In this document: positions 1 to 64,000 of the stretch, in pieces
Layout of the letters: the number at the start of each line of letters is the position of its first letter
How positions within the stretch are numbered: position 1 is the first letter of the stretch
Assembly (NCBI GenBank): GCA_965217865.1
Contig: CBDCJO010000002.1
Span: 672,001 to 736,000, forward strand
Source: Candidatus Latescibacterota bacterium
GTDB taxonomy: Bacteria; Latescibacterota; UBA2968; SICM01
Reading direction: 5' to 3'
DNA: 64,000 nucleotides
The notes under the pieces: generated by a model
Databases searched by the model: none
What the model was told of the DNA's origin: nothing
What the model saw: only the letters and a program-made list of their open reading frames with translations
Position numbers and translations under genes: made by a program

Positions 1-505
<505 letters not shown>

Positions 506-599
506 GGGGAGCCTCCTAAATTGATTACTAGTGGGGAGTTTTTCAAGCCCGGCAAACTGAATAGAAATAATACAAATTTGGGGGAAGCGCAAGGAAAAT

Positions 600-860
600 A
601 GTCGTCCCTCTGACCCCCGACCTCCGGCCTCCGATCCCAGCTTTTCCTCTTCTTACCACTGCCACCTGCTACTTCCCTTTGCCTTCTCTTGTCTGACGAC
701 TGAATTGAATTCATGTTTTCTTCTGGTGGGGGATGGGCGGAGGGGTCAATCTTCAATATTCGATCTTCAATCTCCTCCGACCTCGGCCTTTGCCTTTCCT
801 GCCACTGCTACTGCTACTGAAATCTGCCGTCTCACGGGTTATTCAATCTTCAATCTTCCC
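600..860. repeat. Degenerate 6-7-mer tandem repeat tract
   Basis: ctgaccc-ccgacct-ccggcct-ccga; tcttcaa-tattcga-tcttcaa; gccact-gctact-gctact. Confidence 0.7.
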
Positions 861-959
861 TGTCCCTCCTTGACTTCCCCATGGCTTTGTTTATCTTGAT
901 TGTCCTTTGAAAGCTTTCACCATCTCCGGACAACGACCCACAACAGGACGAATATAGCA

Positions 960-2339
960 GTGCAGCCCAAATTGACACAGGGAACGGTTGCCCGCACCCT
1001 GGTGGTCCTCTCGGTTCCGATGCTCGGCGGCATTTTTTCAGCCGTCTCTTTCAACCTCGCCGACACCTACTTCGTCTCCCGGCTGGGCACCAGAGAACTT
1101 GCGGCCATGAGCTTCACCTTCCCCGTGGTCATGGTCCTTATGGGGATCGCCTGGGGATTGGGCACCGGGACCACCTCCGTGGTCGCACGATCGATCGGAC
1201 GCGGTGACCAATCGACCCTTCGAAGATTATCTTCGGACAGCCTAACCCTCTCCTTCGGGGTCGTGTTCTTCTTCGCTGGGATCGGGATGCTTACCATCTC
1301 ACCTCTGTTCACCCTCCTGGGGGCCTCCCCCGATATCTTGCCTCTTATCCGGGATTACATGATGATCTGGTATCCGGGGATCGTATTCCTGGTGATACCT
1401 ATGGTGGCCAATGCCTCGATTCGCGCCACCGGAGATACCAAATTCCCTGCGCTTATCATGATCGCTGCCACCGGGACCAACTTCATACTCGACCCGTTGT
1501 TCATCTTCGGGTGGTTCGGGTTTCCACGGATGGAGCTCAAAGGCGCTGCCGTGGCGACGGTTATCGCCCGCGGCGGAACGATGGTCGCCTCGTTGTTGAT
1601 CCTTCACTTTCGGGACCGGATGCTGGACTTTTCGCCCCCGGATCTGAAAGCCGTCTGGCGTTCGTGGAAAACGATTGCCCACATCGCCGTGCCGGCTTCC
1701 GCGACCAATATCATGACCCCCCTCGCAGTCGGGGCGATCACGCGTATGGTTGCGGGATACGGTCCCGAAGCCGTGGCGGCCTGGGGGGCGGGTTCCCGCA
1801 TCACGATGTTTACGTTGGTTCCGGTGTTCGCGCTCTGTTCCGGGCTGGTTCCGTTTATCGGGCAGAACTGGGGGGCGGAGCGATTCGATCGGGTTGCCCT
1901 GGGAAGGAAATACGGCTACGTGTTCGCGGCCTTCTGGGGTGTCTTGTCCCTGGTGGTTTTGCACCTGGCGGCAGAACCGATTGCACGGCTTTTCAGCCAC
2001 GAAGCGGAGGTGGTTCGCGAGATCGTGCGCTACCTGTGGATTATGCCGATCGGTTATGCCGCACTGGGTATTCTGAGCGTAATCGAAGAAACCTTGAACG
2101 CCATCGGTAAACCCGTGATCGCGTCTGTGCAGACGCTGGTGTATACGTTCGGGTTCTACCTTCCCCTCGGAGCCCTGGGATCGAACCTGCACGCGTTGAC
2201 CGGATTGCTTTCAGGGTTGGCCGCTGCGGATCTACTGGGAGGGTTGGTGGGAATGGTGCTCGTTCGCTGGATTTGTCTTAAGGGTGAGCGGATTTGTCGG
2301 ATCCGGAATGCCGAATCATCCACAATCCCTGCTGGCTGA
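960..2339 (+). CDS. MATE family efflux transporter
   Basis: Two-repeat hydrophobic protein with N-L-A-D-T-Y-F-V-S-R-L-G, RATGDTKFP, NFILDPLFIFG and FIGQNWGA motifs. Probable GTG start at 960 (ORF track starts at 900). Confidence 0.93.
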   Translation: MQPKLTQGTVARTLVVLSVPMLGGIFSAVSFNLADTYFVSRLGTRELAAMSFTFPVVMVLMGIAWGLGTGTTSVVARSIGRGDQSTLRRLSSDSLTLSFGVVFFFAGIGMLTISPLFTLLGASPDILPLIRDYMMIWYPGIVFLVIPMVANASIRATGDTKFPALIMIAATGTNFILDPLFIFGWFGFPRMELKGAAVATVIARGGTMVASLLILHFRDRMLDFSPPDLKAVWRSWKTIAHIAVPASATNIMTPLAVGAITRMVAGYGPEAVAAWGAGSRITMFTLVPVFALCSGLVPFIGQNWGAERFDRVALGRKYGYVFAAFWGVLSLVVLHLAAEPIARLFSHEAEVVREIVRYLWIMPIGYAALGILSVIEETLNAIGKPVIASVQTLVYTFGFYLPLGALGSNLHALTGLLSGLAAADLLGGLVGMVLVRWICLKGERICRIRNAESSTIPAG

Positions 2340-2399
2340 GGTCCGTTGGGGACAGGGTGAAAATTGCATTATGCATCGTCAATCGACGATCTTCCGTCT

Positions 2400-2510
2400 C
2401 ACGACTGACGTTCTTTCAATATTCAATATTCGATCTTCAATTTCTCCTGACTTCCGGTCCCTGTCTTTTCTATTCCTGCCACTGCCCCCTGACCTCCGAC
2501 TACCGACTCT
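2400..2510. repeat. Degenerate heptamer repeat tract related to 600-860
   Basis: Shares ttcaatattcgatcttcaat, ttcctgccactgc and ctgacctccgac blocks with the tract upstream of the MATE gene. Confidence 0.7.
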
Positions 2511-3378
2511 AATACATCTCCTTCGCATTTTTCGGCAATCGCCTGACGTGCTTCAGGTGATTCGTCACCCGAAAGTCATCCCCCTCAGGATATTCAAATC
2601 CATAAACATCCGCAACGTGTTTGGCAACCGTTCGAAAGAGGTCTCCCATTGTAAACAGGGATTCCCATATGCTTTCGAAATTCGAGTCGGAATAGGTATT
2701 TTCCAGCTTCGTCCAGAGAGACGGCTCGATATCAATCTTGATATATTTTCCCTCCTTGCCGGGCGATTTTTCGAATCCGGTTCTGATCCCGAAATACCAT
2801 CCCATCATCTTCATGAGGGAGGGTCTGATCCACAAGTCTATCATGGACTTCGCATATGTCAGCTCTTCCCTCCAGATCCCCTTTGCCGCATAGGGACAGA
2901 CCCACCAGAACTCATTACAGCAATCATCGAATGCCTTGGCAGTCGGTTCCTTTTGCAGGTAGTCCCTGTCGCTCGCCGGCGATATCTCGCCGATAATATT
3001 GTCTTTATCGACAAGAACAACAGTAAGGGAGTGTTTAATCGCATCCCGGATGGAATCCAATGGTGCAAAACCAATATCGATCCGGTTTCCATCCATAAAC
3101 TGCATAAGATATCCGTAATGTCCGTCATTTTTGGGTGGCGGATCTTCCATGTCCTCGGGCGTCTGGATAATCATAAGTTCACCGAATTGTTTTAAAAAAT
3201 CCCGGTCCCTCACATAGGGATCCACACAATTCACGAAGCACGCGATATCATAATCCTGGAAAAAATCCCTCTTTACGTTCGGGTTGGCACGGGACCCGAT
3301 CATGACCGCCACCCGGATGTTATCATCCCCAGTAACGAAATTCAAAATCAGATCCATCATCTCTTTTTCGCTTCTCAT
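2509..3378 (-). CDS. aadK: Aminoglycoside 6-adenylyltransferase (ANT(6)/AadK family)
   Basis: MRSEKEMMDLIL...IRVAVMIGSRANPN..DFFQDYDI, YLMQFMDGNRID and CCNEFWWVCPYAAKGIWREE are characteristic streptomycin adenylyltransferase motifs. Confidence 0.9.
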   Translation of the reverse strand: MRSEKEMMDLILNFVTGDDNIRVAVMIGSRANPNVKRDFFQDYDIACFVNCVDPYVRDRDFLKQFGELMIIQTPEDMEDPPPKNDGHYGYLMQFMDGNRIDIGFAPLDSIRDAIKHSLTVVLVDKDNIIGEISPASDRDYLQKEPTAKAFDDCCNEFWWVCPYAAKGIWREELTYAKSMIDLWIRPSLMKMMGWYFGIRTGFEKSPGKEGKYIKIDIEPSLWTKLENTYSDSNFESIWESLFTMGDLFRTVAKHVADVYGFEYPEGDDFRVTNHLKHVRRLPKNAKEMY

Positions 3379-3429
3379 CCCGTTCATCCATAAAATATTG
3401 GAATTAGCTGGAATCAATACACCTCCGGG

Positions 3430-4236
3430 CTACACCGTCCGCCTTGCCAGCATGTATCCGAACATCGCCGTCTCCGGATATCGGCCGCCCGCGTATTCCA
3501 GCAGCGTGCGCCTCAAATCGGCTTCGAAGCCCTCCGCCCGGTCCCCCAGAACCCGCTTCGATACCCCTGAAGTCGAATACAGGTACCCGACGAAATCGTC
3601 CAGCGTCCATACGTGCGGCGTGGGAAACTCGTACGAGGCGACATCTTCGAAACCCGCCGATTGCAGGACCTCCTCAAAATCCGGATCCTTCTGAGCGCTC
3701 GGAATGTTCGTTACAACGCGTGGCTCTCTGCCGGTCCACCTGCGGACCACCTCAGACGCCAGGGACTGCCATTTCACCTGGCCCCTTCCATAGTTGACGT
3801 ACCACAAGATGGCCAGGCCGCCCCCCGGCTGCAGCCACTCCAGACCACGCCGTGCGATCAGATCCTGATCCAGCCGATGGAAAGCTTCTCCGATCGTGAT
3901 CAGCTCGAACGCGCCCGGCGGCGCCTCCAGGTCTTCCGCCCGGGTGACCATCCAGGTCAGATTCGTGGCCCCGCTTGTCACGGCCTTCTCCCGGCCGACC
4001 TGGATCATCTCCGGCTCCGGATCGATTGCCCAGACCTCCCGGAAGAAGGGCGCCATGGCAATCGCCACCCGTCCCGGTCCGCATCCGAGATCCAGCAGCC
4101 TGCCATTTCCGGTAACCCCAGCCCGGTTCCGCAGATCGTCAATGAGCGACTCCGGGTACGGCAGTCGATACCGGGCGTAATATTCCGCCGTGCCGGCAAA
4201 GGCGTCAACTGGGAAATTCGGGATCCTTGATGTCAT
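3430..4236 (-). CDS. Class I SAM-dependent methyltransferase
   Basis: F..TAEYYARYR.PYP, LLDLGCGPG, AIDPEPEM and GEAFH motifs. Confidence 0.9.
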   Translation of the reverse strand: MTSRIPNFPVDAFAGTAEYYARYRLPYPESLIDDLRNRAGVTGNGRLLDLGCGPGRVAIAMAPFFREVWAIDPEPEMIQVGREKAVTSGATNLTWMVTRAEDLEAPPGAFELITIGEAFHRLDQDLIARRGLEWLQPGGGLAILWYVNYGRGQVKWQSLASEVVRRWTGREPRVVTNIPSAQKDPDFEEVLQSAGFEDVASYEFPTPHVWTLDDFVGYLYSTSGVSKRVLGDRAEGFEADLRRTLLEYAGGRYPETAMFGYMLARRTV

Positions 4237-4442
4237 ACCACACAGATCCTAGAACTCTGCACCGCTTGCTTATAAGCGCATCGACCTCTTCTTCGAGACA
4301 TCATAATCCATTGCTTCTCACGTTTCACGTTTCACGGATTCTTTTACACTTCACGTTTTCCTATGGGAATTATATATTATTTTACCCTTGACATGCCGCC
4401 TGAAATTGCTTATATTTATATGTAAATAAAGGAGGTTATGTT

Positions 4443-4810
4443 ATGGGAAAAGGGCCTGGAAAGTATTACAGGAAGGGGATTTCGTTATTGGACCTGACAA
4501 AACGTTTTCCGAACGACGGCATGGCGGAAGATTGGTTCGTTCGAATCCGTTGGCCTAATGGTGTTCGATGTCCGGCATGCAAGTCCAGCGACGTTCAATC
4601 ACGTCCAAAAAGAAAGCCTCAACCTTACCGATGCCGGAAATGCCGCAAGGATTTCTCCATGAAAACGGGAACGTTGATGCAAGGATCAAATCTCGGGTAT
4701 CAGAAATGGGCCATAGAAATTTATCTTTTTGCAACTGGAATGAAGGGTACGTCAAGCATGAAGTTGCATCGGGATCTCGGAATAACACAGAAAAGCGCAT
4801 GGTACCTGGC
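4443..4810 (+). pseudogene. IS1595-family transposase, N-terminal zinc ribbon/HTH only
   Basis: RWPNGVRCPAC..YRCRKCRKDFS.KTGT.MQGS and SSMKLHRDLGITQKSAW. Similarity stops at ~4810, before the catalytic domain. Strong RBS aaaggagg. Confidence 0.85.
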
Positions 4811-5213
4811 TGTTTTCGTTCCGGCGCTTATCATCAACAGAACCGTTCCTGCGACAAGCATAAGCCATCCCCATTCAAGATTGATAAACAACCAGATGAA
4901 AAGACCGATTGATGTTCCACTAGTTATCCATAATGTAACCAGAAAGATTGAAATAACAGCCAGGATTAGGACGACACCCCATCTTCTTCACCATTAATCG
5001 ATCCAAGCAATTCAAGTAAATGTTGTTTCGACATTCTCATATTTCTCCCCTCCGCATGACCAATGAACTCATTCAAAATAAGGAGATTGCGTGAACAAAA
5101 TCGAAAATAAAGGAAACATCGGTCGAGGAAAGACTAAAACTGGACGAAAACTAACACCTAAAAACCTCGCCCATGCCATTATCAATACTCCACCCCCAAA
5201 AAAGCGACAGCGT

Positions 5214-5423
5214 TCATGACAGTTTGGGGGGTAAAGAGGCAGTAGGGCCTTGTGATGGAAATATCTCAAGCTCCAGGTGCTCGAAGAAAAACTTGGATTG
5301 CCAATAGATAAAGTATGGCAACAGAATACCAAACGTGCAAATCGTGAGAACTATCAACCCTAATGACATGCAGAAGAATTCTCCAAAACTCCCCTTGAAT
5401 ACAACTCGACCAATGGAGTGCAT
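5214..5423 (-). CDS. Small membrane protein (DUF898/DUF6693-like), IS passenger
   Basis: FKGSFGEFF..SLGLIVLTICTFGILLPYFIYW resembles the YjgN/DUF898-type repeat. RBS ggaggg upstream. Confidence 0.6.
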   Translation of the reverse strand: MHSIGRVVFKGSFGEFFCMSLGLIVLTICTFGILLPYFIYWQSKFFFEHLELEIFPSQGPTASLPPKLS

Positions 5424-5689
5424 ACTGGCATCCCTCCCTGTGGGGGTGACGTGACCTCCTTTGACACCCTAAGATGGGGATGCCGGGCCATGTCACCATC
5501 ACGCAAGAGAAATGCGGGAAAGTTCTACCTATTCGCCTGGATACGGGGAATGACCCCATACCGGGTAAAAAACGGCTATTGTATTCAGCAGAGGACCCGA
5601 CATGGCGGGCTCTTGCATATATGATGGTGACAAGGGTAAGATACTACAATGGATATGCGCTGCCAAGGGTAAAATAATATATAATTCCC

Positions 5690-6184
5690 TTAAGATTCTT
5701 GGTTATCTTTCAAACCAGGAGCGGAGTGTGGAGGAGCTGGCGATTCTGCTCGAATTGAAGGAGCCGACGGTGTCCCACCATCTGAACCGGCTGAAGGAGC
5801 TGGGTCTGGTCCGGATGCGTGCGGACGGGAACACGCATTTCTACAGGTTGGATGGCGGGGCTTTGAGAAGTATGAACCGGGAGGTCTTCACGCCCGAGAA
5901 GATGGCGTCTCTGGTCGATGATCGGGGAGCTGAAACCTGGGAGGAGAAGGTGCTCGGGAGCTTCGTCGAAGGGAAGCATCTGAAGCAGATTCCTGCGAGC
6001 CGGAAAAAGCGGGGGGTTATTCTCAAGTGGCTGGTGGGCAAGTTTGAGGAAGGGGTCGAGTATCCCGAGCGGGAGGTGAATGAGAGGCTCAAACAGTAAT
6101 CATCCGGATTGTGCGACGCTGAGACGGGAGTTTATTGCGGAGAGGTTGATGGAGAGGGAGAAGGGGATGTACAGGAGAGCGTAA
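5690..6184 (+). pseudogene. ArsR-family HTH + DUF2087 regulator, 5'-truncated and frameshifted
   Basis: LKILG..ERSVEELA..L.LKEPTVSHHL..LK, then LKQIPASRKKR..IL..Y.EREVNE.L. One extra A (tat>taat at ~6098) breaks ...LKQYHPDCATLRREFI...YRRA*. Confidence 0.85.
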
Positions 6185-6433
6185 GTTGGGGGAGGTCGAA
6201 AGAGGAAACCTAAAAAATGGATTCGTGCCTGGGTTCGCAGGTGTCGTAGTTATACGGCATTGGCAAGTCACCGGACCTCTAAACCCCAGTCAGGAAACCG
6301 TTCAAGGCGGGCAGAAAATCAAACAAATTTCTACACACCATAAGGAATGGGAAGGATTGGCGATTCGATCCGATGTATGTTATCTTTTTAAAAGTGACTA
6401 AAGTTGGGGAGATTTCATGAGGCGCACCGGGAG

Positions 6434-6740
6434 ATGATCGAAGACATTCGACGGAAAGTTGCAGAAAATCGATTTGAGTTTTCACAACACGCTGTTGATG
6501 CCAGTATTTTACGTCATATTCTCAGTCACGGAGATTCGAGAGGCTGTTGCAACGGGTGAAGTGATAGAAGATTTCCCACAAGATAAATATGTTCCAAGTT
6601 GTCTGATTTTGGGGAGCACACAATCAGGTCGTCCACTCCATATTCAATGTACACATCCAAGCCGAGATCCGATCAAAGTGATTACCGTTTACGAACCGGA
6701 TCCGGGCTTGTGGATTGATTTTCGAGTCAGGAGCGAGTGA
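6434..6740 (+). pseudogene. DUF4258 putative toxin, +1 frameshift near 6520
   Basis: MIEDIRRKVAENRFEFSQHAVD in one frame joins EIREAVATGEVIEDFPQDKY.PSCLILG...RPLHI...VITVYEPDP..W in the next. Confidence 0.8.
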
Positions 6741-6970
6741 TGAAATGTGATATTTGTGGCGGTCCAATGGTAGAGCAGGAAGTAACATATCGAATCGAAC
6801 TGGACGAGAAACTTATTGTTGTGGAGAATGTTCCAGCGAAAGTCTGCGTTCAGTGTGGCGAGAGGTTGTATTCTGCGATGACCGTGGAACGACTTCAGCA
6901 GACAGTGTGGGAAAAGAAGACTCCTTCGAAGGTTCTGGAGACGCCGGTTTTCGACTTTTCAGAAGCCTGA
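6737..6970 (+). CDS. YgiT-type zinc finger protein (MqsA-like antitoxin partner)
   Basis: CDICGG...IVVENVPAKVCVQCGERLY; overlaps the DUF4258 stop codon (GTGA). Confidence 0.88.
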   Translation: MMKCDICGGPMVEQEVTYRIELDEKLIVVENVPAKVCVQCGERLYSAMTVERLQQTVWEKKTPSKVLETPVFDFSEA

Positions 6971-7220
6971 AAATGTTGGGATGGAAATAGTCACGCTTTG
7001 AGCATTGCCGGCCTTTTATCTGTGCGGATTTAAAATCCAGAGACATTGACCTGCTGATGTATCAAATATTAATTAAGCGATATAAAAGCAATTGGATATT
7101 TTCAGAATGTCTATGCCCTTGCTTTGTCGTCTCAGCAAAGCAAGGGGGGTGATTGCAGGGCCTGCACCATAGCGCCTTCCAATTCAGCGCGCGTACGCTG
7201 AAGAAGATGACCGCTCCCCT

Positions 7221-8471
7221 TCAGCTCTCCGGCACGTATGGCGATTTCCAAAGTTGATGAATATCATCGATGCCCAGCTTGATCATAGCGATCCGCTCTA
7301 TTCCCAGCCCGAAAGCAAACCCGCTGACCCTATTTACATCGTAACCCGCCTGGCGTAACATTTCTTCTTTCAGGAACCCGCATCCGCCAAGTTCAATCCA
7401 TTTTTCATTCCGTCTGATATCGAATTCAATACCGGCATCGACGAATTTGAAATCGTGATTGCGCCAACGGATCTCGACTTCTCCGAACACCGCAATAAGT
7501 GCTTGTCGGACGGTTGATTTCAGGGCCCGAAGATCAGCGGTTTGGTCGATGCAAATCCCATCGACTTGATGGAAGACTTTGGAATGACGTCGATCTTCCT
7601 GATCCGGTCGAAAAACTCTTCCGGCCGCGAGCAGACGCACGGGTGGTTTCCGCCCCTTTATCGCCTGAAATGTCGTGTGGGTCGTATGGGTCCGGAGAAT
7701 TTCATTGTCGCTTACGTGATAAGCCATTTCGGTGACGGCTATATCCTCCTCCACCGATCTATTTACGATTTCCTCACCGCCGATGATTTCATACGTAGAC
7801 AGGGCGGTCCGGATCTGTTCCCAGATCGTTCTGACCGGATGTCCTTCGATCTCCATCGGTTTTGGCCGATTCAGCAGCTCCCCCACAACTTTCTCGCTGA
7901 AATGTTCATCAGGCGAATGATCCTTCAGGGATTCGCTGACCATTTCGATCATCCTTTCTTTTAATCTCTTTCTGGAGTCGTGCAGCCGCTTTTTGACGGT
8001 GGTCACGGGCATCTCCAGAAAATCGCTGATTTCTTTTTGAGAGTATCCATCGATGTAGTACATGGCTGTCACGGTCCTTTCGTGTTCTGCGAGGGTCCGA
8101 AGGGCCTGGAGCACTTTTTCCTTCATTTCTTTCGCTTCCATTACTTCATCGGGCCGAGGCTCAGATGAGGTTATCTCAGTCGTGTCTTCAAGCGAAATTG
8201 TTGGCATTGGCCTGTCTCGTGTTAACCGGTCGCAATGCTTGAAGACTATCTTTCGGAACCATCCCGGGAAAGCAGCGGGATTTTGAAGCTTCGAAAGTTT
8301 CAAGAAGGCTTCGATGAATGCCTCCTGTGCGGCGTCTTCGGCTAGCTGAAAGTCGTTGAGGAGCGAGTAGCAATAGCCCACGGCCATATCCTGGAAGCGT
8401 CGAACGATCGTTCCATAGGCGTTCAGGTCGCCGGCCCTGGTACGAAGGATTAAAGATTGGAGTTCTTCCAC
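7221..8471 (-). CDS. ECF sigma-70 factor fused to a phenylalanyl-tRNA synthetase alpha-like catalytic domain
   Basis: N-half: sigma region 2 (LAEDAAQEAFI..FPGWFRKIV) and region 4 (YYIDGYSQKEISDFLEMPVTTVKKRLHDSRKRLK). C-half: class II aaRS motifs HP, LRTHT, GRVFR.D..D..HS.VFHQVDG, FKF, WIELGGCG, GFAFGLGIERIAM..GIDDI. GTG start at 8471 after RBS gagga. Confidence 0.9.
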   Translation of the reverse strand: MEELQSLILRTRAGDLNAYGTIVRRFQDMAVGYCYSLLNDFQLAEDAAQEAFIEAFLKLSKLQNPAAFPGWFRKIVFKHCDRLTRDRPMPTISLEDTTEITSSEPRPDEVMEAKEMKEKVLQALRTLAEHERTVTAMYYIDGYSQKEISDFLEMPVTTVKKRLHDSRKRLKERMIEMVSESLKDHSPDEHFSEKVVGELLNRPKPMEIEGHPVRTIWEQIRTALSTYEIIGGEEIVNRSVEEDIAVTEMAYHVSDNEILRTHTTHTTFQAIKGRKPPVRLLAAGRVFRPDQEDRRHSKVFHQVDGICIDQTADLRALKSTVRQALIAVFGEVEIRWRNHDFKFVDAGIEFDIRRNEKWIELGGCGFLKEEMLRQAGYDVNRVSGFAFGLGIERIAMIKLGIDDIHQLWKSPYVPES

Positions 8472-8506
8472 TTTTCCTCGTTTCTGAGAAGGCCTTCTAT
8501 AAGTAA

Positions 8507-8533
8507 AGACCCGATTCCTCTTGAGAAGGTTAC
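8507..8533 (-). promoter_or_regulatory. Putative ECF-type promoter (GTAACC-N16-GGTCT) upstream of the sigma-PheRS gene
   Basis: Minus strand reads gtaacc ttctcaagaggaatcg ggtct, about 35 bp before the start codon. This fits the AAC(-35)/GTC(-10) ECF pattern. Confidence 0.55.
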
Positions 8534-8609
8534 TGAAGTCCTGCAAGAACTTCAATACTATTCATGAAATCCAGCTGCGATTTCCTGTGGCCACATTTAG
8601 CCTCTAGAA

Positions 8610-9071
8610 ATGGCTTTCATGATCAAACTGGTGATTTTCGATTATGGGAGGACGCTGTTTGACAGGGATAATGATGCCTTATTCCCGGATGCCGCGGATG
8701 TGGTCCGTGAGCTCTCAAAGCGATTCAGGCTTTGCATCGTATCATATTCCCCGGATGAAGAGGTCCCGGGCAGGATCGACGTGCTGAGAAAAAACGGGAT
8801 TTTGGATTGTTTCGAGGGGTTACACTTCGTCGATGATCCTGAGAGGAAGTTCGAGAAGTACGATGAGGTGCTTCGAACGCGCGGTCTTGAAGCACCCGAA
8901 GTGGCCGTGGTTGACGACTACGTCATCAGGGGGGTTGCGTGGGGGAATCAACGAGGAGCTACGACGATTTGGTTCAGGAGGGGGAAATTCGCGGATGTGT
9001 TACCGAATGAACAAACAGGAGAACCGACTTTCACCATCAAAGCACTGAGTGATCTACTTCATTTGCTGTGA
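8610..9071 (+). CDS. HAD-superfamily hydrolase
   Basis: IKLVIFDYGRTL (degenerate motif I), CIVS, VAVVDD, GATTIW and PTFTIKAL. Confidence 0.8.
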   Translation: MAFMIKLVIFDYGRTLFDRDNDALFPDAADVVRELSKRFRLCIVSYSPDEEVPGRIDVLRKNGILDCFEGLHFVDDPERKFEKYDEVLRTRGLEAPEVAVVDDYVIRGVAWGNQRGATTIWFRRGKFADVLPNEQTGEPTFTIKALSDLLHLL

Positions 9072-9194
9072 AAGGAAAGATGAGATCAGGTTATGTAATT
9101 TTATCCCTTGTTCCACCACAGCAAAATGTATATATTGATGTCTGACTGGCCTGAAAAAAAATGAGTTCTTGCAGGAACCGCCATTCCAGTCCTC

Positions 9195-9391
9195 GAGGCA
9201 CAACGCTTACGGATGAGTTGAAGCTCTTGGTTGATCCATTCGGTCTTGATATCGATGACATCGATATGGTTATGATGAATGCAATCAATTCCAGTTTTCT
9301 CGGTGACTTGGACAAAGATGAATTAATGATGAAGTTTCGCAGCGCAAGTGAGTCTATTAAGAGGGATCTAAGGCTATCGCCCAAGTTGTGA
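9195..9391 (+). pseudogene. C-terminal fragment of an adenosine deaminase-like protein
   Basis: TTLTDE.......FGL...DI..V.MNAINSSFL matches the end of ADA proteins; no upstream part is present. Confidence 0.55.
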
Positions 9392-9522
9392 GTCGCTATA
9401 ATCACGTTGAAGCAGATTCATCAACTTAAGAGCACACGTCATGGATGCGCTTGGTCAATACACTCGACTTCCGCTAACAACGAAGTAGCCGCTGGATTGA
9501 ATTTCTAAAAGGAGACCATCCA

Positions 9523-10299
9523 GTGCGGAAACGACCAACCAACTTCAATACCGAGTTGGCAAGGAAGCAATGGGACTATGCGGCTGAAGCGTTCGCCGAA
9601 TTGCAGGCATCAGGAAATGACTACTACCGAACGGGTTTCTTTGGTCCGGCGCAAATCGACCTGTGCGGCGATGTGTCGGGTTTGGCTGTTCTCGACATAG
9701 GATGCGGGGCCGGGTACTTTTCGCGTGAGCTGTCGAAACGAGGAGCAGTCGTAACGGCGATCGATCTGTCAGGTGAGATGATCAGGTTCGCCCAAAGCCA
9801 GTCCACAGACAATATTAGATATCAGGTTCTCGACGCAGCGGACATTGCGGGGTCGTTCGCGCCGGAATACTTTGATCTGGTTACTGCTTGTGTTTCCCTT
9901 CAGGACATGCCGGATCCATCAGCCGTGATGCGGAGCGTTCACACGGTATTGAAAAGTGGATCCAGATTCGTTTTTTGTAATACCCATCCGTGTACCGACC
10001 CACCATATCGTAAATGGGCTAAGGATGAAGAAGGGAGGAAAACAGCTCTGGAGATCGCTAAGTACTTTGATCGTGGACCGATCGAATTCGAATGGAAAAG
10101 GCCTCAGCAAAAGTATGGTTGGATCTCTACCGGTGTACATGCACCACTGTCGGACTGGATCAAGTGGACTACGGCTGCAGGATTTATGATCACACAGATC
10201 GAAGAGCCTATGCCTAATGTGGAAGCCGTATCACGGTGGCCGGAACTCGAAGACGCTCGGATTGTTCCTTACTTTATTATATTCGACGTTACAAAATAA
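9523..10299 (+). CDS. Class I SAM-dependent methyltransferase
   Basis: VLDIGCGAGYFSR, AIDLSGEMI, FDLV, SLQDMPD and THPC; RBS aaggag. Confidence 0.9.
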   Translation: MRKRPTNFNTELARKQWDYAAEAFAELQASGNDYYRTGFFGPAQIDLCGDVSGLAVLDIGCGAGYFSRELSKRGAVVTAIDLSGEMIRFAQSQSTDNIRYQVLDAADIAGSFAPEYFDLVTACVSLQDMPDPSAVMRSVHTVLKSGSRFVFCNTHPCTDPPYRKWAKDEEGRKTALEIAKYFDRGPIEFEWKRPQQKYGWISTGVHAPLSDWIKWTTAAGFMITQIEEPMPNVEAVSRWPELEDARIVPYFIIFDVTK

Positions 10300-10323
10300 C
10301 AACGATGAGGCTTCGGCCGCGGT

Positions 10324-10899
10324 ATGGCTCAGGAATTTACTTTACCGGTTGAAACGAAACGATTAATCTTGCGGGATTTTGTCAAAAGGGATTGGGAACC
10401 CGTATTTGAGTTATATCGACTTCCAGAGACTTCCCATTTTGAAAGTTGGGATCCGATTGATGATAGAAAAAGGATAAAGGATCAAATTGTCCAAACCTGG
10501 ATAAGTAATCAGAGCAAGGTTCCCCGAACAGATTTTACCTTGGCTGTGGATCTTAAAGGGAAGGACCGTTTTATCGGCGTATGTGGTGTTGAAATTGATA
10601 CTGATACATCAGCCGGATCGGGAATTGGTGAGGTAGGATTTCGGTTTTTTCCGGATATTTGGGGGCAGGGTTATGCAACAGAAGCACTTAAGGGATTGAT
10701 AAGCTTTTCATTCGACGAATTAGGGTTGCATCGCATTTGGGCAGGTTGTGTAAAAGAGAATGTCGCTTCGGCCCGGGTTTTGGAAAAGGCTGGAATGCGA
10801 CTGGAAGGATGCACACGAAAAAGTTACATGATTGACGGAAGTTGGCACGATTCCTTACTTTACGGAATTCTCAGAACAGATGATGTTGGAGAAAACTGA
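10324..10899 (+). CDS. GNAT N-acetyltransferase (RimJ/RimL family)
   Basis: ETKRLILRDF, EVGF, WGQGYATEA, LGLHRI and NVASARVLEKAGMRLEG. Confidence 0.92.
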   Translation: MAQEFTLPVETKRLILRDFVKRDWEPVFELYRLPETSHFESWDPIDDRKRIKDQIVQTWISNQSKVPRTDFTLAVDLKGKDRFIGVCGVEIDTDTSAGSGIGEVGFRFFPDIWGQGYATEALKGLISFSFDELGLHRIWAGCVKENVASARVLEKAGMRLEGCTRKSYMIDGSWHDSLLYGILRTDDVGEN

Positions 10900-11010
10900 A
10901 ATTCGGCCGTCGAAGATTCACGGTTTGGGAGTCTTTGCTGCCAAGGAGATCACCGGGGGTGAAGCAATCCACAAAATTGATGACTCACGTGTAGTAGACG
11001 ACCAACATCG
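10880..11010 (+). pseudogene. SET-domain protein N-terminal fragment
   Basis: EIRPSKIHGLGVFAAKEI..GE.I is the bacterial SET N-terminal motif; similarity ends after ~43 aa. Confidence 0.7.
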
Positions 11011-11126
11011 ACGCGCTTCAAGGAAATTGAGGAAACTCCCTACAAGCCCGACCTCCTGCAATCGTGGCATCCCTCATGAGGCGGCCCGTCCCAGGGCCGC
11101 CTTTTAATGTCCGACCAGAATTCGAC

Positions 11127-11414
11127 ATGGAAACCATCACCGGAGATCACTTGATTGCAGAGTGGAAGAGGGAAGAGTGCCAACCCTTTCTTGGTTGGGA
11201 CTTTTCCTACCTCGAAGGCCGGTGTAAATTTCAAACTCCATCCTGGTCCTATGATAAAGTAGCTAGAGGTCTTATCGTGGATTCTCACGCCTTGTTGGAT
11301 CTCGGGACAGGGGGTGGTGAAAGGCTCGCCGAATTCAAGGATATCCTACCGGCCCGGACGACGGCAACGGAGGGGCATTTACCCAATGTCCGGCTGGCAC
11401 AAGAAAGGCTATAG
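11127..11414 (+). pseudogene. SAM-dependent methyltransferase, 3'-truncated
   Basis: W..EE..PF.GWDFSYL.GR, LLDLGTGGGE.L and ATEG..PNV.LA..RL; the frame ends at the junction with the opposite-strand gene. Confidence 0.8.
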
Positions 11415-12469
11415 GGGCTGAATCCACAGCTAGACGTCAATATGATGTGCTCCAGGGACACGTATTCCGTGACGCTCTTGAGCCTGCGAAACATCGCATC
11501 GAGTGTCTCCAGTGTGTAGTCGCTGGAATCGATAATTCCGAATAATAGTCGGGCTTCAGGTGGAAAATGTCTGAACGCCTCCAAATCCTCCGCTGTATCG
11601 TTGATCGCTAGACTGAACTGGTCACACCTCAGTCTCTCTATGATCCTTTGAAGAAAGCCGGCTTCTCGCCACGGAATACTTTTGTGATCAATCGCTCTGC
11701 AAATATGTACGGCTGAGGCCGCTGATCGCACGTGAGGGAAGAGTTGATTCAAGGAACTTGTGTAGCATTCGATCTCTCTTTCCAGGTTGAGGAGTTGGCG
11801 AAGTCGGGGGTCGAGCAACATCGTGATGCGATCGTCGTCGAACTGTATCACTTCGACTCCCAGGCGCTCGCAGTCTTGAATGATGGGCTTATAGTGTTTT
11901 ACGATGTCATCCAGATACGCTTCCTGGGTAGGATAGGCATCTCGTGAAAAGACCGGATGCCAGCTTGTGCGCATAATCTCGTAAGGTGACGGCAGGGTCA
12001 GCTTGACGGGTTTTGAAGCGTGCTTTTTCATCACCCGGGTTTCTCGTTCAAAGACGCTGTTGGTAAGGTCGCCATTCTTCCGCGCTAATTTGTCTACGAT
12101 AACTGCACCATATTTGAGCCACGCGGGGTTCAACCCGTGGGCACTGGGTCGCTCCCAAACCTGGTAAGCCTGGCCCACGTGGTGGTCCCAGTAGCGTCCG
12201 TCGTCCAGCAGGGTGGGGACGTTGATGCCGGTCGGCATGTATCCATCGAAGCAATCGTAGAATACCGAGAAATAGCCCGATCGCTGGATCTCTCCGTCGT
12301 TGACGATATCCAGCAGGAGGCTTTCCTGCTTCAGGATTATCTCCCTGGCCCCCTCCTCCAGGACGGCCAAGGCCGTCGGGTTCCGATACACGTTGTCGTA
12401 GTCTCGGAACTGGTTCAGGACCTGAACGCTCCGGGGAAGGCTGCCCAGCACACTGGTTTGCAGAGTCAT
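11410..12469 (-). pseudogene. Cobalamin-independent methionine synthase II (MetE C-domain)-like protein, last helix lost
   Basis: TSVLGSLPR, DGEIQR, KLTLPSP, GVEVIQFDD, VHICR and SSCGF. After CGFSPY the ORF reads into the antisense of the methyltransferase fragment. Confidence 0.75.
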
Positions 12470-12899
12470 TGGTATATTGCCCACAGATATTGGGGCTGAG
12501 AAAGCGGATACAATATAAAGAAAGGTCGTGAACAAGGATACCCTTAAGGATACGCTCACGACCTTCTCTGAACTTTATGCCGAAGCAGTTGCTGAGGAGA
12601 AATAGGAGTTGGTGAAACTCCACATCAACTGGATTGTTCAGGCGCTGACCTTCTAACGTCAGCGTCTCTTTTTTTTTTCAGAACTATTTCCGCTCTCGAG
12701 AGGTTTTAATAGAGCCTCTTGATATTTTCTTCAGGCGTAGGATGTGATTTTTATCACACTTAAGACTGACTAACAATGCAATTTGTTGGCAATATTTACT
12801 GAAAAAATTGGTCAACCAATGGCTGGCAAACAGAATCATTGGGGAGGTCTTTATTCCATTTCTTGTAACCTTTGAGGGTTACGTGCAAAATTAATTTCC

Positions 12900-12915
12900 T
12901 GGCACGGTCCTTGCG
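12900..12915 (+). promoter_or_regulatory. Sigma-54 (-24/-12) promoter
   Basis: TGGCAC-GGTCC-TTGC matches the consensus TGGCAC-N5-TTGC, 40 bp upstream of RBS aaggagga and ATG 12955. Confidence 0.8.
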
Positions 12916-12954
12916 CATCATTAAGACCAGAATCTATCGAAGGAGGATAGCGTC

Positions 12955-13138
12955 ATGTCAGGAATTAAAATTCAACCAGGGGACAAGGTTATCTATCAGT
13001 GTCAGGACAATCTGACCTGGGGACCTTGGAGACTCCTTGACATCAATAGAGGTGTTGCAACTGTAAGTATTGGAAGTCTTTTCACGTATTCTTTACAAGC
13101 TAACCTGCTTTCAAAGGACAAAAGCGGAAAGGTACTAG
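12955..13138 (+). CDS. Small hypothetical beta-rich protein (~62 aa), 3' end hit by IS630
   Basis: Strong RBS and sigma-54 promoter. Removing the IS and one CTAG restores ...SGKVLA*. Confidence 0.65.
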
Positions 13139-14305
13139 TGTTATGTCCCAGAAATAACTTGACAAAGTAATGGATTCGTCTTATGGTTCCTTATACCCTT
13201 ATCCAAGGAGGAACCGATGAAAATGGGACGTCCATTGCAGCCATTGAACCTTAGTGATGAAGTCCGAAGTGAATTGAAGGCGATATCTGGTTCGCGGATC
13301 TTACCGCATTCTTTGGTGCGCCGTGCGAAGATCATACTGATGAGTGATATCGGACTCACGAATCTACAGATAGGCCAGAAGCTGGGACTGTCCTATGCCA
13401 CGATTGGGAAATGGCGTAATCGTTATTGTGCTCAAGGGCTGATGGGGCTTTACGACGAGATGCGTCCTGGAGGTCCACGTTCAATCTCCGACCAGAAGAT
13501 TGCCAGGCTCATTGGCAAAACCTTGAAGACAAAGCCAAGGCATGCAACTCACTGGACCTGTCGGTCCATCGGAGCTGAGACTGGGCTCTCCAAGTCCACC
13601 GTTCAGCGAGTCTGGAAAGCCTTCGGACTTCAACCTCATCGACAGAAACACTTCAGACTCTCAAACGATCCCTTCTTTGTAGAGAAGGTCAGGGACGTTG
13701 TCGGGCTCTACCTCAACCCGCCAGACAATGCTATGGTGCTCTGTGTGGACGAGAAAAGCCAGGTCCAAGCATTAGATCGAACGCAACCGATTCTGCCACT
13801 GGGTTTGGGTTACGTCGAAGGCGTAACTCACAACTACATCAGACACGGGACAACGACGCTGTTTGCTGCTCTAGAGATCGCCTCGGGAAAAGTGTTAACA
13901 CAATGTAAACCGAGACACCGTCATCAGGAATTCCTTCAATTCCTAAAGCACATCGAGGCAAACGTCCCGGAGGATCTCGATATTCACCTGGTCTTGGACA
14001 ACTATGGCACGCACAAGCACCCTAAAACCAAACAATGGCTTGCAGCCCGGCCAAGATATCAGGTCCACTATACACCCACTTACGCGTCCTGGCTAAACCA
14101 AGTCGAGATCTGGTTCAACATCATTACACAAAAGGCAATCCGCCGGGGTTCCTTTCGTAGCGTGAAAGATCTGGTCAATAACATCAAGAAATTCGCCGAT
14201 CACTACAACTCAAATTCAAAACCCTTTGTGTGGACTGCCACCGCAGAATCCATCCTCGAAAAGATTAAGCGACTATTTGAACTTATTGGCGGGACACGAC
14301 ACTAG
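13135..14305 (+). mobile_element. IS630-family insertion sequence
   Basis: Imperfect IRs ctagtgttatgtcccagaaataa / ttattggcgggacacgacactag, with CTAG at both ends. Confidence 0.92.
13217..14305 (+). CDS. IS630-family transposase
   Basis: VLCVDEKSQVQALDR, YIRHGTTTLFAAL, VLDNYGTHKHP and SWLNQVEIWF. Confidence 0.96.
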   Translation: MKMGRPLQPLNLSDEVRSELKAISGSRILPHSLVRRAKIILMSDIGLTNLQIGQKLGLSYATIGKWRNRYCAQGLMGLYDEMRPGGPRSISDQKIARLIGKTLKTKPRHATHWTCRSIGAETGLSKSTVQRVWKAFGLQPHRQKHFRLSNDPFFVEKVRDVVGLYLNPPDNAMVLCVDEKSQVQALDRTQPILPLGLGYVEGVTHNYIRHGTTTLFAALEIASGKVLTQCKPRHRHQEFLQFLKHIEANVPEDLDIHLVLDNYGTHKHPKTKQWLAARPRYQVHYTPTYASWLNQVEIWFNIITQKAIRRGSFRSVKDLVNNIKKFADHYNSNSKPFVWTATAESILEKIKRLFELIGGTRH

Positions 14306-14329
14306 CTTAAAACTATTTATGTTCTTGAT

Positions 14330-14361
14330 AAAATACCCATACCATATGGTGTGGGTATTTT
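14330..14361. terminator. Bidirectional intrinsic terminator-like hairpin
   Basis: aaaatacccatacca-ta-tggtgtgggtatttt. Confidence 0.7.
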
Positions 14362-14416
14362 CATCTCATCCAGTAGGAACGGAGGATGGCATAATCGGGG
14401 TTATGCCTTACTGATT

Positions 14417-14770
14417 ATGGCTAGCGTCGCTGTTATAGAGGATGATAATATTGTAAGAGATCTTGTCGTTCGTGCTCTTGAAACCAGGGCATATACTGTC
14501 CTGCCCTTTGAGGATGCACAACCCTTTCTGGATACAGACAATTATGAATTAGATTTAATCATTACTGATCTAAGAATGCCCACACCTGGGGAAAAGCTTA
14601 TCCAGGTTCTTAGGGAAAAGGGAATTAAAGTTCCAATCTTGGCTATGACCGGGGATCTTACCCAGGAAAGAATTGATAATTTGAGAACATTAGGAACCAC
14701 TGAAGTTATCGAGAAGCCATTTATGTTTGAAGAATTCCTGGACCTGGTTGAGAAACTGGTTTCTGCTTAA
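14417..14770 (+). CDS. Single-domain response regulator (CheY-like receiver)
   Basis: VIEDD, DLIITDLRMP, ILAMTG and IEKPF. Confidence 0.9.
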   Translation: MASVAVIEDDNIVRDLVVRALETRAYTVLPFEDAQPFLDTDNYELDLIITDLRMPTPGEKLIQVLREKGIKVPILAMTGDLTQERIDNLRTLGTTEVIEKPFMFEEFLDLVEKLVSA

Positions 14771-14840
14771 TTCACCTGGATTGGATGGATTGACAGATTC
14801 TGTTATCTATGAATGTAAAGACTGAGGAGGGGAGTCTGAA

Positions 14841-15275
14841 TTAGACCAACCGACTGCCTCTTCGCAGCCTGTAGATTCCATAGATCAAAATCCCCACACC
14901 CACAATCCACTCCGTTCCCACCGGGATCGATCGCGGTGTGGATATGACTCGAATATAATCGTCATCCAAGGCAGGGAACCCGGTCCCGATGTTATCAGTA
15001 GGTCCCGGAGGATCTCTGACGGTAAGGATATCGCCACCTGCGGCTCCAACCTTGAAGGCCTTACCTTGGGCGATACCTTTCATCTCTACGGTGATAAAGA
15101 AGAACTCCTCATTTGGTAAGGAGGAAACGAGTTCCGTGGTGCTGGGGGCGATCGTCGTAGGAGAATTGACGTTGACGGGGGTCTGTATCCCTATAATCGG
15201 GTCGTTGTCATCAAGCGTCCCATCGGTACTGCTTATCAGTTTCAACCCCACGAAATGAGCAGGACCTAGACCTAG
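14841..15275 (-). pseudogene. C-terminal fragment of a surface protein with an IPTL-CTERM-like sorting signal
   Basis: Ends SIPVGTEW-hydrophobic helix-RLRR; the 5' part is cut off at the IS1182 boundary. Confidence 0.6.
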
Positions 15276-16801
15276 CAGCCCGTTGAAGAACTACCTTTCA
15301 ACGCACATAAACGGAAAAGACGCCTGGAGTGCGGGTCGGATAAATCAAGGTAAGGAGATTGAGCAGGAGACGCTGATAAGAGGTTAAAAAGGTGACCGAG
15401 GGCAGCAAACGTGATTGTAGGACGAGCAGTAGACGCTGCAAGGCCTTGGCCAGGTCCTGGAGGGCCTTCGGAGTACCTACGCCCATCACTTTGCGCATGA
15501 GCAGAGCCAGGTTGCAGCCCCCGATGTGGATCAGCAAACGCTTGAGGATATTGCCGCGGTCTCTCAAGTGCAACCTGCGCATGCCACCGGTATCATATGT
15601 GTGAGCGATGGTTCTTTCCACCCGTTCTGCACGACTTCGGCGCAAGGCCTTGCCGCGATCTCCCTTGATCCGGCGTCGATTCGCATATACCGCGGCCTGC
15701 TCATCTCGTCGGCCGTTCCACTTGCGGCGTCCCCGATCCGGTTCTGAAATGTAACTCCGGATGCCGCCTTGCTTCAGACTGGTCAATACATCGTTGCTAT
15801 GATATCCTTTGTCCGCAACCACCTCCCGTATACGCTGTCTGTGCAAACGTTTGGCAGCTTTTTCGTCCTTCGCGACCTGCTTGAGATTGAGCTGCGCCTC
15901 GAGCAGCGTCCAGGGCAACGACTCGGTATCTCCTTCATCTGCTCCCGACAACGCCACTGCCACAATGGCATTGGTGTCCAGATCCACCGCGTGCTCCACC
16001 TTGTGCACCATGTGCGTGCGACCGTCCTTCATCTTAGCGATCTTGGCATCCGGGTCGTGCGGGTGCTCCCAGTCCTGGTTCGATCCCTTCTTCGGTCGCT
16101 TCTTATCGATCTTGGACAAGTCCTCGCGGGTAGGCGTTTCAATGCCCGAGGCCTTGGCCAGATTCTCAAGGAATGCCTGGTAGCCTTCACCCGTGTCACG
16201 GCGTACAATGCTGCGCATCGCGGCGTTGGCCTCCAGTGTCGTAGCATCCACGCCCAACGTCTTCCCCTTCACCAGACCCGCTTTGCACAAGACCCTCAGG
16301 ATCCACTTGAAAACCGCTTCGTGAACTTCCAAGGGAAGCCGATGCCGGATGCGAGACAGGCTGGAATGATCCGGGGTCTGTTCGTCAAGGGCATACCCCA
16401 AAAACCGGCGCAACGTCAGCGAGTCAGATACACGCCATTCGATCCCACGTTCCGAATCAAGTCCCTCGAAATACCCAATCAAAAGCATCCGAAAATAAAC
16501 CCCGGGCGGAATGCCCTTGCGACCCATATGAGGAGCGTAATACCGCTGGCAAAGCCCCTCGACGAACTCGTCGAAGCCGTTCGCCCCCAATACCTGATTC
16601 AGCTTCTCGTAGAACGGATGACCCGGAGATTTCACCAAAGTGTTCGATGCGATGAACAGGTTTTCCTGTCTCTGTCGTCCTCGTTTTCCCATTGCCATTT
16701 GCTCGTCCTCCCTTCTCAGTTTGAACCTGATATATCATAGGACCAAACCACAAGGAAAGACAACAGTCATCTTGGCATAAACGCACTTTTTCAACAGGCT
16801 G
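15276..16801 (-). mobile_element. IS1182-family insertion sequence (complete)
   Basis: IRs cagcccgttgaagaa (15276) and tttttcaacaggctg (16801), flanked by CTAG and CTAA. Confidence 0.88.
15298..16698 (-). CDS. IS1182/IS5-related DDE transposase (DUF772 N-terminus)
   Basis: YFRMLLIGYFEGLDSERGIEWR, PDHSSLSRIR, GVDATTLEANAA, DPDA, VADKGYHS and VER.IAH. Confidence 0.93.
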   Translation of the reverse strand: MAMGKRGRQRQENLFIASNTLVKSPGHPFYEKLNQVLGANGFDEFVEGLCQRYYAPHMGRKGIPPGVYFRMLLIGYFEGLDSERGIEWRVSDSLTLRRFLGYALDEQTPDHSSLSRIRHRLPLEVHEAVFKWILRVLCKAGLVKGKTLGVDATTLEANAAMRSIVRRDTGEGYQAFLENLAKASGIETPTREDLSKIDKKRPKKGSNQDWEHPHDPDAKIAKMKDGRTHMVHKVEHAVDLDTNAIVAVALSGADEGDTESLPWTLLEAQLNLKQVAKDEKAAKRLHRQRIREVVADKGYHSNDVLTSLKQGGIRSYISEPDRGRRKWNGRRDEQAAVYANRRRIKGDRGKALRRSRAERVERTIAHTYDTGGMRRLHLRDRGNILKRLLIHIGGCNLALLMRKVMGVGTPKALQDLAKALQRLLLVLQSRLLPSVTFLTSYQRLLLNLLTLIYPTRTPGVFSVYVR

Positions 16802-18315
16802 CTAAGTGCGCCGCTCGCCAGCATGTGCACTATTACGCTGCGCGCATCCTCCGCCAACGCGGAATCTTCCGAAACCAGATCGACAGCAACCATCGCGCGA
16901 AGCACCGCTCGCGTCTTGAGAAGTCCATTCGAAACAACCGCAAGCGGCATCCCAATGCCAATAAACTCTTCGGTTTCCGCCGGAACAATCTCTTCAATAG
17001 GTTCAATACCTCGATCAGTTCGATTCAGAGCCGTCTTATAATCGTTAGCGAATACAAAACCCTCTATTAATGAGATCGGAAAATGTTTCGAGAAAGCTAT
17101 CACTACGGAACTAATCTCTTTGGCAACGGACTTCGCAAACTCTTCATCTCCGAAGCCCTCAAAGGAAACGAAATACTGGTGTGTTTCTTCTCGGACCGTG
17201 GCTTTCCATGACTTATTTGCTGCGTAACTTTTCTCCTTAAGTCGACTTTCATTGTCCGTATCGCGCAATAAATCTCCAATTGCTTCGACTGCAGAGGTAT
17301 CTGCCAATCTTTCAAAAGACGTGCGGATCTTTCCGCCGAGTTGCTCGATCAACTCAGAGAGGCTTGTTGAATTACGGTTCGCGAGAAAAAATGAGTAAGA
17401 AGCCTTTCCCGCGTGCCGATTGTACTGAGACAAGTCCATGTCCCAATCAATGTCCGACTTGCCTACAGCCAATCGGTCTGGCGCGAGTGCCAACACCACC
17501 GCCTCCAGCTCATCGGGACCTGTGAGCAGCAGAGGCTGCCATTCACGGCCATTGAACGCGATACTGGTACAATCGGGCAAGACAGCCCCGTCACCGTGCG
17601 CCGGCAGCACTTGCCACATCAGCTTGCTCAATTCAGCTACCCGGTCCTCAGGTGCCATCGTTTTTCCGAGAACGGTTACCTGTGCGCGCCGGCTTATCTC
17701 CGGCGCCCCGGCGCGAAGCCCCTCCAACGTTCTTGCCAAGTACGGGAATACTTCATCCAGAACATCGGAACTCCTCTCTCTCATCGCAACATAAAGCAAG
17801 TCTATGATCGTTCTTTCAGTAACCGGCGTGATTTCTGTTAACCCCAGCTTGGCCAGCTCGTCCGAAATCATGCGGCAGACAGGTTCCGGCGGACCGTGCC
17901 GCGGCAATTCAAAGAAAAGGGTCTCAGATCCACCGCATATCAAGTTTTGGACAGAATTTGAGACCGAGACGATAGCTTCCCTCATGGCTCCCCGCGTATG
18001 AGAAGAGCGAACCATCAAGTGTGCTACAACTTGGGCGATCTTTGCGCCGTCAATGACTTCGCTGATCTCGATGCGCCTGATTTCATCCACCGTCCTATGC
18101 AATTGAACTTCGTATTCAGTTATCAAGTCATCGAGTGTCGGCAATCCGTCTCCGGACGGCTTGGAATAGAAATAGTTTTGTGCCGCCGCGTCGTTTCTCG
18201 CCACCCGAATTGCGGTTGATTGACCTCTTCGATACATCCAAAGATGATCTCCTCGGCCGGGAATAACGAATGATTTCAGAAAATGCCGCGGGATGAAGTG
18301 TTGCTTTTTGCCCAT
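16802..18315 (-). pseudogene. DUF4238 domain protein, C-terminus cut by IS1182
   Basis: N-terminal QHFIPRHFLKSF...AAAQNYFY; the last ~21 codons of the ORF are IS end sequence. Confidence 0.75.
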
Positions 18316-18364
18316 TATGTGCGTTCCTTCACCTACTGTCCGATCTGATCAAGCAAGTTCGCGG

Positions 18365-18495
18365 ATCCGGGGTCCGAGTAGCGCAGTCTCACCTGATTCA
18401 TTTTTTCCAACCAGGCAGGTGACATCGCCAATCTCGACCTCGGTCGAGTCCTGAATGCTCTGAAATTCCCTGACACGCGCCTTGGTAAGTTTCAT
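18365..18495 (-). pseudogene. N-terminal fragment of an OLD/ABC-type AAA ATPase
   Basis: Manual translation MKLTKARVREFQSIQDSTEVEIGDVTCLVGKNESGETALL, a decayed Walker A (GKNESGKT). Confidence 0.75.
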
Positions 18496-18578
18496 CTTCT
18501 TTCACCTCAGACAGTAGAGACCCTCCCACATTGTGAGATTCTATCTTGAACACATCAGTCCTCAGCGCCCCTAATCAG

Positions 18579-18965
18579 CTACGGGACTGACAGGCTCCCA
18601 CCTTCAGCCCCTTGATGGTAGGTTGCTGTAAAGATGGTCTCAGAAAGCCACTTATGAAATGAAGGATTGTCACTGAACTGCTTGAAGAGTTCAGTGTGGT
18701 CGGAAAGCAATTCAATCACAGCCCGTTCGAGTGCCTTGTCGTGTTCAATTGCCGATCTTGTCGGCATCATGTGGAAGACGAGTTGCTTCTCCGCGTTCGC
18801 GATTTTCAATGGCAAGATTGGCGCGCTCTTCCGCCATACGGTGGCTGCGAACAGACCGCGCACGGGGTCGGGCTCGGTGCCCTTCCTGAGGATCTTCTTG
18901 ATGACCGGAGGCGCGGTCTCCGAACGCCCGGCTTCCTCCTTGAGCGCCTTGATCTCTTTGGCAGT
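18579..18965 (-). pseudogene. Fused fragments of type I R-M subunits (HsdM-like internal piece + HsdR C-terminus)
   Basis: ETAPPVIKKI......PDPVRGLF resembles HsdM. IEHDKAL..AVIELLSDHTELFKQFSDNPSF.KWL...IF..TY is a typical HsdR C-terminus. Confidence 0.65.
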
Positions 18966-19647
18966 GCAGGCGCTCGACATTGTCGGCGTGATCCTTTTGT
19001 TCTGCTTTGGATTGCCCCCAGTCGTGCCTTCAGGGAGTCCAGGAACCCATAATACGCTGTCCAGGGCCACCTGACGAAAAAGCAGCAAAAGGCTACAACC
19101 GTTACAAGAGGATTTCATGGCTGGCTCTTGGACTCCTCGTCTCTGGCTTTGCGTTACAAATCGTCAGCACCTGGAGACCATTTGCCGTGTTCTACCGTTT
19201 CACCACGTGGCTTTTGAGGCTTTCTGGCTACATAATTGGAAGATGCAAGACAACGCTTCGGTTCCTGAAAATCAGGACGCAACACCTGGAACCTTTGAAC
19301 ACGCCTTAGTTAGGTGAGGCCGCCCTCGCTGTCGCCTTCGATTTCGTCGAGGAAAGAGTCTGCCTAAAAATCGAGCGACAGGGAATCAAGTTGGGCAGAC
19401 GAAGCAGGAAGAAAGTTCGTCTCCAGCTAGAGAAGATGCTTCGCGACAAAACACTCAGTTCTATTAAGGTGCCTGACTGGAAGTGGTGGTGTCACCAAGA
19501 GTTTACCATCCAGTTCACGGACCAAGATCAGCAGGGTCCCGCTGCTTTCACGTCGCACCTCATCGAGGTCGCTCCCAGTATTCTCAAAGATTCGCTCCCC
19601 TCGATGGGGGCTGCCGCTTTAAAGGATTTGAAGAGGGGATGGCCTAA

Positions 19648-20076
19648 CAGCCTGTTGAAAAAGTGCGTTTATGCCAAGATGACTGTTGTCTTTCCTTGTG
19701 GTTTGGTCCTATGATATATCAGGTTCAAACTGAGAAGGGAGGACGAGCAAATGGCAATGGGAAAACGAGGACGACAGAGACAGGAAAACCTGTTCATCGC
19801 ATCGAACACTTTGGTGAAATCTCCGGGTCATCCGTTCTACGAGAAGCTGAATCAGGTATTGGAGGCGAACGGGTTCGACGAGTTCGTCGAAGGGCTTTGC
19901 CAGCGGTATTACGCTCCTCATATGGGTCGCAAGGGCATTCCGCCCGGGGTTTATTTTCGGATGCTTTTGATTGGGTATTTCGAGGGACTTGATTCGGAAC
20001 GTGGGATCGAATGGCGTGTATCTGACTCGCTGACGTTGCGCCGGTTTTTGGGGTATGCCCTTGACGAACAGACCCC
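19648..20076 (+). mobile_element. Truncated second copy of the IS1182 element, inverted relative to the first
   Basis: Near-identical to the reverse complement of 16373-16801, with only a few substitutions; identity stops after gaacagacccc. Confidence 0.93.
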
Positions 20077-20285
20077 AGCTTCAAGGAAAATCTCATACTT
20101 CTGTTCCGGGGACAAGCTCCTGCGCTTCTTGACCGGGTCACTGTTTGAGGACAGTTGCTCCATCTTTACTCCTCCTGTGAGGTCAGGGATATCCCAAAAT
20201 ATGTATCCCTTCTCAACCCTACAGGCAACCAGGATCTTGCTTCGACCTTGCCCCCGTTTTTTCGGGCGATCTCAGACAAAAGATA
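20077..20285 (-). mobile_element. Left-end fragment of an IS3-family element (orfA N-terminus)
   Basis: MEQLSSNSDPVKKRRSLSPEQKYEIFLEA after RBS aggagga. The end shares tctgagat with the IR at 43665. Confidence 0.6.
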
Positions 20286-20292
20286 GGCCGAG

Positions 20293-21600
20293 ATGTTTTT
20301 GCCCATCTTTAATGGGCTGATCCAGCGCGATCTCAATATTACGTATTTTGGATATGGATCTATCTTCCTTATTTTACTGATCATCGTGATCGCGGTCGGC
20401 CTGCTGGCCGGTAGTTATCCGGCTGCTGTACTGTCGCGCTTTCAGCCGGTGTCTGCGCTGAAAGGTGGGAAACTTATTGGAGGCCGCAGCAGGCTGACGC
20501 GCACCATCGTGATATTGCAATATACCGCGTCGATTGCGCTGATGATCTGTACGGGCGTGATGTTTGAGCAACAACACTATGTGCGCAACAAAAATCTAGG
20601 TTATGATCGGGACCAAGTCGTTGTTGTGTACGCAAAGAACAAGAAGCTTGCAGACCGTTTCAAGCATGAAATATTAAAAGATCCCCGTGTTTTAAATGCT
20701 ACGATCGCTGACCGCGCTTTTACGAGCGGCTGGAACAAGACCGGCTTAAAACTGCCCGATGGAACACGTTTCTCGGTACGCGTGCTCGGGGTTGATCCCG
20801 ACTATCTGTCCACGCTGAGAATTCCCCTGCTTGCAGGCCGCAACTTTTCCGAGGCACATCCATCAGATCGTGAACAAGCTGTGTTGATCAACGAAAGCCT
20901 GGCACAAAAACTTAAAATGGATAATCCCATAGGCCGCTTGCTGCCGGGGTTTGACTGGAACGGTTTGAACCCGATCGTTATCGGGATTATAGACGATTTT
21001 CACATCGACTCGTTGCACAAAAGTATTCAGCCGCTGGTTTTGCAGATGAAACAGTTTAACAGCGGCCCGTATCTGCTCATCCGCATTCGCCCTGAAGATG
21101 TACTCGGTACGCTAGCGTTTTTAAAAACCATCTGGCAGGATGAGGACCCCAACGGGTTATTATCCCATTGGTTTCTGGATACCGCACTTGATCGGCAATA
21201 TCGCGATGAACAACGCTGGGAGCGGGTGCTCATTTATTCGGCGCTGTTTGCGATTACGATTTCTTGCCTCGGTTTGTTGGGGCTGGCGTCTCTGGCTGTG
21301 GCACGACGAACAAAGGAAGTCGGGATACGGAAGGTGCTTGGCGCATCGGTGGGACATCTGGTAGGATTACTGTCGAGGGATTTCGTAAAGCTGTTGGTTG
21401 CGGCGAATGTGATCGCGTGGCCAGTAGCATATTGGGCAATGGACAAATGGCTGACGAATTTTGCCTACCGCATCGAGCTTAAGGTTGACGTCTTTATATT
21501 AGCTGGCATGTTAGCGATTTGCATCGCTCTGTTGGCGGTGGTTCTTCAGACACTCAAGGCTGCGCGGAGAAATCCTATAGATGTCCTTCGATATGAATGA
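20293..21600 (+). pseudogene. MacB/FtsX-type ABC transporter permease, C-terminal half only
   Basis: LAGSYPA.VLSRFQPV.ALKG, KNLGYD, GRNFS, ISCLGLLGL, RRTKEVGIRKVLGAS and NPIDVLRYE; the N-half is missing at the IS junction. Confidence 0.88.
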
Positions 21601-21804
21601 AAGACCAGACAAGGTGATGCCGCGTACCTGATTGAGGTGTTAATCACTCATACCGCAGCGCTTCCACAGGATTGACCATCGCGGCGTTGATGGTTCGAAA
21701 ACTGACGGTTATCAAGGCGATTACCACCGTTAGAAGCCCACCTAAAACAAAGGTCCACAAACTGATATTTATCCGATAGTTGAAGTCCTGCAACCACTGA
21801 TCCA

Positions 21805-22881
21805 TTGCTAAATACCCTACAGGCCAGGCCTGTCGTTGAGACCGATCTTAACGGGAATATCACTTACCTCAATCCCTTAGCAAGGGAGCGATTTCACGAT
21901 CTGGAGGAAGCCGGCCTTCAGCATCCATTGCTCGAAGGGTTCGGGTCGATCGTAAGCGAGCTTAAGGGCGATGGGGCAGAATCCATCGTTCGAGAGATTG
22001 AGATTGGAGACTCCGTTTACGACCAAAAAGTAACCTATATCTCCGAGAGCGGCAGCGTGCGTATATTCGCACATGACATCACCGAACGCAAACGGGCCGA
22101 GGAAGCCGCAGAGGCCGCCATTCGTGCAAAGAACGAATTTCTGGAGAAGGAACTCCAGATGGCCCACGATATGCAGATGGGGCTTTTGCCCACGCGGCCG
22201 ATTCGAGGTGAGCGGTTCGAGATCGCCGGCCGGTGCGTTCCGGCCAGCCACGTGGGTGGAGACTATTTCAATTACTTCTGGCTGGACGAAGCGAAGCGGT
22301 ACCTGGGGTTTGGCGTGGCCGATGTGTCGGGCAAGGCGATGTCGGCGGCGGTGCGAGCGATGCAATTGAGCGGGATCTTCCGGTATGAATTCCGGGAGGC
22401 ACGGCCGCTGCGGGAGGTGTTACAGGGCTTGCATGGCGTGCTGCAGGAGGAGCTTCCCCCGACCAGCTTTGTCACCTGCTGTCTGGGGACGCTGGACGTG
22501 CAAGAGGGGGTTGTGCAGTTGGCCAACGCCGCCCATCCCTTCCCCTATCACTACTCGGCAGCGAAGGGAGTGCTGGAGGCCTTGCAGATGCCCTCCCTGC
22601 CGCTGGGTATCCGGCTGCCGCCGGGCAGCCCGGGGGGCTTTGCGAAGGTCGAGGTCGAGATGGGGGCTGGGGATTTTCTGGTGCTCTATAGCGATGGGGT
22701 GACGGATATGCAGGACGAGACCGGGGGGTTCTACGATGCGGGGAGGTTGGAAGCCATGAACCGGAAGTGTGCGGATGTGGATGCCGAAGTGCTGGTGGAG
22801 GCCGTGTTGGAAGACCTGAACCGGTTTAGGGGGACGGAGGCGCAGAAGGACGACGTCACCCTCCTGGTGCTTCGGGCGTAG
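21805..22881 (+). CDS. PAS + SpoIIE/PP2C phosphatase (RsbU-like), probably 5'-truncated
   Basis: PVVETDLNG.ITYLNP, HDITERK, ELQMAHDMQMGLLP, VGGDYF, ADVSGK, YSDGVTD and DDVTL. Confidence 0.88.
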   Translation: MLNTLQARPVVETDLNGNITYLNPLARERFHDLEEAGLQHPLLEGFGSIVSELKGDGAESIVREIEIGDSVYDQKVTYISESGSVRIFAHDITERKRAEEAAEAAIRAKNEFLEKELQMAHDMQMGLLPTRPIRGERFEIAGRCVPASHVGGDYFNYFWLDEAKRYLGFGVADVSGKAMSAAVRAMQLSGIFRYEFREARPLREVLQGLHGVLQEELPPTSFVTCCLGTLDVQEGVVQLANAAHPFPYHYSAAKGVLEALQMPSLPLGIRLPPGSPGGFAKVEVEMGAGDFLVLYSDGVTDMQDETGGFYDAGRLEAMNRKCADVDAEVLVEAVLEDLNRFRGTEAQKDDVTLLVLRA

Positions 22882-23074
22882 CTCGAGGGGGAGCTGTCGA
22901 ATTTCTGAGTAGGGGGGAGGATCTCCAATATTTCGTGAGCTTCCCAAGATATCGGGAATCTGTTTTGTCCTTCCCAGAATCTGCAAAAGCCTTTCAGTTT
23001 ATTTAACTTCAATATATTTAACCATTTGGGATATTTCTCAAATGGTTTTTTGTTTTTGGTATAGGGCTTGCGAT

Positions 23075-23305
23075 ATGGACGGGATCGAAGTCCTGGGGAG
23101 GAGGATGGGTCTGAACGCCAAATTGCCGGTGATCATCTATTCTGCCAATGAAAGCTTCAAGGATAACTTTATGACCTGGGTGGCCGACTCCTATGTGGTC
23201 AAGAATTCGAATCTGGATGTGTTGAAGGAGGAAATCGAGCGGGTGCTGCTGGAGCGGAAGGGGGGAGGGTGCCGAATCTGGCCGGACGGTATGGGAGTCA
23301 CATAG
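23075..23305 (+). pseudogene. Response regulator receiver, C-terminal fragment
   Basis: MDGIEVL....LPVIIYSA...KDNFMTW.ADSYVVK.S.L..LKE.I; the N-terminal DD and phospho-Asp are absent. Confidence 0.7.
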
Positions 23306-23483
23306 CTGGCCGCCTAAAGGATGGGAACGATAGAGAAGGTTATCTTCCTCAATTGAGAGCTTTTTTCACTTCAGGGTTTTCCCTCAGTCAGGAATTCCGG
23401 CCTTTCCCTTGCGGCATCGCGTTTGCATCTGTATAGCAGTTCGGACGCCAACGGCAACCCCGCGCTCATCCCAACGAACGCAA

Positions 23484-23510
23484 AGACTCTGTCTAGGGGT
23501 CCTTTTTTTT
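23484..23510 (+). terminator. Intrinsic terminator-like hairpin
   Basis: gactct-gtct-aggggtc followed by a T8 run. Confidence 0.5.
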
Positions 23511-23790
23511 GGCCGGTTATTCACATCGCAGAGGATAGACCAATGCCCGGAGGCCAGCGGGACAGAAAGGTAGACAGCTCGGGCCCTGCAGGATGGGTAG
23601 GAGCGGGAAGTGCGACAGGCAGAGGGCGAACCATCCTGCAGCGTGGGGTTCCCCCTCTCGATTTCGGTTGACTTGCGGTAACGTACCGAGGTACATTTGA
23701 GTCGTAGTACATGTCTTGATTGAAGCGTCCTCCTTGGGAGGGGCTCAATGAACGCCGGGGCAAATAGCGATTGTGAATAACGGTGACCAG

Positions 23791-23818
23791 CCGCATCTGA
23801 ATAGGTGCGGTTTTTTTT
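23791..23818 (+). terminator. Intrinsic terminator
   Basis: ccgcatct-gaat-aggtgcgg followed by T8. Confidence 0.8.
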
Positions 23819-24411
23819 GGTTGTATACGAGAGAGTCGAACCGGCGGCCGTCAACTGGGCGGAAGTCATTCAGGCCCTGGTCAACGGACCCGCTGGCAGA
23901 AAGCGATAAGGAACATCGGCTATGAGGGGATTTTCGAAAACGACCGTGATGGCATTCATATTTGTGACGTTTGTTGCACCTGCCTGTTCTCAGGAGACTG
24001 TTAGGTGCCAATGCTTATGGGAAACCCATTCAGATTTTTTATTGAACTGATACAGCAGTCGGTCTGGATTCCTGTCTGGGTGCTGATTCTCATGGTTGTC
24101 AATGTTGCGAGTGTTGGATTCTGGAATGAGTCTTTGGCGAAAGTGATCTTTGCAGCCTTCATTTAAGGGCCTGTTGTTTGAGAGGAAGGTTATGGACATG
24201 GAATTTTGATATGCGGGAAATCGAAGGGTTTTCTCGAAACGAAAGGAGGTCAGGATTGAAAGCCGGATTTTCGGCAATTCTTGTTTCGCTTGGAATCCTG
24301 GTCGCACTGATGGCCCTCTCGTGAAATATTCTGGGAGGGTTCTGGTTTCCAGAATTTGAATTATCATCTAGCATCTTCGGATGCTCTGTTCACCTAAGCG
24401 TGGAGGTTTTG

Positions 24412-25045
24412 ATGTTTTCCAGGATGATGTACCGAATGAGCATGGGGGCCCTTGCCCTCCTATTTCTGGCAGGAACCGGCTATTCGGAGACCTTCCAGAT
24501 CGATCCTGTACACTCCTCGGTCGGATTCTCCGTCCGGCATATCTTCAGCCGGGTTCCGGGAACGTTCACCAATTTTTCCGGGACTGTCGTATACGATCCC
24601 GATCGCCCGGAAAAATCATCCGTTAATGCCGTCATTCAGTCCGCCAGCGTGAATACCGAAAACGGGAGGCGCGACAATCATCTCCGCAGCCCGGATTTCT
24701 TCGATGTGGAGAAATTTCCGGAGATCACCTTCACGAGCACAGCTGTGAAAATGGAAGAAGATCGGTTGATGGTCACTGGAGACCTGACGATGCACGGGGT
24801 CACCAAAAGCGTGGAGATGCCCGTGGAGGTCCTGGGTGTCGGCCCACATCCTGTGTCGAAGGCACCTGTAGCCGGGTTTGCTGCCGACCTGGAGATAAAA
24901 AGGTCGGACTTCGGCGTCAACAGCTGGACGGATCCTGCCGGGGTCGTGGGGGATGAGGTCAGGATTGTCCTGAATATCGAAGCCGCCGGGAAGGCCATGT
25001 GGAATCCGTGTAACCCCTGCAATCCCTGCGGAGGAAACAATCCGT
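24412..25045 (+). CDS. YceI-family protein with C-terminal NPC repeats, tail cut by IS3 fragment
   Basis: Signal peptide, IDPVHSSVGFSVRH, RDNHLRSPDFFDVEKFPEITF, GDLTMHGVTK, RSDFGV, then NPCNPCNPCGGNNPC. Confidence 0.9.
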
Positions 25046-25364
25046 GCACTCAGATAGGGGAAACCAGTTCACCAGTGAGCCCCTGAGAGCCGAGCTGGAC
25101 AAAAACGGCTTCCGATCCAGCATGGCAAGAAAGGGAAATTGTTATGACAATGCCGTTGTTGAATCCTTCTTTGCAAGGCTCAAGACAGAGGAAGTCGACG
25201 GAATGATCTATCCAGATCGAGAGCAAGCCGCGTTGGCGTTGTTCGAATACATCGAAGGATTTTACAACAGGATACGCAGGCACTCCTATATTAACCAGAT
25301 GAGCCCAGATGACTTCGAACAGAAATTCACTTAACTCTGTGTCTACTATACCTGGGCAATATCA
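25046..25364 (+). mobile_element. IS3-family right-end fragment (integrase C-terminus + IRR)
   Basis: HSDRG.QFTS, SMARKGNCYDNAVVESFF..LK.E and YIEGFYN..RRHS; ends gtgtctactatacctgggcaatatca. Confidence 0.88.
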
Positions 25365-25476
25365 GTTGCGCAGGGAACCCAGGGTGGCCGCCGGGGTAGA
25401 AGAACAGTCGCAGCCCGGTTCCCTGGACGACGAATTCGCTGCAGGGCAGCTCAGGATCCAGCTTGAAATTTCCACA

Positions 25477-28113
<2,637 letters not shown>

Positions 28114-28252
28114 CAGGCCGGCCAGGGATGATGCCAAGTCTGCATAATAACCAAGCCTCCCGGTTAAGAATCTGTAAGGAATTTCCATTTTGAGGCCTTG
28201 GTACCCCCTATACTCTCTTTATCTTCCCTGCTCGTATCAGGAGAGAGGAGAT

Positions 28253-28860
28253 ATGGCCGCCAAGACCACATTGGGCACGTTCTGGCATATGCCGGACGAT
28301 CTGTGGGCGTTGATCGCTCCGGTTGTAGGCCCGGGGAAAGCGGCCGGGACCGTTGGGCGTCCGCCTCGCCCTTTTCGGCAAATCTTTGACGGGATCCTGT
28401 ATGTGCTGTGCACGGGCTGCCAGTGGCACGCCCTTCCACGCAGGGTGTATGGACCCCGCCTCCACTGTGCACGCTCGTTTCACCCAGTGGGTGCGATCCG
28501 GATGTTCTACGAAGCCTGGCAACGGGTGCTGGCCTACTCCGACGGAGCCATTGGTATCGACTGGAAGTGGCAAGCCCTCGACGGGGTGATCACCAAGGCA
28601 CCCTTGGGCGGGGACGCCATCGGCCCAAACCCTGTAGACTAGGGGAAACGAGGTGCCAAACGCAGTGTGCTGACGGACCGACGGGGTGCTCCCTTGTCGA
28701 TCGTGGTGACGCCAGCAAACACGCACGGACAAGACCGTAGCCTTGAAAACCCTGGATGGCATTCGTTGAACGGCCTGCAAAGGTAATATATCGTCTGCAT
28801 CACCTGTGCCTGGACAAAGGATATGACTACGAGGTGTGATCGCCGGAGTCCTGGAGCGAG
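28253..28860 (+). pseudogene. IS5-family transposase, decayed
   Basis: DDLW.LI.P, GRP, IFDGILYVL.TGCQW.ALP, KAPLGG.AIGPNP.D*GKRG.KRSVLTD..G.PL; internal stop and frameshifts. Confidence 0.85.
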
Positions 28861-29126
28861 ATTTCATCTTGCACGGCAGAAGACGCCAACAGACACCCGC
28901 TACCATCCTCATCATCTTTCGCTTGTCCATTTCGCACCCGTGATCTATTTCCGTACAGGCTCTTACTGCAAATCCAAAATTTCGCTCAGTTTCTATTTCA
29001 GCTCGCTCCACTTCAAAATATTCCGGACCTTTTACGTCATGCGATACATGAACCGTTGCTGTGTATTCGACATCTTGATCAACTGTCTTGTCTATTGTGG
29101 ACAAAGTTATCAGAACCTTGTCTTCG

Positions 29127-29342
29127 CTATCGTATACTGCGGTGTCTAGATCGTCGTGCGTCAGCCTTTTCTTGCAGGTCGATCCATTCGTCAAGGTCCG
29201 AGGGTTTGAACCTTCATGCGCCGACTGCCTTGAAGCCTGGCAGTCTACCACGCCGGGCCAAGCGATATACCGTCTTCTCATTGACGTTCAGGTACCTTGC
29301 TACGTCCCGGACGGTCATTGCTTGGGTCGATACGTCTGCCAT
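29127..29342 (-). pseudogene. Excisionase-like HTH_17 DNA-binding protein with internal stop
   Basis: MTVRDVARYLNVNEKTVYRLARRGRLPGFKAVGA*RFKPSDLDEWI; TGA sits where the family has Trp. Confidence 0.8.
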
Positions 29343-30217
29343 GATGGAGTCCTCTTTGTAGTCGACAAATATAGCAAGGAATGACCGTTTAAACCAGTCC
29401 AAATTTGGGCAGGCCAGATACAGGGCGCGTCGGGAGAGTCCCTCTGGGGCCCTCAGGTTATGGTACCTTGAGCCTTCCATCCGGCATGGGCCGTTACTCC
29501 GGCCAGCAGCCGGATACGAGCCGGCGCCGCCTGATGTGAGTCGTCTCGACCCGTGTAGACCCAGGTGATTTCACAGGCACCGTTCGCCACAGCAGATACC
29601 GGCACGCGGTGGTGTAAAGGCTGCGGTCGCCCGAGCAGACCCCTCCAACCGGTCGATGGCGGGGGGGCCGGTCAGGGGGGCTCCAATGGAGAGCAGTTCC
29701 CCGCACACGGCGCACCAGGCGCCCGCTGTAGCGCTTTCGGGGACCGGTTGGGAGCACAGGAGACCAACCCTGGTCGGAAAGGCGCGCCTTTATGGACATG
29801 CGTCAGGGACCCGGTGTCTGAACACCACCGTGTTCATGGCGGGAACGGGCAACTCGCGCCAGCCGCGTTCCTCGCCAGGACGGCATCCGGAGGCCGGGAC
29901 CGGCAACGGGAAACGCCCGGACAGTACGTGTGTCCACATAATCGAGACCGGCGCCGCATCGTCCGCCTCAAGGCGCCGGAAGGAAGTTCCGGCCCGACCC
30001 TGGACTGCACAGTGAGCCGCCATAGGGATCCGATGCTGGCGGTGGACATGGTATTCGAACGGTCTGTTCCCCGTGAGCACGAGCCCGGTTACGGACCGAC
30101 CTTTTCCATCCATAAAGACGATGCTGTGGGGAGGCCACTTGTGGTCCAGAGGATATTCATAGACACACCTCCCATACTTACAAAGTATACTCCTTGGTGT
30201 CCACTGAACCCCGGTTC

Positions 30218-30385
30218 GAACCAGGCCGCGGCTTTTGCAAGGATCTCCCGCTCCTGTCGCAACTGACAATTCTCGCGGCGCAGTCGTCTGATCTCCTCCC
30301 GCTCCTCGATGGTCAGACCGTCACTGCGGCGGCCCTTATCCGGATCGACCTGCCGCATCCGGTTCCGGATCGCCTGGGCCGACGG
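30218..30385 (-). mobile_element. IS3-family orfA internal fragment related to 41118-41432
   Basis: SAQAIR..MRQ.D.D.G.RSDGL..EEREEIRRLRREN.QLRQEREILAKAAAWF is nearly identical to the intact copy. Confidence 0.85.
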
Positions 30386-30400
30386 ATCGCCATCCACCCC

Positions 30401-31375
30401 TTAGAAGTGGGACTTCAGGTTCACGCTGACCCCGAACATTTCGATATCGCTGGTCTTGATTCTGCCCGACACGGGTTCACTTCCGTCGCGTCGCAGATTG
30501 GGAACGTGACCCCGTAGCGGATCCCAGGCAAACCCGCCATCACTGAAGAAACCGAAGTCGACCCAGCGGCCCTTCACACCAAGAGACATCGATTCCGTCA
30601 GCGCGTAGTCAACACCAAATAGCACCTGATAGCCAACGGGCGTGTCGCTGAGTTCGGTTTCTGCGACGCTGGCGGTTCCAGCCAGATTCTGGCGGATCTC
30701 GGATGCGTTAGGTAGACCGTCGCCCGTGGCGATCTCGTTCATATCGAAGTTCCTCGCCCAGAGACCCCCATAGTCCATGTCGGTGAAACCGATCCCGCTA
30801 CCGAACCCGAGATAGGGTGTGAAGCGGCTGTTGTTGACGAAGTCGAAATACAGATTTCCGAACAAGCTATGCGCGGTGATGCTCCCGATCCAGTCCTGCG
30901 CTGTCACAATTTCTTGAACGAGCTTGTCGCCGCTCTCGCCCGATGCACTGGGGACATTGGACCTCTGATCATACGCCGCGTTCCGGTAGAAGTACTCCAA
31001 CTCCAGACGGAGCCGCCCCAGAACGTGGCCCGGGTATCTCTCCCGGAAGCCATATCCCACCGCCGCTCTGGCCAGAACGCCCCGGGCCCCGTCGAAATTG
31101 TTCGTCCAGTCTCCAGTCGACCCCCGATCCGGGCCCGTGCAGTTATAGCCCTCGTATCCTGAAATTGTCGTGACCATCGCGTACATTGGATTGATAAACT
31201 CATCGCACACGCTGGCCCGATCGTTGCTGCTTCCGGTGATATTCAGTGACGAGGCGCCCTGAACTCCCAATTCGCTGCTCAGATAAAACCCCGAGCCCGT
31301 CTGGGCCTGCGCCAGGCGCGGTACACACGCCCACGTTGCGATGACACCCATGAACAATAAAACAGTACGGTTCAT
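30401..31375 (-). CDS. Outer-membrane beta-barrel protein (opacity/P44-Msp2-like)
   Basis: Signal peptide, GFYL, RLELEY, LFGNLYFDF...SRFTPYLG.G.G, GYQVLFGVDY and terminal F; one Cys pair in a loop. Confidence 0.8.
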   Translation of the reverse strand: MNRTVLLFMGVIATWACVPRLAQAQTGSGFYLSSELGVQGASSLNITGSSNDRASVCDEFINPMYAMVTTISGYEGYNCTGPDRGSTGDWTNNFDGARGVLARAAVGYGFRERYPGHVLGRLRLELEYFYRNAAYDQRSNVPSASGESGDKLVQEIVTAQDWIGSITAHSLFGNLYFDFVNNSRFTPYLGFGSGIGFTDMDYGGLWARNFDMNEIATGDGLPNASEIRQNLAGTASVAETELSDTPVGYQVLFGVDYALTESMSLGVKGRWVDFGFFSDGGFAWDPLRGHVPNLRRDGSEPVSGRIKTSDIEMFGVSVNLKSHF

Positions 31376-31584
31376 ATGTCCTCCTCGATCCAGTATGCAT
31401 TTTCGGTGCTGGCCCCTCAACACATCGGGCTGGGAAATTGAATCGTTGTGGGGACGGCTACAGCACTACCATAGTGTAGCGCTAATTGAGGCAACAGCCC
31501 CACATATCATCCTGGAGAAGGTTGGTATTTCCATTGCATCACCTCCTATCGTTTTTAGGCTCCGTGGCTGTATCAAGTATATAA

Positions 31585-33162
31585 TTACCGAACTTTATGC
31601 CCCTCCCGGTATGGGACCATCTGTCCCGATTTCAGCCGCCCCCAGTACTCGTTCAGAGTCGCCTTGACCTGCGGACTCAGTATCACGACCCCGATAATAT
31701 TCGGGAAGGCCATGCCGAGGATCATCATATCCGAAAAGTCCAGCACATTTCTCAAGGTGGTGACCGATCCGATAAAGACGAAGCAGACAAAGATGATCCG
31801 AAAGACAAGGATGGATTTGGCCCCAAAGAGATATTCCCACGCCCGTTCCCCGTAGTAGGACCAGGAGATCATCGTTGAGTAAGCAAAGAGCATGACGGCC
31901 AGCGAAAGGACGTAGCGGGAACCGGGTATGGACGACTCGAAGGCCGCGGCCGTCATCCTGGCCCCCACGACGAAATCGCCCTGACCCTGGAACTGCGGGT
32001 CGTTATAAACACCCGTAATCATACAAACCAATGCGGTCATCAGACAGATGACGATCGTGTCAATAAAGGGGCCGATCATCGCGACCATACCTTCGCGCGC
32101 GGCCTCATTGGTCTTTGCCGCCGAATGCGCAAATGCAGCGGACCCGAGGCCGGCCTCGTTCGAGAAAGCCGCTCGCTTCACCCCCGTGACCAGAATTCCG
32201 ATGAAACCGCCATAAACCGCGGGTCCCGTGAAGGCTTCACGGACGATCGTTGCGATTATCTCCGGGACATCGGAAAGATGGGAAAGGATGATCAGGATCG
32301 CCGTGATCACGTAGGTGAGGCACATAAACGGAACGATACGGGACGTGACCCGGCCAATCCGGCGGATACCGCCGATGATCACGATGCCAACCATGACCGA
32401 GAAGCAGAGACCAAGCACCCAGTTGTAGGTCCTGAAGTCCTCGGAGATGGTGCTGAAGATCTCCACCGTCTGGTTGGCCTGGAACATGTTCCCTCCCCCC
32501 AGGGAACCCCCGATGGTGAGGAGAGCGAAGAGGACGGCCAGTGTGCGGCCGAGCGGCCGCAGCCCCTTTTCCCGGAGCCCCTGCTCCAGATAGTACATCG
32601 GACCTCCGGATATATGGCCGTCCGGGTGAACCTTGCGGTACATGACAGCCAGCGTGCAGGAAGCGAGTTTTGAAGACATCCCGAACAGGGCGGTGAGGAT
32701 CATCCAGAAGACCGCGCCGGGCCCCCCCAGACCCACGGCGATGGCCACACCTGCGATGTTGCCCAGGCCGATCGTTGCGGAAAGCGCGCTGGTGAGGGCC
32801 TGAAAATGGGAGATCTCACCCGGGTCCTTGGGGTCGTCATAGCGCCCCCGGATCACCTGGATGGAGTGCCGAAATCCCCGGATCGACATCCATCCGAAGA
32901 AGAAGGAGAAGTAGACCCCGCCCGCCACTAGGACTACAACGATCAGCGGGACACCCGTCCCGAAATCAGCAAAAAGGATGTCCGCCATAAAACTGACCGT
33001 GTGCCCGAGATGCTCGTTCAGGTTCAGGATCAGATGCTCCATCCAGCCCGGGGACCCGGTCTCCCGGGCGTCCTCCTGTGAAAGGAGGGAGATGGGAAAG
33101 ACGCACAACAGGAACAGTGCGAAAAGCAGATGGGCGACGAGAAACCGGGTGTATCGGCGCAT
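31585..33162 (-). CDS. Alanine/glycine:cation symporter (AGCS family)
   Basis: GEISHFQAL..ALSATIGLGNIAGVA, GGPGAVFWM, GGPMYYL, RAAFSNEAGLGSA and PFIDTIVIC. Confidence 0.95.
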   Translation of the reverse strand: MRRYTRFLVAHLLFALFLLCVFPISLLSQEDARETGSPGWMEHLILNLNEHLGHTVSFMADILFADFGTGVPLIVVVLVAGGVYFSFFFGWMSIRGFRHSIQVIRGRYDDPKDPGEISHFQALTSALSATIGLGNIAGVAIAVGLGGPGAVFWMILTALFGMSSKLASCTLAVMYRKVHPDGHISGGPMYYLEQGLREKGLRPLGRTLAVLFALLTIGGSLGGGNMFQANQTVEIFSTISEDFRTYNWVLGLCFSVMVGIVIIGGIRRIGRVTSRIVPFMCLTYVITAILIILSHLSDVPEIIATIVREAFTGPAVYGGFIGILVTGVKRAAFSNEAGLGSAAFAHSAAKTNEAAREGMVAMIGPFIDTIVICLMTALVCMITGVYNDPQFQGQGDFVVGARMTAAAFESSIPGSRYVLSLAVMLFAYSTMISWSYYGERAWEYLFGAKSILVFRIIFVCFVFIGSVTTLRNVLDFSDMMILGMAFPNIIGVVILSPQVKATLNEYWGRLKSGQMVPYREGHKVR

Positions 33163-33299
33163 ATCTCCAATCCCTCCAAATTAGAATTGGGAATTATGGT
33201 TCTTCACGGTTTGTATGGCCCTTCTGTTGCGCGGGATGTCCGGTGTTTGCTCGTCGGACATCCGTTCGATACTGGCGGCGATGGTTGAGTGCGTCCTCG

Positions 33300-33636
33300 A
33301 CCTTATCGAACGTCCCATCAAATTCGGATGCGGGCGGATCGTTTGCTGGGTCCCGAAGTCGCCGATGTCGATGGCAACGTCGAGGATCGGCGGGGAACGG
33401 TCTCGGCATTCAATGGACAGCCTCCGGCAATACACCTCTTCGAGACCGAGAAGGAAGAAATTAAGGCTGTCGGAACATGGTTGCAGGAACGCCGAGAGGA
33501 AGGTATGGGTGCTCGTGAGATTGGGATATTCGTGCGCTCGGCCAAGGAACTGGACCGAGCGCGCGAGGCGGTACGCGACGCCGGGTACCCTTTCCAGGTT
33601 TTGGATGAACGTGGTGAGACGGGCGCTGGCCTCTGA
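33300..33636 (+). pseudogene. Internal fragment of a UvrD/REP-type helicase
   Basis: YRTSHQIR..ADRLL.PEV.DVDGN.EDRRGTVS.FNG.PP and EIGIFVRS. Confidence 0.7.
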
Positions 33637-33653
33637 TAGTTCTTAGTGGGTTT

Positions 33654-34617
33654 TCAACGCTTACGAGATGGATTGATTTTTCTCTCCTCCTTCTCGCGCC
33701 GGGTAAGCCTTAGGGGAAGTTTCCCTGACTTCTTCGCGTTCACGAAGACAGGGTTCATCCAAAGGATTTCTGTTCGCGAATAATCCTTGCCTGTGGTGTC
33801 CCGTGTGGTAGTTTCGATCTTCGTCTTTTTCCATCCTTGCTTGGATGTAAGTAGCTCGTCGTATAGCTTGTTCTGGTACCCACTGATCAGCAGCATGCAT
33901 CGGGCCTTGAGGCACTTCTTCAGGAGCTTCTGATGGGAATTCTTCTTCGCGCGCATCAATGATGTAACCGTGCCATCTCTTTGTAAAGTAGGGCGGATCG
34001 AGATACATAAGTGTGGCTGGCCTATCCCCAAACATGTCCACCAACTCCCGAGCATCACGGTTTTCTACCCTAATCCCACGTAGTCTTTCGACCACCTTCT
34101 CAAGTCTGTCTGGTAGATTGCACCATCGGTTGACCCTTGCTTCGCGTCCCCCTCGAGCGTAGGACTGAGAATAAGACCAACCAGATCGTGTACCCATAGT
34201 TCCATTCACTGTCATCATTGTAGCCACTAAGAACCTTCGAGCTTGTTCGAGCGGGTCTATATCCGCCAGTTCTTCTTTCGTTACATGATCGCGGGCAAGC
34301 AGGAATTCCTCTCGAGCGTAAGGCGTGAGCTCTACAGCTCGGCAAAGAGCCTCAGCATTGTCCCTTAATTGAGAAAACAGGTTCACTATCTGCTTGTCTC
34401 TGTCGTTAATCACTTCGATAGGCACGGATTTCTTGCACAGAGTCAAGGCGGCAGATCCGCAGAATCCTTCAACCCAGGCGTTATGAGGGGGAAGAGTCTT
34501 GATTATTTTCTGGGCAATCGTCTGCTTGGCGCCGTAGTATCCAAACGGTGCGCGCGTAGGCTTGGCTTTAAGTGATTGCTCGTCGTGAGTCGGAGTCACA
34601 TATTCCCTACGCGACAT
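33654..34617 (-). pseudogene. DNA adenine methyltransferase (Dam/D12 class), +1 frameshift near 33937
   Basis: FGYYGAK, VEGFCGSAA, EVINDRD, VENRDA and YLDPPY. An extra C in gaattcccatcag shifts to HQKLL...LISGY...YD..L...RTEILWMN. Confidence 0.9.
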
Positions 34618-34691
34618 CGCCGTGACCTCTGTCAAAACGCGGACATCTGCTGCACTGCTGCACCTCTGGTTCCACTTCCCATGTGTCGGGT

Positions 34692-35591
34692 TCACCAAGC
34701 ACTTTGTTGGCCGGATTCTGAATTATTGTTAGTTCGTTCATGATAAACTGGCCATCTCTTCTCATTTGGTAGAAGATACAGATAGTACCACTCCCCTAAT
34801 CTTCGTGATGTAAGAACCTCGTTGCGAGTCCAGTAGAAACGCAGGGAGATCCGGGGAACTGCCTTTACTTCTATGTACCTCGGCGTGAGTGTTCCTGACT
34901 GCTCAAGCGTCACACTCTTTATGTCATAGCCTGCCGCAGTATCCACAATTGCGATATGCTGTACCTCCCGTTGATGCTCTTCGCCAACACATTCCCGTTC
35001 ATATTCCAGAATCAGTTCTTCAGCAGCAGTTCCTAATGACTCTTTATCGGCCTGCATTGCAGCTCTCGAAGACGGTGAACACATCCCCCTTCCGCTGTCT
35101 TGTGCCTCGACATAGAGGCCGATGTGTCCTGGCGTTACGTAGTAGTAGTCACCTTCCACATTGTGGCTAACAACACCAAGTTCGATAAGGAAGTTCCGGA
35201 CGTTGCTCTCATAGTGCCGAGTAGAGAACTCTGGATGGTACCTTGGTTCACCGCCCTCAATATGGAAGTTCTGAAGGTAGAGATATATGCCATTGCGGTA
35301 GACGTTGCCTGAGTTGAACAGGCAGCTCAGAATCCAAGACTGAGTCTCAGCCTCGTCAAGAAAAGATGGTAGGCTGCTCTCTATCGTGTTTGATCCATCT
35401 TCGCTAATGCCAGCGACAGCAGAAAGAAACGTCAATGTTTCTTCGAAGTTCTGAGCTCTCTCAAGGTAAAGTCGCCCAATGTGATCCGCTTTTGTGTACT
35501 CGGCATTTCTCAGCACAGACACCAGCGCCAATACCTGGCTCCATTTGAGTCCTGAGAATGAGTCGTCAGCGTTTGGGGAATAGTCTCTCAT
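34692..35591 (-). CDS. DUF3883 (NO VEIN C-terminal) PD-(D/E)XK nuclease-domain protein; C-terminus possibly frameshifted
   Basis: G.AAEELIL.YER, AGYDIKS, RYIEVK, FYWTRNE and YYLYL. Confidence 0.8.
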   Translation of the reverse strand: MRDYSPNADDSFSGLKWSQVLALVSVLRNAEYTKADHIGRLYLERAQNFEETLTFLSAVAGISEDGSNTIESSLPSFLDEAETQSWILSCLFNSGNVYRNGIYLYLQNFHIEGGEPRYHPEFSTRHYESNVRNFLIELGVVSHNVEGDYYYVTPGHIGLYVEAQDSGRGMCSPSSRAAMQADKESLGTAAEELILEYERECVGEEHQREVQHIAIVDTAAGYDIKSVTLEQSGTLTPRYIEVKAVPRISLRFYWTRNEVLTSRRLGEWYYLYLLPNEKRWPVYHERTNNNSESGQQSAW

Positions 35592-36325
35592 AGGCTTGGA
35601 GTTCGTCGTCCTCGCCAAACATATCCAGTGAGTAAATCGCGTACTCTTGATCGATGATATCGTTCATACGTTGGGCTTTTCGTTGGACATTCTGGAGAAT
35701 GTCGGCATCAATCGTGTCCTCATACTGGAGGAAATGGTAATGCGCCGGCTTATCCTCAGATCCCCCGACCCGATGGATTCGATCAAGCGACTGGACGTAC
35801 TGTGCGCAGTTATAGGATAAGTCATAGTAGACCGCGTTCGAGCACGTTTTGTGGAGAGATATGGATTCTGCACAAGCTGCTGGATTCGCGAGCAGTACCT
35901 CGATCCCGCTATCAGAGTTCACAAACTCTCGGATGATTTCGTCCCTGGTGAGTTCCTCGTCAATTCCGGAACGCTCTACTGGAGTGGCACCATAGATGAG
36001 CCTCACGCCTGTCAGCGGCTGGAGCGTATCACGGAGCATCTCCAGTGTTCGCACGAAATTCGACCAAATCACGACTTTTTCTCCGCGCTGGTAAAGATCC
36101 TGTACGAGCTGGACAAGATGTTCTACTTTGCTTGGTGTCTCCAGCTGGTCGTAATGCTTGATGATGTCGCTGAGAGAGATCGAACCTTCCAGCAGATTCT
36201 CATTGTAGTCGGTTACTTCACCTCCCAACAAGGCGGGATAGGAGAGGCATTGGCGCACTCTCATCATGCGTCCCTTCCTCAGACGTATTAGAAGGTCAAT
36301 GTCGCGCATGTAGTCTGCCGAGTTG
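35566..36325 (-). pseudogene. SNF2-family helicase, C-terminal (Helicase_C) fragment
   Basis: RQCLSYP.LL, SKVEHL, KVVIWSNFV.TL, ANPAACAESISLH and QSLDRIHRVG; no Walker A or DEAH half upstream. Confidence 0.85.
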
Positions 36326-36861
36326 GTCCGAGAAGATCCCGATGCGTTCGCGATGGTCGAGACAGAGCATCCCGATAACCTCCTCGCAGACTTTGAGAGG
36401 GAGACAGAGCAGGGATCGAATATGGTTCTTCCGGACACATTTGCTGGACCTGAACCGCTCATCCTCCAGAATGTCCTGACACAGAATGGCACCCTTCGCT
36501 GGACCACCTCATCCGTCAGATCGCGGCATAATATCATCGTATCCCGAATCGGTTCTCCCCCAGCGTCCCGACCCGTGGCGAGTTTGAACCTGCCCTCCCT
36601 CTCCTCCATGAGATAAACGACACCTCATGTTGCGACCGTTACCTCCAGGGAGATTTCTAGAATCTGATCCAACAGCTCCTTGCAGATCTCTCCTTGAGCT
36701 GATCGTCCCAGAAATCCTGTACAAGGTGCATTCGGACCAGTTCACGGTCGGACAGATCTTTGGGCTATTACCCAGTCTCCATTAGGGATAACCTTTCCTG
36801 AAACGGGTGAAAGGAAGTTAGATCAAGGTGTGCGGAAACCCATACCCACGCCTATAAGGAA

Positions 36862-36927
36862 GGGGCGCTTTCCCGGATAAGCTCTGACGCAAGCCGGGAA
36901 ATGCATCAGTCCGGACAAAAGCGCCCC
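36862..36927. repeat. Nested inverted repeat / long hairpin
   Basis: ggggcgcttt...aaagcgcccc encloses ctgacgca...tgcatcag, with an alternative stem tttcccgg...ccgggaaa. Confidence 0.65.
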
Positions 36928-37244
36928 CGTAGTCAGGTATCAAGTCCGATAGGCTCAAATGATAGGTCATCAGGGGTGGGAGGGCTTTGACCTGAAGTGA
37001 ATTTCTCGGCGCTTAACTCTTCTTTGAGGTCTGGGCGAAGAATGGGGTGATGGCTTGACGAACGCGGGTGCTTTTGCATTTGGGGCACTTCACTCGTTCC
37101 GTCTCGTGTTGAGCTATCGACAAGGTCAAAGTGAACCTTTTCTTGCACGACTGGCATTGATACTCGTAGGTAGACATGTCCTTTACTTCCTTCCGGTTGC
37201 AATTTGAGAGTCAGCCTGGTCGGAATCCCCAGGAATGGACCCTC

Positions 37245-37375
37245 TTTCTTAACGCGTTCTACCGTCTCACTCACGGCCGCCTTAACGGGTTCTGAGAGTC
37301 CCGTACCGTCCCCAAAGTCTTCCCTTCGATGCCGAATTCGATCAGCCGTCGAGGCAGTTGATCCAAGGCGCGCCG
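37245..37375 (-). pseudogene. C-terminal fragment of a hydrogenase maturation protease
   Basis: RALDQLPRRLIEFGIEG / DFGDGTGLSEPVKAAVSETVERV across one frameshift. Confidence 0.6.
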
Positions 37376-37424
37376 CAGGAATCGGACGAGTGTGGTAGAC
37401 CGTATGTATTGAGCGGAAAGGATC

Positions 37425-39167
37425 CTATGCGAAGAGCAGGGCCGCGAGCGTCCAACAGATCGCGGCCAACCCGGCGGCCATACTCGCCTGCGGGATTTGC
37501 GTCTTGACGTGATCCATCAGGTCACACCCCGTGGAAATCGAACTCAGAACGGTCGTGTCGGATATCGGAGAACACTGATCGCCGAACACACTTCCGTCCA
37601 TGACCGCTGCAAAGCAAAGCGTCAGGAAGAATTCCGGATGGGCCAGACCGTTCGCTCCGGCAACGGCCCAAGCCAGCGGCATCGCCAGCGGAAACGCGAC
37701 GGCGTAGGTCCCCCAACTCGTCCCGGTCGAAAAAGCGATCACGATCGTCAACGCCTGGAGCATCACGGGCAGCGCCCAGAACGGAATGCGTGCGCTCAAC
37801 AGATCGACGAGATAAGCGCCTCCGCCGGCCTCTTTGCTCACGCCGCCGATTGTGATGGCCAGAAGGAGAATGACCGAGCCGCCGACCACCCCCTTCATCC
37901 CGTCGGTGATCCCGTCGATCAGATCCTTCAAGGCCATCCCGCGGCCCAGGGCCATGAACGCGCACAGAAGGAGCGCACACCCGAAAGCCCATAACACGTT
38001 GGGCGAGCCGAAGGCGACAAACGTTCCGATCGCGATGGCGATCAGCACCACAAGGGGTAAAACGAAGTCGAGCAGATGGGGCCTGTAGTTTTCCGGCACC
38101 TGCACGTCGTGGAGTTCACGGGCCGCCAGGGGAGTCGCCTCGGGCGCGTCCAATCGGCCTGTTTGCCGAGCGCGGTCGATGGCCGCCATCAACCGTTTCC
38201 CGACAAAGAGCGGTTTCTCGATGCTCAGCAGAAACGTCCCCAGCACGGCGAAAATCGCGTAGAAACAGAAAGGCACGCTCTTGAAAAAGAACAGCACACG
38301 ATCGGTCTCCGTCGCCAGGAAACCGACCCCCGCGACGTAGATAAAGGCCTGAACGTAGCCTGGCCACGCGTTGAACGCCAACTGCGAAGCGATCGGAGAG
38401 GCGGTGGAGTCCACGATGTAGGAAAGCTCTTCGTGGCTGACTCTTTGGTCGTCCGCCAGCGGCTTGACCGTTGTTCCGACCAGCACCGTACTGACCGTTC
38501 CTCCCTGGAAAAACACGATCCCCAGCAGCCAAGCGACCAGCTTGGCAGAACGAGGTCCGGTCACGAATCGGCGCGCCATACACTCGGCAAAGGCCTGCGC
38601 AGCGCCCGTCTTCGACCAGATGCCGAGAAGCCCGCCCAGCAGCCAGAGGTACAGAACCAGCACGCTCGCCGCCGCGGTCGTAGAAAGCGACGTTACCAGA
38701 ACGTCACCGGTGATGTCGTAACGTCCTAGCAAGAACGCGCCCGCCACGACGCCCGCCAGAAGGGAGGTCATGGGCTCTTTCGTGATCCAGCACAGGGCAA
38801 TGGCCACGATCGCGGGCAAAAGGGACCAGTAGCCGAAGTGGGATCGCAGGTCCAGCCGATAGTACGCTGCGTCACCTTCAGGCGTGCCCCGCCAGACGAG
38901 TTCCTCCTTGATGCCTGGCGGCGCCGTCAACCGGACCGGATTCAGCTTCGCCTCCGCGTAGGGCACGACGTCAGCCAGATAAGCCCTCTTCTCGCGCTGG
39001 ATGAAGTATACGGCCCCTGTGTCGTCTTGATGCACGTCGAGCAGCGTTTCGTCGACCGACAGGGTAGGCTTCACATTCGACCCGACCCACATCGAGATGG
39101 CCAGCCCCGCGATCAGGATCAGCGGGACTTTCTTCTGCGCGACGAACCGCACGATCGGTGAGCGCAT
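37425..39167 (-). CDS. Na+/H+ antiporter NhaC-family protein
   Basis: WSLLPA..AI, SHEELSYIVDSTASP, FSTGTSWGT, GSVFGDQCSPISDTTVLSS and DHVKTQIP. Confidence 0.93.
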   Translation of the reverse strand: MRSPIVRFVAQKKVPLILIAGLAISMWVGSNVKPTLSVDETLLDVHQDDTGAVYFIQREKRAYLADVVPYAEAKLNPVRLTAPPGIKEELVWRGTPEGDAAYYRLDLRSHFGYWSLLPAIVAIALCWITKEPMTSLLAGVVAGAFLLGRYDITGDVLVTSLSTTAAASVLVLYLWLLGGLLGIWSKTGAAQAFAECMARRFVTGPRSAKLVAWLLGIVFFQGGTVSTVLVGTTVKPLADDQRVSHEELSYIVDSTASPIASQLAFNAWPGYVQAFIYVAGVGFLATETDRVLFFFKSVPFCFYAIFAVLGTFLLSIEKPLFVGKRLMAAIDRARQTGRLDAPEATPLAARELHDVQVPENYRPHLLDFVLPLVVLIAIAIGTFVAFGSPNVLWAFGCALLLCAFMALGRGMALKDLIDGITDGMKGVVGGSVILLLAITIGGVSKEAGGGAYLVDLLSARIPFWALPVMLQALTIVIAFSTGTSWGTYAVAFPLAMPLAWAVAGANGLAHPEFFLTLCFAAVMDGSVFGDQCSPISDTTVLSSISTGCDLMDHVKTQIPQASMAAGLAAICWTLAALLFA

Positions 39168-39358
39168 CAAGACGTACCTTTCTTCTGAGGGAACGGTCGG
39201 AATGGAAGCTTTGACACGTACTACGTACTGGCTTAAGTGAGGCTCAAGTGCTCTATGACAAACCGGGATAGCCGGCAGAGAAATCACTCCACGGCACAGT
39301 ATAAAGCAGGTCGTTGGACGGCCGCCCGCTGGCGTGGACTCGCCGCCAGCAAAACCGG

Positions 39359-40189
39359 TCAGAACTGGTACCTCGTGCTGAAACTGATCGCCCAGAATTG
39401 AATGTCATCCGTCACCATGGTGTATAGAACTCGATGGCCTCGGCCAACCCTGGAGTCGTGACTGCGGAGATGATCCCACTCTCGCCCATCCTCGAATTTG
39501 CCGAAATCCGCCCATCGGACTTTAAGCCCCACAGTGAATGGGTCGCTGACCCGATAATCCACACCGGCGAGCACCTGATAGCCAAGCAACGTGTCCGACA
39601 ACTTGGCCTCACCGATGGTGGTCCTGCCAGCAATGGTCTCATTCAGATCACGATCAGTAAATGTTGTGATAAAGCCCGGCTTATCATTCCGTTTGAATCG
39701 ACCGAAGTAATCGAGCGACACATATGCAGATCCCCCTCCAATGCCCAGGTAGGGTGTAAATCGTGAGTCCGAGGCAACGTCATAGTACAGGTTGGCGAAG
39801 ACGTTGTGCGACAATACGTCATCGATCCTGCCTTCCACGATTTCGAGTTCTTGCTCCAACTTGGCAAGGGTGACCTCGTCGCTAACATCTTGCCCGGAAT
39901 CGCGGTCATCGTGGGTTGTGGTTCGATGGAGATATTCCCCCTCGCCCCTCAAGTTCCCCCAGCGATACCCGAGGGCAATCCCCGCCAGCGCGGCAACGAG
40001 ATCCGGCGGCAACTCCGCATCGCCCTCTTCCTCGAGAATCTCGGTGTCGTTGGTCAGAGGAGCGAGCGCCCATTCGACCGTCATGGAAAAACGGCCATCG
40101 GCCTCGAACTGCATAAAGGTCGGAACGGGAACTTCCGCTGCCTGCAGTTTCCACGTGCCGATCAATTCATCGGTCTGTGCAATGGGCAC
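39359..40189 (-). pseudogene. Chimeric ORF: lipocalin-like N-terminal piece fused to the C-terminal part of an OMP paralogous to 30401-31375
   Basis: LIGTWKL...F.ADG.F, then from ~39975 ALGYRWGNLR.E.EY, HNVFANLYYD...SRFTPYLG.G.G, GYQVLAGVDY and terminal YQF; no signal peptide. Confidence 0.7.
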
Positions 40190-40194
40190 CGGTC

Positions 40195-40465
40195 CAGAAT
40201 ACCGTATGGCTCACCAGCACCGAGCCACGCAAACGATGACGTAACTCTCACGCACTTCGGGCAGAGTGGGACTATTCTTGACGGCATCCTCATCAATGCC
40301 ATGAATGTCGACATTCCACGGATCGAACCAATCCTCTGGATCGATCAAGGTCTGCCACTGGTCTTGGATCTCGCCGTCCTGAACGTGGGCAATACCAATC
40401 TGACAGATACTGGCGCGATTTGCGTTAGCGGTCTCCACGTCAATAGAATTGAATGTCAACACACT
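40195..40465 (-). pseudogene. DEDDh 3'-5' exonuclease (DnaQ-like) N-terminal fragment
   Basis: IDVETAN..RASICQIG, LIDP...FDP.NV.IHGI and V.NSPT; frameshifted and truncated. Confidence 0.8.
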
Positions 40466-40596
40466 TGGCACTCCCTTGTGAAGTGGTGCAATGCCTGGGG
40501 CAAAGCTTCGCGGAACGCGCTTTCACAGGGCCACCCAGATCAGAGAAGACTTCAGCAATGGGAACCAACCGGTTGACGCTTCCATGGCTTTTCGTC

Positions 40597-40803
40597 CTAG
40601 CCGGCAGCCCGTCCGGTGATGGCCTCGCGCAATCCTTCCAGCAGCCCTTCCAGGTGCGCCATGCGTTCGCGAAGCTCACCCACCTCGCCGCGCAAGTCGT
40701 TGATTTGCGCTTCCAGCCGCGCCTCAGTCCCCCTTAAACTCGTGAGGATCACCCCCGCTAGCGCTACACCCACAGCCAAAATTGCAATCATTTCCCCGCT
40801 CAT
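40597..40803 (-). CDS. Small TM + coiled-coil protein (68 aa)
   Basis: MSGEMIAILAVGVALAGVIL followed by heptad LRGEVGELRERMAHLEGLLEGLREAI; RBS aggagga. Confidence 0.75.
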   Translation of the reverse strand: MSGEMIAILAVGVALAGVILTSLRGTEARLEAQINDLRGEVGELRERMAHLEGLLEGLREAITGRAAG

Positions 40804-41117
40804 GCTTTCCTCCTGATGCGTTTTTTGATTTCCTGGACAGCAAACAAGGGCAACCTGATACACCAATCTACGGTCGAACCCATCCAAAAATGACCTGCTG
40901 GGAGATAGAAAAGCCATCTCGATTTCCTGTAAGACTCTACATTTCGGTTCTTGCTCTTTCATCCAAGGAAACCTTTATCGACAAGCACCAATTATCCTTA
41001 CGTGTGAAAAGATAGGTTTGGAGGTCCTCAATGTCAAGGGGAAAGGGGCTCATCACCCCGTGGACTTGACCCGGTTTCGTGGATACCTTATTACTTGGCA
41101 GAAAGGAGGATGCTACG

Positions 41118-41432
41118 ATGCCGAGGTCACATTCGCCGTATCCACCGGAGTTCAAGCGGCAGATTGTAGAACTGGTGCGAGCGGGTCGCACGCCCCATGA
41201 GTTGTCCCGTGAGTTCGAGACGTCGGCCCAGGCGATCCGGATCTGGATGCGGCAGGCCGATCTGGATGAGGGCCTCCGCAGTGACGGTCTGATCACCGAG
41301 GAGCGGGAGGAGATCAGACGACTGCGCCGCGAGAATAGGCAGTTGCGACAGGAGCGGGAGATCCTTGCAAAAGCCGCGGCCTGGTTCGCTCGGGAGACCA
41401 ACTCGGTGCCAGGGGAGTCTACGAGTTCGTGA
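41118..41432 (+). CDS. IS3 transposase OrfA
   Basis: YPPEFKRQIVELVRAGR HTH and leucine zipper EIRRLRREN.QLRQEREIL.KA; AAAAG near 41368. Confidence 0.92.
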   Translation: MPRSHSPYPPEFKRQIVELVRAGRTPHELSREFETSAQAIRIWMRQADLDEGLRSDGLITEEREEIRRLRRENRQLRQEREILAKAAAWFARETNSVPGESTSS

Positions 41433-42289
41433 AAGCCAATCAGGCCTTATATAAAGTAGCCACGATGTGCCGGGTCCTGGAAGTCTCCACCAGTGGGTAC
41501 TACGCGTGGCTCAAGCGGCCGCTGTCGGCACGAGCGCAGGCCGATGTGGCTCTGACGGAACGGATCGTGAAGATTCACAAGTGTTCTGACGGCACCTGTG
41601 GTGTCCCGCGCATATACGAGGAGCTTGTAGCCGAGGGGGAGCGGATCGGTCGCAAGCGCGTTGCGCGGTTGATGCGTGCTGCAGGCCTGGAGGGCGTAAG
41701 TCGTCGCAAACGGCATCGAACCACCTACCGTGATCGCGATGGGCGCGTCGCTGCTGACCTGGTCAATCGAGATTTCACGGCTAACGGGCCAGACCAGCTC
41801 TGGGTAGCCGACATCACTTACATCAGTACGTGGGCCGGCTTCCTGTATCTCGCGGTCGTTGTGGACGCCTGGAGCCGCCGCGTCGTTGGCTGGGCGATGG
41901 CGACCCATCTGCGCGGCGAGCTGGTGACCGAGGCGTTGAATATGGCGCTCTGGCAACGACAGCCGGAAGCCGTCATCCATCACTCCGACCAGGGATGTCA
42001 GTACACCTCCATTGCCTTCGGTCTACGGTGCCGCAAGGCCGGTGTCCGGCCCTCTATGGGCTCCACCGGTGACTGCTACGACAACGCGTTATGCGAGAGC
42101 TTCTTCGCCACGCTCGAATGCGAACGCCTGGATCGCCGAAACTACCGCACACAGGCCGAAGCCCGGATGTCCGTATTTCAATACATCGAGGGCTGGTACA
42201 ACTCCCATCGGCGACACTCAGCACTCGGATATCTCTCTCCAATGAACTTTGAGCAGACCTCCAGCGCTGTTGCCCATGAAGCCGAATGA
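41429..42289 (+). CDS. IS3 transposase OrfB (rve integrase core)
   Basis: WVADITY, LAVVVDAWSRRVVGW, HHSDQGCQY and CYDNALCESFF. Confidence 0.95.
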   Translation: MKANQALYKVATMCRVLEVSTSGYYAWLKRPLSARAQADVALTERIVKIHKCSDGTCGVPRIYEELVAEGERIGRKRVARLMRAAGLEGVSRRKRHRTTYRDRDGRVAADLVNRDFTANGPDQLWVADITYISTWAGFLYLAVVVDAWSRRVVGWAMATHLRGELVTEALNMALWQRQPEAVIHHSDQGCQYTSIAFGLRCRKAGVRPSMGSTGDCYDNALCESFFATLECERLDRRNYRTQAEARMSVFQYIEGWYNSHRRHSALGYLSPMNFEQTSSAVAHEAE

Positions 42290-42330
42290 ATCGCAACTGA
42301 TAAACCGTCCGCTAAACCGGGGTAACTCCA

Positions 42331-43665
42331 CCCATTGCACAGGTGCTGCGGAAATGGGGCATTCATTCCTCGGATCTAAAGCGTATTCGTGAGTCGGTCA
42401 AGTCCGGGGCCCTCAAGGAGTTCAAGGGTCGCCGGAGCCGCAAGCCGATGGTATCGGCTGAGGAGGTGGAGCAGCTGCGCAAAGAGCGGGCACGCCTGGA
42501 GCAAACGATCATTGAGCAATCTGTGGAACTTTCCCTGCTAAAAAAAAGTGTGAATGGGATCTGACAGGCCCGATCAAGGGCCACCGGGTGCAAGCTGAGG
42601 TCAAACGCGAGATCCTCTTAATGGTCCATCGGGCCAAGGAGAAAGGGGTGAAACTCACCCGTTCTTGCGAGATCCTACAGCTTCCCCTCCAGCGGTATTG
42701 TGCCTGGAGCCGGCGAGATCGAGAAGAGAAGCTGGATGGGGTGTCGGACCCGCTTTTGGATGGGAAGCCCGGGCCCGCCCCTGATGAGGCCCCACACGGA
42801 TTGCTGAGGGAGGAGAAAGAGCAAATCCCGGCCCTCTTAAGGGATGAGACCTATGCCGATCTGCCTCCCCATCAGCTGGCGGTGGTAGCCTCAGAGAAGG
42901 GGGTAGTGCAGGCCTCGGCCTCCAGCTTCTACCGACAGGCCAGGAAAGAACGTCTGGCACGCAGGAAACAGGTGAGGACGCCGGTCAAGCAGAGCAAGCC
43001 CCAGGTCAAACCTGAAGGTCCTAATCAGGTCTGGAGCTGGGACCTGACCTACATCCCATTTTTCGGTTTGTTCCTGTATTTTACCGCCATTCTCGACGTG
43101 TATTCCAGGAAGATCGTAGGATGGAAGCTCTCCTTCAACGCGACCGTGGAGCAGGTCAAACAGGCCTGGGATCAAGCCCTTGCCAACGAAGGACTGCTGG
43201 ACACTGGGCCCATAAGCTTGACAGCCCTCTCAGATCACGGATCTCAGATGAAGGCCAAATCGATGGCCCAATTCTTCAAGGACCTGGGCATCTCGCAGCT
43301 GTTTGCCCGATATCAAACACCCACGGACAACGCCTGGATCGAAGCCTTTTTCCGGACATTCAAATACGACTGGCTGCGCTTCCAGGACATCTTCACATTC
43401 CATCAACTGGAAGGCCTGATTGATTCCTTCATTCACAGCTACAACGCCGAACGCTATCACGGGGCAATACAGTATGTCACGCCTCTTCAGAGGCATAAAG
43501 GCCAGCATCAAAAGATTCTTCACCACCGACAAGGTCGAAAGGAGGAGGCTCGGCAGCGCCGCATAGAAATCAATCGGCAAAGAACATCCCAGACCATCCA
43601 CAAGGCTGCCTGAATCTTGCTTGGACCTTTATCTGCTTTTCTCTTGTTATCTCAGAATAGATACA
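42331..43665 (+). mobile_element. Second IS3-family element lacking its left end; A-rich frameshift site
   Basis: OrfA tail (to 42564) ends ELSLLKK at an A8G slippery run (42540-42548). OrfB 42588-43613 has WSWDLTY, LDVYSRKIVGW, SDHGSQM and DNAWIEAFF. Ends ...ctcagaatagataca. Confidence 0.85.
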
Positions 43666-46600
43666 ATTCTCATCTGAAGATGTTTTGATGGTGATGGTAC
43701 CCTTCTTTTCAATCGCTTGCGCTGCATTCCGCAATAAAGTCATGAAAACTTGATTGAGCTCGGCTTGATAACATCGAATCTCTGGAATATCACCATAATT
43801 TTGTTCAACGCGCACTCGGTCTTTCATTTCGTGTTGGATTAACGTCAAGGCGCTATCCAACCCTTCATGAATGTTTGCCTTTTCGAATTCGGCTTCATCC
43901 AATCTGGTAAAATTTCGCAAGCTGGTTACAACTTTCATAATTCTTTCACCGGCAGATGATGCGACCTGACGATTTTCTTCGAGGATTTGAAGAGACTTCT
44001 GATAGGCACTATTATCCTTGAGTTCAGCAAGGGTGTTACTATTTTCCAAAATTTGATTTATTTTTGTGCCACATCGACTCATGGTGTCCACTGTACTTTT
44101 GAGCGCACCAATCGGCGTATTAATTTCATGAACAATGCCTGCGGTAAGCTTTCCCAACGCCGCCATCTTTTCTGATTGCACCAACTGCACCTGCGTATCT
44201 CGTATCTCTTTGGTTTTTTCTGCTACCTGAATTTCAAGGTTTTTCCTTTGGGTCTCAATATTCCTTATCCTTCTTCTGTACCAGCCAAACGCCAATGCCA
44301 AAACAGATGCACCTGCAACAATCCTGAACCACCAGGTTTGCCAGGGCGGTCGGTCTACGACGACCCCCAGCTCGGCGATGTGGTCACCCCATACGCCGTC
44401 CTTGTCGGCCGCAACGACCTCGAGCGTATAGCTTCCTCCCTGCAGGGCGGCGTAGCGACCACGACGTGTGGTGCCTGCGTCGTACCAGTCCTCGTCCACG
44501 CCTTCGAGCCGATAGCGGTACTGAATGTCACCGACGCTCCGGTAGTCCAGCCCGGCGAACTCGAACTCGAAAAGGTTGTTTCGCCAATCGAGATGGATCG
44601 ATCGGATTTTCTCAGGCGCAGCGCCCAGAGTGAGCGGCTTGCCGCGCTGCGTGAGCGAGGTAATGTACACCGGGATGGAGGTGGAGGTGGTCTCATCCGT
44701 GATCGCCTCGGGGTGAAAGCGGATGATGGTGTTGTCTTCATAGAACCAGAGCTCACCGTCCTCGGTGACCAGCGGCCGAAAAGCCCCGATGTGAAAGTCC
44801 ACTCTGTAGAGCTGAGCATCGCCGGTCTTGGGATCGAAGCGGACGATTCCCCCGTCACCGCCTATCCATAGCTGGCCTCTCGGATACTCCGTGATCTGCC
44901 CGGCCGAGCCCATCGGAAACGTGCCATCGCGCTCGGAGAAGCGGCGAAACGTCCCGGTGTTGGGATCGAAACGGTTCAGCCCGGCTTCACTGCCGATCCA
45001 ATAGGTACCCGAGGAATCCTTGAAGAATTGGTACAGGGTGTTGCTGGCGAGCGTGGTCGGATCGTCCGGGTTGTGCTTGTACTTGACTACAACCTTCCCG
45101 GTACGCGGGTTAAATCGGTCGAGTCCGCCTCCCAGCGACGCAACCCAGATGAAGCCCTCATCGTCCTGGTAGATGGAGAGGGCGACGCCAACGCTGAAGC
45201 TCGTCTCGGATGAAGGATCCGGTTCGAAGTAGGTCGTTTCCCCCGTGGGCTTGTGAAACTTCAGCAGCCCCAAGCCGGCGGTGCCAAACCAGAGGATATC
45301 CGGATCGCCGCGGTCCTCGATGGGGCTGTGTGGCCAGGCCTTGGCAGGATAGGTCTTTTTTGCTTTGCCCGTCTCCCGGTCGACGAGGACGATCCAATTC
45401 ATCGACGTCATCCATAGGTTTCCCTGCGTATCCTCGATGAGCGCGTGCCCGTACGATTCCGGCAGGCTCTCGGGGTCGTCCGGAACGTGGCGGTAGTGCG
45501 TAAACGCGCCGGTCTTGCGGTCGTAGCGGTCCAGCCCCGCCCCCCCTACGGCAATCCACACCACGCCGGTGCGGTCCTCGATGATCTGGCCGATATACGA
45601 TCCTTTGCTCACACTGTTATGTACGCCCGGCACGTGTCGCACCGTCTGGAACCTCTGCCCCTTCGGGTCGTATCGATTGATCTCGCCGCCCAGGGCGACA
45701 ATCCATACTGCGCCCGAGTTGTCCATGACGATGTCCAGGAGGAGGTTGCTGCTGATGTCATCGGGATCGTTGGCCTCGGAGTTGTACTGGTAGGGCGAAA
45801 ACGTCTCGTTGTCGGGGTCGAATATGTTGAGTCCGCCCCCAAACGTCGTGATCCACAGCTTGCCGTCCGGGAACTCGATCATCGAATAGACAGAATTGCT
45901 ACTCAGACCGGATGCACGCTCGGAGTCGGCGACATAGTGGGTCACGGTCCGAGTGACAGGGTCGAGCCTCTGCAAGCCCCTCATGGGTTCCCACCCAGAT
46001 CTTTCCGCCGCTGCCTTCCATGATGACGTTGACGTTGCTGCCATGCAGGCTTATCGGATCGTCACTCCGGCTCGGGTATCGCTCGACAACGATCCCCTTG
46101 GTGGGATCGAACTTATGCAGACCGTGGATCGTGCCGACCCACAGGAAGCCATGTCGGTCCTGGATTATCGCGCTTACGAAGTTATCGATGAGCTTTGCGG
46201 AGTCGGTCGGGTCGCTGCTGTAACGGGTGAAGCGCTTCTCACTCTTATCGTACCGGTTCAACCCGTCTCCGGTCCCGACCCATATCGCTCCATCGCTATC
46301 CTCGACGATCGTCTGGAACATCAGGATGTTGTCGTTGCTAATGCTTTCGGGCTGCCGGGGATCGTGCTTGTATTGAGTGAACCTGTCGGTCGCCTTGTCA
46401 TAAGAGCAGAGCCCGCTTGTCGTGCCGATCCAAAGGATACCCTCGCTGTCCTCGTAGAGGGCGTTCACGAAGTTTCCGGTGATGGAGTGCTCGCCAGCGG
46501 AGTAACGGTGGAAATCGTAGCCGTTGTACTTGACCAGTCCACTTTGCGTGGCCAACCACCAAAAGCCGTCCCGATCTTGAAGGATTGCGAATAAATCGAA

Positions 46601-46750
46601 CCCTGTCGCGATCTTCTCGAAGCGCGGGGACTGCGCCCGGGCGGTGGACAGCTCCGCATGCGCTTCAGGTGTTTTAACTTCTTGTGATTGTCCGAACCCT
46701 GTCGCCAGGCCGATTAGAATAAAGCCTATAAAGATGACCTGTTTTGTCAT
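43666..46750 (-). pseudogene. Beta-propeller (Reg_prop/Y_Y_Y) sensor histidine kinase; frameshift ~45985, HATPase end cut by IS
   Basis: Repeated ED..G.LW.GT..GL..YD, YRYRLEG.D..W (Y_Y_Y), TM PPWQTWW, QLVQSEKMAALGKLTAGIVHEINTP and LNQVFM.LL.NA. Confidence 0.9.
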
Positions 46751-46769
46751 AGCCTATTTTTCCTTCTTT

Positions 46770-46905
46770 TTATTTGTCAGCGGGAAAGTAAACACTGAAG
46801 GTCGTCTTACCGGGTTGACTTTCTACTTTAATTTTCCCGCCGTGCTTATCTATTATCTTCCTCACAATATCCAACCCAAGGCCGCAACCTTCTCCGGTTG
46901 GCTTA
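46770..46905 (-). pseudogene. Histidine kinase HATPase C-terminal fragment
   Basis: Manual translation [44 protein letters not shown]. Confidence 0.85.
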
Positions 46906-47328
46906 GAGTGTGGAGCAATTGCCGTCCCCAGCAAAGTTTACCCTCAATATACCGTTCTCGTTGAGAGCACGATAGAGAATCGGCAAGAGCATCTCATGAT
47001 CCCTGACCCAATGTAGAGTCGCGTTGGAGAATATCACGTCGAATTCGCCGCGGAAGTCAGCATCGAGCACATCGAGCAACTGGAAACAAAGATTGGGACG
47101 TTTTTGAGACCTAGCAGTGTCGATCATTCCCGCTGAAGCGTCAATCCCAAGGACTGATCCGTGAGAGACTCCATCTGCGAGATTAGTAGTTAGTGCGCCG
47201 TCACCACAGCCTATATCGAGAATACGTTCGTTCCCACGGAGGTTCAGCTCTTCGATCAGCCGAGCTCCCCACTCTTTCTGGTGGGTAGATGTTTCTCGAT
47301 AGCGCTTTCCATCGAATTCAGTTGGCAT
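46906..47328 (-). pseudogene. SAM-dependent methyltransferase (Tam-like), 3'-truncated
   Basis: ERILDIGCGDG, GIDASAGMI and FDVIFSNATLHWV; stops at the junction with the kinase fragment. Confidence 0.85.
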
Positions 47329-47420
47329 ATTACATGACCTCCCCGATAATGTTCCGCCGCTTGCCAAGTCGCCTGAGGAACGAAGCTGCTTCATCCTACA
47401 GTTCTTCATCAGCTGCATGC

Positions 47421-47945
47421 TCAGATTTGAGCCTCAACCAGAGCTCGGCTAACATCATCAAGCTTTCTATAGTCTGGAATCTCGTATCGGTTTCTATCTG
47501 CATCATAGATTATGATCCGACCACTTTTCATAATTCTTATGTCATTATGTGTGTTCTCGGCCTCAAAGACAGTTCGTCCCTTGTTTGTCTCTACGTCCCA
47601 AATATTGATTGCCAGATGTGATTTGATGGAATTTATTCGGATAATTCTTGGAGCAAAATATACCATGTTCAACTGGGCGTATAGAACATGTTGACTATCC
47701 GGATCAAGATCGGAGACCTTTCTTATGATTCCTAACTCATCACCCTCGACTTTCTTTACAGCAATATACTGATCCTCCATAGTTAATGGAAAAGCACGCC
47801 GGAGTATGAGAGGGCTATGTGTAACTCCTTTCTCAAGTTCTACTGTGAGATCATCAAACTCGTTGAGGGAAAACCGGACTCGCTCTGGGTTAAAAAAATG
47901 TAATTCTCCCTCTATGTCACATATATCTTCTTGCCGTGTTTGCAT
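47421..47945 (-). CDS. DUF1854 domain protein
   Basis: RAFPLT...YI, ELGII, YFAPRI.RI, WDVETNKG...F and IYDADRNRYEIPD..KLD..S. Confidence 0.85.
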   Translation of the reverse strand: MQTRQEDICDIEGELHFFNPERVRFSLNEFDDLTVELEKGVTHSPLILRRAFPLTMEDQYIAVKKVEGDELGIIRKVSDLDPDSQHVLYAQLNMVYFAPRIIRINSIKSHLAINIWDVETNKGRTVFEAENTHNDIRIMKSGRIIIYDADRNRYEIPDYRKLDDVSRALVEAQI

Positions 47946-48590
47946 TTTCCTCTCCTTGCATTTTACCAAGCGTGAATCCTTAACATCTCACTTTGCATTC
48001 GGCAGGAGATCCAATTAAGGACAGACTACGTGCACCGTTGAATGCATACTCCAGCGGCTTGCGGTCGCAGAACTTGCAACTGCACTTTACAAGCAACGAG
48101 GTTCCGGGGGGAGCCTAAAGCAGCTAAAAGAGACGAAAAAGTGCTCAACTTGGATCCCCACTCCCCGGTATACGGGTTAGGGAGAGATCGTGGATTCTGG
48201 AGGCAAAAGGCCGCTTCTACAGGCGGTGTGGGTGAAATCTTGGGGAGGTCATAGATGTGGGGTGGCTCAATATCTTGCTAAAGAGGTACCAGGGGCTCCA
48301 AGGGACCAATCTCAGGCCCAAAATTCTGCAGCTCATTACCCGGGATGTCATAGATTACCTCTTGCCCCAGGATATGCAAGGGGTATGCCACCACAAAAAC
48401 AGTTCGGAAACTGATGAAAGTTCAAGTCATGTGAAAATTTTTTTCATCCGTGACTTTCGGTTCCTGCACGCGATTTTCAAACCGTTGATGCTGGAAACGG
48501 GATTCGATTCGAATACAGAGGAGGATGCTGGGGAACACGAGAAGCTTCGGGGGAATCTAAATGATAGGAGGCTGTTTAACCCCAGCAATG

Positions 48591-48620
48591 AAAAAGCCCC
48601 GAGTGATCAAACTCCGGGGC
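48591..48620 (-). terminator. Intrinsic terminator (minus strand)
   Basis: gccccggagt-ttgatc-actcggggc followed by ttttt. Confidence 0.7.
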
Positions 48621-48773
48621 CTACGACATTTTCCTAACATTTCCTTTTCATGGGGGTATTGTTCCCCCAAATTGGCATTGGATGTTCTACCTATTTGTGA
48701 TCAATATCACGACCTTCCAACCGACAAATATGGATGTGTTCCGGAAAAGTTCCGTTCCCTCGTCCTTTTACAC

Positions 48774-50150
48774 TTACCCCCCAAAACTCTCCGCGAATAT
48801 AAAAAAGTCATCCAAATCGACCTTCCCGCTACCGTCCATGTCGAACTTCGGATCAAAGTCCGGATCGTCCTGCTCCGAGTTGAATGCCGCGGCAAATTCG
48901 ATAAAATCGTCGAAGTCCACCTTTCCGTCGCCCGTGAAGTCCCCTGGGGATCGCGCCCTCGACAGTGAACGTGACCGAATCGAAGGCGCTTTCCGGATCC
49001 GTCACGATCAAAGTCAACGTCTCCTGGTCCCTCCAGTCCGCAGGCGCCGTAATGGACAGTATTTGGTTTTCATCCACGGAGGCGGCCACGACCGACCCTC
49101 CGCTGAAGGTCCACCGCAGGAATGAGACGGGGACGTCGGAATCCGAAACAAAGAGGGAGAGGTCGATGGGTTCGGAACTCCCCCCCACAAGCAGGAACTC
49201 AGTCGGAAATTCTTCGATGATGACAGGGGGACGATTCGCCGGGTTGACGCGGAGGGTTGCATCCCCCGATGCGGATCCACCGGCAGGGTTCGTTACCGTG
49301 AATGAAAGGATCGTCTCTCCGGTGTATCCGTCAGGGGGCTTCACCGAAACCTCCTTGGCCGGATCATCGATTGTCACGACAAATCCCGAATCCTGAGCAG
49401 AAACCGCCCACTCAAGTTGATCCGTCGAATAGTCGGGGTCCGATGCCAGAGGGATCAGATCCAGGACAAGCGTAGAATCCCTTCGCATAGCCAGAAAAAC
49501 AGGAAGGTCCAGGAGGGGAGGCGGAACTGCCAGGTGCAAGGCGTTCCAGGCGGCCAAGGGAAAGGTCAGGCCCTCGGCGGTCTGGATCTGGAAGGAGGAT
49601 CTGAAAGTCGCAGTATCAGGCTCGACCGAAACGATCACCTCCCCCCCGTGAGGAATCGGTTGGATCATCCGGAACGACATCGAAGCGACCAGACCCGAAT
49701 CCGACGACGTGATCCCTGAAAGCAGTCCCTCGGCGTAGATGATCCCGTTGTACTTATTCGGATTCTCCGTGTTGAATTCGTTCGCAATCTCGTTCGACCC
49801 GGTGATCAACCCCTCCGAACGGACCGGCTGGAGTCCCGATACCACAGTGTCCGCATCGATCGGGAAGAGAAACTCGGGATCGAACCGGATGTAGAATTCC
49901 ACACCCGTCAGGGCCTGGCCCATCACGCCATTGACGATGACGTTCACAACGATAGTGTCGCCCACCTGAGCATTTCGCAGCGTGTCTCCGCTTGCCCGAT
50001 CGATCAACCCGATTTGACTTCTCGGCAGATCAAACCCATCTCCGAAGGCCTCCCCGATTGATATGAAAAGCAGGAAACCTGTCAGGGATATCCGTAAAAT
50101 CCGAAGATGGTGCTCGATCGGCCGACCCTTCCGTCCTTCGAAGTTCGCCA
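48774..50150 (-). pseudogene. Secreted cohesin-like + cadherin/Ig-like + dockerin/EF-hand protein; frameshift ~48945, start uncertain
   Basis: VGDTIVVNV...LTGVEFYIRFDP (cohesin-like), two LDL...SD.D...L.W repeats, and after the shift GDFTGDGKVDFDDFIEFAAAF...FDMDGSGKVDLDDFFIFAESFGG*. Confidence 0.75.
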
Positions 50151-50326
50151 GGGCCTTCTCCTTTTCGGCGTCAACCGTCTGGTTTTGGGGAAATGTGATG
50201 AGCCCGGTTTAAGGGATCAGAACAGGTTTTGGGAGTAGAAAGACAGGTTGGAAGATCAGGGTGGGATTGAGCTAACCGGTCGGGAAAAAATTCCCGGAGT
50301 GAGAACCGCTCAGCCTAGTTAACTTT

Positions 50327-53300
50327 TTACCGCAAAAGCAGCATCCGCCTTACCCCTCGAAACGTCCCGGTCTCCAGCCTGTAGAAATAGTTGACCGTTG
50401 AATCGGCGTTGAAATCCGCTACCCACGCAGGATCCGTGGAATCCGTGATGTTGATCGTTGCGAAGTGTTTCGCGAGAAGACCGAAATCCGCGAGGTTTAC
50501 GTTGTTGTCGTTGTCGGCGTCGCCTCCCCGCAACTCATTGAAGACCGCCCCGGCGGAGGAGACCCACTGGAAGGAAATCGGGGCGAGCGTCGTATCCGGC
50601 CCAACCGTGAGAGAGTCCCCCGTAACCCGTCCCCTCAAGTAATGGAAAGCCTTCACGTATGCGGCGTATGTACCCGTTGGAACCTGGATGAGTGAGAACT
50701 CACCTTCCTCATCGAGCGTAAGCTGGATCCCTTCACGGTTTTTGTCCTGGTCGTTCGCGGGTGTGTAGGCCGTTGAAAGAGGGAGTCCATCCGTCTTTCG
50801 GAGATCCACCCGCACATCAAGATCAAGATCCGTTGTGCGGCCCTGAAAGTCCACCCCTCCATTGATGCGGTAGTTCTGTACCACAAAGGTGGCGGGCTGT
50901 TGCGGAAGGTTGGGGGAAATGGCGGATCCGTCAGCGGAGTTGATCAGCACGGTTCTCCGATTGTTAGCGGCATCGTTGGAGATGGCCAGGGTGGTCACGG
51001 TGTCCTTTGCGGTTGAGAAAGAGATCGTCCCGATTTCGAGGGTGAGACCGTCGCTCAGGGAGAGGGAACCGACCGAGAGATTGATCATTCCCGTAGTATC
51101 CGCAACCACTTTGTTTTCGAGCACCTGCATCCCGCCGGATAAGAGATCGGTATTCAAGGAGAACGGCTGAAGCCCCTCCTCCTCCGGTATGCCGTCCAGA
51201 ACCGTTACCGCCGTCGAATCGAAGTCCAGAAAAAGTGAGATTCCGCTTAACTCGAAACTCAGCGGGTCGAGGGTAACTCGCACGGAGACCGTGTCTCCAA
51301 CGCTGTAAATGCCCAGATTTGAAAATTCGAAGTCGAGGTTGCCGTCGCGATTGCCGACCGAGCGGAAGCCACGCCGAAGTTGTCCTCCGCCGTGACGTAA
51401 TAGTAGAAGGGTACTCCCAGGGTCGCCGTGCTGTCCACGCCGCTTCGCGTAACGATCGTGGAATCCCGGGATACGAACGGATCCGAGGTGCTCACGGTGA
51501 CGATCCGGGTATAGACCCCGTCATTGGCATCGGACCGGAAAACCTCGTAAGTTGAAGTTCTGCCCGTCTCTTCATCCACCCTGGGTTGTTCCCACACCAG
51601 GGTGATCCGCCCACCCAGATCCGCAGGGGTGTCCGAGGCCGTCAGGTTCCGGGGAGGGGCTGGGGGTTTGATAGAAGCGGAAAGGACGTTCTGGAACAGA
51701 ACAACCGCATTGGCCCCGGAAGAAACCGCGACCGCATCAGGCCGCCCATCCCCGTCGTAATCCGCGGTCTCGACCCTGTCGATACCGGTGAGGCTACCCT
51801 GATTCGGACCTGCACCGAGCTTCCCTGTCCCATCGTTGATCAGGGATTCGACCGTCGAAACTCCATTCCCGGTCTGGGTTGCAACCGCCAGATCGGGCCT
51901 TCCGTCTCCATTGAAGTCCTTCGCAACGATCGACCTCGGACCGGCCCCCACGGCGTGCTCCTGAAGGGGAAAGAAGGTCCCCCGGCCGCCGTTCAGGAAG
52001 ACCGAGATCGTGTTGACGTTGTCGTTCGCGGTCAGCAGATCAAGATCCGTATCCCCGTCAAGGTCCATCACGGCCACAGACTCGATTGGATGTCCCACAA
52101 ACAGATCGAGGAAAAAGCTGAACCCCCCGAATCCATCGTTCCTGAGAATCGTAACGCTCTGACCCACCCGATTGCCCACGACCAGGTCCGGGTTCCCGTC
52201 CTCATCCACATCCCCCGCCACAATCGACCGGGGATCACCCCCCACGGGTACATCTTTCCGGACGAAGAATCCCCCCACCTGGTTGATCAGCACCGAGACG
52301 GTGTTGTCGTCCCCGTTGGCAACGGCCAGGTCTACGAGAGCCTGGGTATCCAGGTTTGCCGACACGATCGCGATCGGATTTTTTCCAACCCCATAAGTGA
52401 CCTGCGAGGCGCTTGTCACATCGATTCGGTAAACCCCGTTGAACGTCCCGGAGTAAGCCCGATTCACCTGGATGGGATCGACGGCCATCGAACGTGAAGT
52501 CAGTCCCGTAGGCAGGGAAGCGATCGGATCCCAGATCTCCGCGCCGACGGTACTTCGGAAAACGTCCTCGATGAGAGTTCCCCCGTAAAGAAATTCCGGA
52601 TTGGACGGCGCTTGCGCAAGCGATAGAACATCGGAGGTGTCGGAGATCCCACCCTGTTTCTTCACCCAGTTGTTCCCCCCATCGGTCGACTTATAAAACC
52701 CATTCGCAGCGACCCCGGCATAGGGCCGGGTTGATCAGCATACCTCTTAACGCGTCGCTCGGACCCGTGGGAAGACCGTTCGAGATCGGGACCCAGTTCG
52801 CGGTTCCTCCCTGGTTCCTGAACACTCCGTCGGTGAGCGTCCCCGCAAAGACCACCGTGTCCAGGCTCGTCGGGTGGTTCGCGATGAAGTAGACGTTGGA
52901 AAGGCTATCCGGAGAACCCCCGGTGAACGTGGAATCCCGGCGATTGAAAACGGACCAGGACGCCCCTGAATCCGTGCTCCTGAAAAGACCTGATGTCAGG
53001 GTCCCTGCATACATGAGGGTCGTATCCTGCGGATCGATGGCGATGGCGTGGATCGTATTCATCTCCGAAGGCTGGCCCGGCAACTTGGTCCAGGTTGAAC
53101 CGTCTACTGTCTTATAGATTCCGTCGTTTGACGTCCCTGCATAGAGGACCCGGGGGTTTGACGGATTCGAGATGAGTTCAAAGATGCCCTGGGCAGGGAT
53201 GCGGGTCCCGAAACCGCCCGCCGAGGTGTCCCCCGTCGAGGCTCGCACCTTCAGGAGCCCCTGGTCCGTTCCGACATAGAGGGTATCGGGGGCCCTTGGG

Positions 53301-53440
53301 TCCGGGAGGATCGCATTAACCGGTCGGCTGCCCGGTGAGACCTCGGCTGTTGTGGAGATCAGAGTCCATACGTCGCCCTGTGCGGGGAGTGCGGAAGGCA
53401 CAAGGAGCAATGTCAAAAAGGTGTGAAATATATATTTCAT
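50327..53440 (-). pseudogene. Large secreted modular protein (BNR/VPS10 propeller, FG-GAP/VCBS repeats, Fn3, cohesin, dockerin, FlgD/T9SS-like tail) split by frameshifts
   Basis: Three consecutive ORFs contain GLFRSTDSGASW, GDVDEDGNPDLVV, DFNGDGRPDLAV, PAPPRNLTASD, GDADNDNNVNLADF and terminal YFYRLETGTFRGVRRMLLLR. Confidence 0.8.
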
Positions 53441-53512
53441 ATCAGATTGGATGTTGGATTAAAAACCAGCTTTCTTCTGTATTCTATACTCTGTATTCTG
53501 CCTCTTCTTTCC

Positions 53513-55327
53513 TTATTCCCATTCAATCGTCCCCGGGGGTTTGTGTGTGATATCATACAACACCGCATCCACACCGCCCAGCGCAAGGATGGAACTTGCG
53601 ATTTTCTCCACAACCGGTTTAGGAAGTTCGGCAAAACGAGCCGTCATGAAATCAGGCGTGGAGACGGGTCGAAGGACCACGAGCTCCTTCTGTCCGTCCG
53701 AAGATAACGGTACCAGTACCGTAGGCATCTGGGATACCTGATCCATCAGCCCGTAATCGTCTAAGGCCTTCATGGCGATGTCATCGGCCTCCCGCAGCAG
53801 GTCGAGCCGGTTGCGGCTCAGGAACGCCCGTTTCGGACGAAGATCGGGCAGAGCGTCGGGTGCGACCAGATAGACAACCCGGTTGACCGAGCCGATGTTG
53901 TTCGTGATTTCTGTGGAGACCTTCTCCAACTCCTTCCATCCAGCCTGCCCCCAGAGCACGGCGGGGTGCGCATAAGTCCTGAAGTCCCCCTGCACGCCGA
54001 CACTCCTCAGCGGAAGAATCCGTGCGCCCAGGCCTTCCCTCCCTGCGATCTCCTCGACAAGCTTTTCCGCGCCTTCGTCCAGGTCCTGAAACGCTTCATC
54101 TCCCCTGGCACAAAGTGTTCGAACGGCCAATCCCGGTCCGGGGAAAGGATGGCGTCCTATCAGGCGCTCCGGAAGACCCAGGACTTTTCCCAACTGACGG
54201 ACCTCATCCTTGTAGAGATCCGCAAGCGGCTCTACAACCTTCCCTTCCCCAATCAGGGCTTCGATCAGGTCGATCCGGTTGTGATGCGTCTTGATCACTC
54301 CGGCGTGCTCCGTCCCCCCCGATTCGATGGTATCCGGATAGAGCGTTCCCTGTCCCAGCAGGTAGACATCGGGATCCAGGCCCATGTCCGCAAGGGCCCG
54401 GTCCTTCACCTTGAGAAAGGTCTCTCCGATGGCCTTCCGCTTTTCTTCGGGTTCGAAAAGCCCTTCGGTGTCCAGCAAAAAATCATCCGAGGCATCCACA
54501 ACGTGGAGATTGTGAAGCCCCTCTTCCGATAGCAATTCCTCCACAACCGCGGTCTCCTGTTTGCGCATGAAACCGTTGTCGATGTGAAGTCCAAGGACGC
54601 GGTTTTCGCCCATCGCGCGGTTCAGGAGGACAAAGGCCACTGCCGAATCGACCCCGCCGCTTACGAGCAGGAAGACATTGCGGTCTCCCATCCTAGCCCG
54701 GATATCCTCCGTCGCGGTCTGTAGATAATGCTCCATCGTCCACGTTCTGGGGCATTCACACGCGTTCAGGAAATTATCCAGGATCTGCAACCCCGATGGG
54801 GTGTGCGCGACCTCCGGGTGAAACTGAAGTCCGTAAATCCTCCGGGAATGATCCCCCACTGCGGCCGTCGGGCAGTCAGGTGTCTCGCCCAGGATCTCGA
54901 AACCGGAGGGGAGGCGCCGAACCGTATCCCCGTGGCTCATCCAGACTGTCTCTTCCCCGTCCAGGCCCTTCAGAATCCCTGAGCCGGAAATGACCCTCAT
55001 TCGCGCGGTGCCGAACTCCTTTGTCGCACCCGGTGTAACTTCTCCCCCCAGGTGCCGGCAGAGAAGCTGATGCCCGTAGCACAGACCTAGAACCGGTTTG
55101 CCCAGATTCAAAACCGCGGGATTGAACGGAGGCGCATCAGGGTCATACACGCTTGCCGGACCTCCGGAAAGGATGATCCCACAGACCCCTTTCAGATCTC
55201 TCTCATCCAGATCCGGCTGCTTAATCTCCGAGTAGACCTCGAGACGGCGAACGCGATTTGCTATCAAGTGAGCGTACTGTCCTCCGAAATCCAGAACCAC
55301 GATCCCGCCCTTCACGCTCGTCTCCAA
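53513..55327 (-). CDS. guaA: GMP synthase (glutamine-hydrolysing), long form
   Basis: VLDFGGQY.HLI, ILSGGPASV, GLCYGHQ, QFHPEV, SGGVDS, QGTLYPD.IES, IKTHHN, HPFPGPGL and KPPGTIEWE. Confidence 0.98.
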   Translation of the reverse strand: METSVKGGIVVLDFGGQYAHLIANRVRRLEVYSEIKQPDLDERDLKGVCGIILSGGPASVYDPDAPPFNPAVLNLGKPVLGLCYGHQLLCRHLGGEVTPGATKEFGTARMRVISGSGILKGLDGEETVWMSHGDTVRRLPSGFEILGETPDCPTAAVGDHSRRIYGLQFHPEVAHTPSGLQILDNFLNACECPRTWTMEHYLQTATEDIRARMGDRNVFLLVSGGVDSAVAFVLLNRAMGENRVLGLHIDNGFMRKQETAVVEELLSEEGLHNLHVVDASDDFLLDTEGLFEPEEKRKAIGETFLKVKDRALADMGLDPDVYLLGQGTLYPDTIESGGTEHAGVIKTHHNRIDLIEALIGEGKVVEPLADLYKDEVRQLGKVLGLPERLIGRHPFPGPGLAVRTLCARGDEAFQDLDEGAEKLVEEIAGREGLGARILPLRSVGVQGDFRTYAHPAVLWGQAGWKELEKVSTEITNNIGSVNRVVYLVAPDALPDLRPKRAFLSRNRLDLLREADDIAMKALDDYGLMDQVSQMPTVLVPLSSDGQKELVVLRPVSTPDFMTARFAELPKPVVEKIASSILALGGVDAVLYDITHKPPGTIEWE

Positions 55328-55377
55328 AAATCCATACCCCTACGTCAAAAAATCTATCATTTCCGGAATATTGTAAC

Positions 55378-55806
55378 TTACAGGTTCTTTATTTTTTTTA
55401 TATCGATTTTCTTTTCGCTTCCCTTCTGCCAATCGAACTCGTTATCGAAGTCATAGACCCCTGAGAAATCCTCGATCCGATCCTCCTCAGTCTTGCTCAT
55501 CAAACCCGCTTTCACCAGGGCGAACACCATTCCGCCAAAATCATCCGTCTTCGTGATCCCCCAGTGCTCCAGTACGGATCGCGCCATCGGACCGTACTGT
55601 TCCCTCGCGAAGGCCGCGATGCCCCGTGCCAGTTCCTGCCCCGACACGTGGCGTTTCTCTTGGGTCTCCTCTTTGTCTCGGCCAAGATCCCGAACCGTGA
55701 ATTCGAGAGCCGCATATAAAAAGAAATATGCCTCCTTGCGATACCGGCCGTCCCTCTCCGCCAGCTCCTCTACCTGTTTAATAAAATCATGCTCCTTTTC
55801 TGCCAT
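55378..55806 (-). CDS. Minf_1886 family protein
   Basis: D.RY..EAY.F...AL, RHVSGQEL..G, YGPMA..VL.HWG...T.DFG.MVF.LV and D..EDF...YDF. Confidence 0.85.
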   Translation of the reverse strand: MAEKEHDFIKQVEELAERDGRYRKEAYFFLYAALEFTVRDLGRDKEETQEKRHVSGQELARGIAAFAREQYGPMARSVLEHWGITKTDDFGGMVFALVKAGLMSKTEEDRIEDFSGVYDFDNEFDWQKGSEKKIDIKKIKNL

Positions 55807-56023
55807 AGCCACACGACTCCTTGGTTGCCTTCGAGACGCCCAATCCCCGGATAGAGTACAATAATAGGATAACCTTCTCTCCCGGTCAATCCATTTTTGG
55901 ACGTTCATTTTGAACGGACCCCATTGGCTGGGAAGCCAAAAGGCTTGTCATGCCTTTCCCGCTGTCCTATATTCTATCCACCTTTCACGATGCCAAGTGT
56001 TAAACCTGTCGCCATTCGGGAAC

Positions 56024-57823
56024 ATGGAACCAAAATTCATCCGAAATTTCTCTATAATCGCCCACATCGACCACGGCAAATCCACCCTGGCCGACCGGAT
56101 CCTGGAGCAGACCGCCACGCTGGGGCCTCAGGAGATGCAGGACCAGGTCCTGGACAACATGGACCTTGAGCGGGAGCGCGGCATCACCATTAAGTCTCAC
56201 GCAGTCCGAATGGAATATCGAACTGCGGAGGATCAGGTTTACGTCCTCAACCTGATAGACACGCCAGGCCACGTCGATTTCTCGTATGAAGTCTCACGAA
56301 GCCTTGCGGCCTGCGAAGGGGCGCTACTCCTTGTGGATGCCGCGCAGGGAGTGGAGGCACAGACCGTGAGCAACGCCCTTCTCGCCATGGAGCACGACCT
56401 GACGATCATCCCCATTATCAATAAGATCGACCTCCCGAGTGCCCAACTTGAGCGTGTATCCCGGCAGATCGTCGAACTCGTCGGAGCCTCGGAAAAGGAG
56501 ATCCTGAACATCAGCGCAAAGGAGGGAATCGGAACCCAGGAAGTCCTTCATGCGGTTGTTGAACGGGTGCCCCCGCCGGGGGGGAAGCCCAGCGACCCGC
56601 TTCGAGCCCTCATCTTCGACTCCACGTTCGACCGCTACCGGGGGGCCGTGGTCTACGTCCGCCTTTTCGACGGGGTTCTGGAGGAAGGAAAGACCATCAG
56701 GCTGTTTGCGGGAGGAGAGGATTACGAGGCGGAAGAGGTGGGTATCCTCTGCTTGGGACGTGTCCGGAAAGGCGGCCTTTCGGCCGGGGAGGTAGGCTAC
56801 CTTATCAGCGGGATAAAGGACTTGTCCATGGCCCAGGTCGGAGACACCGTGATGGAAGCCGACAAAATTACGGACCCGCTTCCCGGCTACAAGCGCGTCA
56901 AATCGATGGTGTTCAGCGGCATCTATCCGATCAATGCCGACGATTATTCGGGGCTGCGCGACGCCCTCGACCGCTTGAAGCTGAACGACGCCTCCATAAA
57001 CTTTGTGCCGGAGACGTCTACAGCCCTGGGCTTCGGGTTCAGATGTGGCTTTTTGGGGCTCCTTCACATGGAGATCGTGCAGGAGCGTCTGGAACGCGAG
57101 TACGACATGGAGATCATCAACACCGTCCCCAACGTGGAATACGAAGTCTTGATGACCGATGGTGAAGTGTTGGTGGTCGATAACCCCACCAAATTGCCGA
57201 ACCAGGCGAATATCGAAGAGATCGCCGAACCCTACCTGACCGCGAAAATCCTGGTACCTTCCGAATATGTCGGAAATATCATGCGGCTTTGCACCGATCG
57301 TCGCGGGGTCTACATCAACGCGGATTACCTCGATCCAACCCGCGCTGTCCTCCATTATGAACTTCCGCTCTCAGAGATCGTCATCGATTTCTACGACCGG
57401 TTAAAGTCGGTCACAAGAGGCTACGCTTCTCTCGATTATGATTATCTGGGGCACCGGCCATCGAAACTGGTAAAACTGGACATCATGATCAACGGGGATC
57501 CAATCGATGCCCTTTCCATAATCCTCCATCGGGACAAGGCCTACGACTGGGGCCGCACCCTCTGTCGTAAACTCAGAGACCTGATCCCAAGGCAACTTTT
57601 CGAGGTGATCATCCAGGCAGCGATCGGAAGCAAGATCATTTCGAGGGAGACCGTGCGCCCATTTCGCAAGAACGTTACGGCCAAGTGCTACGGGGGTGAC
57701 GTCACACGAAAACGCAAACTCCTGGAAAGACAGAAAGAGGGGAAAAAGCGGATGAAACAGGTGGGCAATGTCGAGATCCCTCAGGAGGCCTTCCTGGCCA
57801 TCCTGGCCATGGATGAAACATAA
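56024..57823 (+). CDS. lepA: Elongation factor 4
   Basis: [51 protein letters not shown] and [24 protein letters not shown]. Confidence 0.99.
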
Positions 57824-57849
57824 GAACCGTGATTCGTCGTTCGTGATTC

Positions 57850-58140
57850 GCGCGAGGGGCTGTGCCTCTCGCGGTGAAATCGTCCACATCCCTTCGACGG
57901 GCGACCACATCGGGTCGCCCCTACAAAAGCGCTCGAATGGTGATATCGTAACGAATCACACTGTTCCCCCTTCCCGTTTTGGAAAGGGGGCTAGGGCTTA
58001 GGTCAGACACACGATCGAATTCTGTATATTCGTCAAACAATCCTGGATTGGATTGCCTTTGTAGGGGCACGGCATGCCGTGCCCCTACAAATATTTTTGC
58101 CGCTCTCCCGACCCGCAGGAGCCGTGCCTCACCCCGACAA
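57850..58140. repeat. Cluster of REP-like palindromes (GTAG family) between convergent genes
   Basis: gggcgaccacatcgggtcgcccctaca; tgtaggggcacggcatgccgtgcccctaca; ccccttcccgttttggaaagggg; cgcgaggggctgtgcctctcgcg. Confidence 0.8.
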
Positions 58141-58154
58141 TTTTTTAACGGACA

Positions 58155-59438
58155 CTATTTCTTTAAGAATACGCGCCCTGCATGACCCGGCACAGGCAAT
58201 CGAACGACTCCGTTTTCCACGGCGTACTTCTTTCCGTCCAGGAAGTCCCTCACGGCACAGTTTCGAAATGATTTCGGACAGGAGGCCTTGACCGTCGCCG
58301 GGCGGGCCCTCCCGTTTATGGCAATGATACCCCCCTCGAACGTGGCGTAATCGATCGACCCGGCGCTCTTCAAATCGGTCAACCGGCGGCCCAGGTCCAA
58401 CCGCCGGACGGCCGCACACTTGGATCCTTTGCCTGTGCCGTAGTCGGACCACAGATAGCCGCACAGGCGGGCGGCTGCGTAAGCGAAAAGGGCATCCTCA
58501 ACGACAGATCCTTCGGTACGCCCCAGGTAACTCAGGGCAAAGATCCTCCCCCCGTTCCGATGGAGAGCTTCCCATCTCTTCGATCCGCGTTTGACTTCAG
58601 GCCAGTCGTGTCTCCTGCCCGGCCAAGCCCAGGAAAAGATGAAGGATTCGAGCATCCCGGCGTCGGCATGCTCGGAAAAAGTGGCGCCGTTGACCACCAC
58701 CACCTTGTCCGGTCCGTAAGATCTGACCGTTCGCCGGACCTTCTCCAGCAATTTCAAAAAAGCGTAATCGTGGTCCTGGTCCGGATAGATATGCTTGTGC
58801 CGCGGGAGTTCCAGAATCGACGGGTCCAGGATGGCCGTCGACTTTTTACCCCCCCCGTGATGAGGATTGATTTCATCGGCCTCACTCTGGCGGACCCGAC
58901 CCTCTAATCCGGGCACGGAAGTGCAGACCATCCGGTACTTTTTCGAATAGCCCACGCGCACCCCGTCCCCGAAGCAAGGCATTCGATGATCGGCGTTGTC
59001 CACGAAGATGCCATCCGCGCCTTGTTGCATCTGTCGGTGAACCATCGCCAGGGCCATATCCACGTATTCCTTCGTGTTGTTGCACGCGAGGTACCGCCAC
59101 ATCCGCCAGGTATCGTCCATCGGCGTGTTGACAAATCGGTTGTCCTTGTCGAGCAGAAGGATCTGAGGGCGTTTGGGGTCCCAATCGACCCGCCCCGTCC
59201 AATATTCATATCCTGTTCTGTGCACAAAGGTGTCGTAGAATGAAAGGTAAGACAGTCCGCGCGATCCCACGGAATGGAGCTGTTTTAACGCTTTTCCCAA
59301 CTGGACGTTGATCAACAGCGGGATCCCTTCGTACTTCTTTCGGGCGGCGCCTTTTACGGCAGACCATGCGTATGCCCCGTGTTCGGACCACGATGAAAAC
59401 GTTGCCGTAGTTTTTAGCCAGGCGGGTGTGTTTTTCAT
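58155..59438 (-). CDS. Hypothetical protein, putative glycoside hydrolase-like TIM barrel
   Basis: 427-aa ORF with RBS. GADGIFVDN, VVVVNG and MLESF plus a C-terminal beta-domain resemble GH-like folds. Confidence 0.6.
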   Translation of the reverse strand: MKNTPAWLKTTATFSSWSEHGAYAWSAVKGAARKKYEGIPLLINVQLGKALKQLHSVGSRGLSYLSFYDTFVHRTGYEYWTGRVDWDPKRPQILLLDKDNRFVNTPMDDTWRMWRYLACNNTKEYVDMALAMVHRQMQQGADGIFVDNADHRMPCFGDGVRVGYSKKYRMVCTSVPGLEGRVRQSEADEINPHHGGGKKSTAILDPSILELPRHKHIYPDQDHDYAFLKLLEKVRRTVRSYGPDKVVVVNGATFSEHADAGMLESFIFSWAWPGRRHDWPEVKRGSKRWEALHRNGGRIFALSYLGRTEGSVVEDALFAYAAARLCGYLWSDYGTGKGSKCAAVRRLDLGRRLTDLKSAGSIDYATFEGGIIAINGRARPATVKASCPKSFRNCAVRDFLDGKKYAVENGVVRLPVPGHAGRVFLKK

Positions 59439-59517
59439 CTTCTCTCCCCGACCCGTTGCGGGCCGTCTCGGGTTAACGATAACTCAGGGAATTACGACGA
59501 ATTTTCCGGGTGATCGA

Positions 59518-60567
59518 TCAAACCGGGAGTCGAAGCCGTTCCCACTTTTTCTGAAATCCAGCCCTTTCGAAAATTTCGGAGTTCACTGCCCCGTCCGGTC
59601 TTTTTCCAGAACAGAGATCGACCATCGCCTGGCTTGCCATCCGTCCTGCATCCCGGAACAGTTCGTGAGTCCAGCCTATGCAATGAGGGGCAAGCAGCAC
59701 GTTCTCAAGCTCTCCGAAGCGATGGGGACTGGTAATCGGCTCCCCGACCAGGCAATCCAGGGCGGCCCCCGCGATCCGTTTGTTCTTCAGGGCGGCGAAA
59801 AGCGCGTCTTCATCCACGATTCCGCCCCTTGCCGTATTGATCAGATAGGCATCCGGTTTCATGAGGGAGATCTCGGAGGGGCCGATGAGATTTGTCGTTT
59901 TTTCATTAAGCGGACAATGGATGGACACGAAATCGGCTGAGGACATCAACTCGTGAAGCTCGACGGACTTCACACCGAGCTGTCGGCCTTTGTCCTCGTC
60001 GAAAAACGGATCATAGGCGATTGGGGTGTCCATCCCGAATCCATGGAGAAGCTCGATCGTGGTCCCGCCGATGCCCCCAAAACCAACCACCCCCAACGTT
60101 CGGTCCCGTAATTCGCAACCCATGTAATCGGATCGAATGTCCCATTGGCCTGCTCGAACCAGCGCGTCCTTTGTGCGCACGTGATGCGTGAGCGCCAGCA
60201 TCCATCCGATGGTCGCTTCCGCCATCGGTCGGTCCACGGCGCCGGAGGTGATCGTCAACAGCACATCGGCCTCGGTACAGGCCTTCACCTCGACCTGGTC
60301 ATAGCCCACACCCATCCGCCCAATGGCCAGCAGATCGTCGCTCTTTGACAGGGAGGCGGTGGTGACCTTCATGCCCCCGATGATCAGGGCGTTGAACGAT
60401 CCAACCTGGTCCGGCCCGAGTTCAGGCCGATTTTCGGCCAGCCGGCCGGTAGAGATTTGGGGGTGTTCCTCCAGCACCTCCAATCCCATCTCTGGAAAAA
60501 TGGATTTCCCATCGGGCTTCAGGATATCGGCCGAATAGGCCACCTTGAAAGGTGGTCGTCCGTTCAT
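59518..60567 (-). CDS. D-isomer-specific 2-hydroxyacid dehydrogenase (SerA-like)
   Basis: R.GVGYD, GVVGFGGIG, DFVSIHCPL, LINTARGGIVDE, AALD and LAPH. Confidence 0.93.
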   Translation of the reverse strand: MNGRPPFKVAYSADILKPDGKSIFPEMGLEVLEEHPQISTGRLAENRPELGPDQVGSFNALIIGGMKVTTASLSKSDDLLAIGRMGVGYDQVEVKACTEADVLLTITSGAVDRPMAEATIGWMLALTHHVRTKDALVRAGQWDIRSDYMGCELRDRTLGVVGFGGIGGTTIELLHGFGMDTPIAYDPFFDEDKGRQLGVKSVELHELMSSADFVSIHCPLNEKTTNLIGPSEISLMKPDAYLINTARGGIVDEDALFAALKNKRIAGAALDCLVGEPITSPHRFGELENVLLAPHCIGWTHELFRDAGRMASQAMVDLCSGKRPDGAVNSEIFERAGFQKKWERLRLPV

Positions 60568-60700
60568 TCATTCCCTTGAAGAGAGAAACTATCGAATATG
60601 GTGTTGGGAATACCGGGTACGGGGAATGCGATAGGAATTCAATCGGGGAACTTGCCTTGCTTCATCCCACCCCTCAAGTCAGAGAATATGCCGATGGGGA

Positions 60701-61627
60701 TCACGCCTCTCCCACGATCTGTTCAACGATGTTCAGACCGACCCGCTCGCTCCATCTATCGATCAGTCTCCGGAACAACGGTCCCATCGGCACCCCGTCT
60801 CCGATCTCGATGCCGTTGATCTTCGTGACAGGGGCCATGCAGTAGGGCGTTGTGGGAAGAAAGGCCTCATCCGCGTTGATCACATCGTGTACCTGAATAT
60901 CCCGCTCAAGGAACGGAATGTCCATCTCACCGCACAGCTCACGGATGGTCTGCAGGCTTATTCCGGGAAGGATATTCCGCGGCGGCGGGGAGATCACGGT
61001 TCCATCCTTCGCGATCAGGAAGTTCGATCCTGATGTCTCGGCCACGTTCCCGTCAAGATCCAGGACAAGCGGTATCGCACGGGGATCGACCAGTTCCGAC
61101 TCCTTCGAGGCCAGCCACCAGTGCATGCGGCTCCGGCATTTCATCTTCGGATCCGTGCATTGGGGTGGAATGTGCCGGATCGACGGGGTCACCACGTGTA
61201 CCCCCTCGGTGAAGTAGGCGCGCCAGAGCTCGAACGGCAACCGAAAGGTATGCATGCAAAACGTGGGAGTATCCTTCTTCAACCCCCCGGCCCCGCCCGC
61301 ATAAGTGGTGAACAATCCCGGGGTGATGAAATAGACGAGCGCCAGCTCCTCCGCCTCTCCGATCAGTCCTCCGTTATGCTCGATCAGACGTCGGGAGATC
61401 TTCATCGTCTCTTCCACCGATATGACCGGAAGGATCCGGGCATACTTGCACGACCGGTAGAACCTGGCGGCGTGATCCTCCAGTCGATAGGGCTGCTTCC
61501 TAAAGGTCCGTATCAGGTCCGTCACCGTAGCCCCCATGACGATCCCCGCATCGAAAATCTCTAGATGCGCCTCCGAGGCCGGAAGGAGTTCGCCGCTCAG
61601 GTAGACCAGGGGTTCATTGGAGCCCAT
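60701..61627 (-). CDS. Aminotransferase class IV (BCAT/D-AAT/PabC-like)
   Basis: H..RF.RS, catalytic K in PKMKCRSR, ETSGSNF, ILPGIS and ADEAFL.TT. Confidence 0.92.
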   Translation of the reverse strand: MGSNEPLVYLSGELLPASEAHLEIFDAGIVMGATVTDLIRTFRKQPYRLEDHAARFYRSCKYARILPVISVEETMKISRRLIEHNGGLIGEAEELALVYFITPGLFTTYAGGAGGLKKDTPTFCMHTFRLPFELWRAYFTEGVHVVTPSIRHIPPQCTDPKMKCRSRMHWWLASKESELVDPRAIPLVLDLDGNVAETSGSNFLIAKDGTVISPPPRNILPGISLQTIRELCGEMDIPFLERDIQVHDVINADEAFLPTTPYCMAPVTKINGIEIGDGVPMGPLFRRLIDRWSERVGLNIVEQIVGEA

Positions 61628-61844
61628 TGTTAACTCCTGACGCTAAACGTGAAAGGTGACGCTTATCCCGTATCTCGTAAGAGCCCATTATTATCTCTTT
61701 TGGCTTCTCCGCTTTACGTTTCTCGAGATACGCTTCATGATCTTTAGGTTTCAGGCTCTCCGCGGGATATAGTGGGACCTGTCTTCGCGATTGACACCCG
61801 GACCTTCGATCTAATCGAGAAGCCGAGACTAAAGTCAGGGCCTT

Positions 61845-62030
61845 CTTTCAGCGCCAACGGCGCGTTGTCCCTCAACCCAGGGCATCGCCCTGGGTCATGC
61901 GAAGCAATAGCGTCGTGCGGCCTGAAAGGTCGCGATAACTTCACATCGCCCAATCCCTTTCCCGCATCTTGATTCATCTCGTGTTCAGCACAAAAGATCG
62001 TAACCGCGCCCCACGTCCGGATCGCGGACC
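61845..62030 (+). mobile_element. REP-like palindrome plus remnant N-terminus of an IS200/RAYT-type Y1 transposase
   Basis: acccagggcatcgccctgggt palindrome, then QSLSRILIHLVFSTKDR at ~61951-62001. Confidence 0.75.
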
Positions 62031-62079
62031 GTTGGCCCGCTGATCCTCCGCTTCTCCGCTTCACGTTTCACGATCTTTT

Positions 62080-64000
62080 TTAAAATATCAACGGTGAAAC
62101 GGATTTGTGAATCAGCGCGATGCCGATAGAGATCATGGCCATCAGCGCCATGCCTGATGAGAACCCGACGGAAAGCACCACGGCGTACAACCGCCATTGC
62201 TTCTTGCCATACTTGTTCCAGAAATAGAACCGCGCCAAAAGCGCTCCGATGATCGACGGGAGGACGAAGTGGGGCATCGTCGTCAGGCTCTGAGCGTAAC
62301 CGAACACAAGAAGCGTCGGAAGGCCGAAGATTCCGGAAATGATGAAAATCCCCAGCCCCACCGCCAGTCCCACCAGGCCAACGTCCCACTTGAGCGCCTC
62401 CAACAACAGGGGCTTATCATCCGAGGTCTGCCGCATCCGGCTCTGGAACGTCGGCTCCGTGTCCACCTCCACGAAAATCAGATCCTCGTCGATCCCCTCC
62501 GGAACGCTGATCGCCAGATTGGGAGTCGGCGTTCCAACGATCTCCCCCCGCGACGGCAAAATCAGGCCGGGGGCGACAAGGCCGGCAAGAGCCGTTCCCT
62601 CCGTCTCGGGAGGAGGAGACGCCCGATGCAGCTCGACCTCCTTCAGGAACCTCTCGGCTTCGGATGCGGGCGTCTCACCCTGAGGGCTTTCCCCGAACCG
62701 GGTTTCAAACATCCCCACCTCAGACCATTCGCCGCGATTCCCCGCCTCATCCTTCAGGCATGCCCGCCAGTACCACCGCTCTCCGTCGGGCAGGTTGGCA
62801 GGCCGCCACGAGGCTTTCTCTCCCTCTACCTCCGTCTCCCCCCGCAGGGTGGAGCTAAACCAGAGGCATTGCTGGTAGGCCTGCAGCCGCCACATCGTCT
62901 GCGCATAGGGATAGGTGGCGGATGGGATCGGCGCCATCTGCCAGAGATACTGCCAGTAGAGAAAGCTGGTCAGGAGGACGACCGGCACCATGAAGACCTC
63001 GGCCTTCAGGATACTCGTGAACTTCGTCCCCGTCAGTTCGATCTCCCGGAACTTCTGAGCCTGCCCCCCGTAGTTGTGGAGAGCGAACGGCACGAACCAG
63101 ACCTCCACGCCCCGGTACCCGCTCAGCAAAATGGCCCCCTCCTGGACGAAAGGGATCGACAGAGACTGTCCCACCATCCCGATCAACCGGGCGTTGACGA
63201 ACGACATGAAAGGCGTGAAGATGAACCCGAAGAAGACGAAGTAGAGGAAGGGAAACCCGGGGAGCATCCAACGGGCGATGCCGATCGTCGCGATCGTCAT
63301 CAGGGAGAACAGCCCGAGCAGGAGCGGAATCGAAAAATCCCCCCGCCCTTCCGGAAGGCTTGCCTTCATAACCCCCGTGCCCGAACCCTTCATCTCGCTC
63401 CGCCGTTTTTTCGTCCCCACATAGACCTGGTAAAAACCGACGAAAGCGATGGCGAAGGTGACGCCGATCGAGAAACTCATCCAGAAGTCCACGTTGTTGA
63501 TGAAGTAGGTCTCGATCGACCCCATCCCGAGCTGCCACCTGGGCAGGAGGCCGTTTGCGTGCAGGATCGGGCAGGCCGCGACGTAGGTGAGCGATCCTGC
63601 GACCGCCCCCACGATCCCCCAGAACGGCGCGAGCAGACCCGCGATGATGATCCCGAGGTGGAACGAGAGGCCCAGGGGCGTCGCCGGAAGCACGTAACCC
63701 GAATCGTGGGTGAAGTCCGCGAACGGAATCGGGAAGATCATCACCGGCTCGGCAAGCATCGCCCCGGTGATCGCCGGCACCCCCACATAGAGCGCCCCGA
63801 ACCCCGCCCCGATCATCACCCCCGTGCTGAACATCCGCCACCGCCAGGTCTCCTGGCCCGAGCTGCTGTCGGCGAGGGCGAGCGCCCCCTGCGCGTTGAT
63901 CGGGGCGAACGGAAACGGCAGCCGCTCGTGGTCGGAGGTAAGCCGGAACAGGGAATAGCCGATCGTAAACCAGGACACCCGGCCGATCACCATACCGGCG
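62080..64000 (-). CDS. OPT-like polytopic membrane protein (putative peptide transporter) with a soluble insert; 5' end outside the window
   Basis: Many TM helices, SD.ERLPFP.AP, P.GRGD, FR..ELT.T.F.S and PIPS..YP; hydrophilic insert at ~62430-62845. Confidence 0.7.
   Translation of the reverse strand, partial: AGMVIGRVSWFTIGYSLFRLTSDHERLPFPFAPINAQGALALADSSSGQETWRWRMFSTGVMIGAGFGALYVGVPAITGAMLAEPVMIFPIPFADFTHDSGYVLPATPLGLSFHLGIIIAGLLAPFWGIVGAVAGSLTYVAACPILHANGLLPRWQLGMGSIETYFINNVDFWMSFSIGVTFAIAFVGFYQVYVGTKKRRSEMKGSGTGVMKASLPEGRGDFSIPLLLGLFSLMTIATIGIARWMLPGFPFLYFVFFGFIFTPFMSFVNARLIGMVGQSLSIPFVQEGAILLSGYRGVEVWFVPFALHNYGGQAQKFREIELTGTKFTSILKAEVFMVPVVLLTSFLYWQYLWQMAPIPSATYPYAQTMWRLQAYQQCLWFSSTLRGETEVEGEKASWRPANLPDGERWYWRACLKDEAGNRGEWSEVGMFETRFGESPQGETPASEAERFLKEVELHRASPPPETEGTALAGLVAPGLILPSRGEIVGTPTPNLAISVPEGIDEDLIFVEVDTEPTFQSRMRQTSDDKPLLLEALKWDVGLVGLAVGLGIFIISGIFGLPTLLVFGYAQSLTTMPHFVLPSIIGALLARFYFWNKYGKKQWRLYAVVLSVGFSSGMALMAMISIGIALIHKSVSPLIF

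What the first reader, a model, noticed from the sequence alone, without database searches (positions are those of the whole stretch)
7221..8533. ECF sigma factor fused to a PheRS-like catalytic domain: candidate GCN2-like bacterial sensor-sigma
Seen: one uninterrupted ORF of about 416 aa. Complete sigma regions 2 and 4 are joined by a short linker (EMVSESLKDHSPDEHFSEKV) to a class II aminoacyl-tRNA synthetase core. Motif 2 (GRVFRPD..D..HS.VFHQVDG) and motif 3 (GFAFGLGIERIAM) keep their ATP-binding arginines, and the two aromatics of the Phe pocket survive as FKF (canonical FPF). THTS is changed to THTT, HQxEG to HQVDG, and the HPxR..DTF loop is gone. There is no tRNA-binding coiled coil or anticodon-binding domain, no pheT and no anti-sigma gene next to it. 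The gene is intact although many neighbours are broken. Established: many ECFs are controlled by fused C-terminal extensions, and aaRS cores have been repurposed (HisRS-like domain of GCN2, HisZ, EpmA, AsnA). Inference: the aaRS-like domain senses an aromatic amino acid, adenylate/Ap4A or uncharged tRNA and switches sigma activity directly. I know of no described ECF group with this extension, but could not search.
Basis: partly seen in the sequence, partly recalled or inferred. Interest (0 to 1): 0.92.

Follow-up and report, generated by a model that had tools for sequence, protein, structure and literature searches.

The report
One-gene sigma circuit with synthetase relic
This gene fuses an alternative (ECF) sigma factor to a remodelled copy of the phenylalanyl-tRNA synthetase catalytic core; it likely switches on only its own promoter and likely also makes the synthetase-like half as a separate protein, which would form a self-contained one-gene sensing loop.

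Summary
The fusion is real: window 7221-8471 (-), 416 aa, sigma regions 2 and 4 plus a PheS-like core. I hold 262 distinct proteins with both domains, from several phyla, and the core is under purifying selection (dN/dS 0.22). The fused cores form one clade. They keep the ATP-site residues (121 of 139) but have lost the HPxR..DTF loop (0 of 139) and a pocket Gln (0 of 139); both pocket aromatics survive in only 59 of 139. So it is not a tRNA ligase, and Phe or tRNA sensing is not supported family-wide. Three additions. (1) A conserved promoter (GTAACCTT-12-TGGGTCTTT) shares the ECF264 -35 box, and its best genomic matches precede these sigma genes themselves. (2) The sigma core belongs to an ECF264-related clade with swappable extensions (ankyrin, AtpD-like, SecA, BFN, DUF1835). 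(3) An internal Shine-Dalgarno plus start codon at Met177 is conserved at codon level (AGG in 14 of 14), which implies a free 240-aa PheS-like protein. Best model, about 40%: a one-gene loop in which the free half restrains the sigma until an adenylate-type ligand binds. My literature searches found no description. This scan has reported the family before on other genomes.

The parts
7221..8471 (-). Coding sequence, 416 aa: ECF sigma factor fused to a PheS-like domain
   Evidence: model mean pLDDT 86.7, pTM 0.63
8244..8408 (-). Sigma region 2 (aa 22-76)
   Evidence: Pfam PF04542
7962..8120 (-). Sigma region 4 (aa 118-170)
   Evidence: Pfam PF08281
7941..7956 (-). Internal Shine-Dalgarno-like AAGGA (7956-7952), 8-nt spacer and in-frame ATG of Met177 (7943-7941)
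   Evidence: Arg173 codon is AGG in 14 of 14 loci with Arg there, against 2 of 107 at eight other Arg positions. Start codon at 177 in 14 of 14 loci. Met in 115 of 118 proteins.
7221..7943 (-). Predicted second product: free 240-aa helix module plus PheS-like domain
   Evidence: Inferred. A 240-aa protein starting at this Met is on record (P0395), probably the gene call of the truncated genomic copy.
7872..7943 (-). Helix-Pro-loop-Phe-helix module (aa 177-200), shared by the clade's other extensions
   Evidence: Phe191 in 117 of 118 family members and in 26 of 27 sigma factors with other extensions; helices in the model
7242..7895 (-). PheRS-alpha-like class II core (aa 193-410) with motif 1 helix, motif 2 Arg288/His296/Phe300, pocket FKF (341-343) and motif 3 Glu392/Arg393
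   Evidence: Foldseek rmsd 2.1 over 217 columns to PheRS alpha 4p75_D
8526..8533 (-). Predicted -35 box GTAACCTT
   Evidence: Top genome-wide hit of a matrix trained without this genome; same as the ECF264 -35; coordinates
8502..8513 (-). Predicted -10 region CGGGTCTTTACT, 12 nt after the -35 box
8487..8498 (-). Conserved short palindrome AGAAGGCCTTCT near the predicted transcript start; role unknown
   Evidence: Seen by eye in most upstream regions; no stable RNA fold, z 0.62
7207..8562 (-). Duplicated cassette: promoter plus gene and almost nothing else
   Evidence: 91.8% identical 1360-bp block at genome C2:189496-190854

Best explanation
The gene encodes an ECF sigma factor fused to a diverged PheRS-alpha catalytic core that keeps its ATP-site residues; it likely transcribes only its own promoter and likely also yields the PheRS-like half as a separate protein from an internal ribosome-binding site, so it would act as a one-gene feedback loop in which the free half holds the sigma in check until an adenylate-type ligand binds. 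Shown: the architecture, the family, purifying selection, the pattern of kept and lost residues, the conserved promoter-like element and the codon-level conservation of the internal start. Inferred: (1) the sigma recognises that element; (2) the internal start is used; (3) the free and fused extensions interact, either through the class II motif-1 dimer surface or through the shared 24-residue helix module, which fills the role of the missing anti-sigma gene; (4) the switch is a ligand with an AMP or ATP half and an amino group (an aminoacyl-adenylate, a mimic of one, or ATP plus an amino compound) rather than tRNA, and its side chain differs between members; (5) the main output is more of the PheS-like protein itself.
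For: Family: 120 of 120 best hits carry both domains, as do 115 of 120 hits of a second subfamily. All 37 fusion cores sampled form one branch, SH-aLRT 100. dN/dS is 0.22 on both domains between the two full genomic copies. ATP site: Arg288 130, Phe/Tyr300 130, Arg393 123, all three 121 of 139; Arg288, Phe300 and Arg393 are invariant in 104 of 104 subfamily B proteins. Residues recalled as amino-group contacts are kept in kind: Ser/Thr264 126 and Glu/Asp304 133 of 139. Promoter: 35 of 42 upstream regions from other genomes share the two-box motif, and its two best matches in 6.4 Mb are the two full copies of this gene. Subfamily B has a different motif, found 6 times in 5 genomes, 5 of them directly before the fusion gene, with 0 for the reversed control. 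Internal start: AGG in 14 of 14, against 10.5% of other Arg codons in the same genes and 22% of Glu-Arg-Met contexts in this genome. Subfamily B writes the purine tract with other residues (KG, QE, RE) in 7 of 7 loci, and its start column alternates Met 37 / Val 31 of 68. No conserved neighbour gene in 18 loci.
Against: No ligand, protein product, transcript or interaction was observed. The promoter matrix is trained on upstream regions of these sigma genes, so it is biased towards finding self; degenerate targets would be missed. Five sites score 21 or more against 1 and 2 in two shuffles, and one of eight further sites checked is intergenic. By predicted anti-SD pairing, position 177 ranks only 11th of all codon positions; it is first only among the five positions with a conserved start codon. 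The loci are related, so 14 of 14 overstates independence. 16 of 139 subfamily A proteins lack the motif 3 Arg and 50 lack the acidic residue at 360, so ATP binding may not be universal. The model (pTM 0.63) does not fix the domains against each other. An inhibitory role for the free half is an analogy, not a result.
Confidence: 0.4

Rival explanations
1. Payload model: the PheS-like half is an active enzyme or a sponge (for example an adenylating ligase or hydrolase for an amino acid analogue or a synthetase inhibitor). The sigma exists mainly to overproduce it from the internal start; regulation of the sigma is secondary.
For: A sigma whose only detectable target is its own mRNA needs a useful product on that mRNA. 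The ATP-site residues are kept. Two long members add further C-terminal domains, one a GNAT (P0127). Class II cores are reused as ligases (EpmA, AsnA; recalled).
Against: The pocket varies strongly between members (second aromatic 70 of 139, Pro 47 of 139, Glu349 71 of 139 against 30 of 31 canonical). No partner, carrier or substrate gene is conserved nearby. The NCBIfam PheS-related ligase SrmL model scores 122 against a cut-off of 300.
Confidence: 0.25
2. One reading: a GCN2-like sensor acting in cis, which binds phenylalanine or uncharged tRNA and switches on a wider starvation regulon.
For: This protein keeps His262, Phe341, Phe343, Val344 and Ala386. Phe258, Phe260, Val261 and Ala314 shape the pocket in T. 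thermophilus PheRS (PMC3275996). Fused extensions control ECF41 and ECF238 (PMC8999054).
Against: The N-terminal coiled coil, the anticodon domain and the HPxR..DTF loop are absent (0 of 139). The pocket Gln is absent (0 of 139). Both aromatics are present in only 59 of 139. No wider regulon stands out above shuffles at scores 17 and 19 (50 vs 38/37; 12 vs 13/8). The model does not explain the internal start.
Confidence: 0.15
3. Protein-docking model: the domain is a pseudo-alpha subunit that docks on PheT or on a protein that attacks PheRS, and so reports the state of the synthetase rather than a small molecule.
For: The motif 1 helix and an acidic residue at 345 (100 of 139; recalled as the alpha/beta metal ligand) are kept. 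Sister sigma factors carry parts of other multi-subunit machines, AtpD-like and SecA.
Against: The ATP site is better conserved than would be needed for docking. The canonical C-terminal tail is replaced by a family-specific W-x-x-P-Y end. The domain is not derived from the host lineage's PheS.
Confidence: 0.12
4. Artefact or replacement: a chance chimera or misassembly, or the organism's actual PheS, since no canonical pheS is in the assembly.
For: All 4 PF01409 matches in this genome are fusion-type; the assembly is 96% complete with 9.3% contamination.
Against: pheT is cut at its 5' end by the end of contig C2, and pheS lies directly upstream of pheT in both same-family genomes, so pheS falls in the gap. 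5 of 5 other fusion-bearing genomes have a separate pheS. 262 distinct two-domain proteins; junction bridged in another study.
Confidence: 0.02

Closest known systems
ECF264 (Casas-Pastor et al. 2021, PMC7826278, supplement): Paenibacillaceae sigma factors with a DUF1835 extension
   Same: Same -35 box GTAACCTT and a similar -10 (GGCACATT there; GG[GC][TA]CTTT here), no anti-sigma, long C-terminal extension. A DUF1835-bearing Paenibacillus sigma (L057) falls in the same SH-aLRT 99 clade as the query.
   Different: The extension is PheS-like, not DUF1835; hosts are uncultured non-Firmicutes. L057 lacks the junction SD and the shared helix module. No internal start is mentioned in the ECF264 passage I read.
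ECF41/56/294/295 (SnoaL-like), ECF42 (TPR), ECF238 (Cys-rich) sigma factors with regulatory extensions (PMC7826278, PMC8999054)
   Same: Extension replaces an anti-sigma; predicted autoregulation. The subfamily B -35 (GTCACAA) resembles the ECF41 TGTCACA.
   Different: The extension is an enzyme-derived nucleotide-binding fold, appears portable between sigma cores, and is likely also made on its own.
Bacterial phenylalanyl-tRNA synthetase alpha subunit (PF01409, TIGR00468; PDB 3PCO, 4P75)
   Same: Fold (rmsd 2.1), motifs 1 to 3, ATP-site residues.
   Different: 164 bits against the TIGR00468 cut-off of 237; no coiled coil, no HPxR..DTF loop, no pocket Gln, no pheT partner gene; long separate branch.
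Repurposed class II synthetase cores: GCN2 HisRS-like domain, HisZ, EpmA, AsnA (recalled) and SrmL (NF051887)
   Same: A synthetase core used outside translation.
   Different: None is recalled as fused to a sigma factor; GCN2 keeps a tRNA-binding role, which this domain seems unable to have; the SrmL model is far under its cut-off.

Membership tests
ECF sigma factor (sigma-70 group IV) | Regions 2 and 4 only, short linker | tested here: met
   PF04542 and PF08281 over their cut-offs; TIGR02937 85.7 vs 42.9
ECF sigma factor (sigma-70 group IV) | Directs RNA polymerase to a specific promoter | not testable with these tools
   Only a conserved upstream two-box motif was found
ECF264 | Sigma core clusters with ECF264 | tested here: inconclusive
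   Same starred clade as a DUF1835-bearing Paenibacillus sigma, which I take as ECF264-like, on a long branch in a quick tree; the group HMMs were not available
ECF264 | Promoter GTAACCTT / GGCACATT | tested here: met
   -35 identical; -10 similar but not identical
ECF264 | About 350-aa extension with DUF1835 | tested here: not met
   Extension is tRNA-synt_2d, about 240 aa
PheS (phenylalanine--tRNA ligase alpha) | Score over the TIGR00468 cut-off | tested here: not met
   164.4 vs 237.45
PheS (phenylalanine--tRNA ligase alpha) | Class II motif 2 and motif 3 ATP residues | tested here: met
   Arg288, Phe300, Arg393 present; 121 of 139 in the family
PheS (phenylalanine--tRNA ligase alpha) | N-terminal tRNA-binding coiled coil, NFDALN..HPxR..DTF loop, pocket Gln, adjacent pheT | tested here: not met
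PheS (phenylalanine--tRNA ligase alpha) | Activates Phe and charges tRNA | not testable with these tools
   Needs biochemistry
SrmL PheS-related ligase (NF051887) | Score over cut-off | tested here: not met
   121.9 vs 300
GCN2-like uncharged-tRNA sensor | Synthetase-like domain that binds uncharged tRNA | not testable with these tools
   Sequence argues against it: tRNA-contacting elements are absent

The most novel reading that the evidence does not exclude
A clade of ECF264-related sigma factors works as a bacterial integrated-decoy system. One self-promoter, one internal ribosome-binding site and one short docking module accept interchangeable copies of essential machine parts (PheS here; AtpD-like and SecA in sister proteins). 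Each copy is bait for whatever attacks the real machine, here an aminoacyl-adenylate mimic or another synthetase inhibitor. Binding would release the sigma, which amplifies its own mRNA and floods the cell with the free decoy, so that sensor, anti-sigma and antidote come from one gene.
Probability: 0.2. Interest if true: 0.92.

Novelty: new variant of a known kind. Interest (0 to 1): 0.72.

Why it matters
It extends ECF regulation by fused extensions to a synthetase-derived nucleotide-binding fold and adds a new use for an aminoacyl-tRNA synthetase core outside translation. If the internal start is used, one reading frame encodes both a sigma factor and its likely antagonist or effector. The cassette is 1.36 kb, has its own predicted promoter and no required neighbours, so it can be tested directly in a laboratory host. 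The shared promoter and junction make the whole clade of swappable extensions testable with one reporter.

Tried and rejected
Complex prediction of the sigma part (1-173) with the extension (177-416): no verdict, score 0.00 against a mark of 0.32; not used as evidence. A homodimer of the extension was not predicted. Sequencing runs: no RNA holder listed, so expression and use of the internal start could not be examined. Conserved neighbours: none in 18 loci, apart from duplicate contigs, antisense frames of the gene and scattered pairwise hits; part of that output was cut. Wider regulon: not above shuffles at scores 17 and 19; 7 of the 8 next-best non-sigma sites lie inside ORFs, as does the one extra subfamily B site. 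The 5' palindrome and the internal SD region fold no better than shuffles. No terminator-like site on the gene's strand. An out-of-frame TGA at the junction (ATGA) is present here but not in the loci with ATG-CTC, ATG-CTG or ATG-TTG, so a conserved frameshift or stop-start overlap was rejected. The fusion as the genome's working PheS was rejected. Tyr or other specific ligands cannot be assigned: Ala386 is Gly in 15 of 139 subfamily A and 99 of 104 subfamily B proteins, which widens the pocket in E. coli PheRS (PMC3275996), but this protein has Ala. The first locus search drew its patterns from the sigma part and returned only 2 full fusions of 80. L195 did not align at the junction and was dropped from the codon count. 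Literature searches with no relevant paper.

Full report
Observation. The ORF runs 8471 to 7221 on the minus strand and gives 416 aa from a GTG behind a GAGG. Pfam finds sigma region 2 (22-76), region 4 (118-170) and tRNA-synt_2d (193-410, E 2.9e-52). NCBIfam scores it under the cut-offs for pheS (164 vs 237) and SrmL (122 vs 300). The AlphaFold model (pLDDT 86.7, pTM 0.63) matches PheRS alpha, rmsd 2.1 over 217 columns to 4p75_D. A contig from another study covers 7254-8179 across the junction.

Family. All 120 best hits of 2597 carry both domains. An HMMER search with the core alone gave 26 sigma-bearing proteins among the best 150 cluster representatives; the other fusion-type hits were shorter pieces that I did not check against contig ends, so a stand-alone form is neither shown nor excluded. 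A distant member in genome G025 led to a second subfamily, B, with 115 of 120 hits two-domain. In all I hold 262 distinct two-domain proteins including the query. Source names include Latescibacterota, Planctomycetota, Hydrogenedentota, Gemmatimonadota, Myxococcota, Proteobacteria and Vicinamibacterales, all metagenome-assembled. The ESM Atlas has at least three such clusters of 57 to 152 members with automatic names only. Distribution is patchy: within the host phylum, 1 of 167 other genomes has a subfamily A match far above the PheS background, and 7 of 168 have subfamily B.

Own genome. It holds four copies: this one, a full paralogue at C2:189.5-190.8 kb (about 91% identical), one cut inside region 4 and one fragment. 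The duplicated block is window 7207-8562, that is promoter plus gene, and dN/dS is 0.23 for the sigma part and 0.22 for the core. No canonical pheS is in the assembly. pheT is cut at its 5' end by the contig end, both same-family genomes have pheS directly before pheT, and 5 of 5 other fusion-bearing genomes have a separate pheS, 4 over the cut-off and one split over two contigs. So the absence is best read as a gap.

The core. I compared 139 subfamily A domains (the query, 117 of the 120 hits, and 21 of 26 sigma-bearing representatives) with 31 canonical PheS (31 of 53 candidates; 22 failed my trimming rule). Kept: Arg288 130, Phe/Tyr300 130, His296 104, Gln302 119, Glu/Asp392 137, Arg393 123, Ser/Thr264 126, Glu/Asp304 133. 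Lost or loosened: HPxR..DTF loop 0, Gln267 0 (30 of 31 canonical), His/Gln262 68 with an acid in 57, first aromatic 114, second 70, both 59. In subfamily B (34 B1 and 70 B2 of 110 length-filtered proteins) Arg288, Phe300, Gln302 and Arg393 are invariant, position 262 is mostly acidic, the second aromatic is Leu or Met, and Ala386 is mostly Gly. The roles of Phe258, Phe260, Val261 and Ala314 come from PMC3275996 (section 5 and passages read); the roles of the ATP and amino-group residues and of the lost loop are recalled. In a quick tree of 80 rows all 37 fusion cores form one long branch (SH-aLRT 100) inside bacterial-type PheS, away from the host family's own PheS; the sister group is unresolved.

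The sigma core. Of 25 relatives scanned (chosen from the top 37 loci), 2 carry the PheS-like core, 11 ankyrin repeats (one also AtpD-like), 2 AtpD-like, 1 SecA, 1 BFN, 1 TPR, 1 DUF1835 and 6 nothing at E 1e-8. In a quick tree of 69 sigma cores, 20 PheS-type and 23 other-extension proteins share one SH-aLRT 99 clade, poorly resolved inside; subfamily B and five others lie outside it. The extension has therefore moved between sigma cores, or the cores have exchanged extensions.

Promoter. 35 of 42 upstream regions from other genomes share GTAACCTT-12/13-TGGGTCTTT. With this genome left out of training, the two best of 50 hits are the two full copies (27.0 and 25.3), and two clade paralogues rank 6th and 8th. 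Counts at scores 17, 19 and 21 are 50, 12 and 5, against 38/37, 13/8 and 1/2 in two shuffles. The supplement of PMC7826278 gives ECF264 GTAACCTT and GGCACATT, a DUF1835 extension and no anti-sigma. Subfamily B1 uses GTCACAA-13-GTGTCC, found 6 times in 5 genomes, 5 of them before the fusion gene. The detectable regulon is thus the gene itself, with the caveat that the matrix is biased towards self.

Internal start. This lead came from earlier notes of the scan and was tested here. At the junction the DNA reads GAA AGG ATG nnn nnn ATG. Arg173 is AGG in 14 of 14 loci with Arg (15 loci; one has Gly GGG; one further locus dropped as misaligned; two duplicate contigs left out), against 2 of 107 at eight other Arg positions and 10.5% of 607 other Arg codons; in sister genes with other extensions it is 15 of 19. 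In this genome Glu-Arg-Met uses AGG in 22% of 125 cases. Codon 177 is a start codon in 14 of 14 loci, with mean anti-SD pairing of -5.5 kcal/mol against -2.3 to -3.8 for the four other positions with a conserved start codon; ten positions without a conserved start pair more strongly. Subfamily B builds the purine tract from other residues in 7 of 7 loci, and in B2 the start column is Met 37 / Val 31, as expected for ATG/GTG. The first 24 residues after the start form a helix module whose Phe is shared by 26 of 27 sister proteins with other extensions.

Mechanism. A sigma with no anti-sigma gene, whose only clear target is its own mRNA, and whose mRNA likely makes the extension separately, is most simply a closed loop. 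None of the binding or regulatory steps was observed.

Literature. PMC7826278: passages of the main text and term searches of its one held supplement, which was cut when stored; of six occurrences of 'tRNA synthetase' I saw two, both about neighbouring genes, and PF01409, phenylalan-, aminoacyl, ankyrin and SecA did not occur. The cut part and Table S2 could bear on novelty. PMC8999054: passages only, no 'synthetase' in the text. Searches (listings only) gave no paper on this architecture; most subscription journals are not covered. The scan itself has at least eight earlier notes on this family in other genomes; these are unchecked and are not counted as support.

Verdict. Real, conserved and apparently undescribed: a new variant of extension-controlled ECF sigma factors, related to but not a member of ECF264, and not a PheS. 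Interest 0.72.

Noticed in passing
genome C2:5770614-5773438 (L005): pheT is cut at its 5' end by the contig end and no canonical pheS is assembled.
   Followed up: yes
genome C2:557100-558035 and 272029-272370: Two truncated copies of the gene in IS-rich surroundings; the first keeps the internal SD, Met177 and the whole 240-aa extension but has lost region 2 and most of region 4.
   Followed up: partly
genome C2:4199059-4199745 and 4225018-4225665: Two more sigma genes of the same clade with the same promoter motif; one seems to end shortly after the helix module, the other is a region 2 fragment running into a glyoxalase-like sequence (by eye).
   Followed up: partly
window 8487-8498 and upstream regions: A short palindrome (GAAGG..CCTTC, with compensating variants and 0-3 central bases) follows the -10 box in many clade members whatever their extension.
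   Followed up: partly
L024:670-3240, L044:5001-6617, L045:5001-6980, L052:1830-3359, L027:2767-4935: Same sigma clade fused to SecA, AtpD-like (with or without ankyrins) and BFN domains.
   Followed up: partly
L129:5422-8851: Two clade sigma genes in tandem, a PheS-type followed by a 641-aa protein with an extension of no Pfam family.
   Followed up: no
window 6459-6970: DUF4258 / YgiT-type zinc finger pair, a likely toxin-antitoxin module. Runs X7 and X9 lack one base at 6519, so the DUF4258 frame may differ between strains.
   Followed up: no
window 7202 (run X9): A contig that matches 6400-7202 goes on into unrelated sequence, a weak hint that the cassette is absent from this site in a related strain.
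   Followed up: no
window 900-4236 and 9523-12559: Neighbourhood of MATE transporter, streptomycin adenylyltransferase-like gene (PF04439), methyltransferases, GNAT and cobalamin-independent methionine synthase-like gene, among transposase-like ORFs.
   Followed up: no
window 5602-6099: ArsR-DUF2087 gene that stops after 40 of 69 DUF2087 model positions, probably truncated.
   Followed up: no
L102-L105: Two families of the host's class carry long (about 520-560 aa) archaeal-type PheS and short PheT, while the host family has the bacterial type.
   Followed up: no
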